The notes below the pieces were generated by a model, which did not search any database, was not told the origin of the DNA, and saw nothing but the letters and a program-made list of their open reading frames with translations. From Styela clava (lineage: Eukaryota): a DNA stretch of 64,000 nt. The stretch lies in the NCBI RefSeq assembly GCF_964204865.1, contig NC_135258.1, positions 9,796,001 to 9,860,000 on the forward strand, given 5' to 3'. This document shows, one piece after another, positions 1-64,000 of this stretch. Numbering within the stretch: the first letter of the stretch is position 1; every line of letters starts with the position of its first letter. Position numbers and translations under genes: made by a program.

Positions 1-298
1 GTCGAATGAATATTTGTAGAAGGCGTTGTACGGGCGCTATAACTGGATCGTGACCCTATTAGGCTACAAAAATTGACAATACAGTATTGTAAAAAAATCT
101 GTCTTATAGATATATATATATATATATGATAAAATGAAAATGGTAACTAATAACATCTTGACCGTTATTGCTTACTTGAAAACAACCAATTCCTCAAAAC
201 CCCAAAGACAAGTTCGCATTCTAATGTGTACTCGTTTTTTAAACCAACACTCAATCAAAAAATGATATTGTCATCAATTATTCTAACTTTATTTTCAG

Positions 299-2128
299 GT
301 CTGTCAGGTTTATTTGACAATTTTGCTTCAACCTTTGATAACTTGTTCAGCCCCCTCACTGGCTCACAAGGTAAATATTATATATCATGTTTTATTACTT
401 TTTGAAACTACTGTGTTTGTTAGCAAGTGATTGTAACGAAGACGAATATCTTTATGTTGAATGTTAGACTTTAAATTTATTGAATTGCGAGTTTAGTTGG
501 TATTTAGGCCTACACTTGGTTGCAATATGATGTTCACCAAATAAACATCTAGAGACCAAACAATTTGAAAAGCCATTTCCAAACTGTCTCGTCGTGTTCA
601 TACGCATATAGTTGATATCTTAGCCAAAAAGGCCACATAAGAGTATAAGAAAACTGCTTATGTCGTAAAAATTACTGGTATTTTACTACTCAGGAACTCT
701 CAGTAAACACCTATTACCCACTCTAAGAAAGCATTTTCAATGTGTTGAAATTGATAGTTTGTAAATAACTTGTAAACAACATGCTCAAGTTACAAATTTT
801 CATAATATCTGCGTACTAGCCCAAAGCAAATTCAACTTTCTACGCACTGACTGTATTTTGTTTGGATACATTACAACTGACGAAAAGATGTTCCCCAATT
901 TGTTACGTCACAATGACTATCCCCAATGATTCGGCCGACAGCTTACGTTTCCATATATTCAACAGTCTTTAATGTATCATTTCGGTAGTCCATGCAAGTT
1001 TGGTATTCTGCCTGACTTTTGAAAAAAGCGAATGCAATAGTTATATTGTAGCGAATGTGCATTGTGTAACTATGAATTATAATGTATTTAACCCTTTCAT
1101 ATTAATAGCATGTAATATTTCACAAAATAGGCCGCATTATGTTTCGCAACAGCGATAATGCATTCGCTCCATGTATTGCCTTTCTCGTTTCGACCAATTT
1201 GATGACGTATCGTTTCCGGTTTGCCGAGATTGCTCCATAATATTGTGCTTTTTGTTTCACTTGTGATCTGACCGTAATCTTACTGCATTAAGAATTAAGT
1301 GTGTACAATTTTATCTGTATTTGGAATTTGGATCGTGCATCTTTTCAATAATATACAACAATTCGACAATCAACATCGTGTGCTTATTATCGTCTGAGGG
1401 AATCCAGATTGGAGTCACATTCCATAACACGTCCAAAAATATAGGGAGAAGAGATGCGGTCTTAGGGATAAAGACTGTTAACCATAATATTCAAAGTTCG
1501 ATTCCCACGTTATTAATTTCACGTGTTATGGAATGTGACTCCAATCTGGATTCCCTCAGACGATAATAAGCACACGATGTTGATTGTCGAATTGTTGTAT
1601 ATTATTGAATAGATGCATGATTTAAATTCCAAATACAGATAAAATTGTACACACTTAATTCTTAATGCAGTAAGATTACGGTCAGATCACAAGTGAAACA
1701 AAAAGCACAATATTATAGAGCAATCTCGGCAAACCGGAAACGATACGTCATCAAATTGGTCGAAACGAGAAAGGCAATACATGGAGCGAATGCATTATCG
1801 CTGTTGCGAAACATAATGCGGCCTATATTGTGAAATATTACATGCTATTAATATGAAAGGGTTAAATACATTATAATCCATAGTTACACAATGCACATTC
1901 GCCACAACATACGTCAATGCTTGTACCTTTTTGTATCCAGGTAATAGATGTGCTTACAGTCCTATGCACCACGGATCTGGAGATAGCGGAAAAACATTTT
2001 CTCATGGATATAGTTTCAATGCGATGTGCAAAGGATATACAAACCGATATTACAATGTACGATGTAACGACGGGCAATGGATGTATGATGAAAGGCACTG
2101 TTCAACATCAGTTGTCCATCCTCTGTAA
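299..2128 (+). CDS. 3' exons of a small sushi/CCP-domain protein (exons 299-370 and 1941-2128)
   Basis: ttttcag|299..370|gtaaat and tatccag|1941 join in phase 1, giving GLSGLFDNFASTFDNLFSPLTGSQ-GNRCAYSPMHHGSGDSGKTFSHGYSFNAMCKGYTNRYYNVRCNDGQWMYDERHC...HPL*. The four Cys plus Trp spacing fits a CCP/sushi module. The 5' end is uncertain; an in-frame ATG at 262 is also possible. Confidence 0.6.
1042..1911. mobile_element. Foldback/MITE-like long inverted repeat (~390-bp arms, 88-bp spacer)
   Basis: 1042-1432 is the reverse complement of 1521-1911 with only a handful of mismatches (e.g. ...ttccataacacgt / acgtgttatggaa...). No coding capacity. Confidence 0.9.
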
Positions 2129-4330
2129 AATGTGCTCAAAAATCACTCAAAACAGCAGCATGACAACAGCATTACATTTTTGTTGAAATGTTGTAGACAA
2201 TACTTTGTATATGTATGATGGCCATGGGTAAACTTTATGTACATTTACCAATGTCATCTTTTATTCTTCGATAAATAAGATGCCTCAGCATTTTATAAGG
2301 GTTTTATTGTACTAATAATATCGTTGTCATTTATCATTTTATGCTTGTTACTGGCTATTATTAAATTCAAATATAAGTTAAATAATGAACCACAAAACTT
2401 ATGTGTACGTATTTTTACAATTGCTGCAAGACAGGGGCGTGGTTTTACAGCTTCTAATTTTATACTTTCATATTATGGTAGTAATTTCATGTTCTGTACC
2501 AGGTTGCACGTCATTTTTACATCAAATCAGCCCTCAATTTGCCTCTGATCTTATGAAAATTGCTTAATTGTAGAATTCTCCTTGTTTATGAAATTTAAAT
2601 GTCGTGTTATCTACGTACAACCAATTTTTATTACTCTGGTAAAAGTGGAGAGATCGCTCCCTTATACTGGTAACAGTCGGTGGTTGACTTTTAGATTATC
2701 TTGATTTGCCGACGTTTCAAATCCTGTCAACATATACACAACATATCTGATCGAAAGCGATAATGATTTACGCAGAGTAATGATAAAGACAATCTATTTA
2801 TACGCACTGTAACAGTTCTGGAACAGATTCTAAAAAATACGCAAATTTCCATGACTTTTCAAGATTAATGATTACCAAGTAGATTAGCTTTGGAAACAAT
2901 AGCTGGCTGGGAAATTATAACTGTTATATTGTTGGTCTTTCAAGCCTGACATAAGAAAGGATCGATGGTTCAGGACGATATCTATCTTTGATCGTAATTC
3001 ACCAGTAATTCTTTGACCAGACAACTTAACTGAATATGCAGCCAGGCCAAGCGAATACGCGAATCGGTCATGTTCATCTTAACTTATATTCTATTCACCG
3101 GAAGCATAAATAAGTGTAGGTGCTGAAATGGTGTAACTAATTAATGTGTAACTTTTACGTAGTGTAAAATAAGTGTCCATCTCATAATGATACGATTGTA
3201 CAATAAGTTAACGATTTTTCAATTTAATTTGATTATGTAATTGTACCCGGAGTAAATTTTCATTAATAATGTTATTGAATCATCCAAAATTAAATTTATA
3301 TTCATTAGACCAAAATACAAATAGGCTGTTGATTGTCTTAGATTGGATAGTTGAATAGCAGTATAACGTACTGTAAAGCACATCTAAACCTACCGCTGTA
3401 AGAGCAAAACAACATGAACAAATTGGTGTTTGTTAGGCAGTTTGCGATCACGTATCAGTACGATAAAGAAGATAAATATATAAAAACAAGCGCGTATAAC
3501 ACGTCACAGGTGATATTGAATTATATGCAATTTACGTATTATTGTACTTATTGTTACACACCCAGAGGGTCATGACGATAGCAAAGTCGTTATTTGATAT
3601 TTTCGCTTTCAGTAATCCATTATATATTATGTTCGTAAATTTTGGCGAGTTAATAATTTGTGAAGATATTAAACTTTTCGTGAGTGCGCCCACAATTTAA
3701 AATTATTTCATTCGAAGCAGCATACGAATCGAGCAGCTCCAACAACTTAATAAATAGCAAGGAGAGGGAACAATGCCCAAAGGCAGTACCAAAGTTACAG
3801 TACAATACGTAAACATGAAAAAATTATCTATATTGTATTAGTATAAAAGAAAAATTCCACCAATTGAACAGTCATATCACACTGAGTAATCGTGTTCTAT
3901 AATTTCACACACATAGTAGAAATAAAAGAAGAAAATTGAAAATAAAAATTATTAATATGTACAAAATTAGAACAATAAAAAGAATTTCATACTTCAATGG
4001 ATAGATAAAAACCAATAGTATTGCCTATGCATTACTTTTAATTTGTGGAAGATGGCGGCTAATCAGCACCAAAGATTTATGTCCTGTTTTATAGAATCTT
4101 CATTTAAGATCGTGGTTATGCGAAGCGTCCAAAAAGAAAAGACCTTTTAATAAAAGGCAATATATATACAAAATTCAACTATTCTATTTCCTCTTTTTCT
4201 CAGGTATTGCAATACAAGTATGAAAATACCGTCTAACAATGTATAATTGTCTTTGCCAAGTAGAAAAAATAGTTAGAACTTTTGATTATCATTGAAGTTC
4301 GATTCGAGTTTTTTGGCAATTTTCAACCTA

Positions 4331-7300
4331 CTACATATTCGATTCGTTTGTAGAGTTACTTGCTCCCTTTGAGTTTCTGTTTACGGCACCATAAACATCA
4401 GCTGGTTCGTGGGATCCATTCAAATTACCGTTTGTACTGCAATAATCAGAAAGTTTTTACTCCAGTTTAATTAGATTAGCAAAATGTAGTCTATGTAACT
4501 TCAAATTCTACAATTGAAAATTCTATGTTTTTTTGAATTAAGCTAGTTTTTAAACATATTTTTCTTTGTAGCAGTGCGTAGTTGTAAAACTTGTTTACAT
4601 TTTAATTGGAACTACCGAAGGCCACCACCCGACTTAACACGTTAGAATTGTTCCTTTACCGCCACCTACTGTGAGTTAACTTACCTATGATGCCCATTTT
4701 GATAAACGTTATCATTAGTTGTACTTGAATTAATAAGAACTGGAGTTTCCAATCTTTCTCTTCTCTGAAAATAAGTGAACCAACTATCACACTGCTGAAG
4801 CTTTTTGACAGATAGAATTCAATAATTGATCGTCATATTTAAAGCATATTTAAGAACAGAAGATCTATGCTCAAATATATGGACACGTGGCGCCACATAG
4901 TGGCAACTTTTGATGACGTCTAGCACAAATAAAACGAATGCCATGCAGCTCACCGGAATATTTGAAATAAAAAAAGCAATAGCCTTCTAGCGAAAAACCT
5001 AATCTTCAATCAATGAAAATTTTGAAGCAATTGTCAGGCTTGTTCATGGGACATATTTTTTGTCCCATTCCCATTCCATAGCAATTATGCCTGTCCCATC
5101 CCATCCCATGGGATTCCTATTGGAATAAAATTCAATAAAAATTGTTACATTTGGGTTTAGCGTCTACTAAATAGGACTAACAAAACAACAAATTTCATGG
5201 ACTTTGTTAACTTTATATTCATACCTATAATAAATGTGTCCATCAGCCCCTTCACGAAGTATATTGCTAATGCTGAATATATTTGGCTCTTTATAATTAA
5301 CAGAAGAGATATTCTCAAATATATGGACACGAAGTTCATCACAAAATGTTTTACCATCATTTTCCCGAAAATCATACGGTTTTCGTGTCCCATGGGATAT
5401 ACAAATGTGTGCTGTCCCATCCCATCCCATGGGGCGTTTCCCATGGACAAGCATGACAATTGGTCCAGTAATCGAAGCGAAAAGCATTTTTTTTCATAAC
5501 GATACCAAGAAGAATACAAATAAAAACAACAAGAAGAAGAGTTCCAGCATAAAATGCAAAACGATCGTTATGTCCATTAACGTGTCCAATAATTAAACTT
5601 ACCCTGCGTCTTCGTCGATGATGCAGACTACAAATCAATATGATCAGCAGAACCAAGAATATCAGGAAAAATGATGCAGCAACCACAATAAGCACAATGA
5701 CGAGGTCAACTATATAAAATGAAAAATGAAATTTGTTATTTTGTGAAACTCCGTAGATTGAAGACACTTACTGTAATAGAACTGGTGTTTTGTCGGTGAA
5801 AATAAACACAAATGCAACAGACACAGACACACGAACGTTTGGTTGACTTTACTAAAATTAAGTGTTTAGTATTCACAAGACTTCTAGTTACTGACTTTTC
5901 ATTTCAAAATAGCGATTGATTCATATGTATATATATGCAATTGAACCTTTATTCTGAATGAAGGGAAGTTTTTATTGATAATATTAACTCCATGGCGCCA
6001 TAAAACAATCTAATTTTGTATCTCCAACTTTTAGGAGGCTGTCGATGTCGTCAGACTTTAAATACAAGAGAGCTAAGCTCAAATATATGGACACGTCACA
6101 AGGTGTCGCTATTTTTCATTCTGACACATAAAAAACGAATCTCTTGAAGTCCACAGAAATTTTTGAAATAAGTAAAAGTGATAGCCTTCTGGCGATGAAA
6201 TTAATCTTTAACCACTGAAAATTTCAAAGCAATCAGTCAAGTATTCGAAGAGAAAAGCGATTTTATCATGACCAAGGAAAAGAATAATAATAATAACAAG
6301 AGAGCTATGCTCAAATATAGGACCACGTAGCGCCACCTAATAGCAATAATTTTGATGACGTCATAGCAAAAAAAAGCAATAGCTTTTTGAAGAAAATTTT
6401 TATCTTTAACCACTGGAAATTCAAAGCAATTGGTCCAGTAATCAAAGAGTAAAGCGACTTTTTAAAAACGTGTCAAAGAACAAGAACAACAACATAATAT
6501 TGAAACGATCGCTATGTCCACTACGTGTCCAATAATAATTAGCAGGTAGTGAAATAAACAGATTATTTAGGAATACAACTTAAGCCCCGGTAAAAGTACA
6601 AATATGTTACCTCTAGTTTCCGTCGTTCCTTGTGCTGTTGTGTTAGTAACACTAGCTGAATCTAATATCTTTGCCGAAGTTACAATATACTGATCCCGGG
6701 GCTGATTGCAAATCTACGAAAAAGTTGCTGTTTGTATTTACCATCAATCACATAAACTACCTAAGTTGCTACATTCTTTTTATGTACGAATAACGAGTAT
6801 ATTTTAAATGGAAGCTTTGAGTCGAAACGATTTCTACGATAAAATTTTATTTGTTTAGTGGTTCATACATCTGTGTTATCAAACCGACTGTTGTTTTCAA
6901 AAAGAACATTTGCCACAGTTGAGAGCCAATTTTATTGAGTCTTAGAGCAACGTATGAATTTTGAAAATCTATTTTTAATTTCTTTCTCTTTTTCTCTATA
7001 ACTAAAAACCATTAAAAATATAAATCTTACCAAAAGACATCCAATTATTCCAGGACATTTTGTTGAGATATCACACTGCAGATAGTAACTATTCACACTT
7101 TCTGGTGGCGGAAGGAGAAATTTTCCGTATAATTTGTGAACTCCTCGTGCGTAGTCAAATTCGGTGTAGTAAGCAATTTCTTGAGGGCATCTGTCCAACA
7201 TATTTGATATAGTGAATTAGTTAAATTCTAATTCCACATTAATATTTTGCTCAAAAAAGGTGTCTATTTTGTATAGTCGTCTCCAGCCAAATAGCACCAT

Positions 7301-8569
7301 AATATCATTGGGGATTCGATATTTAAAGCGATCGGGGGAATAATTTTCAAAACAAAATGCTGAAGTATTTTTGCAACACTTGAGGGACGATTTATTGTTT
7401 GAAAATTTTATAATTTAAAATTTAAGCTTTCCAAGTTTTGGTGCAGTTCCAGTCAAATTTCATTTCCAATGACGGAATCGAGAGCAAAATATAGATTTAT
7501 TTGCATCAAATCTAACAATAATGTTGCCTTTACGTGGTTGAACACCCTGTAAAATTAACTGATATATATTCGGCGACAAGTATCAATATTTCATTCTGAA
7601 CACCTTCTTAGTTTTAAGTGTTTTTTTTAAATAATTTTCAAAAAATATTATGTTTATAGCCAAACCTACCCTTTCTTGAGTATGTGAAATTTTTCACCGC
7701 TGCTAGGGTCTGTAGTTAACCAACAATCATACATTGCCAAAGATACACCTTGATTTGTTACAATGGCAGCAAACACCCATGAATCGCGATTTAATTCGGG
7801 ATTGAGCAGTCGTTGTGAATATGTTTGGTCCTAAATGTAATTAGTTATAATGCACGTGATATCAGTGAGGTATCATTAAATTATGAAATATTGTAGTAAA
7901 CATTTTTTAGTGTTAATAAGTAATTAAAAATCATTTCAATCGTTGTCTTTCTAAAATATATATTCAATCCGGGAAATACAAGCATTCAATAAAATTTTCA
8001 AGTGAAATTAAGTCATGGACAAGAAGATAGATCGAATAATCTTTGTTTTGACTGCTAGACAACTAAATCATATGACAAGAATATTTTATAAGAAGTCCTA
8101 ACATCCAGTTATACCCTGTATATATGAAGTGAAGCACAAATACTGGTTAACGGACTCGTTGTTGAATTTACGATTGAGCACTGAGCATTGGCGAAGTTGA
8201 GGTAGATCATGAAAATGAATCCTGCTAAAGATAACATTTATATGAATTAGCAATAGGTGAAAACACACTAATTTATCTACATGCATGTATAAGAGATATA
8301 ATTGAGATATATGGGGTGGCAGAAGCGATGATACATTGAAAAACTTCAAAAACACACCACCAATACGCATTAGTGCCAAAAATGATAGACCTCACACAAA
8401 GAATAAAGAGCACGTAATGTTATCCTTTGGGGGCTTAACCATAATGCTAGGGCAAAGATGATTCCATTATTACTTATATCTAGCTATATATTATATATTA
8501 GTTAATATTATCACTACTAAAATTACAAAGAAAATTACCTATTGAAAGATGCTGTAGTTGTTGACTCAT
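4331..8569 (-). CDS. Type-I membrane protein with a single ZP-C-like domain, 284 aa; exons 8569-8539, 8221-8115, 7830-7670, 7190-7031, 6713-6611, 5709-5603, 4764-4685, 4436-4331
   Basis: All eight exons have GT-AG sites and compatible phases (855 nt, open frame). Signal peptide MSQQLQHLSIGFIFMIYLNFANA. ZP-C-like motifs SLHIYRDQTYSQ, MYDCWLTTDPSSGEKFHILKKGCP and YYLQCDISTKC. TM helix VIVLIVVAASFFLIFLVLLIILIC followed by poly-Arg. Tail carries DNVYQN and DVYGAV. Confidence 0.8.
4853..6535. mobile_element. Cluster of a short non-autonomous repeat family (Helentron/HINE-like), copies ~4853-5592, ~6063-6295, ~6295-6535, fragment ~5298
   Basis: Shared start AACAAGAGAGCTATGCTCAAATATATGGACACGT with a GAGC-TAT-GCTC hairpin, an internal AAC/AAG microsatellite, and a subterminal inverted copy ACGTGTCCAATA at the other end. 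The family assignment is inference. Confidence 0.6.
5034..5456. mobile_element. MITE inserted into the first HINE-like copy
   Basis: TIR TCAGGCTTGTTCATGGGA...TCCCATGGACAAGCATGA, flanked by duplicated CAATTG (5028-5033, 5457-5462). The sister copy at ~6426 shows the empty site GCAATTGGTCCAG. Confidence 0.8.
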
Positions 8570-11500
8570 ACTGCTATATTCAGTACTCCGCTGTTTCAAT
8601 ATTATTTACAAAAAATCTGCAGTATATATATCTTGGGCAATGAACGTTAAACAAACATTTACCGATTCTTACAGCATAAAATGTGATAAAACTGTAAATA
8701 TATCTATAGTTTTAGTTGGGAAACAAAAATAGAGGGAGAGGTCTCGTACTTTGTACTAAAAATCAATTGATGAATCACTTCACTAAACTTGGATAGTTCG
8801 TATTCTTTGTTCTCGTCTAAGCATAAGCTTTTATCATAACAAGAGTCTATATCTTTATTGCTCGATTTGCCCTTATCAATTTGACTTTCCTATGAAATAT
8901 GCTATAGATATTATACGACAAACAGTCTAACCGATATTTTCATTTTTCTCGTAATAAAGCTTCTTTTTAAAATGTGTAACGTTCATAACGCGAATCTTGA
9001 ATAAGGGTTGGGTAAGGAAATTGAGCGTTACATTATTAAATGGGAGAAGTACTCATGTTGGGGTTGGGTCGCTGACGTCACTGAAATGACTGGTCGCTTG
9101 TAAACCCCATCGCTCATAAACCTTATCGCGAGAAATGATTCGTTTCAGATGAATAACTGTCGATAATAAACCGCATTTGTCAAATGAATATTTGGTTAAG
9201 CTTATATTAATATACCATAAATGACCTTAGTAAACTTTACTATTGAATGCTTAATTTAGAACAATTCTGCTTTAAGTTGAATAAAATCTGAATGGATTTT
9301 AAGAGCAAGACACATATGATTAAAAATAAAACTAGGAGAAACTTTGTATATGAGCTTCAATATTTTTCTTCGTGTTTTGACTTTTTGCAGGGGCCGAATT
9401 ACCGCCAAACTTCCTGTAAGGGCCTCTTAATATGTAATATCGAGTGTATAAAGAAATATATTTGGTAAAATGTTTTCGAGTTCTTACTCTTGTCAGGTGT
9501 ACAAGTGTAGGTGAAATTTAAACATAAAGGATCGTTTTTTTAAAAATAAAAATAAATCGGCTCGGTTTTAGAAAATATACTAAACGTCCACAAAGGTTCA
9601 AACTGAAAAATTATGATACCAGCCAAACAACCAAATTTCTCATTTTTTAATATTATGATGAAAGTAACGTCGCATCGCTCCCCCTTATTCCCTTGATTGT
9701 GTCATCACACCTAACCCGAAACTACCTAAGTTATCAGAAGGCGTGTCGTGTAAATTTAGTAACCACGTCTTTTTTTAAATTAGGAATGTCGAGTTAAAGT
9801 AAAAAAAAAACTAAAGATTTTTTTTTGTTCATGATAATATAAGCCAGGCTACACCGGGTCGTATCTTCAACGTCTACGCCAACAACATATAACGCATATA
9901 TGATGGGATTCACAATTTTAAGAAGGGTTATCTTTTGTATGAAAATCACAACAACAGGTTCCCTAATTTCAGAAATCATGCTGAACCTATATCTTCAAAA
10001 CTGTACTTTATATTTACTAATTTATGTGACTACGTAAGCTACAATAAGACGAGACGCTATACATAAATCTTATACATAACTCACGAAACGCCTAATATAA
10101 CATCAGTCGGTCAGCTCAAAATCGGGTTCGCTGCCCATCACGACATTCCAATAACGGGTTCGCTTGAACTCATGTCAACCCTCCCAATTCCACCTCTGCG
10201 CGTAAGTATTATTGCACGTAGCTGCACAAAAGAAACCTTTCTTTTCTGTCCATATATATATATGTCATACCTCAAGTTTAAAAATTTCTTTTCGTGTAAC
10301 GTAGTTGCTAAAATATCAACATTTTCTAAATTACCATAGTCGAAGACAACTTTCACTGTCCGTCCGCTCACTGATCTTAGTTGAGTACGGATAATGCTGT
10401 CAGTCCCTTTCTTTTAAAAATTATCCTATTACAACACAAAACGATCATTAATTTATAGTAAAAGAACCGTAGCGCCCATGTGACATTACCTGAAATAATT
10501 CTCCATATTCACTGACCAATTTAAGTTTTATATGGAAAGGAATTACTGGTTGCCACACCTTTAGTGTTACGCTTTCTTACTCTGAATTAGCCGACACGAC
10601 AAGGTAAAAATTTTACCATATGCCACGATGTGTTTACCAGCCTGCATCTTTACAAGATTGCGTGTTTAGCAAAATCTTAACGCTCAATAATGATAAGAAA
10701 TACGATTGAGAATAAAATAGACAATAAAATTATTGCTGAAACAAAATATACATCAAGTTCCTTTACGGTCGAGTACAAGTTCGATCTTTTCTCGTCAAAT
10801 TTTCTTTAAAAAGGTAGATAGATTACCTTGTAACTATCATAACATTTTCTGATATTTTTTAGAGTACTTATTAGCTCTTTGAAGTGAAGTTTAAAAACAT
10901 GGAGTTGACTTTGTTGTTTGCAATTAGGTGTGAATGAGCGGTTATGACTTGTTTAAAATCATAAACATCCAATGAGTTTAATAAAAAAATGACTTATGGC
11001 GCGAAAATTTTTGTCCGAGATATCTAAATAAAAAGTCAAAGATGAAAGAAAAATGAAACGAAATATTTATTGTTATCGATGAGCAACAAACAAAATTGAT
11101 AACCATTGTCAACGGCAGAAACTGGATGACGATCAAAAAATTTACCCTGTGGTTAATGTTGAATCATGTCAAATAATTAAATACGCAATATTTTTTGTTT
11201 GATGTTTTTATCGTTCCTTGTTCACCGTTACATTGTTTGTGTGGTTATTTCAAAATTCTCCAAAATCCAAGACAAACAAAAAAACAATACAACACTTTGA
11301 GAGTATTTTAGGACGAACATTGTTTGAACATATAGTCCATTTTCTCAGGGTCGTTAAAATATATCATACAGTATAGTTATTTAATTATGGATAGGATAGT
11401 TTAAGCGCACTGGATAATCAACTCGATATAAAATAAATTCATAATGTGTATTGAACTCTATCTTTTTGTGACAGTCTGTAAAGAACTCCACTATCCATGA

Positions 11501-13191
11501 CCACATTTGAAAAGTTTGCTTCAAAACCGTGATTCCGGTGCGCTAAACTGTATTCACTAAACGTGCCAAACAAGGTTTATTGGTGTATTATCTTCCCATT
11601 AGAACTAATAGCATATTAATATCACAATTATGTAATGCATGTATATGATACACGATTCACAAGATGGACAAATCAATACACAAAGCAGAAATTTGATAAT
11701 ATAGCATCTGAGTGTTATTTTACAATCCGTATTCATTTGCCATGAGACGACAGGAAATCCGTTACCCATAAATTGTTGTGTTCAAGATTTCAAAAGTCAT
11801 TAGATCACATTTATATCAAAATGTAACTTAACTATGATTACTGAAATTCTGATACCGCCCGATACGGAATCTTGCAAATGAATAAATTTTATATTTTTCC
11901 GAAGACACTCGCGCGCAATGACTTTAATGGGTAGATGTATGTACACTGTTAGTCATTTGATATAATGAATGCCAGCTGTTATGATATGAGGCAAATCACC
12001 CAGCAACTTGCGCGCAATCACCCGAAACAGTTTTTCTAAGACTACAACCATTTTCTATAACGGGTTCATGCGCACTATAGAAAAATATATAAAGCCTAGT
12101 GATAATACCACATTTTTGAATATATTTTCCAGAATTACAACATTTGACGAAGCGGCCACTTACAAATTACTGCATTGTATTGGTGCACATATATGGCTTA
12201 CGGATTACGAGCTACCATCGCGAAGTATAAAGCCAACACTTTACAGTATCACGGAAATTCAAGTCAATAAATTCAAAATGTTGATAGTATATATATTTCC
12301 ATCGCAATCAATTGAATGAGAGATTCAATTATTATGGTTTATTGTGAAACAATAAGACGACATTTTAAATAGGCGGTTCGGTTTGTTTGTACATTCGTTT
12401 CATGTTTCTTCCTTCTATTGTTACTGCCTTTTAAATTCACAGTCTTTTTGTTAGATATGTTGGATCAACTGAGCCTGTATAGAGATATTATAGGAGACTA
12501 GATGTTGTTAGTACCAACAGGAATATTGTAGACTTGAAATAAATTAGTAATGAAATAACTTGTGTAATCATATGATCTAAAATTATTCAAATTGGGCAAA
12601 ATAAGATAAAGAAATTTTATGTCGAATCCTATACCTTGAGGGTTTAATTTCGAAATATGCGATTTTTTAATATCACTTATAAATAATATGTTTAGTCATA
12701 AAAGGTAAGTTTATAACGACAAATAGGCAATCGTTTCACTCGGTTTCCTGTAAATTCTATGCTACGTGACATGATTGTACTCACAAATGGAATTTGCGGA
12801 TAAAATTTATTTATGTAACAAAGTATAATTAAATGTTCTGTAGAATACTGTAGCGATGATGTCATATGATTATTTTCAGAAATATGTGGTGTTTGAGTAA
12901 TTCAAGTAGTAAGTTATATATTGTAGCCTCAGTTTTAGAGAAAAGCTCGCGATTGATCTCAATAATTGCAAGGGTTAAAATAACAAACTAATGGTCATGG
13001 AACCTTCAAAATATATATCATTTTAAGAAACGACGTTTGAATTTGGAGAAGAGATCACCATCGACAAGTCCCAATACCAAAATATAATGGACACCAGACA
13101 GTTTTTTTATTATTTTACAGATCAACGCCGAAATGTAATACTGCCATAGATTTACGTTTGCAATTTTGATTCAGTTCAAAACCTAAACAAG

Positions 13192-16100
13192 ATGTTGCCT
13201 CTCATAGCAGCAAACGATAATTGGAACGTACGACGTCAGGTGAGTTTGACATGAGTTGCGCGAGAGCAGTTGATTTAAAGCCGAGGTTGAAGTTAACAAA
13301 TATTATTGCCCCGAACCTGACTCAAACTAAGAAACGTCCAACTTCAAGCCTGCATTTGCTCAATCCATAACCCGAACAATTATATCAAACCGGACAGGGA
13401 CGGAACTCTGATTTGTTGACTCATAATTTATACAAAAAGCCGTGAATGGCTCAAAGCATGTACAGGGCAGTTGTTGTTAACGTCCAAACGAACGCCCTGC
13501 TATTGCACGATTTTTGTCATTCATACTTGGTTACGTTATTTGATTTGTTATATTAGTCATATAATATTTTTGCATCATGTGATGTTTTTGCATTGTATTC
13601 CCGTTTCGCCAGTAGGTTTTACTGCCTATAAAACTATGCTTTCAGCAATCAAGATCCCAAGCTCTATCTGGATTGCCAGCTTTCACTACGTCCATGTACA
13701 CCGGATTTGCTCCTTTTGAAAGGACATCGAGTCCGTGGAAGCATCATATTCCGTATGTACACGTTATATATTTGACGACTAAGATAAAAATATAAAATCA
13801 AAATATAAGCAATTTCATCTCGAAAATTAGAAACTTGTTCCCGGCGATCAATGGAACAAAGGTGAAAAAATCACCGATATAACACAAAATGAAATTCCAA
13901 TAATTGTTTAGGATTTTGTAACAAGTTTCTATCGTATGAATACTCTTAACAATTTATGTCGGCACTCCTAAATCTAAATTCACCCGTGTTTCAAATTTAT
14001 AGCGATTCGGAACATCAAAATTAAATGTTTGGTGCATTTTTATAAACTTAGCTATGAACTTGTATTATATTTCATCAACTTCAGAAACAGAAATTCTGCA
14101 GCAAAAAATTATGATAAACTATCAGAAGACGATGAAACCAAAATGTCAACTAAACAGGTAGTTCTGTTTACCATGTTGATAAGGGTTCCACAAAATATTC
14201 AATAGTTCATGATTGACTAAAATCAATCGAGTAGCCTACAACAAAGCAATTAACCGATGATAAAAAATCAAAAGTTTTGGATATATTGTTCATGCACTGA
14301 TAATAATCAAAACCTAAGTGATGCTAAAACTTTACTTATTCAAACGAATTATATCATTTATTACTATACTTTTAGTTTGCAAAACCTGCGACAGTAGTTG
14401 CGGCAAGATCATTCCGTTCATCCACGGTTTTAAGACAAGTTCCAATAATGCGACGACATCTGGATACTTTTGGTGGCCGAATATTTTCAATTCCTGTCAA
14501 AACAAAGCCTGTACCTGTACATACTGGTCGATTTTTGGTAAGTTCTCATTGAACTAGAAATGTGTTGGTGGGTTTAACCAGGGGCGGATTAACCAGTAAA
14601 CAATATAAGCACGTGCTTAGGGCACCAAGCAAAGGGGGGCACCACAGAAATTTTTATATCAGAATTTTCAATAGTTCATCGGTGTTTAATAAAATATTAC
14701 GAGTTGAACAGACAACTCAGACTTGTTCGTATTTTCTTTTCCTCAAGCATCATATTAAGCTTCTCGATCAATCTTTGGAGGTTTGCGAACTACCTTTAAA
14801 AAATCGTGTACATCAATGGACCTTTCCCCGACCTTTGACCCCCGAAAAATTCTTCCTATACTTTACAATTGCAAAATTCTCGGGGCTTATTTTAAGAGTG
14901 GTTTCGCGAGTTGGCCCCTGTAAAATGGGGCATTTATTGAGACCATCATTATGTTTCATGGCGTACAATAATCACTTTTTTATAAGTACCGGTAAGGAAT
15001 TTTAGCCTAGTTACACCAATTTTTCATTTACTGCAATTGAATTAAAACTTATAAAAAGGGTGACCGTACATTTGAACCCATGTACATTTGAACCCATGCG
15101 TATATCCACGGGTTCAATCTATATGCAGGTGCTAAAACCCATGGGTTAGGGTTAGTATGGGTTTAACTATCCGTGAAACAAAACAAAATTCCATAGGTGC
15201 AATAGCATACTGTGCAATAGCAATTGTCATGGGTTCAAATGTACGTGGGTTCAAATGTAATGGAACCTATAAAAAGACATGGTGATCATTTAATTATCTG
15301 ATTTATACTCAAATTTCCGAAACACAACTGAAAACTAACGAATAGAGATAAAAAACGCGAAAACGAGGTAATGTTTACAACCATGCCTGAAAATCTGTCT
15401 GAGTGAGAAAAGTGTCTGAGCGGATGCAAAAAGGGTGCATTGTTACGTCACTTTTTTGCATCTTGCTGATTGGCCAATCACTCGAAGTCAACAAGGAGGT
15501 TGATGCTCGGGGAAGGTACATTAGTGATGAACACTGAAACTTACTTGTCGAAAGTTTGGTGTAGCGACAACATCAAAATTAAAAATGGCGCACTATGTGG
15601 CGGTTCCGCGATCGCATTTCAGCGATCTAGAGGTCAGCGAAGTTGGGGAGTTTTCTGGTAAGGTAGACTAGACTAATAAGTACTGGTAAAATTTTAAACT
15701 GCAGTTTGTACTCGATTCATCTGGTATTTCGATTCACGTTGAGACTTGACGCGTGATTCTTTATCGTGACAATTCCCAGAATATATGGAAATCATATTTT
15801 GCTAAGCCAGTTGATGCAAACCTAGGCAGCTAGACTACTTATATTGCAGATAAAATGCAAGAGCTGTAATTCGTTTTATGTTATTGTTTTGGAATGAAAT
15901 TTTACAGAATTTTCACAGAGTAAGTCAAGTTCTGCAAAGTGAGAATGTAGACTTACAAACATGCGCGCATCTGTATGCATCATTACGAGGCCAGCTGCGC
16001 ATTCCACGAGATGAATTTGAACGCTATGAAGCGCTCACGCTACCACTGCAACCAAATGTCTCTTCATCTGCTGAGAAGGAGAAGGTATTCGCAGGGTTGT

Positions 16101-19100
16101 CAAAAGCTTATTGATGCTTACCCAGAAGATTTCAACAGTAATTTCTCAGCTGAGCTTCAGCAGTTTCATTTATATGTGCTCCATAAATTCAATGACACAG
16201 GAAAAAAAATCAAGATTCAGTCATGCTGAACTTTACAAAATTCTTGTAGAATATAACATTGAGTGCGCCTTTTCAAATGTAGACAGCAGCTTTCAAATAT
16301 TTTTAACATTAATGATCACAAATTGTTCAGCAGAACGTTTATTTTCTCAGCTGAAGTATATTAAAAACCCCTACAGAACAACTATGAAACAAGACAGACT
16401 AGAATACTAGATGCTTTATCTCTGTTGAGTATAGAGGCAGATGTGGTACATAAGCTTAGTTTTTAGGATCTAATCAAAGACTTTGCAGCTAAAAAAATTA
16501 GAAAAAAACTTTTCAAAAGTAAGTGAAAGACTTCTGTCTTTTCAAATGTTAGTGGTGCCTTTGTAATGTCAGTGGCGTAGTATCTAGTATGGAGAGAGAC
16601 TTGTTTTGATAATATGAGAAAATTTATCAGAATCAAATTCAAGTAAATGTACCGAAAAACATCGTTTGCTTCCTTACTGTTGGTATTGTTTTATTTCAAT
16701 TTCATCTTTTACAAAATTTTGTGTTGTTCATTATTTAATGTAAAAGATGTATTATGTAAGAATAAGATTAGTTTTGGGAATATGAGCAAAATTTCACAGT
16801 CAAAAAAATGTAAGAAAACCTAAAAATGTTCGTAGAAGTTGTATTTTTTTACTGTTGGTTGTGAGTATTTTTGATGAATAATACTTAATTATATGTATTT
16901 TAAAAGACACATATGGGGGCACCAAAGCCTCCAGTGCTTAGGGCACCAAAGGGGCTTAGTCCGCCCCTGGGTTTAACCAAGTATTTATATGGAATCTTGA
17001 AGTAAGAGAATATATATATACATTCATATTCTTTTTACAGTATGATCCGGTTTGTCCACCAACCTATGCTGGGAAATTGTCACAAAATGAAAGATTGAAA
17101 GCAGAGGCGGAAATGATACAAAAAGTTCGAGGACAAAAAAGAAAAAGAGAAGCGATAGAACACAGGCAACGTTATTCAATTTTGAAGCCTCATTTTTGAC
17201 CCTATATATATTCAGTCATGATGATCAAACATTTCGACCAGCATGGGATGGCCAACATATATTTTGGCCATAAAATCATGTTTTCGTCCTAGAATGTATA
17301 AATGTCTAGTCTGATTTCAATTTTCACTCTCTTGATTTATTCATCAGGTGGGGCTGGAGAAATTTTGATCTGTCTGGAATGGAAGTTGCTAGGAATGCTC
17401 GTTACAGCATACATGCTGAAATACAAAAACTAAAAGAACTTGCACTACCACCTGCAGCAAGAGAAATATATACTGGTCGCGGAATTCGACTGCCAAGGTA
17501 ATTTGGAGAAAAGTCTAGACTAGACTATATACCTTAGCGTATATTTTCTCAGTAGTAGACTTGTAATATTAATTGACTTGTATGTTTACAGTACACATCA
17601 TAGCATCAATCCTCCGAGAGCTCGTCCAGCCACCGAAGGACCCATTGCGCCTCCAGTAACCAGACGAGGTGGTACATTTCCAACACTTAGATCATCTGCA
17701 GCTCCCAGCTTTGCAGGACCTAGTGCGCCAGTCAAGGTACAAAGTCACTGGGAAGCTTCAGCCCATCTTCAGTCAGAGCAGCAATCGAGAGCTTCAACAA
17801 AATTGCAAATTCAGTCAGTTCCTGCACCAGGTATTACTTTCAATCTGAAAGTTCTAATATAAAATTCGTAATTCTTGTACCGGGACGTTATGAGCATTTA
17901 CTTACGATGATATGATACAAAACTCCCTCTAAACTGCTTTATCACGTCACTGTCTCTTGAATTACATTTACCAGAGTTCGATAAACAAAGTTATCTTTCT
18001 GGCAATACTCGAGATTAGTATTATCATGTATTAGTAAACTGTACTCCATCCGCTGACATGGAACTACTTGTGTATAACCTTTGCGAAAACATTGCAAATA
18101 AAAACATGGGGGCAGTTAAATGTAACATTATCGTAACAGGCATTCACCCAAGTACTACACCAGTTCGTCCAGAAACCGTTGAAACGGATCCAGACAAAAC
18201 AATAGTTTCCGAGATTCCCGAAGACGTTAAAGACAGCAGCGGCCCGACACCGGTACGAGAGTAATATCTTTCCCGTTATATTCAGTTTTTGTACGCATGA
18301 CTGAGTTCAGTCACATGGCTGTAATCATTGAAGTTGAAATCCCACTTGCAGTCTCACCAATGGCTGACACATGAGTCAAAGCTTTCAATTTCGTGGGCAT
18401 GGACCTTTCCCCGAGCACCGACTTCCTTGTTTACTTCATGACATTGGCAAATCAGCAAGATGCAAAAAGTGACGTAACAATGCTTCCAGATTTTGAGGCG
18501 TGGTCTTAAACATTACCTCGTTTTCGCGTTTTTGAACTCTATTCGTTAGTTTTCAGTTGTGTTTCGGGGATTTAAATGTAAATCAGATAATTCAATGATC
18601 ACTCTGTCTTCTTGGGAGTTTTAATTTAATTGTAGTAATAAAAAATTAGTGTAGAAATAGCTGTAATAGAATGGGCTAAAATTCTTTACCTGTAAAAAAA
18701 CAAATTGTTGTATGCGATGAATCATGATGATGGTTTGAAACACATACTCCATTTTACAGGCGCCAACTCGCTAAACTACTCTTAATATAAGCCCCAAAAA
18801 GTTTGCAATGATAAAGTATAGGAAGAATTTTTCAGTGGTGAAAGATCGGGGAAAGGTCCATTTATATGCCAAACTATTATTTGCTGCTTGTTGTGTCAGA
18901 ATGAGAAGATAACAACTGGCCGGTTAAAACTGCAGTTCTCAACTCCATCTAAGTAACGAAATAAATCATGAAGATCATTTCTACCATGGCTGGCAACCGG
19001 ATCAGAAGACAGGTTGTCTGTATTATGAAGTCGTATTTCGCCTTTTTCCAAATTTGCGGATAAATATGAAACTTTATATCGTTTGTCTCATGACTTTTAA

Positions 19101-21990
19101 AATTACTGTCTTTGTTTTAATCCTGCAGATTGAATATCCACAGACTCCAAAACCTTCTGAACCGGTTGAAAAAATTGAAGTTATTGATCCAGACGTGGAA
19201 GACGAAGAATTGTGAGTTACATAAAATGTTTGAAATATATATGCATTTACATACATCTAAGTTCGAAACCTATCATCTAATCCCAAATTTGTTGTCGATA
19301 CGTGCGCTAGGCAGAAATACATCTAATACAGCATTGGGGGTGCGGGATTAAGTTGAGTAAATCTTTATTCGCATAAACGATCAATTTCACCTTTCATACC
19401 TAAAGACTGTGGTAAGCAAATGTAGTTATATAGTTGACAATGCCAAACGTAATTATATGACTGACTTCAATTGAGATCAACACACAAGTATATATGATTT
19501 GATTGAAGGCACATTTGATATTAAATTTAAATCAATTTTAACGATAATTATGTCAATGAATTAACCTCAAGAAAATTGTTCGTTCGTATTGTATTTTAGT
19601 CATAAGTCTGCAATTTTCTGGATGTTTTCACACTTTTATATCTATACAATTTTATATGATTCAGGAGAGCGAAATCAGATTTAGCTATCATTCCTGAAAC
19701 ACCGATCGAACGTCCTCGTTCGTTAGCGGCTCCTAGCGCTAGTCCGGAAACAAGCGCTCCGAACCCGATATTGCCAGTTTCGAAAACCCAAACAGAACCC
19801 CTTATATCCGAAGCGGTACGAAAACTTTTGTCAGAACAATTTGGACAATTACAAAAACGAGGGTGAGTACAATCTAATTATTTCATTAGCCTTTCGTTTA
19901 AATTGTTTTAATCGTTGATCATCAGTTTTTTAAAACCCGAAATCAGTAGATGTGAGTACATAGACTCCCCGACACAGACATTATCTATTGAAATAAGTTG
20001 TGTAAAATGTAAAAACATTATAAAATATTATAAGAGCCACCTCAAATGATATAGCTGAGTATTCATTTTCGGCTAGGCACTGACCTTACTGCAGCAGTGA
20101 TATTTTCGCACATGGACTAATACATTTATGATTATTCATAATATTTTCAGTAACATCACAATGGACGATATTCTTGCTCTATCATCGGAAAATTTGACAG
20201 AAAATCAGAAGAAATATTTAACATGCCTTCATGATGTTAGTTCGCATAGTGCATCGTTTGTGTTTCAAGAATTAATTGCATACACTTGTCTATCTCGGAT
20301 CATTCAAAATTTGAGGTATCTATATGTTAAATAAACTCATGTTTATGACCAATTTTTATCTTCATGTAATATTAATTGATGTTTGATGTTAACAGTCCAT
20401 CAACAGCTGAAATGTTTGAACAATGCAACTTTGCAACACTCCCGGAATCCGTTGTGCAATATACGGTATGTTTTCTTTTAGGATATCTAGTATCTGAATA
20501 ATGTAACTGGTATGAGAAGATTAGGTATATAAAAAAATTAAATTTGGGCTTTTGCCAATAAATAAATAAAAAATCAGAAAAAGGGGACTACCAGCCATGG
20601 GCTGTTACGACGTGCGCTATTGGAACTGTGTGCATCCAACATAAGAGGAACTTTGATTAGGTCATCAATGCAATCCATCATCTTCGAATGTTATCATTGA
20701 GGTACAAGGAACAAAGAAAATATAGCGCTTGTTTTGGAATTTTTGAAAATCGCCGTGAATATATCATTTTTTTAGTAGTTTAATTGTAGTATCAGCTCAA
20801 ACCCTCGGAAGCTTCAGCATGAGACTCTTTTCAAGCATCTATTTAGTTGAAAAAATTCCGAGAAAAGGCAAGAAAAAGGGCGCTGAATAGCGGTAACATA
20901 ACCTGTGCCATCAAGTAGTAACTGACTTATTATTATATCTTCTTAAATTATAAAATAATCTAATAACAACTTAACTATTATCTGGCTCAAGCTTTGAGTC
21001 GTCGGCGTATTTCACTAACCGTTTGTCACTTTTGTTTGAACTTTGAATTGAATAGTTATAGCGCTAAGTTTAATGAATATATGCCATGTCTTTAGGCCTT
21101 CATAGATGCTTTTTGCATCAGTCAATTTCTCCAATGTTCTGTTAATTTATGCAGTATTAGCAATTTTTCATGCACCAACTCCATCGACTGAATTTAGGAA
21201 TTATTCAACTCCGTAGACCGTACCGCAAGAGGTCAGATCGGAGTGACAGCTTTGTTGGAAATTCTGAATACAGCCATGCAAAGACAAATCACAAGCGATG
21301 AAAAACTTCTGAAACAAGTGCTCCAAACTATAGAAAAGGTAACCACGCAGTTGTCGCTGTTTTACGTCAATTGCTGTGCACGAAAAGAGGAATCAATATA
21401 CCGAAACCTAAGTAATTGTTCATGCGGATAGTTATTGACACATACAACCAAAATTGTCAGGGGCATGGAAATGTTTAACTGGATTTGATGTAAAATGTGA
21501 AAGTATAATTACGATATATGACTACTGGTAAAAAATATGAATTTTAATCGGGTACCTTGTTTTGGTTATAAATATATATCTATAGCACCTATGGTCTCGA
21601 GTCTCAATTGTGACGGTTCGTTGAAAACATGGTATGTAGAATAACTGATAAGCCTATTTCAGCAGGGCAATAATTTCTCACACGCACTCACTCACACCGG
21701 TGTTACAGTTTTTACGTGAACTTTTCAATCACTTAAACAAATATATAGTAGCAGTAGTCTATTCGTAAAATTATTTAAATGTGAGGTATGGATTAAATGA
21801 TTCGACTTTTGCACTTAGTTACACTAATCCCTCAACTTATTTGTACGACAGTTTTTTTAGTGAGCAATTGTTATGATCTCATATATTTAATCGCAACGGT
21901 TTTTTTTTTCAGGAAAAAGATGATGAAATTTCTAAACTTGAATTTCTTGCTTACATTCCATATTTTACTCACATAGAAGAAATGTCTTGA
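13192..21990 (+). CDS. Uncharacterised 583-aa protein with C-terminal EF-hand-like motifs; 14 exons: 13192-13239, 13646-13752, 14085-14157, 14376-14537, 17041-17165, 17348-17497, 17592-17830, 18140-18252, 19129-19211, 19665-19862, 20151-20315, 20396-20465, 21198-21338, 21913-21990
   Basis: Consecutive exons splice in phase to an open 1752-nt frame, with one GC donor at 17166. Pro/Ser/Glu-rich middle. C-terminus ELFNSVDRTARGQIGVTALLEIL...EKEKDDEISKLEFLAYI resembles a degenerate EF-hand pair. Confidence 0.75.
14815..15522. mobile_element. MITE nested in the hAT element
   Basis: TIR ATGGACCTTTCCCCGA...TCGGGGAAGGTACAT. A second copy lies in opposite orientation at 18399-18862. Confidence 0.8.
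15059..15267. mobile_element. MULE-like MITE nested in the previous MITE
   Basis: 9-bp TSD TATAAAAAG (15050-15058, 15268-15276). Subterminal TACATTTGAACCCA repeats are inverted at the two ends. Second copy at 31959-32147. Confidence 0.8.
18399..18862. mobile_element. MITE, uninterrupted inverted copy of 14815-15522
   Basis: TIR ATGGACCTTTCCCCGA/TCGGGGAAAGGTCCAT. The body is reverse-complement similar to 14815-15522 minus the nested insert. Confidence 0.8.
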
Positions 21991-23191
21991 ATGTTCTTTG
22001 CACTTTCATGCCAACACCATTACGTCATCACCAGCATAGTTTCTTCTATACAATTGACCACGTGGTGGCTTATGTGTTTCCGCTCATGGAACGTTTTATT
22101 ACTTTAAATGGAGTAAATAAATAATAAAATACGTCGCATTTACTATTGTCCTGTCAGACTAAAAAGTCATAGGAAAATATTTTTTGACGTCGTCATTACC
22201 ATAACTACTCGTACCTTGCCAAATAAATTTTTACATTTTTGTTGAAATATCGAAATCAGAAAGGGTTACCATAAAATAAATGATTGGGAACAAGTGTGTC
22301 GTCTTTTCTGCCTTTATTCGCTTCCTTTAGTAAATGTTTGGTAAAATGCAACACCGTTTTGCAAAAACGCAAGTAAGGGTGCCGTAGGATGATGGGTGAC
22401 TATGGATGCCGTAATTTAGCAATCGCGTTTATTTGTCAAGAAAACACAAGACACTTGAAATCATATATATGTAGGCAAGTAGTTAGTTGTACTACCAGTA
22501 ACATAACGTTAAAACAGTCGGCTGACTGTTTAAATTTACGGGTTGTTCAAACGTTGGTGTGCAGTAAAAGTTCACTGCAGCTATGTAAAGTAAGCAAAAG
22601 AGATCAACCATACCGCTACATTAATCGAGGATATGCTCATGAAAAATCGAGTGCAGCCACTGACACTTGACGATGAAATAATGAACGGACAACCATACCT
22701 CAATAAATGTCTCATGCATAGTTATATGCCTGCAAAACACAAAATTTATATATATTATATATATGAAAAAAAAAAATATGACAGCATTTTTTTCATAGAG
22801 CGAGAATGAAATTGTGGACTATTTTAGCTCATTGATGAAACTACCTGAAATAACGGCATAAATGAATATTTAAATCTCACGAAGCATTGTCTTTCGTAAA
22901 TATAATACTTGTCTGTTATAACCGTCCTACTGTGTCACCGCATTGCTCTATGTTCTGTTGTAATTTCATTATGGAATTCCAAAATTTTAAATTACAGTTT
23001 GAATGTGTATTGCGTAAGTGCGTTCAATTGAAACCCAATATACAGCGTAATGTCAACGTGAACACGAATACTCAATTAATACATGACGTCACCTAAATGT
23101 AAACTTGCAAGGTCTCATGTAAACTGCAACAGAACAACAAACAACAGCCGTTATCGCAGAACAGAAACAAACTCACTTTCAGGCGAATGAA

Positions 23192-23672
23192 ATGTTTTTG
23201 GAAACAATCATTCTTTTAATGATTGCTACAATATTGTCAATGGAAGCCGTTGTTGAACAGATGATAGAAATATGTGATTTAGAAAAAATTCGTATCGACT
23301 ACAATATTGACTAGAATGAGGTAAGAATATATTATAAACGATGCCCACGAGCAGAATTTAGTAACAAAATTGACTAGTATTAGATCTTAAATGATCAAAC
23401 GATTCTTTCAGTGGAGACGAAATTGAGGGGGTAGGTAGGTAAACACAATTTCTATCAACGATCTCAACTCAGTGTTGATTGTGAATCTCTCAAGTATAAA
23501 TAAGATGAATATTTTTATTCAATAATTTTAACTGATTAATTATTTCAGATGTCCGGTTTTCGGTGCCAAACTGCTACAAAAGTCAAAATGGCACCTGGAA
23601 TTCCTAATTGTACTACGTCGGAAATCTATCCAAACAATCAAGGATTGCAAACATATCACATCATTATGAAAA
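23192..23672 (+). pseudogene. Possible decayed secreted-protein gene fragment
   Basis: MFLETIILLMIATILSMEAVVEQMIEICDLEKIRIDYNID*NE ends at a strong GTAAG donor (23321), with an in-frame TAG at 23312. A phase-0 acceptor at 23549 continues with a Cys-containing frame. Confidence 0.3.
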
Positions 23673-26023
23673 GTAAAATATCATGTTTGATTCTTATACG
23701 TATTTTATATTCAGGTTTATTAGAAATATGATTACCCATGTTTAGAAATAATCTTACCAATATAATCGGGCCTTTTTATTTATTTAAGGCATACCTATAT
23801 ATGGGAAATTGTAAAATTGATAGCCATACTGTGTATAAAAACTATGGCTTTCCATATAAATATTGTCGTACTATACCGCTACATATTATTTATGTAAAAT
23901 GCTGCACTGTGTTTATGGAACACAAGTTTGACACCCGAACGATACCCTTTCTTGTCTTTGTCTTTTTTATTTGGAATTTATGTTTGTGTGTTGAATGTGG
24001 GTAAACTGGCTCATGTATATTTACATGTAAACCTAAGGTAAAGGTTTTGCCAGTTTATACGATTTTCCCAATCCCCTGTGTGTTCATTGGATGTGTTTTG
24101 TGTATGATTTCATTGTGGGAAAATCAAAATATACTTATTATTATTATAAAGTAGCACAGAAGTTTATCGGGTTCTATTCAATGATATCTTACACTCTGAT
24201 TCACTTATGTTATGTGTAGTAGTTCTACAAATTCATTCCTGATCAACGAACGTGAAATATCTTATATACACTACACAGATGAAACAGTTGGTAAGTTGAA
24301 ACATTTGCTTTTTTCAAATTAGTTCCAAGCGCGATATGCTTTTTCATAAAATAAGTAAAACATGCCCAGACATCATGCAATGTTCGATTCACAGATAAAC
24401 GCAGTAAGGAAACTTCAGACACCCCATCTCAGACAACGCACGCTACCATATGTATACGTCAATTGCTCAGACACAGGTGAGAAATATCTCTATATTGTCT
24501 GCAAAAAATGGTAGATTTAGGTATATATTACAGTCCGAAATTTTTATGGCACACAAGGTGGCGTATGGATCGCCCTGCAAAATTGTTGTTGTAGGTGCTG
24601 TTGTTATATTTATAAATATGGATTATTTTATTTTTCATTTTTTATTGTGCATGTGTCTTATAAAACGCAGTATTTCATCCCAATTTTACAAGTACATTTT
24701 CTGAAGATAACTAGAATAACTTTATATCAGTTGAAACAAATCATTGTATATGGGACAAGATGGTACCCAAAAATTATTTTTCTTTATGAATCTTCATTGA
24801 TTGAAGGTTGGATTGTGCGGATGCACATTTGTGAACCACAGCTTTCGACAGACAGTTTGATGCATGTTCGCAATGAACTAATTTCATACAGCATGGTGCT
24901 CAAATTCTACCTTGAGAAGTGCCAGAATCTAGTGCTGGGAAAATAGGAATTGAGACATGCTGATGACTGTTTATTGCAAATAACATTTCAATGTTAAATA
25001 TATGTGTGAAACGCAGTAAATGTTATTTTCTTTTTGACAAATCAATTGAGATATATATATATATATATGTTAGGCTGTATATCATATGACGGAAAGCTAT
25101 GAAATTACCAATACGATATGTATGTGAGACTGCTATAGTACTATTGTTTGTTTTATTGAATTTTGCTTTCTAATGCAAAATCAATATATACTGATGTATC
25201 TTTTGTTTCACTCGCCCCTTCTGCATTTGTTCTATTTTTCAACAGAAAAGACAAAAATTGTCTCCGCGAAGTGTTGTCTTCCGTTATATTTTGCTAAGGA
25301 ATTGAAAGGGTGAAGGGTTTTAGCATGTCAGATGTTGCTCATACTCTTTTTTTTGGATGAGTAAAAATTAAATAGACACCGGGAAAAGACTGAATTATGT
25401 ATATTATCGTAATAACATATTTATACATATTTAAATAGATGTTAAAGAATAACTAATACGACAATACGTAAATATTCATCAAATAAAGTAGAATTGCACA
25501 AATAAAGTCTGTATATATTTTTCTGGGCGTGAAAAACAGCTAGTCTTTGAATCTTTCGTTGTTCCGAATATGACAGCAATATCATTACATAACAGAAACG
25601 TGTGTGCATAGATTACAAGTCAAAAACATACAGTAGTCATTCGAAAAATTTTTCAACGGTCACATAATGAAAAATGCAATATGTGTGATAGTTTTCTCAA
25701 TAGTTTCTTCTGAAGTAATTTCAAATCATGTAAATTACATTACAGAAATTAAGAGCAATAAGATATTCAAATAAATGAAAAAAATTACGACTGCAGCAAC
25801 AACTATGACCATGTTGCATGTTAAACTCGTTCCAATCTACAGTAAAAATAGTTAAACCTACTCGAATCTGGGTGATATGTGTAATTGAGTATAGTGGAAA
25901 AATTATGCCTTCTGATTAGAATTATTATAATCTGATTTCGTGCTATTGAAAAACTGGGATTTAGCCTACTTATGATATTACGAATGCCGCATATTTATCA
26001 AACAGTCATAGTATAAATAAAAT

Positions 26024-29000
26024 TTAACTTTCTTCCTCTTCCTCCTCCTCCTCTTCTTCTTCATATTCAACGATATTTCCATCCGCATCAACATAATTAC
26101 CATCTTCATCCATATAGATAACTTCTTCATCAGAACCGATCTCCTCATCATCTTCTTCTTGACTGTCGTAGTCTACTGGATTTCCATCTGCATCCACGTA
26201 ATTGCCATCCTCATCTTGATAAATTACTTCCTCGTCTGATCCAAGTTCCTCATCGTCTTCATCAACATAAACAATTTCATTTCCATCTTCATCAACTTCT
26301 ACGACTTCGACGTCACTTCCATCAGATATTTCATTTCCATCTGAATCAACGTAGATATATTCGACTTCTTCATCACTTCCGTACTCTTCCTCATCGTCTT
26401 GTTCTTCATCTTTTGGTTTTTCTGCATCGGTAATGATGGATTTTGTCTCTTCGTCAAGAGGATCTTGATTGGCGCTAATATTTAATTTCTCTTTCTGTTC
26501 ATCTTCATTTACAAGATTTTCGCCCCCCTTGTCTTCTGAACTTTGTCCGGTCTCTTGAAGCTTTTGTTCAGCTTCCTCAGTAACTTTTCGTTCAGCTTCT
26601 TTGTTTTCAAGACATTCTCGTCCTGCCTCTTTCTCTTCTAGCCGTTTCCGTTCGGCCCTTTCCTCTTCTAGACGTTTTCGTTCGGCCTCTTCATCGTCTA
26701 GCCGTTTTCGTTTGGCCTCTTCTTCTTCTTGCCGTTTTTGTTCAACTTCTTCCATTAGTTTTTGTTCGGCCTCTTCGTCTTCTATCCGTTTTCGTTCGGC
26801 CTCTTCTTCTTCCAGTCGTTTTTGTTCAGCTTCTTCCTCTAGCCGTTTACGTTCGGCTTCTTCTTCTTCTAACCGTTTTCGTTCGGCTTCTTCTTCTTTT
26901 AGCCGATTTTGTTCGGCTTCCTCTTCGAGTCTTTTTCGTTCGGCTTCTTCCGCTTCTAACCGCTTCCGTTCGGCCTCTTCATTTTCTAACCGCTTCCGTT
27001 CGGCCTCTTCTTCCTCTAGCTGTTTTCGTTCAGCATCTTCCTCCTCTTGCCGCTTTCGTTCGGCCTCTTCTTCTTCTAGCCGTTTTTGTTCAGCTTCTTC
27101 CTCTTCTAGCCGTTTTTGTTTGGCCTCTTCATCCTCTAGCCGTTTTCGTTCCGCCTCCTCAACTTCTAGCCGTTTTCGTTCGGCCACTTCTTCTTCCAGC
27201 CGTTTTCGTTCGGCTTCTTCTTCTTCTAGCCGTTTTCGTTCGGATTCTTCTTCTTCAAGCCGTTTTCGTTCGGCTTCTTCTTCTAGCCGTTTTCGTTCGG
27301 CTTCTTCTTCTTCAAGCCGTTTTCGTTCGGCCACCTCTTCTTCCAGCCGTTTTCGTTCGGCCTCTTCTTCTTCAAGCCGTTTTCGTTCGGCTTCTTCTTC
27401 TTCTAGCCGTTTTCGTTCGGCTTCTTCTTCTTCTAGCCGTTTTCGTTCAGCTTCTTCTTCTTCAAGCCGTTTTCGTTCGGCTTCTTCTTCTTCTAGCCGT
27501 TTCCTTTCGGCCTCTTCTTCATCTAGCCGTTTTCGTTCGGCCTCTTCTTCTTCTAGTCGTTTTCGTTCGGCCTCTTCTTCTTCTAGACGTTTTTGTTCGG
27601 CCGCTTCTTCTTCTAGCCGTTTTTGTTCAGCCTCTTCTTCTTCTAGCCGTTTTCGTTCGGCCGCTTCTTCTTCCAGTCGTTTTTGTTCGGCCGCTTCTTC
27701 TTCCAGTCGTTTTCGTTCGACCTCTTCTTCTTCTAGCCGTTTTTGTTCGGCTTCTTCTTCTTCTAGCCGTTTCCGTTCAGCCTCTTCTTCTTCTAGCCGT
27801 TTTTGTTCGGCATCCTCCTCTTCTAGGCGTTTTCGTTCGGCCTCTTGCTCTTCTAGCTGTTTTCGTTCGGCTTCCTCTTCTGGTCGATTACGTTCAGATT
27901 CTTCTTCTAGACGTTTTCGTTCGGCCACTTCTTCTTCTAGTCGTTTTTGTTCGCCTTCTTCTCTAATTATTTTTCGTTCAGCTTCCTCTTTAAGTCGATT
28001 ACGTTCAGCTTCTTCATTTTCAAGGCGCTTTCGTTCAGTTTCTTCTTCGATTCGTTTTTGTTCAGCTTCCTCCGCTTCGAGTCGTTTTTTCTCAGCTTCT
28101 TCTTCTTCATATTGTTTTTGTTTAGTTTCTTCTGGAAGGAAGTTTTGACAAGCTTTGTCCAAATGTTTCATGACTTCTTCTTTTGCCATTCTTTGTTCTT
28201 CGCTGTCTTTGTCATCTTCATCTTCGGCAGATATTACTTTACCATCTTTCAGTCTCTTATACTCCTCGCCCGTATCGATATAAATTCTTCCACCAAATCC
28301 TTCTATTTGTCTTTCTTGTACAGTTTCTGGTTTGTTTCTTGGGCAGGGTTTTGGTGCGTTCTCTTCCTTGCTTTCTGTAACTACATTGTCGTTGGCAGAT
28401 TCCTCCGAGCCAACGTTCTTTTTCTTCCTAGGTTTTCGTGGTGATGGAGATGCGCTTCTTTCTGATATATTTTCGTTTGTATTTTTGCTTGAAGCTTCAA
28501 GTCCCTCTTCCAGATATGAATCTTTGTATTCGGTTTCAGTGATTTCTTCCTCTTCTCCTTGCTTTATATGAGCTTTTATCATTCCAATTGTCGGCATAGC
28601 ACTTGTGCCTGAAAACGCAAGGCCTTTCAAAAGCTTTTTCTCTAGATTTTTAGAAACCAACTGTTCTCTTTTTTCACTGACGTCACCAGCAGATATTTCT
28701 GTGTCAGACTGTTTGTCTAATGTATGCTGTGCTTCTACCGATTTCTGGAGATCTTGAGTTCTGGCCGCTAGAGGTTTAATATTCATCATCGATGCACGTA
28801 CGACACGCTGTCGACCAGGTGGGCGGTCTCCAATTAAGTGAGCTGGAGAAAAAGGTATAGATATGATCATTTTAAAAATGTGACTCTAATGACATTCCGT
28901 GAAGACATCATTTTGTGCAAGAGATTGAGGATAGTGCAAAGTGCAAACGTACCGGTAAATAATGGAACAGAAATATGAACAAACCTGTGTTAACGTTTTC

Positions 29001-32000
29001 CGTTCCACCTAGTTCCTTATACTCTTCGAGATATTTTTCTTTGTATTTTTCGTTCACAGCAATTCTTCTCGAATTGCGTTCTCGGCTGATAGATCCATCT
29101 GAATGTTCACTTTCTTCGTCTTCTAAGTTGCCTAATCCCAGTTTTAACCTAGGTCCTTTTCGTCTTGCTGAAGCTTTAATTTTTCGACCTCCAGTGCCGT
29201 CACTGAAACAAGAGTTTTCGATGGGCTAATAAATCAGTTTGATAACTCATTTATTTTTGTTTTCTCGTGAACTGTGAGCAGGCTACGAGCAAAACAAATG
29301 TAAATATGACTATTGGTGCAATATGAATCCATAATACAAACATGAATTCCTAAACAATGAGTTTGATCTTGCCAGCTTGTAGCCCTTTAAATTTATCGTC
29401 AACAAGGAAAATTCTGTTTGAGCTGGAATATCATAATGGTACATATATGGTACATATCATAATAGAGCATATGGTGTGTTGTAGTATAAAAGGAGAAATC
29501 ACTTATTATCGAGACGAATACTTACCCTTCAAATTTTACAAATTTCGACATTCGCAGCTTTCTAGGCGTAAGTTTGGGGGCATCTTCTCCCTCGGTCTTG
29601 TTTTCATTTTCTAAAATTACAAGATATATCTAATATATGAATGTAGTTTTAAATATACAAGTTTTACAGTTCTTCAGTTAAAAATTTTAAAGAAAAAACA
29701 GAGTTACTTTTACATACCTGCATCAACCCCAGGTTCAGAAGCAACAACAGGAACTCTACGTACTGATCGACGTGACACGCGAAGTTTTCGGATTGGTTTT
29801 GGTTCTTCTTGGTCTTCGTTGGTTGGTTTATCTTTGTCATCTTAATTGAAATCATGATTTACGTTATTGCAAAATATATATTTCTTTATTCGCACAATAC
29901 GCGTTTAACTATAACAAGAGGTTAATAATCGCTTCTTCAACCACAGTATCGTCCTCGTTTTGATACGTAATTATATAGTCAACGTGAATATTGCCTGGGT
30001 TTTTGAATCCTCTCACGTCATAAAAACGTCGGTAGCATAGATATTAATTCCAATAATAACAGAGAGCTTGCCTTCTGATTCCTTTATAGGTTTTATTTTC
30101 ACCGATCTTCTTATTCTTCTGGATCCAACTCTGATAGGTTTACCCTCCTCTTGTGTTCCCTCGTCTCCTTCCCCGCCTGGTTAGAAGAAAAAAAAGTTTG
30201 AAAACATGGCATACCTAATATATATGATAGGAGTTCTGTAAATAGTGAAAATGTGAAGTTTTTATAAATTAACAGTTTTGTGATATTACTTGAACCAGGA
30301 ATGTGAGTAATAACAACACAAACAACTAAGATATTTCAAATTATCCTTGTAATAGTAAACACTTTCTTATATATCTTGGTCTATCTATGAGATATTTTCG
30401 CTTATCTATTGCAGAAACCAAATATCTGTCAAGTATTTATAAGAGTATGAGAGTTCTTAACAAAGAGTCCGAAATTTCAATACTTTCAATGAAACAATGG
30501 TTTCGCATGGCTATAAATGATAGCAATCGAAAATATAACACTATGCATGCTCTTTCGAAATTTGGCTGGATATTTAACTCCTCTGTTAGTTTCACATATA
30601 ATAACATGGTGTCGTGGGGTATATATGTGATTTAAAGCAAGATATTGAACTCAGATATTACACGTCAAAAGCAAAAATTTCAAATTAAACGAAATCGACT
30701 AAAAACTCCTACCGAATCGTATAAACTTTGAAGCCCGTAGTTTTCGAGGGCGTGCTTGTAATCCTGCTGGCTGTCCTTCTACTTGTTCGCCGGTTTTATT
30801 TTCATCCTCCGGTTTTGTGAATTTCATGATTCGTGATACTCGAAGTCTTCTTGGTCTCACAGCAAGTGAATTATTATCACCTGTTTGATCGCCACCCTCT
30901 AAACGTACAAGCTTGTATTTACCATAAGTTTTGGAGAAAAGAATAGAAATTAATAAATTATTAAATACTCGTTGATGTTAGTGTTCTCATCAGAAAAAAA
31001 TAAACTGTCCGAGACTGCGACGACAATATATGATCGTGCATTTTCGATTGGAACAGAGTCACAAGAAGTTGGCGAGTAAAAACTTTGTTTGTGATTTCAA
31101 CAATTCCGCGAGTATCACAATATTTACCTGGATTTTGATCGGGTGGTTTCAATACTCGTCGAACTGAGACTCGCTTTCTTATCGGAAGTGGAGGCGTGGC
31201 ATCGGATGAAGCTGTATCTGGAGAGATGTAAATTATATAATAATTAGAATTTGACATTATTCATGAATTTTTTATACATATATTTATATTGTCATTATGT
31301 GTCTACATGCGGTATTTATCGTCGACAGAGAATATTTTTCAGTAAGTTTCAAATAGCCCATTACATAGACCTAAGAATAGCCCTAGCTTTTCCATCACTC
31401 AAATAAAACTCACAGGGACCGATTTACGCAATTTTTGCACTTTGTAATCGTAATGCCATAATATGTACTTAAGTATGGTCAAAAATATTTATACAATCCC
31501 TATGGATCGAGATTGTCAAATACATATAGTTGTCTAAATATATTCACTCCGTACGCTAATGCTCTTTGTTTGCTGTTATAGATATAATTTATTATGAGTC
31601 GCATTGCTCTAGAAATATAAATTGATATTATCACGACCGTTACCTCCTCCTTCAGCAACTGTCCCGAGTGTGAGAAAATTCTTTCTTTGTTGTAGTGATG
31701 GACCACCACGAGTTGATTTTCTAACAGTGCGTCGAACACGCAAGTTAGGTTGAGATGGATCCAGAGTCGCTTGTTCGCCTGATAACATTTTCGTACGCAT
31801 ATGGACTGGAACACCATGTCTCATTGATGCATGTTCGCGTCGTCGCTTCTAAGTGTCAAATAGAGAAGATCAGTATGAAACCTCATTTAGCATAACGTAT
31901 TTCTGATTTATTAGTAGGAGTTCAGGATGCAATAATGAATCAAGCAACTATATTAGTTGGTTCCATTACAATTGAACCCACGTACATTTGAACCCATGAC

Positions 32001-34146
32001 AATTGCACCTGCATACTATTGCACCTATGGAAATTTTTTTTTGTTTTACGGATATTTGAATCTATACTCACCCTAACCCATGGGTTCTAGCACCCGCATT
32101 TAGATTGAACCCGCGAATATACGCATAGGTTCAAATGTACGGTCACCGTATTTGGTATTTGTGGGTGTGAAATTTTGCGGTGTCTGCACTTCCTTAGTAT
32201 GTGATATGTGTTGTATGCTAGACGTTAATTTTGAAACATTTCCTTTTACTCTTAATTGAAGCAGTAACATGTATCACGGTATTACAAAAAAAATATTGAG
32301 TCATGATTCAATATAGGCTGTATATGTCAGTACGATATACGAAACTATCTCAGAGGCAACAAACTTATAAGTCATCGACTCATGATAATTAAATTACTAT
32401 GATTACTATTACGACTCTTTCAAATTTTGTTCAATAAATGCTGCATCGCGTGCTACATCAAGTACTTTAAAGTTGCCAGTCCACTTTATTATATAAATTG
32501 AATATATATCCACTATATTAAAAAAAATGTGATGCTGCTACCGACATTTATTGAAAAGCTGGACATTGCTAAACATGCCTGTTATGTTATCTATCCGCAT
32601 AGCAATGACGTTTACAATTCATTATGAGTTATTTTTTTTATAAAAATAGTATTTCGAACACTGGTTGACTCAAGAAGCGGGAGGCATATGTCCGGAAAGT
32701 GTAGCAATTGCTATACATACAGTACTTTGATGTGTATTTCTAAGAACTTCAATGCGTTTGCAATGAATCGACATAAAATGCACGACTGGATTCAGAGACA
32801 AAACAATAGCGTATATAACACAAGATTGACCTTTGCATGAATACGCCTCCGAACCATGTCAGCTGTTGATCATATCTGTAATCAGTATTCATCCACTCCA
32901 ATAATTACAAAAAAATACGAATTTTCATGGACCAGTAATATAGCCTATACCTGTAACTCGATGGCTTTTTTCCTTTCTTCTTCATCCTCGATTTCCTCTG
33001 GGTTAATATTGACAAGAGGTTTGACGGCCACCACTTTTACCCTTCTAGAAAACTGGCGGGCATGCACATTGACTGCTTTTTTAGGGCGACAAGATTTTCC
33101 ACGTTCTCTTTTGATTCTGGCTAATTCCTTTTCTTTCTCTGTTTCGTCGTATGAATCATATCCTAAAAGCAAGATATGAAGTCCGAAATGTTTAAATATA
33201 TTGGATATATAATTTACACTTACTCAGTTATTTCGATCACTTGACCACACAAGTTATTGAAACTGTGATAAGAAATTTTTTCGAATTTAAATAACTGAAA
33301 TACTTAGTCTTATATCTGCAAACATGAGTAATTTTGAAATGAGGGATATGGCTCCCTATTTGTTATTTTTGAATCATATGAATGCATTTGACTACGAAAA
33401 TCATGTTTATTTTGACGTAGGCTTCATTGTTCACCTAATTACCTCTATACGTTTCAAAAACATTTATTTTATGATGATATATATTTATATTATATGACAT
33501 ATATATATTATGGAAAATAAATGGAAATTCCTTGTCATTTAAGAATTTCTATTACCAAACAAGCCTGTTAAACGAACAAGTTTGTTCTCAGGCTCGTAAC
33601 CGACGCGCAAATAGATTTTTTAAATGTGGTTCAGCATATTCAGCACAGCTCATGCTCGCAATGTCACAGTATCTGATTAATCGAATTGAATACTATTGGT
33701 TATGTACTCAAAGCTTACATATGAATCGTTTTGCTCAATTGTTGTTGTGAAACAAATCGCTTTTACTCGTAACTAATGGAACACTCGAATTTTAAGCACT
33801 CAAAGATTGTTGAAGCCACTAGACGACAATAACTAGTCCTATTTCTTCCAAGGTTTTGCTGTTTTATTTTAATTTGTGGAAACCTTATACAATTTTGATC
33901 GTCCTATCCGTATATTCGACCATTACTTTCTTATTCAATATATATATATATATAATTAGTTAAAATCGAGTAGTTACACTTGAAACATTATTACTATTAA
34001 TACAAACCTTCGTAATCTGGGTTGTCTTCTTTATTTTTCTTCTTTTTTTCTTTTGCTGCTTTTATAAAATCACGTTTCACTTCACCGACCATTTTTACGT
34101 AGTCGTCAGTTATATTCATGTCTTTAGGAAGTGTGCTCACATCCAT
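26024..34146 (-). CDS. ~1393-aa Glu/Arg-rich low-complexity protein; exons 34146-34008, 33162-32951, 31848-31644, 31217-31128, 30898-30713, 30176-30072, 29840-29718, 29610-29526, 29202-28985, 28842-26024
   Basis: Ten exons splice in phase, with a GC donor after 30072. The 948-aa ORF is the terminal exon. It contains a long EEEEAERKRL repeat and an acidic C-terminus with DxDGN repeats. Confidence 0.82.
26590..28110 (-). repeat. Coding 30-bp (occasionally 27-bp) tandem repeat encoding EEEEAERKRL
   Basis: About 45-50 units of TCTTCTTCTTCTAGCCGTTTTCGTTCGGC[C/T] on the + strand, all frame-preserving. Confidence 0.95.
31959..32147. mobile_element. Second copy of the MULE-like MITE
   Basis: Reverse complement of 15059-15267 (GGTTCCATTAC...AATGTACGGTCACC). 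Confidence 0.8.
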
Positions 34147-37100
34147 GACTATAAGGGACTATATATTTTATCTAGATATAAATGTGGTTCGATAATACAC
34201 CTTTATAATATAAAGAAAATATTAAATAGAAAAGATTAATTGTAAGTCATTTTCAAATTATATGGATACTCAAAAAACATTCACTTGTAATCGGACACCC
34301 GAAGACGCTTTGGCGGATAATTAATTATATTTATAGGCACTTTGGATATTCCCATTTTAATATCTAAACAATAGACCTCATAAAAGAGATATCTAAGACC
34401 TAATTCCCACCTAACCACATCCTATACATTATGATATTCGCCATTTCGGGTTTACGATAAAGCATGTATTGTATAAACAGCCCTTTTCATGCTCTCAAGC
34501 AAATTTCTATATTATTCCACTTGTTGTGATTTGTTGTTGGATGTTGTGTTATTGCAGTTGAAAATAAGATCCGAATTTTTTTAATTTTTTGTGTGCAGCA
34601 AATTGTTTCATCCACATAGAATTTACACGTAGAATTTAATTGATTTTTTTTTTTTTCAGGAAACTGATGCCACGGCAAATATGTACTAAACGCTAATTGT
34701 TTTCACTGATATTAATCGCTAATCGGGTGTTAACTTCTTTTTTCTTTTTAGCAAGGTTCAAAATCTATTCATTATTAAGAAGTATTCGATATCCACTGAC
34801 CATTCTGTTAATTTTCCGTGGTTTAGTTACTGTTTAATAGGTTAAATTTATATACTGACCTACTAATTCGACTTCGAAAGAGTAAATGATATAGCCCAGC
34901 TGTGGAAATTCATGATATATATTTAGCCTATGATAATTTCATACTTCTTTCAAAATTGCCTATTTCTTCATCCATTTGTAAATAGATGATTCGTAAAAAC
35001 AAAATGCTCAACAAGCAGTATTCCCTTATCACAATGTCGTGGACATCATTTCATTATAAGATGACTAACTGAACAAATATCCGGCTTTTTATACATACAA
35101 CGCAAATAATTGGCTGTACATATATACTGTATAGAACGTGTGAAGACTTAATGGCGTGTTTTCAACTAACTATATATCGAATTTCTTTTCTAGTTATAAA
35201 AAAAAATTATAGTTTCAAGTTCATTCTATTGTTAATCACTCGGAACGAGGCTCAGGGCAAATTTATCTAGAAATATTTAAATACTTTTTAATTTTTTATA
35301 TTATGTCTATTAAGTTTCTTGAACGAGTATTGGTTATGATCGTAGTGAACAATGTCGATCGCAAAAGTCCTGGCCAAATTATTGCACTGCATATATATTC
35401 CAAAATGTCGCTTAGCTTGGCAAACTATGCTTGTCACATTATATTAGTCGCTAAGAATAATCTATCAATGAAAATGCTACGCCATCAAATTGTAGTCCAA
35501 TTGTCGTAAAACAACCGCTCGCTGCAGAAACACGAAACAGATAAAACACAGAACATAGGGCTTGTCTCTCCTAACCTAGAACCATAGTGACTTCCTTCTT
35601 CGATATACCATACAGGATGACGTCACAACGCATCCTGCTTCGCTCCCTGACTCATATTTTAGTTTCCACATTAGTAATAATTGAAGGCAAATTACTTTTG
35701 TTCGGGCTGTGGTCCTGTGATAATTTGTACCAATAAATTGCGCTGCATGTATGGTGTGACTATTGCTCCTCTAACATGTCCAAATATATTGCAATTTGCT
35801 CGTATTGGCATATATTCCAAATTGGTGATTCAAAAGGGGACGGTGATTATAGATTTGGTTGAAACTATATACTATTTCCTACGCAAAGTTAATGTGAATG
35901 TTCATAGAATTTAGCTTGAACGAAATTATATGAATTTGAAAAAAGCTTCATTTCAAAAATATAGATGATCAAACTGTCATTTTCTTCGGGTGATCAAAAT
36001 TAAAATCAACCTTCTACAATCGAACAACTTGACCTTGTATATCGGCATCCCAAATCATTATTTTATGTTCACCATCACTGCAATGCCATAATAATTTAGC
36101 TATAGCTCCCAATCGATTTGAAAATTTATATTCATTTCGTGTTATATAGAACTCAGCCTGAATATATTTACTGATCTCTCATCTTTGTACATCACAAATT
36201 TCCATACTCCATATATATATTTGTCCGCTTCTGAGAAATCATTTATTCTGAATGCGCGATAAAAAAAAGCGTTCACCCGTCATGTTATATATAATGCACG
36301 AAATAATTGTTTCCGCTGTTGAAGGTGCAATATAGTGTAGTGTGGTCATACGACACAATGACGATTCGTCATATCCGATATCATAAGACGTGTTATTGTG
36401 GCTGAATTGTCATTTGTGGTTTATGATATCTATGAGCCGAGGCTGTGGCTATGTTTGACTGCATGTCAGTGACAAAAGAAGTAATTGTGAGTCCGGTCAT
36501 TTTTTACAAATGCTTGCTTCGAGTTTCTACTGGGAAGCAGATCATAATTGCTAGGCTCCCATGTTTTAGTAGTCCAGTGATTCCCAAGTTTATATGGCTC
36601 GTGGCCCCTTTTTGGTGGCTGTTAGCACACATGGCCTTCCTGTTCACCTTTACAAAAACAATTACGAGCAATGCAAGCGCACATTCTAGACCATCGCAAT
36701 TCCCTTTGCTAATACCGAAGGCAATCCATTTCCGTTTCTTACGAATATTAGGAATTTAAATATATTTTTCGCGTCTACAGTACTTTTACGATGGTTATCT
36801 CAGTTTTGTGAAACTGTAGTTAGAAAGAGACTAGATTAGACCGTTATCTACAGATCACATTGCTTGTCAAACAACAACAAATGTTAGACTTCGCTGCGCC
36901 CACGGGTATTTGTAGTAGGATATATCGGGCGATTCCAAATTCTATTGTGATTAAACGATTCATGCCCCATACTTTCATTCATTTGTTGACAAATCAATCC
37001 ATAAAGTGAAAACACCCTGTGAAATAATCTTATCAAATAATGAAACTGCAGGAAATTTTCTATTTTGTGCCCCACTCAGCATAATTATACTATATCACGC

Positions 37101-38632
37101 AAAGGCACATATATATAATATATATATACATATAGAAGTTTGTTGAAAAAATTGTTCAACAACGCGACTATCCCAAACAAAATACCAGTAAAAGTATCAA
37201 TTACGTCAAACCTTAAGAAGCTAATGAATCCAGAATCATCTACCTGAACCATGGTAGTTCTGATTTGTCTTATCAGAAAAAAAACGAAAGTATGAGGCGC
37301 ATTGGTAGATTTTGTACTACGCCTGCCGCACAACCGTCTTGAGGTTAACCAGGAGATTTTTAATGAGAATCGCGACGTATTTGAAAATTTACAACAGAAT
37401 CGAGATTTTACAACACATATCCCTAATGAAACCAAATTTCCTGAAAATCGCACTGCGAAAATGGCACGTGCCAAGAAATCGAAACATACACTTAAGATTG
37501 CTGAGGGAAATCCTGAACCTTGACTTTGAAACGTACATTGAAAAAATATTACACCTTTTAATGAACGGAACAATGAAAAGACAGAAGCAAGAAGAGGTGG
37601 AACATAACGGTAGTCAGAACATAACCAAAAAAATTAACAAGATATAAATATATACCAACACAATCATTAACTCCCAGAGCATGACAAAACAATGTATCGG
37701 CAGAACATGTTACAGCATTGCACAAATGAGACAGTCTTGGGCTAAAACCATTTCATGGACATAGAAACTTGAAACAGTAGAAGTTCAGTCTAGAATTCCG
37801 ACACAATATTCAACCCATTTACAGTTTGAGATGGGCTAGAAAACCATGATATCTTAGGGTACGCTCAAGTCAAGTTTTATATTATAGACAAAAAATTCTT
37901 GTGCAATAAAGTCCAAATGAAGATGGTCTATGAATATATTACTCAGGACTTAATTCGTTTCAATCAATTGCATCAATTTATAACAAATGAAAATAAACAA
38001 AAAATCTCCCATTGCTTGCTTATTTGATTAACCTGTAACCTTGGTGTAATAACATACAAAGCGTTAGGAAATTGTCTATGAGATCAAATATTCTCTAAGC
38101 AGGAGATATCATTTTTCACACAGTTCAGATATATTCTCATAGATTCAATCAAAATTTCCACATGAACATAATTTCAATTACACAAATTTCTAAGACTTGG
38201 TAATCGAATTAGGGCCATCACATGATTTTGAAACTGTCTCATCCTTGCTTCAGGATTAAAATCTAGAACTGTAGCCTGCTTAAAAAAGAAATGAGAGAGG
38301 TCTTTGTATTGCAATATTTAAAAATATACTATATATACTGTAATGGTATGAAAAAGTAATTTCAAAATACCGAGACCCACTGCACTGAATTGCTAATGTA
38401 ATTTGATTATTTGCTGTTATGAGATTGATCAGGTGAGTTCCAATGATCCTTATTATTGGAGAAGTCAGGTAGTATTTAAGTGGACTTGAACCAAAAAACA
38501 TACAGACACATTAATCACACAATTCAAATGGGATCATTAAAAGCAGGAATATTTGTGGAATAAATCCAGAATACACAATGCTTATTTGTTCAAATCATAA
38601 TATAGTGATGCCCATTATCCACGAAACAAGTT

Positions 38633-39265
38633 TCAAACTTCAGGTATCTTAGCATTGCATTCCTCATCGGTCTCGATTCCAACTTCTTCAATAAAAACTT
38701 TTTTAGACTTTGGATATCCTTCCAACACAGCTTCCATTAGATCGGTTGTCATCCTCTTTCGCTTTTTCCAATGTGAAACAAATTGTTTATGATTTTTATA
38801 AATATTTTTTTTATCTTCTTCGCTTATATCTTTTGTGGATTGTTTCGCTTTAGTTAAACGTTCTTTGAGTTGCTCTACTTCTTTTTGCAATTGATTTACT
38901 TTTGACTTTGCACCTTCTGTTGTTAGACTGCTAAGATGTGTCCGCAGAGATGCTTTTATAAGTTTCAGTTCAGATTGTGATGTCTCACATTTTTCAGTCC
39001 ATAATTTGATATCCTCTTCTAGTTTAGTAATTTCTAAATCGGAAACTTCTGGAAATTCGTTTTGATTAATAACATATATTTTTGATTTACCGTAAGCTTT
39101 TTCAATTAATTTTTTATCAACTGCAAGTGTCTCCATTGCTTTTACTACAGCTGTTTTTCCATGAACTTTATGTAGATTAGAAAAAACATCTGCAGCACTG
39201 TATGGTCTATTTTGTATTTTCATATACTCATAGACATCAGTCTCAACTTTATCTTCCTTACCCAT
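38633..39265 (-). CDS. PSMC3IP: Homologous-pairing protein 2 (Hop2/TBPIP), single coding exon
   Basis: 210-aa ORF with the winged-helix motif QNRPYSAADVFSNL...KAYGKSKIYVINQ, a coiled coil, and C-terminal WKKRKRMTTDLMEAVLEGYPKSKK...EEVGIETDE. Confidence 0.95.
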   Translation of the reverse strand: MGKEDKVETDVYEYMKIQNRPYSAADVFSNLHKVHGKTAVVKAMETLAVDKKLIEKAYGKSKIYVINQNEFPEVSDLEITKLEEDIKLWTEKCETSQSELKLIKASLRTHLSSLTTEGAKSKVNQLQKEVEQLKERLTKAKQSTKDISEEDKKNIYKNHKQFVSHWKKRKRMTTDLMEAVLEGYPKSKKVFIEEVGIETDEECNAKIPEV

Positions 39266-40288
39266 GACACACGGTTAATGATTAGGCTATATTTTTCGTA
39301 TGTTACTCGATATGCCCATTTGCATCTGTACATGGATATTAAGATATTGGAAAATGAAATTTACTTGTGAGTTTTGGATACTGTAACAAAGTGATTACTA
39401 TAAACAAACTTACAATGCAGCAGTCAAAATTATTTACTCCATTTAGATACTACAGTACCGGTACTGGTTTATGTGTTTAGTGTCGGTGTGTCATTCGCCA
39501 CAAAAAGGCTTGCATACTGGCCTCAGATTTCTAAATCTGTAGATCGCTAAAACATTTCAGCATTCGATGAACGATATTTTGCACTGATTAACTGGAATTG
39601 CGGTACCGTACTTCCGATGGGCGTAGCATACCGGTACGGTACCGAATTTAGTATATTTTATTCCTAACCCCCACCTGACTATGTTATACAAAATTACGTC
39701 ACTACGACGTCACAATCCCATCATAGAGCTTGCCAAGTATAGATACCATCGTCCGAAATGGCACCTGCGCAGACAATCCCGAACTCACTAGCCAGCGGTC
39801 TCTCGCATATCGGGATCGTTGCGACGAGAAATAGCTTGCTCGATTCCGCAAGTGCAGTTTTAAGTATTCTGTGGCATCTGCAGCTGCCGCAAAACCATGG
39901 CGGTATTTCCATACCATGGCCGCTACGGCCAAACTCATGGCAACTGACTTTTTAGCTGCCACAAACCAATGTCGAGCTGCCGTTACCGCGGCAGCAAATT
40001 GAAAACCAATGGCAGGTAAAATTTTGCTGCCGTAACCGCGGCAGGTGGGCCGTAAAGACAGGGCTGTCTATTATGGTGACAAATATTGGGTAAGTTGGAA
40101 CGTTTTTCTTATGGATACAGTTTTGATTGATTTGGGGTTAGGGTTAGGGTTTAAGTAGATATAATTCCACATGATCAATTAAAATCTGGTACATTAATTT
40201 GTGAATATACCGTTAATACTGATTACTGAATAGCGCTATAAAACCATGGCAAGAGCTGCCGCGGTTCGTTTGTGGCAGGAGCTGCCAT

Positions 40289-41888
40289 GATTCAGATTCA
40301 GATTCAGATTCAGATAATTTATTTCTATCATGCAAGAATTAACACAAAATTTAAAGCACGAAAAATTGACAAACGTGCATAATGACAATCGTAAAAAATT
40401 AAATATACACATCAGAATTCATACAAGTGAGAAATTCATAGCAATAGATAAGGAGTCGCGAAAGACTGTGACAGTCATCGAGTCAGCGACACCTATGGGC
40501 TGGAGATTTAGAGGGAATGACAAAAAAAAATTATACAAATTTAATCAATCATAATTAACAGAGAAACAAAATACCACCAGAGTAATAATACACGCGACAG
40601 CGCCCTCGTGGGGTTAAACTGTGCGTTCATGCACCGTAACAAGAAATGAATGAAGCTCGTTGCTAGCAGCGATCAAAAGCTGGTTGTTGTAGCCTACTGA
40701 GGCATATTGGATACGAAACGTAAGGACCATTTTATTAGTGGAGTAGGATCACACAAAAAATAACTGTATATGGTAACAGCAAGAATTCAAGTAAATCGGA
40801 ATTTGTACGGAACAATATCCCATCACAGTACCGGTAACAGGGCGAGGCATCAAGACCGGAAAGGTGCCGTACGTTACGGAGACTATATGAACGTCTATAT
40901 ACTGATATATACAATACGCCAGTAAAGGAAATCATATTATTTGAAAAGCAGACGGATCAAGTATATAGCCGCCTAGGTATACCTTTTTCAATGCTTGTTT
41001 GTATGCATCGTAATTCATGTTTCGAATACTATCAGCCAAAGAGTTCCATAATTTAACACCTAAATATTTTATTGAATTTTGTGTTAGTTTGGTGGTGAAA
41101 CGATGCACATAGTAAGAACCAAGGGTAGAAGACCGTGTACTATGTGAATGAATATTACTTTGCTTATAGAAATAATGAGTAAATGTGACAGGGAGTTTAT
41201 TGTTATGATGTTGATGCATCAGTTTCAGTACCTCTATTTTATGAATATCTGTCAGTTTTATAATTTGAAGTTCATGGTAGATTGGATTGAGTTGTTCGCG
41301 ACGTCCACTACCAGAAAGAGCACGGATGGCTCTATTTTGGATAATCTCGATTTGATGTAATAGAGTTCTATTGGCTGAACCCCATGCAATAATGCCATAT
41401 TGAATGTGGGTTTGGAATAGAGAATGGTAAATCATACGGAGAGTTGTTACAGGTACAAAGTGCCTAAGTTTGTACAGTATTCCAACCGATCTAGATAGTT
41501 TAGCAGCCAAGTTCATTATGTGAATATCCCATTTCAATTGGCTATCCAAAAATATGCCCAAATATTTGTAAGAACTTACATTTTCTAATCTAGTGTTGCC
41601 AATATCAATCGAAAATTTGGTGTGAGTTTTATGTTTATTTGGTGAAATAAGCATAGTTTTGGATTTGTCAACGTTTATAGATAATTTATTAGCCTTCATC
41701 CAATTAGCTACTTTTACTATTTCAGAGTTGACTCTTGAATGAAGAGCAGGGAGAGATTTGTCGCTGTCGAGGAGATTGGTGTCATCCGCGAATAATTTTG
41801 AGAAGAATGATGAACAATGGGCGAGATCGTTGATGTAGATCAAAAATAATAAAGGCCCCAAATTAGATCCTTGTGGGACCCCGTGTGT
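40289..41888 (-). mobile_element. 5'-truncated CR1/L2-group LINE with intact RT C-terminal frame
   Basis: ORF 41891-40932: GVPQGSNLGPLLFLIYINDL, FADDT, YKYLGI..D..L.W. About 610 bp of 3' UTR ends in AATAAA followed by an (ATCTGA)n tail at 40289-40315. Confidence 0.92.
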
Positions 41889-42385
41889 CACAGGTAAGAT
41901 GCACGAGTGGTAAGAAGTGGTAAGAAGTGGTAAGAACTGCGCCTCCGATTCCGGGTGATCGTCTGCGCGTTTTGGGCGACCATCCTTACACTTTGGAGGT
42001 ATTCATTACGCAACTGTGGCGTCGTAGTGACGTAATCAGGTGGGGATGATAAATAACATATACAAAAAATTTTGAACCAGGCCAACTAGAAGTGCATGTG
42101 ATACTAAACTATACCGTAGTAAAAATTTGAAAGATTTTTTTCGCGCCGAACTGTTGGAGTTGGAGTTCCTGATTTGAACCGCATAATCGTCAAAGTTTGA
42201 ATGGAGGTAATCACCAAAACTCTATTTTGGTGAATTCGATTCTATATATATTTTCACAATTTTTGACGACCGCTCCAACAAAAATCGACCGCAGTTTGGA
42301 AATGGCCTTCGATGACGTAGTACTTAGAACTCATTCCAGAATTTGCCTTCATTGCGCGTTCGCGAGTAGAGTGTTTAACCGTAGT

Positions 42386-43714
42386 ATAATAATAATAAAC
42401 ATCTTCAAGGCAATTAACAGTTTTGCAATACCAGTAGTTTTGTACAGTTTCAATATCATCAAGTGGACTAAGCAAGAAATCAAACAATTTGATACCAAAA
42501 CGAGAAAACTAATGACGATAAATAAGATACATCATCCTCGAGCAGACACTGAACGTTTGTACTTATCGCGAAGCAAGGGTGGACGAAGTCTGATTCAAAT
42601 TGAGGAAAGTTACAAAGCATCTACTGTAGGACTGAAAATATATTTGACCGAAACAGAAGATCCACTAATGCGCATCGTGCGAGATTTCGATAAAAATAAA
42701 AATAGGCGTTTCGACTCAATCTTCAATAAAACTGATGAATTTATGAAGGAAACTGGTGTTACTAATTTCTTAACTGAGAAAAAAGGTGCAAACAAGATGG
42801 CAAAAGATGTCAAGCTCAAGTATAAGAAAGAAATTGAAAAGCAGAGACTAAAAATTTGGCATGATAAACCATTGCATGGAAAATATCTCACTAGAACATG
42901 TGCACTGGATGTAAATGAACAACAAACGCATAATGGCTAAAAAGTTCAGGTCTGAAACCCACAACGGAAGGATTTATAATTGCTGCTCAGGACCAAAGTC
43001 TCCCGACCAACGCTCACAAGAATAAAATTATGAAACTAAACATTGATCCAAAATGCAGAATATGCCAATCGTTTGATGAAACCATTGACCACATTGTATC
43101 CGGGTGTAAAGTTTTGGCACCGACAGAATATACAGAAAGGCATAACAAAATCGGATCCTATTTGCACTGGAAAATTTGCAAACACTACCATATACCTACA
43201 GAAGACAGGTGGTACAATCACAAGCCTGAACCGGTAGCAGAAAATGAAACAATTTTGTGGGATTTTACTGTTCACACTGACAAAACTATAGGAGCAAATC
43301 GACCTGATATTATAGTAAAAGATTTCACAAAAAAATCCTGTCTGCTAATTGATGTAGCTATACCATCCGAAAGGAACACCTCTAAAAAAATATTTGAAAA
43401 ACTCTCAAAATACAAAGATCTAGAAATCGAGATACAAAAGATGTGGGGACTCAAAACTTCAACAATACCAGTTGTGGTGGGGGCGCTTGGACTTATCGGA
43501 AAATAATTTGAAAAATATGTCCAACATATTCCAGGAAATATAAATGCAGAACAGCTTCAAAAAACCGTTTTTCTTGGAACAGCTCACATCTTACGTAAAG
43601 TACTTTCTATCAACTGATGACCTTGGCATGACCTCAAGAACTTGGAAAGTTTCCGGTCGCCAGAAGGTTAAAATAATAACATAAAAAAAGAAACTAAGAA
43701 ATAATAATAATAAT
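42386..43714 (+). mobile_element. 5'-truncated R4-clade (Dong/Rex6-like) RLE retrotransposon, inactivated
   Basis: CRICQSFDETIDHIVSGC zinc knuckle, RHN, RPDIIVKD, KLSKYKDL, PVVVGALG and LQKTVFLGTAHILRKVL. Frameshift near 42935 and stop at 43504. (TAA)n at both junctions. Confidence 0.88.
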
Positions 43715-44127
43715 CTTTAGGGCCAGTAGTATATATTCACGGTTTAACTTCTGTTTTTGCCATTTAATCCTAGTTCCATATCACGTAGTTTTGTGAAGAT
43801 TAAAACAATAATGTAAAACCGTAAATATATACTACCGCGGTAAAACAGAAATGCTTATGCATAGGAAACTCCGACTGTGAGGGGTTACGCAGTTGGGGTT
43901 CGTTTTATGTAATGAACGTACCGGTACTGATGGTCCGTCGAAAGGCTTTGAAGAACTGATTCTATCAATCAATCATTTATTTCGTTACTCTGACATAAAA
44001 ACAACACAAAAACTGGACAAACAAACAAAATGCAGAGATACCTGGAAGGCGAGCATAACTTAAAATAAAGTTAAAAAACGTAAAAGTACGCGCCCGCCCA
44101 CCAAAAAAAATAAAAAATATTATTACA

Positions 44128-47100
44128 CAGTGGCGGCGCGTCGATAGGGCCAACCGGGGCAATGCCCCGGTTGTTTTTTCGGTACAATAAAAAATATTCG
44201 AAAAATACCTCAATATCGGTTGCACAGACTGTCTACACTAGCCATATTCTCCCGACATGGTTCATTTTTCGCTCGCAAAGCCTTCGCCGAACGTCGACGG
44301 GGCGACGCCGATTTTGCCCCGGTTGCTCATTGTATATCGTATTCTCTCTTTTATCTTCCACTCGCCGCGTTCGTCTCGTTTGTTTTCTGTTTCTTTTACT
44401 AAATCATCGGGGCTAGCCCCGAAATTATGACGACACAATGCCGACGTTTCTTCCAACAACGTGTTGACATATTCACGCATTCCTTCTCGTTCGTTGGTTG
44501 CTTGAAGAGTTGATAGTTTCCTCGCCTTCGTTTTTGTCGCTTGTTTCGCTATTTGAATCAGTTAGAGACCTTTAGTCCATTTGCTTTCGATTTTCCACAT
44601 TCCTTTTGAGCTCCTCACTTCTTTCCGGCTTCGCATTTCTTAGCCTTAGACCTCATAATGAATAAGGTTGCTGCACTACTTCGCACTCTGTTTTTGCAGC
44701 TGCCGCTGGAACAAAAATTAGAGGTACAACGTCTTGGGCCTTATCAACCAAAAAATTGTTCACTGGAACAATCCCATGACGGAGGAAAGCGTCGGCGTAC
44801 ATTCTGCGCAGAAACTTGGTATAAAAAACACGAATGGTTGTGTTACAGCGAGGACAAAAATGCACTTTTTTGTTTTTATTGCCTACTTTTTGCTACCGCC
44901 CGTGACTCACGTTGGTGTAAATTTGGTTTTAGAGATCTTAAACATCTTTCCGAGCGTGCCAGGGATCATCAATCTTCTATGGAGCATCTGGACAATGCAG
45001 TAAAATACCGAACATTCGGAAATGTTAATATTGCAGCACAGTTGAATGAAGGACGCGCGGTTTCTATTTGTCGGCACAACCAAAACGTCGAGAAAAACCG
45101 CCATGTTCTCGGTCGATTGATAGATGTTTTGAAGTTCATTGGTTGTCACGAGCTGTCCCTCCGTGGGCACGATGAACGGGCTGGCTCTTCTAATAGAGGG
45201 GTATTTTTGGATATGGTGGAATACACCGCATCCCTAGATACAGTATTGAGAGATCATCTTGATGCCGCAACTGTTTCGAAAGGGACATCTAAGGATATCC
45301 AAAATGATTTGCTCGACTCAATGTATAAAATTTATTCACAACATTTGGCTCTGGAAATTGAGAATTGCCAGTTCCTTTCGATTCAGTCTGACGAGACAAC
45401 TGACATCACGTGCGTTTCCCAACTGGCTGTGATTTTTCGGTTTGTGAAAGATGGTAAACCTACCGAGAGATTTCACAGCTTTGTACCAATCGTTGATCGC
45501 ACGGCTTGCGGGATATCGGCTGTACTGAAAGAAGTGTTACAGCCTTACAACGCGAAGTCAAAATTGATAGCTCAAACTTATGACGGCGCGGCAGTCATGA
45601 GTGGGTCGAAACATGGTGTTCAAGTTTATATAAAAGAAGATTTTCCTCATGCGCATTTTTTTACATTGTTATGCACACCAATTTATTCTCGTTATTAAAA
45701 ATATGTGTCTTGATACCCCTCTCGTCCGTATATTTTTTGCAAATGTTTCGGGGTTTTCTTCATTTTTTTCCGTTTCGCCGAAGCGCTCTGACCTCCTTCG
45801 CCAGATATGTAGCCGCCGTCTCCCAGCTTGTGCACCAACACGTTGGAACTTCCAATCACGCGTGGTGCAGGGCGTGTCCGAAATTAGGTCTGAGCTCATT
45901 GAGTGTTTCAATGGCATTCAGAGCTCTCCGGTTTGTGACGAACGCTCTGTGAGGGAGGCGGCAGGTCTAAAGCGTCTGCGAGAAGATGGTGAGTTTTCAT
46001 TTTTTCTCGCTTTTTTCTCCACAATATTCTATCACGTGGATGTATTATACGGCGCATTGCAGTCAAGGCTAATGGATGGAGCGTCTGTGCAGTCGTGTAT
46101 TTCAGACTTCTGCGATGCTGTATCTCGTATCCGGGAAACAATAAAATACGACGACACATGGAGTGCTTCTTTACGCCGCGGGCAAACAACGCAGCGTTTG
46201 ATTTTGTCTGCAAAGGAGTGCTGTGACATTCTGGTGAATCAAATAGGCGATCGTTTGCGCACTGAACACCTTGCCGCGTTCTCTATGATGAACCCCAAAA
46301 ATTTTTCAAAATTTGCACGTCAATTTCCCATCCATTTGTTGGCTACTGTCTCCAAATTTTACCCCATGATAAACGTGGGTAAATTGGAAAATGAATTGCG
46401 ATGTATATACACCAATCAAACTTTTTTGTACATCACATCAACTTGCGCGCTCTATGGGTTCCTCATAGATAACACTCTAGTAGCTACCTTTGCGGCGTCT
46501 GCAAAATTTCTGGACATCATTTTGACGACGCCTATTTCTTCCGCCGACGCAGAGCGAACATTCAGCACGCTGAAGCGTATTAAAACGTATCTCAGAAACA
46601 CAATGAAGCAAGATAGATTAAATTCCTTGGCTGTTTTATCTATTCACAGAGACGTTATTTCTGGGATGCATGACTTTAATCAGCGCGTTATTGAGCATTT
46701 TGCTTCCAAGAAACCGCGGCGTGTTGCATATATGTTCAAGCAGTAGAAGTCTAGCAGCATATATATCTATGAGTGAGCGACGCATGTCCTTATCTTTGCA
46801 TTAACTTTTCTTTCTTCATAGTAACGTTTTAAACCTTATTTTAGGTTTTGTCTGCTTTCCTGAAGTTCCTGTTAATATGTCATTGTATTTATCTGGGTAA
46901 ATATTGCCTTTCCTTTTGAAAGAGGTTTCAAAATAAACTATGTCTATATTTATTAATCCATTGACTTGGACCGGTTTTAAAGACACTTTCTTATCGTTAA
47001 AAATTGTCGCTTTTGCCGATTGGTTGTTACCGATGGAATGGTTTTTATACTCATAAAATGATGGGAGAACTTACAGCGCTCATCCTGTCCCCGTAGATGG

Positions 47101-47151
47101 GGGTGACTTGGTCCCGCAGTAGCTTGCCCCGGTTGTCAAAATGACCACGCG
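44128..47151 (+). mobile_element. Near full-length hAT transposon (ZMYM1-like/TTF-zinc-finger transposase)
   Basis: Left TIR CAGTGGCGGCGCGT and subterminal GCCCCGGTTG repeats at both ends. The right TIR is truncated after ...CCACGCG. Confidence 0.88.
44658..46746 (+). pseudogene. hAT transposase split by a single frameshift
   Basis: ORF 44658-45698 has TTF Zn finger, LRGHDE, DETTD and TYDGA; ORF 45649-46746 has HCYAH, TRW and AERTFSTLKRIK. They join across a T7 run at 45656-45662. Confidence 0.9.
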
Positions 47152-47899
47152 AAATGTAATAGACTTCTGACGACCTCTTCCGTCCAATTATGGTAATCAC
47201 CAGAATTTACCCCACATATCATATATATTATATATAAATGAAGTTGATTTTAAATATTTGAATGCAGCAAACTCTGGGTCTGGAATTCTAGATTGTGTAT
47301 TGCTAAATGAGCTAAATAGCTGTAGGAAACATCTTGCTTTCAAATACATAAAAGAATCACCAATATTTTATCAAATGTACAAACCAGATAAAAATGTACC
47401 AGATTCTAGAGTATGTTTTGACCACTTTATCTCGTTTTTCGTCTGTTCGATGAAATGTTCAGTCGAAGTATGATGCTATCAAGTAAAACTTATATATAAA
47501 GTTTATAAACCAACTTTTCACATGGTTTAGGTTTCAACTTGACCGTCTGGGCATACCGGTCAGAGTTGGATCAATTGTAATTTGTAATTGATGTAATTAG
47601 TAATTACAGTTTTTCATGTAATTGTAATGTAATTGAGGCATTTTCGGTTAGTATAATTGAGAATGTAAATGTAATTTGCTGAAATTTTGGCTCAATTACA
47701 CCAGGGCTCACCAAACTACGGCGTCCCTTCATCTGACCCGCAATAACACGAAAAAGGGCGAAATATTTTTCCATAGGGCGTTTTCCGAAAATCGCCTTCT
47801 TTTTTATTTCGTAACATTAGTCAATCAACAAGATGCGAAAAAGGGACGTAACAATATGCTTTTTCGCATCCGTTAAGACACTCATATCAGACAGATTTT

Positions 47900-48401
47900 T
47901 AGTCGTGGTTGCCAAACCTTTTTTGGCACGGAACACTTATGATTTTTATCTCGCCTCGCGGAACACCAAAAAATAAAAAGGTAAAATTGATAAAAAAAAA
48001 TGATGCGGTGCATCGATTCCCAAAGGGGTGGCGAGTTGCCAAATGCGCCGCGGAAACTAACAGAACTAAAATATGATTGAATATTTTACATATTGCATTT
48101 ATTATATTGTTCCTTATTTTAAATGCTGTGTATACGAATCAACAAATTCATTTCACATTTTTATACTCACGGTTAACGAAAATGCCACTACCCTCAAAAA
48201 GTTAGTCCGCTTTAGGTCGACGGTGACGCGATATTGAACGGTCACCAGTTAGTCTTCACCAAAGTGACTATAGTCTTATAGTCACTTTGGTCTTCACGAT
48301 CCCGACCAATTAAGTTGTAATTTCGACCTCTTTTCCACCTAACAAACGGAAGACGCTTGTGAAACACTATCGTTCCGCGGAACACAGTTTGAGAAACGCT
48401 G
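47900..48401. mobile_element. Charlie-like hAT MITE remnant
   Basis: GTGGTTGCCAAACCTTTTT...GGAACAC at the left end. GGAACACAGTTTGAGAAACGCTG at the right end, followed by GACTAGAG. Confidence 0.5.
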
Positions 48402-48625
48402 GACTAGAGAGAAGATGAGATTCCCAGTTCAACCTTGTGTAATTTTTAAAATAAGAGAAACGTTTGGCTCGATTCAGAAATAAAATTGGCCGTGGATATC
48501 AATGAATATATTCATACAGAGGCTTGTTTGGAATGAAATGCCTGGAATGACAAAGCACACCTTTCGAGGTCAACGCAATATTCATAACACGCGGCTTCAA
48601 ATAATGGATATTCGTGAGAAAACAT

Positions 48626-48934
48626 TTATTGACATGAATGAATTACATATGATGAAAACTTGTGATCGCTTGCTGAAATGAGAATTCCAGAGCTTGGGCC
48701 CAGTAGTGCATTCTGGCTCACAGATTTACTCATAAAAGGTATGAACAAATTGGAACTACTTCTTTGATTGGGAGTAGTTTTGGTTAGTATGTCGTCGAAG
48801 CAGTTTGGCCGGGAATTGTTATGGAAATCATAGACTAAGGATAACACTTTAAATTTCATTATATCTTCAACTTTGAGTATATCTAGCATTTTATAGTGAT
48901 GGTTTACACTTTCACGTTTACTTTTCCTAAACAC
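48626..48934 (-). mobile_element. Old LINE ORF2 3' fragment
   Basis: YKMLDILKVEDIMKFKVLSLVYDFHNN parallels YHELQIIKLTDIHKIEVLKLMHQHHNN in the LINE at 41 kb. Confidence 0.65.
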
Positions 48935-50255
48935 AAACCCTCCCCAGCCGGTCGTTCTGGTGCCATTTTACTTGGTTTTTTTTTTTGTAAACCATTAGGC
49001 CCTGAAGCTTCACTCATGGCCTTTTATTAGCGTGTGATAGAGCTCTTTTCAGCAATATATGTACAACGCACTCATCTAAAAAAACATTTTTTTACGCCAA
49101 AATTTCTATTGAACTTGCGAGATTTTGTGCCGAGTAGAGGGTTAACAATTATTCCTAATTAATTAATGTTTATTTCAACGTTTTCTTGTGTTAAACAACA
49201 CCAAAATCACTATTATAGGAAGAATGGTTAGTCTAAAATTCACGATTGTATTTACAGAATTTTTAAGTTCAAGGCTTCAATTGACAATTTTGATGACGTC
49301 ACACCTCTGATTATTACTGCACACGCCCCCCTCAATGCAAAAAAAATGTTACTTTTTTCGACGGAAATGCGCGTAGAAAGACGTAAACATTCTAATGCGC
49401 GCCGCTACGCGTGAAAATTACCATTAATTTTACGTTTTTTCACGTTTAAAAAATCTCGATACCTCTGCCAAGTATGGTGCAGTCGAAATCATATTTATCA
49501 AAACATCACAGTCCCAGGGATGATATGTATGACTGAAAATACATGCTAAACGAATAATAAGTCATTATAAAGGAATGATAATGATTGATTTTCTGTCTGA
49601 GTCGCGTTAACAATTTCACACATGTGACTGGCAATTTTGAAATCCACGGTATTTATACGATTCTCACCTTGCGTCAAGGCTGAATTCTCTTTTTTCCTGA
49701 AATATACGACTCTACTATAGAACATTAACTGTAAAACACCATTTAGAAAGAGAGAGAGAGAGTTATTTTTTCGTCAACCAAAAATAACAGTCATCGTGAT
49801 AATAACAAAAATAACAATAAGAAATAAATTAGTTTGGTATAGACAGGAGGAAGTGATACGACCAGACCGTCATCAAAGTCAACTCCCCCCCTTCAAGCTA
49901 TTATGTTTAAGATCCACAGTTTCAGATGACTAAAATATTGGGGAGGAACATTCTAGAATTTAAAATTATATTCTCAAAATGGAAGAATAAAATTGGGGAG
50001 GGGAATGCTAGAGTAAATCATTTTTATTTATTTATGTGGAGCGGGATTACAAAATCTGAAGAGATTCCAAAGGTTACTGAATGAATTTAAATAATTTATT
50101 CGCATATGTGATGAATTAGCAGAAATGCTTCATTTCATGGCATAGGTACGCATTGAAGATGTAACGAACATGATCTGCTTTGATTTGTCTAGTTAGGAGG
50201 GGAAAAATAGTTAATAGGACCTAACAAGCATTATTTCAGCATAATATTCAACATA

Positions 50256-50280
50256 TCTCTCTCTCTCTCTCTCTCTCTCT
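50256..50280. repeat. (CT)n microsatellite upstream of FGFR
   Basis: About 12 TC units seen directly. Confidence 0.9.
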
Positions 50281-52299
50281 GCTTCGGAAATCAAACAACG
50301 TCATCAACGGGATATACTAATTTGCGTTCGATTCCAGCAAGGTCGAGTTTTAACAATTTCTTGCAAACCAAGTCCATTTTATGCAAACGGTGAACGCAAA
50401 AAAACTCGAAAGGTAATATTATATAGAATAAAATTTGCCACAAAAATGTTTGCGTGATTACCCACGTTTAAGCTGTGCACTAGCGCCCTCGTGCGTACAG
50501 TGTAAACTTAGATGGAATGCAATCTGGCATTATTTCAGTGACTTACTGCTGTTATGCGCGCTGTGTTGTTTCCATTTTTCCATTGCAGTAACGGGTTCAG
50601 AGTTTGTGGTTTCAGTTTTCATAGACTGTAGATTAGCTATCAAAGCGCATACTGTATACTACACCGGTAGCCTAGATTGTATAATATTGCACTATTTTCC
50701 AATCAAATACATTTATTGAAATGTACCATGTGAAACGCCTGAGTAAGGACTGCCGTCAATATTCATGTTTGTGTTTGTGACTCGTTTTCTTTCGTCTTTG
50801 ATAAGTGAACGCGTTTAATACGTTTTAAACCTATTTTATTAGGTTTTGTTCACTTTCCAGATTCTTCGCCTTAATCTTTTGTGTATATGATATATGTTTA
50901 TTTTGTTTTTGCGAATGAATCGAAATAAAATTTTATCTTATCCCAAATAACTGAACTAGTATATATTGTTATTAAGGGTCTAGTGTAGATTAAATTCTGA
51001 AATTTTGGAAAATAATTGTTAATGTTATCTAGCGCAAGTCGATACCGTATTTCCCGGCGAATAAATCTACTCGACAAATAAGACGAGGTCAGTTTTGACG
51101 CCTGAAAAACAGGTTTTTGCTTACAACCTGCCAATAAGAGGTACCGGTACCGGTAGTAAAATCACATCAACATCGGAATCTCAAATTACCGTACCATATA
51201 AAGGCTTTTGAGCGGTCGCCGCCTTTGTGCATTGGTTGAAATAGACCATAACGACTTTTTTGTATAGCGTAATATTCAATTCATAACAACTACTGGAATT
51301 CAAACTGTCTTTCTATTTCAATCTAATTGTTTTCAACGTAACTCGCTACCGGTATGGGATGCTATCGTCGAAGGTATTTTATGGTCCGAATTGAATAATA
51401 AGGCGACACCGAATAAAAAAAGGAAATTATCATATTCGCCTAAAAAGACGACCCCCCCCAAAATCAGGCCAAAAATTTGGATGAAGAAAAGCGACTTATT
51501 CGTCGGTAAATACGGTAATTAAAAATTTTCAAGTTGTAAATTGTAATATTGATAAATGCGACTTTTTGCATTGCGTCTGTTGAAATTTCCATGCACTGAT
51601 GCACTCTCGAAAATAAATTGATTGTTTCAAATTTAATTCAACTATAAATTGCACCATAACCCTGCTATATACAGTAGATACTGATATACTGTAAGGCATT
51701 AAAAGCTGAATATGGGAATATGTGCAAAATAATAAACACTCTTTTATCATTTTTTCTGCTAGTGGCTTTTTACTGTATTATTCCAGTATTCTCTGGTAGC
51801 CTATATGTTGCCTTTTTCTTGTGATCTTGGGTATAAAAATGCAATATCTCGACTTACTAACACAAAAATGAGTCTATTCGGGCAATTGAACTTTTGATTA
51901 TGCCAGTATGTCCGTACGTAGTATTTGATTTAAAGAATCCCAGCCAAGATTGTTCAATTCACCATAAAGATTCATTGAATTGTAACTAGTCGGATAAATT
52001 TCACTTGATGCCCTAATGATGATAATTGTTTATAATTATGATATGATTTCTAATTTAGCGACATGACATCTGTATTTAGAAAATAAACCCAAAGCATTAA
52101 AGGGAGTCGATAATACAGTAATATCTGACCACTTGAATGCAAGACATAACTGTATAATAGCCTACATCTTTTTACTGATTTATTAAAATTAAATTATATT
52201 CATCAAATTATAGATGTCTCATATCACTTAATACATATTTAGCATATATGTGAACAACAAAGCTATAAAAGAGTGAAGATTTTGAACAAATTGAAAAAA

Positions 52300-55200
52300 A
52301 TGTCTGGAAAGTGGAGTTATTTCGCGTTTTATTACACTTTGTTTTATTACTTTATTCCTATTTTTTGTTCCCTTTCTGCTCCATCAACAAGTTCTCTGCC
52401 GATGACAGATTCATCTAACAATATAGGTGAGTGTATTGCATGTTAAAAACATATTTCAATTTCAATAATAATTAGATCGTTGCTACTTTTAATTGGATTT
52501 TAATAATTCAAGTTGATTTATTCTGTAATAAAAATGTTAATCCGAAAAGCAGTAATTTTTGCTATCTTGTTTCAAGGCAATTTTTTTGTTCTATCATAGA
52601 AATAAATTTTTGGTCATTTCTAGAGTGAGTGGCATGTTTTTTAACTTTGTAATTGTCAACAATTTGTATTATTGGAGAGTTTGGAGAAAATTTTGTTCCA
52701 GAGATAGATAGAGATGACTGAAATATAATATTGTGAAATATCTGCTTCATCTTTTGAAATGATTGGCAGCATTTTTTATTGTTATTTTGCTTTTTATCAC
52801 CAAAGAATTACAGTTCCGTCATGGGCCCATTGAAGCTGCAAAAGAGCCATTGATCTTTGATATCCATGACACAATTCGTATAAACTGTGGGGTAAAGGGA
52901 TTCCCAAAGCCTACTGTGCTTTTCTACAAGGGAGATAAACTATTACGTGAACCAAAGCCAGAGGACCTTAATCCTTCTCGTGTTCGAATTGAGCGTACTA
53001 CTCTTCGCATCTTTCCTGCTTATATTGAGGATTCTGGGACATATCGTTGTTTCGCTGAAAATGGGTTTTCCAACATATCTCTGATGTTCCAAGTTAATGT
53101 AGTAGAAGGTGATTTTTCATGAAAAGCCATGTAGTTTGGTGATCATTGGGTGACGCTGGTTTGATCCGCAAGGGCTTGAAGTTGTTGCGACTAGAATCTC
53201 ATTGGTGTTAGTTTATCATAATCCAATCATTATTCATCAGAATTGCATGTAGTGGTGCCCCTTTTCATTCCAATTGCTTGCCTGTTGTTCATGTTTAAAA
53301 TAGGGATATCTATCTTTCTAAAGGCATTTTCTTGTATAATATGTGTTTGATATAGCAGTTTCAAAATATTGTACAGTATGAAGAATTACCTAGATGACTT
53401 CAAATAATATCATTTTATGAATAGCTTGCCATTCTGAAATTCTCCTTTTTAATAAAAGTCTGCGGTTTTAATTTAAATTGATCTATCACCTTGAAAACGA
53501 AGATTCAACTTCATTCAGCTCAGCAGTCAGCGCTTTTCTTCAATCTAATTAACGGTGGTTGAAGATAAATGCACACAATCGAGTTTCAATAAAAAATAAA
53601 ATATCTGTTCTTAAATTTGCTACAGTTTCACTGAAAAAATTGACAAATTCTCAAATAATGATAATACTTTTTTGAAGTTATGCGCGAGTGAAAGTTTATA
53701 AATTTTTAATATACCTTTGAAAAACCTCCCATGAGAAATTTCCCGCATGATCATGCTTGTATTTGGTGATAACTGAATTTAATTTTGTTGTGAGTTGGGA
53801 ATTTTTTCATCAAATAAATGAGTTTCAACTAATAAAGTTAATCTGAAAGAGAACTGAGCAGTGTAAAAGTAATGTAGAATTGGAAATTAGTTTTGTTATA
53901 ATCTCACATTGACTTCCTTTATTGGTTCACATTTGTCATATGATTGAATATTACATCCTGTTACTATAAGTCTGGCAGGCAATTCATGATTTAATTCAGG
54001 AATCAGTAATATATTTCTTTACTATACTGATAGCGATAATACAAAGTATACATTCACAAATTCAAAGAAAATTAATTATCTCGATTCAGGTGAAAGAAAA
54101 CATCCAAATTCTGTGCTTTCGTCACATTATGAATATATAAATAAGTATAACAAAAATCCAATTATCTGTTAAGCTACTTGGCTGAGTTTTTACAGCAGAC
54201 ATTGCATGCCCATTTATATATCTATATTTGGATGACAATCAAAATTTGAGAATATGATCATTCTCAGTTACCTAACATACAGTGTCTGTATTTTAAGCAT
54301 GTTGCATTATTGAAATAATGGTGAATTTTTAGTCTCACAGTTATTTCCTTATCACAAGAAATATACATGATGTACTGAATATAATCATGGGCCAAAATTG
54401 TTCGTGAATTGGTGAAAATAATGTATATATAAACAAATTATAAATGATTTTACTCTTCAAGATTGTACTATTGTTTTCATGAGTCTGTTTCATGAGGTTT
54501 TCTGTATGGAAAATATTAGAAATTTAACATATTTCTCTTACTTCTGGTGCTCTTTTTTCATGTTTGGTGTTTTGTTGTGATTATCATTGTAAAGTATCTG
54601 TATTCAAGTTTCATTTATTTTATCAGATGACAATACAGATAACAGCAGTCCTGTTACAGAGCTGACACCCTTAACAGAATCAGGTTTTTGAATATTTTTA
54701 TTTGTCTAGGATAGGAGGATAGGATTTACATATTTATACATAATCGAACTATATTTTTGATACTGAATATCTGGCAACTTAGAGGCAAAATGTATACGGT
54801 ACCTCTCAATAAATGCCAACATCATATTTCATATTCGATTACGGTATGTGTGGAATTTTTTGTCGTTTTATGAAATGTCCATAATTTGCTGTAGTTGAAA
54901 ACAATATAAATTATATTTGAATACTTTATATACCAGTGTATAGTTTCTCATGTTCTGAAATTTGTTGATTTATAATTTAATGATAACATCTTCAATTATG
55001 ATTCCTTTTCAGCTTACCCAGGACAAGGACGTGAGTATTTTATTTTTTATCGTAGTTAACTAGAGATCTGCGAGTAAATAAAAGATATAAATATTTATAA
55101 ACAATACTGGAATATTGTAACATACCTTAGCTTAATATCTTTATATTAGTAAGGACAGCAAATCCTATTCTTCAGCTTTAGGAAAGACTGCATTAATCAA

Positions 55201-58200
55201 ATCTCAGTGGAACACTTCGGAAAGTTCTGAACTCTCTCTCATGACTATACTCTCAATTTAAACTTCCTATAGTGAATTTAATTCCAGATTTAATTTCAAA
55301 CCAGAGATAATTTGACCATTTCATATTGAATAAAATAGGACCCAAATTATTTTATGATATACAACTTCATTATCATATTGCTGCAGCTGCATCATATTTT
55401 ATTATTTATTCATATCATGAGCTGTAAAGAATTTCATAGCCATGTATTAAACCCACTTTTTTATATGATTCGAATTTCAGTAAAACCATATTGGACAAAA
55501 ATAGACCGAATGCAGAAGAGACTTCATGCTGAACCGGCAGGAAACACTGTGAGGTTTCGTTGTCCAGTTGATGGGAATCCTGTACCGAGAGTGGATTGGT
55601 TTAAAGATGGAAAAATTATTAAGAAAGATAGTAGAATTGGAGGTGTCAAGGTATGAAGATAATCAGCCTATAGTGTAATAATTCATTAGTACTTTTTAAA
55701 TTGACTGTATCATATGAAATATACCGTAATTCTTTTGGTGCCTAGTAGATCAGACGGAATTTGAATTAGTCGAATATTTTAGTGGGATATGCATAAATAC
55801 TACTAGTTTAATAATAGAGCGATATCTATCGGCATCAGTTCATGATTTAAAATCGCAAGCAAATTTAAAATTTTTGGATATAAGGGGAATGGTGAACTAC
55901 AATATCATGATATGTTACCATTTATAAGTGTATTTATTGCTTTTCATATATTTACTGTCCTACATTATTTGCCAAACCTGTTATTATTTTTTGTCTTTCA
56001 TGTTTCATTTTACAGTATCGTAACAATGGACAAATGATAATATTGGAAACAGTTGTTCCACCTGATCAAGGCATGTACATGTGTAAAGCCAGCAATAAAT
56101 ATGGATCTATTAATCATACTTATGAATTGGATGTGCAAGGTACATTAGTAATTTTAATTATACTGTTTCAATGAGGCAATAGCCCATATTCTTCCTTAAC
56201 TTCAGAAAATGTTAGTTAGATAATAGTTAGTTTAATGTATGAAACACATAGGCATATATCAAGAATATGTAATTTACTAAGTATTTATCATAAGTTAGTT
56301 ATATATATTGAACCCGTATGGTATGTTAAAATGTAGTCTTAGTTTTCTTAATAATCTTGTCGGTGAGTTGTTTGTACAGGCAAAATATGAGACAGCTTAT
56401 TCATATATGAACCATATTAATGGTCTGGGTGAGGTATGAGTTTTGATTCTACTCACAGTAGAATTTTTGTTAGCATAGAAGATCCCAAAACATGTTAATC
56501 AAGGATGCTTGAATAATATTGTAACAGTGAGTTTTAGTAGAAGAGAGTTAATATTCAGTATTTGATTTGAAGAAAACAATTTAAAAATTTAGGTGTTTAC
56601 TAGAAAATAGTGTATTGTGCTAATTTAATGAAGAGCTTTTAGCAACCATGGAACTTGGGGTTAATATTATTGAGTTTGGAACAAGCTGTTTCTGTCATGA
56701 AGGCACTTGACAATTAATATGGTTTAATTTCGAATTGTTGATGAATTTTTTAAGGGTGGATAGTTTGTTTTGTTATAGAAAGACTGAAGTTAGAATAAAA
56801 ATTAACTTTATTAATAAATTAAGGAAAAATTTTTTCTCTCCCACACTTTTGCTAACAGTAACACTGTTGGATAATTAGGATGAGATTAAAAAATGGAGGA
56901 AAACTTTATTCTTTTTATAAATGGGCATATCGTGGCCATGCTAGCCACATTGTTTGCCGAGGTGTAGTAGTGCCTGTTGATAATCATTCAAAATTAAATT
57001 TTCTTAATGATCATCACAGAGCGTGCAGCTAGTCGACCTATTCTCAAGTATGGTCTGCCGGCAAATAAAACTGTAAAAATTGGATCTGATGTTGAATTCA
57101 AGTGTAGAGTGTATAGTGACCCCCATCCCCATGTCAAATGGGTGAGATACGTACCGATCGGCAGCGGGGCTAACGCATCTGAAAAAGTTGTCATTTTAAA
57201 GGTATTGAAGTGTCATTGGTGTCGTTCGCGTATATATTTTCTGTTCTTTTTTCGTGTACTTCTGGGGGCCTGTTGCATGTGAGGCATATTTAGTTTCCTC
57301 ACGCAGCAAAGTTTCTGTTTTCCCTCATAACGACTAACAGTACATGCCAATATCTGCTCCAAAACAAACTTTAGTTGCCATATGCCGGAACATCGCGCTT
57401 TTCGTAGGTGTTGTAACTTGCTTGCACTAATCGTCATGGTAATAAAAACAGGTTAATTTTATCATGATTCATTCTTGATTTGATAAACAGATTTTTGTCA
57501 TCTTCGTGAGTTATTAATTTTTTCTGTTTCTTTTTTATTATATGCATTTCTGCTCTTCTTGTGGTGACCTGTCGTGTTCTACAACGTGTTCGGTGTCTGA
57601 TGTTCTGATGGTGATTTCACTTCTGCCAATATTTTCCACCCTTTTTGTTTATTTCTTCTTCAAATATTAATTTCATCATATTATGCAATAATGTTATCAC
57701 CCAACGCATTTTCATTTTATGCGTCATTCTAACCCTAACCCCATTTATTTCATCCCTTCAATAACTTTTCAAATCCTTGTCCCTTTACCCCTCTCTTCTT
57801 CATGGTTTGAAATTGGATGCCCCGTAGAACGCACTGCTGCTGCTCCTTTGATTCCTGATGGTATCCTGGTTAATCAGACCGTTTTTCTTGGTGATGACGT
57901 CACTTTCAAATGTAAAGTGTTTAGCGATGCCCACCCTCACATTGAATGGATCAAGTCATGGAATGTTGGAAACGATACTAGAGTTGAAGTCCTGAAGGTA
58001 AAAAGATCGTCAATGAATATAAGGTTATGGAAAATGGTACTATGCAATGCATAGCTTCAAATATTTCTATGTGATAAGTGTGCAAGTGTCATCTGTTGGT
58101 ACCAAAATCTAGATGTCACATTACTAAATATGACTATTCGAACCCTTAATCTGATTGCATGATGTGCACTCTGAAGGCACTAGCCTATTCGGCCTATTTT

Positions 58201-61200
58201 GACTTTTCTTTTTCTAAAAAAAAAATTGAAGTCTGTCTTTGTGCGACATGCATGCCACTTATGCACTTATCTCGTGAGGAATATTACACCCTTTTGACTT
58301 GTTTCTTACCTGTTCATTCATCCTATGGCCATTGCATTTTGTTGTTTTATCATTTATCCATCACCTTAACGTTTTATTATAAATATTGTTCCGCTTTTAA
58401 CAATGGCATTCTGTTTATCATCTTTAGCATTCATCATTATTGTCCACATTTTAATGTAGTTTTAACTTCATATTCATTATTGACATTTATTCTTTGCTTT
58501 GACGAACTGTTCTCTTTTCTTTTTATATTATTATATAATATGTTTGCCACATATGGCGCACCTCTTGTCTAGAAATAATTATTTCAGTATCTGAGTATAA
58601 TTATTATCAGTGTATCTGAGTAGAATATATATCAAATGGATATCGCCATTTTTGGGCGGTAACAAAAAATGACAAAAACAAAAAATGGCAATTTTCAATT
58701 TTTATAACTTAGAATAGATATAAGAATAGAATCTTCCCGGCCAAGGATATTTATCCTGGGATATTTTTTTTATTTGGCTCCTTTGATCCTATTACGTAAA
58801 TGTAGATTTATTTTCAGTCAGATTATGGTGTATGACAATCATATCCTGTTTTGCATTTTTTTTCCACACTCCAAACCAATTGCAATTTTTTTTTGTATTG
58901 CAGTCATATCCTGTTTGTAGCATTTCTTGTAAGACTAATTATTTGTCTTCTATATAAATTTCCCATCCGGTCCCACTATTGCTATTAAGGAGTTTCGTTT
59001 TTAATCACCAGATTGAGATGTATCACTTATCCTGTTTGTGTTTTTTTTTATAAGAAACAAAATGAGAAACAATTATTTGTCTTTTAGATTTGAGAGGATT
59101 GTGGCTTTGTTTTCCACAAATCAGTTTATTTTGTATCACAGTCATATCCTGTTTGCATATTTTTTATTCCCAGAATTCAAAAATTCTAAACCAATTGTCT
59201 ATTTTACGGATAAACCTTCTCATCCGGTACCACTGTTCCTATTATGATGTACTTGTTGTGGTTTCATGTTTAAACGCTCGGATTATGATGTATTGCAGTA
59301 ATATCCTGTTTGCGTTTATATTTGTGAGATGCAAAAAAATGTGGAACAATTATCTGCTTACTGTAATTTCCTGTGTTATAACGTATTGTTTGTATTGTTC
59401 CTGTACTTGCATTTTATCACCGGATATTTCATTTGTTATGATTTCTTTGGAATGTGACATTTTGCTTTATATTTGCGTAAATTTGCTGAGCAAACACAGG
59501 CCAGGGGCAACGCTTTGTTTATAGTCATATGAGTGATTTACCAAATATCATCCGCTCTACGGAAGTGTATTTATAACAGAATGATATACGGTACCATTTT
59601 CATGTGGCCATGCATAAATACGCTTGAGCTTAAGTATGTGATACAATAAGCATCACTTCCAAAGTTGATGCTTTCTACGCTCTATCGCACCATTTGTAAC
59701 AAACAATGTGGTTTTGCAAACATTCTTAAGTCTTTGGCTTTTTCTCCAATCGACCGTGTCTACCCACAAACCCGCTTTTGAAGAGACTCTTCATTCCGCA
59801 TGACTAACACAATGATGGCAATTTTCCGATTTGATCCAATTTCAATAAGCCATGAATCCTTTCACAGTCCATTTGTCCTGGTAATAACTTCAAATTGTTT
59901 TCATATTATCAGCAAAACTGCCTTTTTTTTATTTTTTATTGGTGATATCTGTCTGTATAGCTGAGTTTAAAACCAATGATAACTGTAATTATAAGCAGTG
60001 AAATCTATATCATGATAGCATGGCAAATTTGTAATTTTCTTTCAGACGTAAATAATCTTCTCTGGTTGAAAATATTTATAAGTCTGAATTGACCCTGAAC
60101 TGCCCCCCTTTTGGGGTTATAACCGCCCATTATGCCGTGAAAAGTAATAACCTTTATGTTACATTTATTTGAGATATCGTTCCAAATATTATTTCAGAAT
60201 CCATAAAAGAATGGTTTTGTATACATAAATTATAGAGATTTCTGCTGGTCATAATCACCCTTGTATCCATTTTAAATTTAATAAAGGCATTTTATAAAGG
60301 AATCAATGCCTATCAATGAATATCTTTGTTGTACATCAGTCATGAATGGCAATACTGTTATGGTATTTAGAAACACATGAGACATGACGATATTTGCCTG
60401 AATTGATTTTTAATTTTTATAGTTCAAACCATGTTTCACACTTTTTTTATGGGATGCTAAAATCCAAGTAAAATGATATTTCTCTCTACTTTTGTAATTT
60501 TTATTTTAGTTGTATATTGGGAATTGATACATTATTGCACATGACTGCTTTTCAAATACCATATAATGTACATTTTGTATCTGACTCTTGAGTTTACAAT
60601 TTATTCATTGAATATATTTTTCTATGGTGTGCATGCTTTCATTCGCTTGCGGGTGTAAAAACTTGTGATTGGTGACTTTTCTTCCATTTCGAATTATTTA
60701 TAAAATTATTGGTGACTTTTCTTCAATTTTGAATTTTTTATATTGATGGATGAGTACTGATCTAGTTTTGTGTTTAGCAATCTGGTATTAACGAATTACA
60801 AGCTGAAAGTTTATTCATATTCAACGTAACGGAAGAGGACAGCGGAAAATACACTTGCATTGCTGAAAACTATATTGGAACAGAGAATAGTTCTGCGTGG
60901 TTAACAATATCGGGAGGTACCATTAGTAATATAAAACCATGGTGCCTAATCTGGAACTGAAAATTTGGGTGCAGTTGGGTGATGATCTACATCTGGTGCT
61001 AAATCAAAATTATTACAAACACTAAACATCTCATTATATACATATGATGACAACAACTATGCATGATGGTGCGCAAGATTATTGTTGAGTATTTAATTTT
61101 CATTGTTCGTATCTGTTTCCTGTGTTTAGTTGTAATAATCTGTGTCATGTTTACATTGTTATTTTGTTTTTGATGACGTCTGGTGATAGTAATGTGCGGC

Positions 61201-63960
61201 CTTAAGAATGCTATGATCATTGTAATATTGCCTCAAGGCTATTGGTGTTGTGCTATTATGTTTAATTGTGGTGATTTTATTGCTTCTTTTTTTAAGATGT
61301 AATTATTATCTTTCAATCAAATAACTTTTGAATCATACATGGCTCTTTCTTGTGGAAAGATTTTATTAACTGTTGCCCATGTATGATTGAAAAGTCATTA
61401 TACTCCTTGATTACAGCTTACTCTGATTTTAGCTTTTTACTGCTGTGTTTTATTGCTTTGCATATCAAGTTGAAGTAATTTTTTAGATCATTGGTTTATT
61501 TTGTCATTCCACTCGAGTGATCAACTATCATGTGTTGATTTAACCAGAATATATTACATTAAATCAATGGCTATTGGTTGCCTTCCCCACAATGTTTTCC
61601 TTTATAATGACCCCTATTCAACACTGTTTGCTCAGGCCCATTGAACACTCGAAGTTTCATTGTATTTGCCCACAACTACCATTACGGAATCATAATATAG
61701 GAATCTGTGTTTAATCCAGGGATGGCCAAAACTGAATAATCTTTTATCATGAATGATTTCTGAAATAATATTCAAAATCGTGGAATATAATATGTATTTA
61801 TTCTAAATTGGATAATATATACAAGTATTCAATGAGGCTGACTCGATTCGTTTTCCATTTTTATTACAATTTCCAGACAATAATTGAAGATCTTTTTCGT
61901 TATACCGATTACTCCATTGATAATAATAATTTTTTTCTCCAATAAAACTATTCTAAATAAAGAGTCCTATATTTGAAGCATGAAATACCAAATACAATAA
62001 GTTTTATTTGGACATCCCTGAACTATCCCTTGACATTCCACATTATTATTCCCTCTAATTGAAAATATGAAGACATGTCAATGATTGAAATGAGAATTAA
62101 ATCACTAAATTTGCAAAAAACGCACCAGATTACAGTTCAATTGGAAACTAGAAGGAATTCATAATAATCCAGTATAATTTCATACAGTGGTGCACTTAAA
62201 AATTACATTGCATGTTATGGTGACATCTCATAAACAGTTTACTTTGGATGAATTAGAAATATTTAGAAAGAAATTTGTCATCATTAAAGGAATTCTCAAA
62301 TTGATGTATCTGATATCTCCATTTCATTATTTTTATTTTAAATTTAACCTTGTTGCCGTGGCGTTACTCAAATTTGGTATATTTTAAGAAGGCTTGTTTT
62401 ATTTGATATACTAAGTTGCAACCATTTTTCATACATGGTGTTTATCATCATTTCATTAAATTTATGCATATTGTATCGAAATATACCACATGCATAAATT
62501 TCAAACTGCTGGTACTTTTTTTTTTACGCTGCCTGCAATCAACTTTTTTATGCATGGGTGAATTCATTCTCTTACTATATTTATTCATTGACTGACAGGC
62601 TGCTGGTTCAAACACAACCAGTCGCGATATGGAGGTGTTGCAGCTCAAAAATGTAACATTTGCTGATGTCGGCGAGTATACTTGCCTTGCTGGTAACTCT
62701 ATTGGAATTTCTTATCAGAGTGCTTGGCTCCAAGTGCTACCAGGTGTGAATGAGCTTGCTGACTTGTATTCAAATATGTGGGGATTAATTGTTAATCATT
62801 TCCTGGTGTTTTGGTGCTAATTGAATATACTAATGACAGATTGTTAAATTATGCATTTTCTTTTATTGATTTTGTTTATCATGAAGAGACACATTGGCTT
62901 GTCAGTTTTTTCTTAGGATTCCCCAGCCAATTCAATTCTCAACTCGATAACGATTATCAAACGTTTCGCATGTCCATCAGTATGTATATTTCTTTAAATC
63001 ATGTTGTTAGATGTGTTCCTATTCAAGTTTTATATTTTTAATGGAAGAAATTGTTTGGCCTCGATACTCAAAATAAAAGGATTTTTCAACAGTGAAATTA
63101 CAGATTTTCTGTTACATGTAAACGGAATTAAAATATATTCCCATCGAACAATTCGCACTTCCAAATATGTAAAACAAAAATTTGGGCATATTGATGACTT
63201 GATGAAATAGAATGTACCAACCAGGTAACTGACAAGTGACTACTACTTATGTGCCTTCATTTATTTGATGGTTAAACAATATCCCAAGTGATCACGACAT
63301 CTGCATTATCTTATGACTTCTGTTTGTTTTTAATTGATCCTGACTATTCTGGTTTTTACAAAATTATACATATCAAACATGCCCCATTGTTCGTTAGGCA
63401 TAATGTGTTATTGAACATTGAGTTGGCAGCAAACCTGGTTTTGGAATTGAATTTTTCTTGGCTTCCAGGCTAATATAAATAAATGATAAGCCAATGTGTC
63501 TATTGTTAAATATTGAATTGGATAATAGGCTATATATAATTTTTTATACCATTAGCGTTATAACTGTGTACTTTGCATATCACAGACACTCCAAAATGAC
63601 AATCTTTAAATTTCAAATTAAGGGTATCAATTGTCTATAAGACTGTAATCAAGTTATGCTTGTTACTTTATGATACCATTGATATTAATATGGGAGAGTG
63701 CTTCAATGCTTATTTTATAAGAAGGGATTTGAATCTATGGTGTCTTTATGAAGTTATTTACTCATACTTCGAAACATGTACACTTTTTTGACAAATGTTC
63801 TTTTTCTCAAATTAATTTTTTCCAGAGCCACCACCAACAGAACCTACAGCTCTTTCTCAAGAGATGAATTTGATAATTTATGGAATATGTGGAGTGCTTG
63901 GTCTTCTGGTCATTTCTGGAATCATATTGTTCTTCTATTACAACTATTATAGTGGGAAAG
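52300..63960 (+). CDS. FGFR: Fibroblast growth factor receptor, extracellular and TM exons (kinase lies beyond the window): 52300-52426 signal, 52806-53108 IgI, 54627-54683 acid box, 55013-55030 microexon, 55481-55650 and 56016-56139 IgII, 57020-57201 or 57828-57997 IgIIIa, 60778-60916 or 62599-62743 IgIIIb/c, 63826-63960 TM
   Basis: [48 protein letters not shown]...[30 protein letters not shown] and [20 protein letters not shown] are FGFR signatures. All splice phases are compatible. Confidence 0.95.
57020..57201 (+). CDS. FGFR: FGFR IgIII first-half exon, copy 1 (IIIa-1)
   Basis: cag|...|gtattg, 182 nt, phase 1 to 0. [44 protein letters not shown]...VVILK. Confidence 0.93.
57828..57997 (+). 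CDS. FGFR: FGFR IgIII first-half exon, copy 2 (IIIa-2)
   Basis: tag|...|gtaaaa, 170 nt, phase 1 to 0. [57 protein letters not shown]. Confidence 0.9.
58839..59380. repeat. Degenerate intronic tandem repeat (~255-bp unit with CAGTCATATCCTGTTTG subrepeats)
   Basis: CATATCCTGTTTG-like motif at ~58840, 58903, 59025, 59141 and 59297. CATCCGGT.CCACT.TT.CTATTA at 58964 and 59221. Confidence 0.6.
60778..60916 (+). CDS. FGFR: FGFR exon IIIb-like
   Basis: 139 nt, phase 0 to 1. [46 protein letters not shown] resembles vertebrate FGFR1/2 IIIb (HSGINSS.AE.L.LFNVTE...NYIG.AN.SAWLTV). Not in the ORF track. Confidence 0.92.
62599..62743 (+). CDS. FGFR: FGFR exon IIIc-like
   Basis: 145 nt, phase 0 to 1. 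[48 protein letters not shown] resembles vertebrate IIIc. Confidence 0.95.
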
Positions 63961-64000
63961 GTTGTGAATCTATTTTTTTTTAAAAGTAAAAAATAACTGA

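Follow-up and report, generated by a model that had tools for sequence, protein, structure and literature searches.

In FGFR1–3 of vertebrates, the first half of the third Ig domain (IgIII, or D3) is encoded by a single constitutive exon, IIIa, and only the second half is switched, between exons IIIb and IIIc. This IIIb/IIIc switch of the chordate FGF receptor (FGFR) occurs in vertebrate FGFR1–3, amphioxus, and Ciona, and is regulated by Esrp. Exon clusters 4 and 6 of Drosophila Dscam1 hold dozens of variants per cluster, and choices made at different clusters are reported to be independent. In the insects Tribolium castaneum and Apis mellifera, the IIIa exons are themselves mutually exclusive, an arrangement called insect-specific by Burguera et al. 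(2017; PMC5703972, Fig. 7), and the single fgfr of Tribolium is cited there as giving rise to two isoforms, for FGF8 and Branchless signals (Sharma et al. 2015, ref. 42 in PMC5703972). The same paper describes a cephalochordate-specific exon, IIIx, which an amphioxus-specific isoform includes together with IIIc (PMC5703972).

Here, we compare with these systems a receptor gene found in a window of 64,000 nucleotides, the whole stretch of Styela clava DNA that was analyzed (contig NC_135258.1, positions 9,796,001 to 9,860,000); coordinates below are positions in this window, and all features lie on its forward strand. The second exon pair of the gene is the chordate IIIb/IIIc switch, with alternative use in RNA and TGGTG motifs after IIIb, but the locus departs from that system in that IIIa is itself alternative and the second choice appears tied to the first. 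With the insects it shares a tandem-duplicated, mutually exclusive first-half exon of IgIII in a lineage with a single fgfr; insects, however, have one constitutive second-half exon where Styela has the IIIb/IIIc pair. The parallel with amphioxus IIIx is that the only FGFR of a nonvertebrate chordate carries an additional, lineage-specific alternative exon in its IgIII region, although IIIx does not replace IIIa. Several mutually exclusive clusters in one gene, each exon encoding half an Ig domain, also recall Dscam1, in which this choice sets binding specificity, but the Styela FGFR has only two pairs, in one Ig domain, and its choices appear linked. A first-pass annotation of this DNA knew of no description of a duplicated IIIa. 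Insects already provide one (Burguera et al. 2017; PMC5703972), and what stands of the claim is that the literature searched, including that article, yielded no mutually exclusive IIIa pair in a tunicate or other chordate, nor one combined with IIIb/IIIc.

The locus is a single FGF receptor gene

Homology searches were run exon by exon rather than with a joined, spliced protein. The best PDB matches of both IIIa exons are the D3 domains of FGFR1–4 (E 2e-19 for IIIa-1 and 4e-14 for IIIa-2). For the IIIb exon, FGFR2b chains are the best matches among FGFRs, with E 1.1e-16, and outrank the IIIc forms; the summed score favors multi-Ig proteins over FGFR, and FGFR2b gives the longest single match (residues 2–44). 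The IIIc exon best matches the IIIc forms of FGFR3, FGFR2, and FGFR1 (E about 1e-22, with 5e-22 listed), with FGFR2b at 1e-11. The translations carry the hallmarks of D3: both first halves have the ER linker, the strand-B Ig Cys, the SDxxPH loop (as SDxHPH), and the strand-C Trp, in agreement with the first-pass annotation, and both second halves keep the Y-x-C motif. FGFR-like kinase exons lie 1.6–8 kb past the window end, with an identity to the Halocynthia FGFR (HrFGFR) of 52–84%, also given as 69–84%, and other kinase loci in the genome reach at most 54%. Ig ectodomain, transmembrane (TM) helix, and FGFR-type tyrosine kinase are combined in one gene, which is the single FGF receptor gene of this ascidian.

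Two pairs of mutually exclusive exons encode D3

A constitutive exon that encodes the second half of IgII and ends in phase 1 (56016–56139) is followed by two first-half exons of IgIII. The first, IIIa-1 (57020–57201; 182 nt; acceptor AG, donor GTATTG), is vertebrate-like, which we call type 1, and carries the motifs SDPHPH and VEFKC; the other, IIIa-2 (57828–57997; 170 nt; AG, GTAAAA), with SDAHPH and VTFKC, is a derived tunicate copy, or type 2. Two second-half exons come next, one IIIb-like (60778–60916; 139 nt; AG, GTACCA) and one IIIc-like (62599–62743; 145 nt; AG, GTGTGA), both running from phase 0 to 1, and then a constitutive exon for the stalk and TM helix (63826–63960), whose acceptor is taken by either IIIb or IIIc. 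Exon lengths modulo 3 are 2 for both IIIa exons and 1 for IIIb and IIIc. Early stops arise when IIIa-1 is read into IIIa-2, when both are skipped, and when IIIb is read into IIIc; using both members of a pair or neither shifts the frame, so only mRNAs with one exon of each pair encode a receptor. The first-pass annotation was correct in placing four exons here with phases that enforce such a choice, and all four have AG/GT borders.

Within each pair the exons are adjacent, homologous, and equal in phase, as is characteristic of mutually exclusive exons born by tandem duplication: IIIa-1 and IIIa-2 are 44% identical over 48 amino acids (E 1e-18), and IIIb and IIIc are 51% identical over 35 (E 7e-11). 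Searches with the exon peptides (tblastn) find exactly two copies of each half in the 64-kb window, and no third or decayed copy of either half within it.

The RNA evidence consists of assembled contigs, not reads, from four public runs belonging to three studies; the contigs show presence, neither absence nor amounts. The runs were assumed to be RNA, and joints bounded by GT..AG at the predicted borders argue for mRNA. The donor at 56139 is joined directly to IIIa-1 and to IIIa-2, the latter in all four runs, and the 27 loose letters found in contigs before 57020 and before 57828 match window positions 56111–56137 uniquely. Separate exon contigs of IIIa-1 occur in runs X1, X4, and X8, with a junction to IIIb (57201>60778) in X1 and to IIIc (57201>62599) in X4 and X8. 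For IIIa-2, every one of the four runs has both an exon contig and the junction to IIIc (57997>62599), which bears out the prediction that 57828–57997 is used in spliced RNA. On the other side of the domain, the loose letters behind 60916 and 62743 match 63826–63853 in the TM exon, again uniquely; IIIb is connected to IIIa-1 and the TM exon in X1, and loose ends link IIIc to the TM exon in X1, X4, and X8. Each member of a pair is joined singly to the shared flanking exons. Among the contigs of the four runs we saw no frame-restoring arrangement with both members of a pair, as had been anticipated, nor the joints 57201>57828 and 60916>62599, whose nonsense products would be degraded. The proposed architecture is confirmed: two successive pairs of mutually exclusive exons, each pair a tandem duplication, make up D3, and at least three combinations (IIIa-1+IIIb, IIIa-1+IIIc, and IIIa-2+IIIc) are present in mature RNA.

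It might be objected that the contigs are short and the RNA status of the runs a guess, and that the junctions are artifacts of a paralogous gene, a processed retrocopy, or chimeric contigs. We regard this as extremely improbable, because the genome has only two IIIa-like exons, those described here, and one locus with a high-identity match to HrFGFR; moreover, the same junctions recur in runs of three studies, and the skipped parts are all GT..AG-bounded at predicted borders.

Probable linkage of the choices at the two pairs

Whether the pairs combine freely or in a coupled manner was left undecided by the first-pass annotation, and the data lean toward coupling: three of the four combinations are seen, and run X1, although both IIIb and IIIc are well represented in it, has junction contigs only for IIIa-1>IIIb and IIIa-2>IIIc. 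Two named relatives show identical pairings, type 1 with IIIb in the Clavelina protein model CAK8675804.1 and type 2 with IIIc in the Halocynthia roretzi FGFR cDNA (Q95YM9). Both observations run counter to the reading that the two switches are independent and freely combining, with all four D3 variants made and IIIa-2+IIIb missed through sampling. That reading, which we think rather unlikely, can appeal to the pairing of IIIa-1 with both IIIb and IIIc, which means that halves can be mixed without meeting an absolute structural barrier, and to the tendency of rare variants to drop out of contigs in a set of only four runs. No IIIa-2>IIIb junction was seen in those contigs, and it may be made at a low level or in other tissues. 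We infer that the choices are not independent, IIIb going with IIIa-1 and IIIa-2 with IIIc. A more far-reaching proposal, possible but offered tentatively, is that in ascidians the whole ligand-binding D3 of the only FGFR is swapped as coordinated halves (IIIa-1+IIIb and IIIa-2+IIIc, with IIIa-1+IIIc as a third form) through a long-range link between pairs 3–5 kb apart; such an arrangement would be of ancient date and shared across ascidian orders, and it would supply a chordate that has one receptor with a second switch for telling ligands apart, one that is absent in vertebrates.

The IIIa duplication in other species

An ascidian-like metagenome locus, L001, has the same tandem IIIa pair, as do L002 and L003, with AG/GT borders and exon lengths that equal 2 modulo 3. 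In L001 the second copy is intact, with splice sites and phase preserved, as the first-pass annotation would have it for another organism. The amphioxus FGFR protein recovered (P0082) has one vertebrate-like IIIa. A tree of the IIIa exons, which are short (56–64 aa), contains two cross-species clades, named after the tree was seen: type 1 (support 83/89) with Styela IIIa-1, the first exon of L001, and Clavelina, and type 2 (96/99) with Styela, Halocynthia, and L001. The tunicate type-1 exon falls beside those of vertebrates and amphioxus, in a part of the tree without resolution. AU tests reject a single clade of the L001 copies (p 0.006) and the placement of Halocynthia with type 1 (p 0.036); the Styela copies as sisters are disfavored but not formally rejected (p-AU 0.09). 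Type 1 is 57–73% identical to vertebrate FGFR1-like IIIa versus 43–56% to type 2 of the same genome, and Styela and L001 share about 55% protein identity, with synonymous sites saturated. The IIIa duplication is old, with type 1 close to the vertebrate and amphioxus exon and type 2 derived. Because type 1 sits by those exons, the tunicate pair probably originated within tunicates, independently of that of insects, which were compared by description only. Protein-index searches gave no candidates with the IIIa-2 exon, a list filled by vertebrate FGFRs with Halocynthia FGFR residues 150–275, and the query itself only with residues 166–225; none returned Ciona or Styela protein models.

The type-1 exon is missing from L004/L005, a variant locus with 96% identity, and comparison of its type-2 exon with that of L001 gives six nonsynonymous versus three synonymous codon differences. 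Some haplotype may be able to do without the type-1 exon, or the L004/L005 contig may be misassembled. Such a locus is what one might cite for the view that one of the IIIa copies lacks any role in protein, being noise of the splicing process, unproductive, or in decay, a view that has no direct support and that we hold to be very unlikely. In Styela and L001 both copies have open frames and retain the Cys, Trp, ER linker, and splice sites; at least three runs have each copy in an exon contig of its own, spliced in frame to the flanking exons, and each type is found in the cDNA or protein model of a named relative. Exon contigs, in addition, show 0–1 differences from the window, whereas intron contigs differ by about 0.6–1.3%.

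Candidate signals for exon choice

Upstream of IIIa-2, positions 57511–57827 form a pyrimidine-rich tract of 315 nt with no AG before that of the acceptor. No AG-free run in the window is longer (the median is 12 and the 99th percentile 104); in L001 the run is 117 nt before the type-2 exon versus 15 nt before the type-1 exon. The intron between the IIIa exons measures 626 nt, and its last AG before IIIa-2 falls 308 nt after the IIIa-1 donor. A tract of this length implies a distant branch point for IIIa-2, some 300 nt or farther from the donor of IIIa-1. Steric hindrance was rejected as the cause of IIIa exclusivity because the scanning model requires a branch point well away from that donor. 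Incompatibility of U12 and U2 splice sites was also rejected, since each of the four donors is GT and none shows a U12-type consensus. Competing RNA structure is unsupported: the best inverted repeat flanking IIIa-2 (57461–57491 with 58410–58440) is 31 nt long, 74% complementary, and AT-rich, and was taken as chance level. Exon choice would be regulated rather than sterically forced. Directly 3′ of IIIb, the motif TGGTG occurs six times in 364 nt (60917–61280) versus 0.43 expected (P 6e-6), the densest such stretch in the window, and by this motif count the cluster is a candidate ESRP-type enhancer.

Possible function of the IIIa switch

Type-specific differences fall in the D2–D3 linker and strand A′, the B′-C loop, and the C-C′ loop. 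Vertebrate FGF–FGFR structures have the linker and the B′-C loop in contact with ligand, and a switch of IIIa would retune FGF binding. The swap could instead act on glycosylation, on how the half folds or how stable it is with its partner, on coreceptor or cis interactions, or on receptor dimerization. The largest differences, indeed, lie in the C-C′ loop, which to our knowledge is not a main FGF contact and which also carries different N-glycosylation sequons (NAS in IIIa-1, NDT in IIIa-2), and nonrandom pairing of IIIa with IIIb/IIIc would suit coadapted halves. We nevertheless find a function apart from FGF choice doubtful, because type-diagnostic changes also occur in the linker, strand A′, and B′-C loop, which are FGF contacts in vertebrate complexes. 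The insect IIIa isoforms, moreover, are reported to serve different ligands (PMC5703972). For the D3 fragment of Clavelina, an AlphaFold model from the single sequence had a mean pLDDT of 40 and was unusable. Overall, the best explanation, and one we consider probable, joins an architecture of two mutually exclusive pairs with an old IIIa duplication, a regulated and linked choice, and retuned FGF binding.

Implications for tunicate FGF signaling

With a further either/or choice inside one Ig domain, the receptor comes in three forms or more. Tunicates, the sister group of vertebrates, rely on one FGFR and a few FGFs for their FGF-dependent inductions; the finding bears on how one receptor discriminates ligands in the embryology of Ciona and Halocynthia. 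Experiments with a single cDNA, such as the Halocynthia type-2+IIIc clone, may sample only part of the receptor repertoire. With just two pairs and with strong landmarks in its sequence, the AG-free tract and the TGGTG cluster, the locus is also a compact setting in which to study how choices at separate mutually exclusive pairs are linked. Splicing has evolved repeatedly at this FGFR hotspot, and a chordate example now joins the known cases.

Organization and identity of the receptor gene

The third immunoglobulin domain (IgIII, D3) of this receptor is encoded by two alternative first-half exons, IIIa-1 (type 1; 57020-57201, 182 nt, donor GTATTG) and IIIa-2 (type 2; 57828-57997, 170 nt, donor GTAAAA), followed by two alternative second-half exons, one IIIb-like (60778-60916, 139 nt, donor GTACCA) and one IIIc-like (62599-62743, 145 nt, donor GTGTGA). 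The coordinates that the first-pass annotation had proposed for these four exons proved exact: each is preceded by an AG acceptor and reads open in the phase expected, and all four donors are of the U2 type. Exon length modulo 3 is 2 for both first-half exons and 1 for both second-half exons, and stops arise within a few codons if IIIa-1 reads into IIIa-2, if both IIIa exons are skipped, or if IIIb reads into IIIc. Only mRNAs with one exon of each pair are thus productive, in agreement with the earlier claim that using both members or neither member of a pair breaks the frame. The peptides share 44% identity within the first pair (E 1e-18) and 51% within the second (E 7e-11), and tblastn of the exon peptides against the whole window returned two copies each of the first-half and second-half exon and no third, decayed copy of either.

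Top PDB matches of the IIIa-1 and IIIa-2 peptides were D3 of FGFR1-4 (E 2e-19 and 4e-14, respectively). The IIIc-like exon matched the IIIc forms of FGFR3, FGFR2, and FGFR1 at ~1e-22 and FGFR2b chains only at 1e-11; for the IIIb-like exon, FGFR2b (1e-16) came ahead of the IIIc forms (1e-13 to 1e-12). Because these preferences are opposite, the IIIb and IIIc labels given in the first reading hold. The upstream exon (56016-56139) encodes the second half of IgII, and the downstream exon (63826-63960) the stalk and transmembrane (TM) helix. When the Styela genome was searched with the FGFR of Halocynthia roretzi (HrFGFR, Q95YM9), kinase exons were found 1.6-8 kb past the window end (52-84% identity), and no other locus approached this kinase match. 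IIIa-1 and IIIa-2 are the sole IIIa-like exons of the 377-Mb assembly, and their nearest named relative is that of the stolidobranch ascidian Halocynthia.

Elsewhere in the window, the minus strand of 26024-28870 holds a 948-aa open frame in which a 30-nt unit, encoding the 10 residues RLEEEEAERK, is repeated in tandem ~47-50 times. The region is a strong composition anomaly (GC 0.445, AT skew -0.6). The frame has no Pfam match and resembles a charged repeat protein built as a long single helix or coiled coil.

Exon choice in spliced RNA

A search of public sequencing runs gave 13 with matches, nine of which had contig totals of 53-79 Mb and were guessed to be RNA. Contigs of four runs (X1, X4, X8, and X9, from three studies) were aligned to 57000-62800, and junction contigs were counted where they were bounded by GT..AG exactly at the predicted borders. 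IIIa-1 was joined to IIIb (57201>60778) in X1 and to IIIc (57201>62599) in X4 and X8, and IIIa-2 was joined to IIIc (57997>62599) in all four runs, which places 57828-57997, an exon whose lack of spliced reads would have told against the first reading, in spliced RNA. The overhang before both 57020 and 57828 is the end of the upstream exon (a unique match to 56111-56137), and that after both 60916 and 62743 is the start of the TM exon (63826-63853, also unique). Each IIIa exon is therefore spliced alone to the common upstream exon, by the junctions 56139>57020 and 56139>57828 that the first-pass annotation had named, and IIIb and IIIc are each spliced alone to the common downstream exon. No contig in the four runs joins IIIa-1 to IIIa-2 or IIIb to IIIc; among the four IIIa-to-IIIb/c junctions that had been foreseen, three were recovered but IIIa-2>IIIb was not. 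Since contigs can reveal that a junction exists but can neither prove that it is lacking nor quantify it, this last combination is described as not seen rather than absent. In X1, where IIIb and IIIc are both present, the pairings are limited to IIIa-1 with IIIb and IIIa-2 with IIIc, and the choices at the two exon pairs are apparently coupled.

Separate, lower-depth contigs from these runs cover the introns of 57000-62800 almost end to end; these could be pre-mRNA or genomic DNA, and the libraries are thus not pure mRNA. Divergence from the window is ~0.6-1.3% of positions for the intron contigs and zero to one position for the IIIa exon contigs. For the spliced contigs themselves to derive from DNA would require a retro-copy, and the genome search shows none with the IIIa exons.

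Relatives and age of the IIIa duplication

A HMMER search with IIIa-2 against 1.84 billion representatives, followed by cluster look-ups, led to three named proteins. The HrFGFR cDNA combines a type-2-like IIIa with a IIIc that differs from that of Styela at 10 of 48 residues (~79% identity, counted by hand); in a Clavelina lepadiformis model (CAK8675804.1; order Aplousobranchia), a type-1 IIIa (SDPHPH, VEFEC) is followed by a IIIb-like half starting QSGI, as Styela IIIb does; and a Branchiostoma belcheri protein has a single, vertebrate-like IIIa. Homologue searches of the protein index returned no tunicate protein models. A scan of JGI metagenome contigs found five loci (L001-L005), three of which (L001, L002, and L003) carry the tandem IIIa pair, 415 nt apart and in the same order as in Styela. 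The second IIIa copy, whose absence or decay in related species would also have told against the first reading, persists intact outside Styela. L001 carries a type-1 exon of 194 nt (L001:9390-9583) and a type-2 exon of 182 nt (L001:9999-10180), each bordered by AG and GT and each with a length of 2 modulo 3. The metagenome tandem-pair locus has a GC content of 43-47% and a type-1 exon 70% identical to that of Clavelina; our guess is that the host of L001 is an aplousobranch ascidian.

A maximum-likelihood tree of IIIa exons placed the type-1 copies of Styela and L001 with Clavelina (support 83/89), and the type-2 copies of Styela and L001 with Halocynthia, L005, and two relatives from the protein searches, P0070 and P0089 (96/99). 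AU tests rejected a clade of the two L001 copies (p 0.006) and the placement of Halocynthia with type 1 (p 0.036); uniting the Styela copies as sisters was 17 log-likelihood units worse and was not formally rejected (p 0.09). Given the shortness of the exons, and since the clades were labelled only once the tree had been inspected, we regard an old duplication shared across species as well supported rather than proven. Vertebrate FGFR1-like IIIa is 57-73% identical to type 1, whereas the identity between the two types within one genome is only 43-56%; type 1 is thus the conservative copy and type 2 the derived one.

A variant that is 96% identical to the L001 locus occurs in L004 and in L005 (L005:381-9840), the latter from the same sample as L001. 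In this variant, ~9.4 kb with LINE-like sequence stands in place of the 522 nt that contain the type-1 IIIa exon, and the type-2 exon differs from that of L001 by six nonsynonymous and three synonymous codon differences; a haplotype, a paralogue, and a misassembly are all candidate explanations.

Candidate determinants of exon choice

Frame and nonsense-mediated decay would together allow only one-of-each products to persist. Steric hindrance was rejected as the cause of IIIa exclusivity, the intron between IIIa-1 and IIIa-2 being 626 nt long. Within 57511-57827, 315 nt before IIIa-2 lack AG, the longest such run in the window (median 12, 99th percentile 104). AG-exclusion zones are a sign of distant branch points and are typical of regulated exons; under a scanning model, the IIIa-2 branch point would lie at or after ~57500, ~300 nt from the IIIa-1 donor. 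The AG-free run before IIIc is 181 nt. In L001, the run is 117 nt at the type-2 exon versus 15 nt at the type-1 exon, and a long AG-free tract thus tracks exon type across species. The best inverted repeat flanking IIIa-2 (57461-57491 and 58410-58440) is weak: its 31-nt arms are 74% complementary, and 11 nt in the core pair perfectly. It could loop the exon out, although it is probably a chance occurrence in AT-rich sequence.

Directly 3' of IIIb, the 364 nt of 60917-61280 contain six TGGTG where 0.43 would be expected (P 6e-6), and nowhere else in the window is this motif so dense. The single TGCATG of this stretch is no enrichment and lends a role of RBFOX no support; one TGGTG also lies 16 nt past the IIIa-1 donor. 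GU-rich ESRP sites are described as promoting IIIb in vertebrates and amphioxus (Burguera et al. 2017, PMC5703972), and the cluster fits such sites as a candidate. A common factor favoring IIIa-1 and IIIb would account for the observed pairing, though this is speculation.

Relation to known systems and probable function of the IIIa switch

The Styela IIIb and IIIc exons form the switch already known from chordates, which has been dated to stem chordates and is drawn for Ciona (Burguera et al. 2017, PMC5703972). The same article documents an insect-specific mutually exclusive IIIa event, oyster-specific exons, an ambulacrarian exon, and the amphioxus IIIx, and describes this part of FGFR as a hotspot at which new splicing has evolved repeatedly; neither the text nor the legend lists a lineage-specific exon for tunicates. 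The initial impression that a duplicated IIIa was undescribed thus fails for insects, but stands for tunicates and other chordates, for which full-text searches brought up no description, nor any of a receptor with both pairs. The principle of mutually exclusive IIIa exons is known, and each form is already in the databases separately, as the Halocynthia cDNA and the Clavelina model; what is new is the occurrence of both pairs in one domain, the finding of this combination in the vertebrates' sister group, its age, and the apparent coupling.

Positions that separate type 1 from type 2 in every species compared lie in the D2-D3 linker and strand A' (position 5, Arg versus Ala, Lys, or Ile; position 10, aromatic versus acidic), in strand B (Glu versus Thr or Val ahead of the Cys), and in the B'-C loop (SDP versus SDA). 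In the same species, the C-C' loop separates the types along its whole length, its N-glycosylation sequons included. The switch may act through glycosylation, co-adaptation with the partner half, or co-receptors. In FGF-FGFR crystal structures, the linker and B'-C loop touch the ligand, and the main determinants of specificity are the second-half loops. In Tribolium, the isoforms of the single fgfr reportedly act in FGF8 and Branchless signaling (ref. 42 in PMC5703972). Given this precedent and the diagnostic positions in the ligand-contacting linker and B'-C loop, the function of the IIIa switch is most likely a changed preference for FGF ligands.
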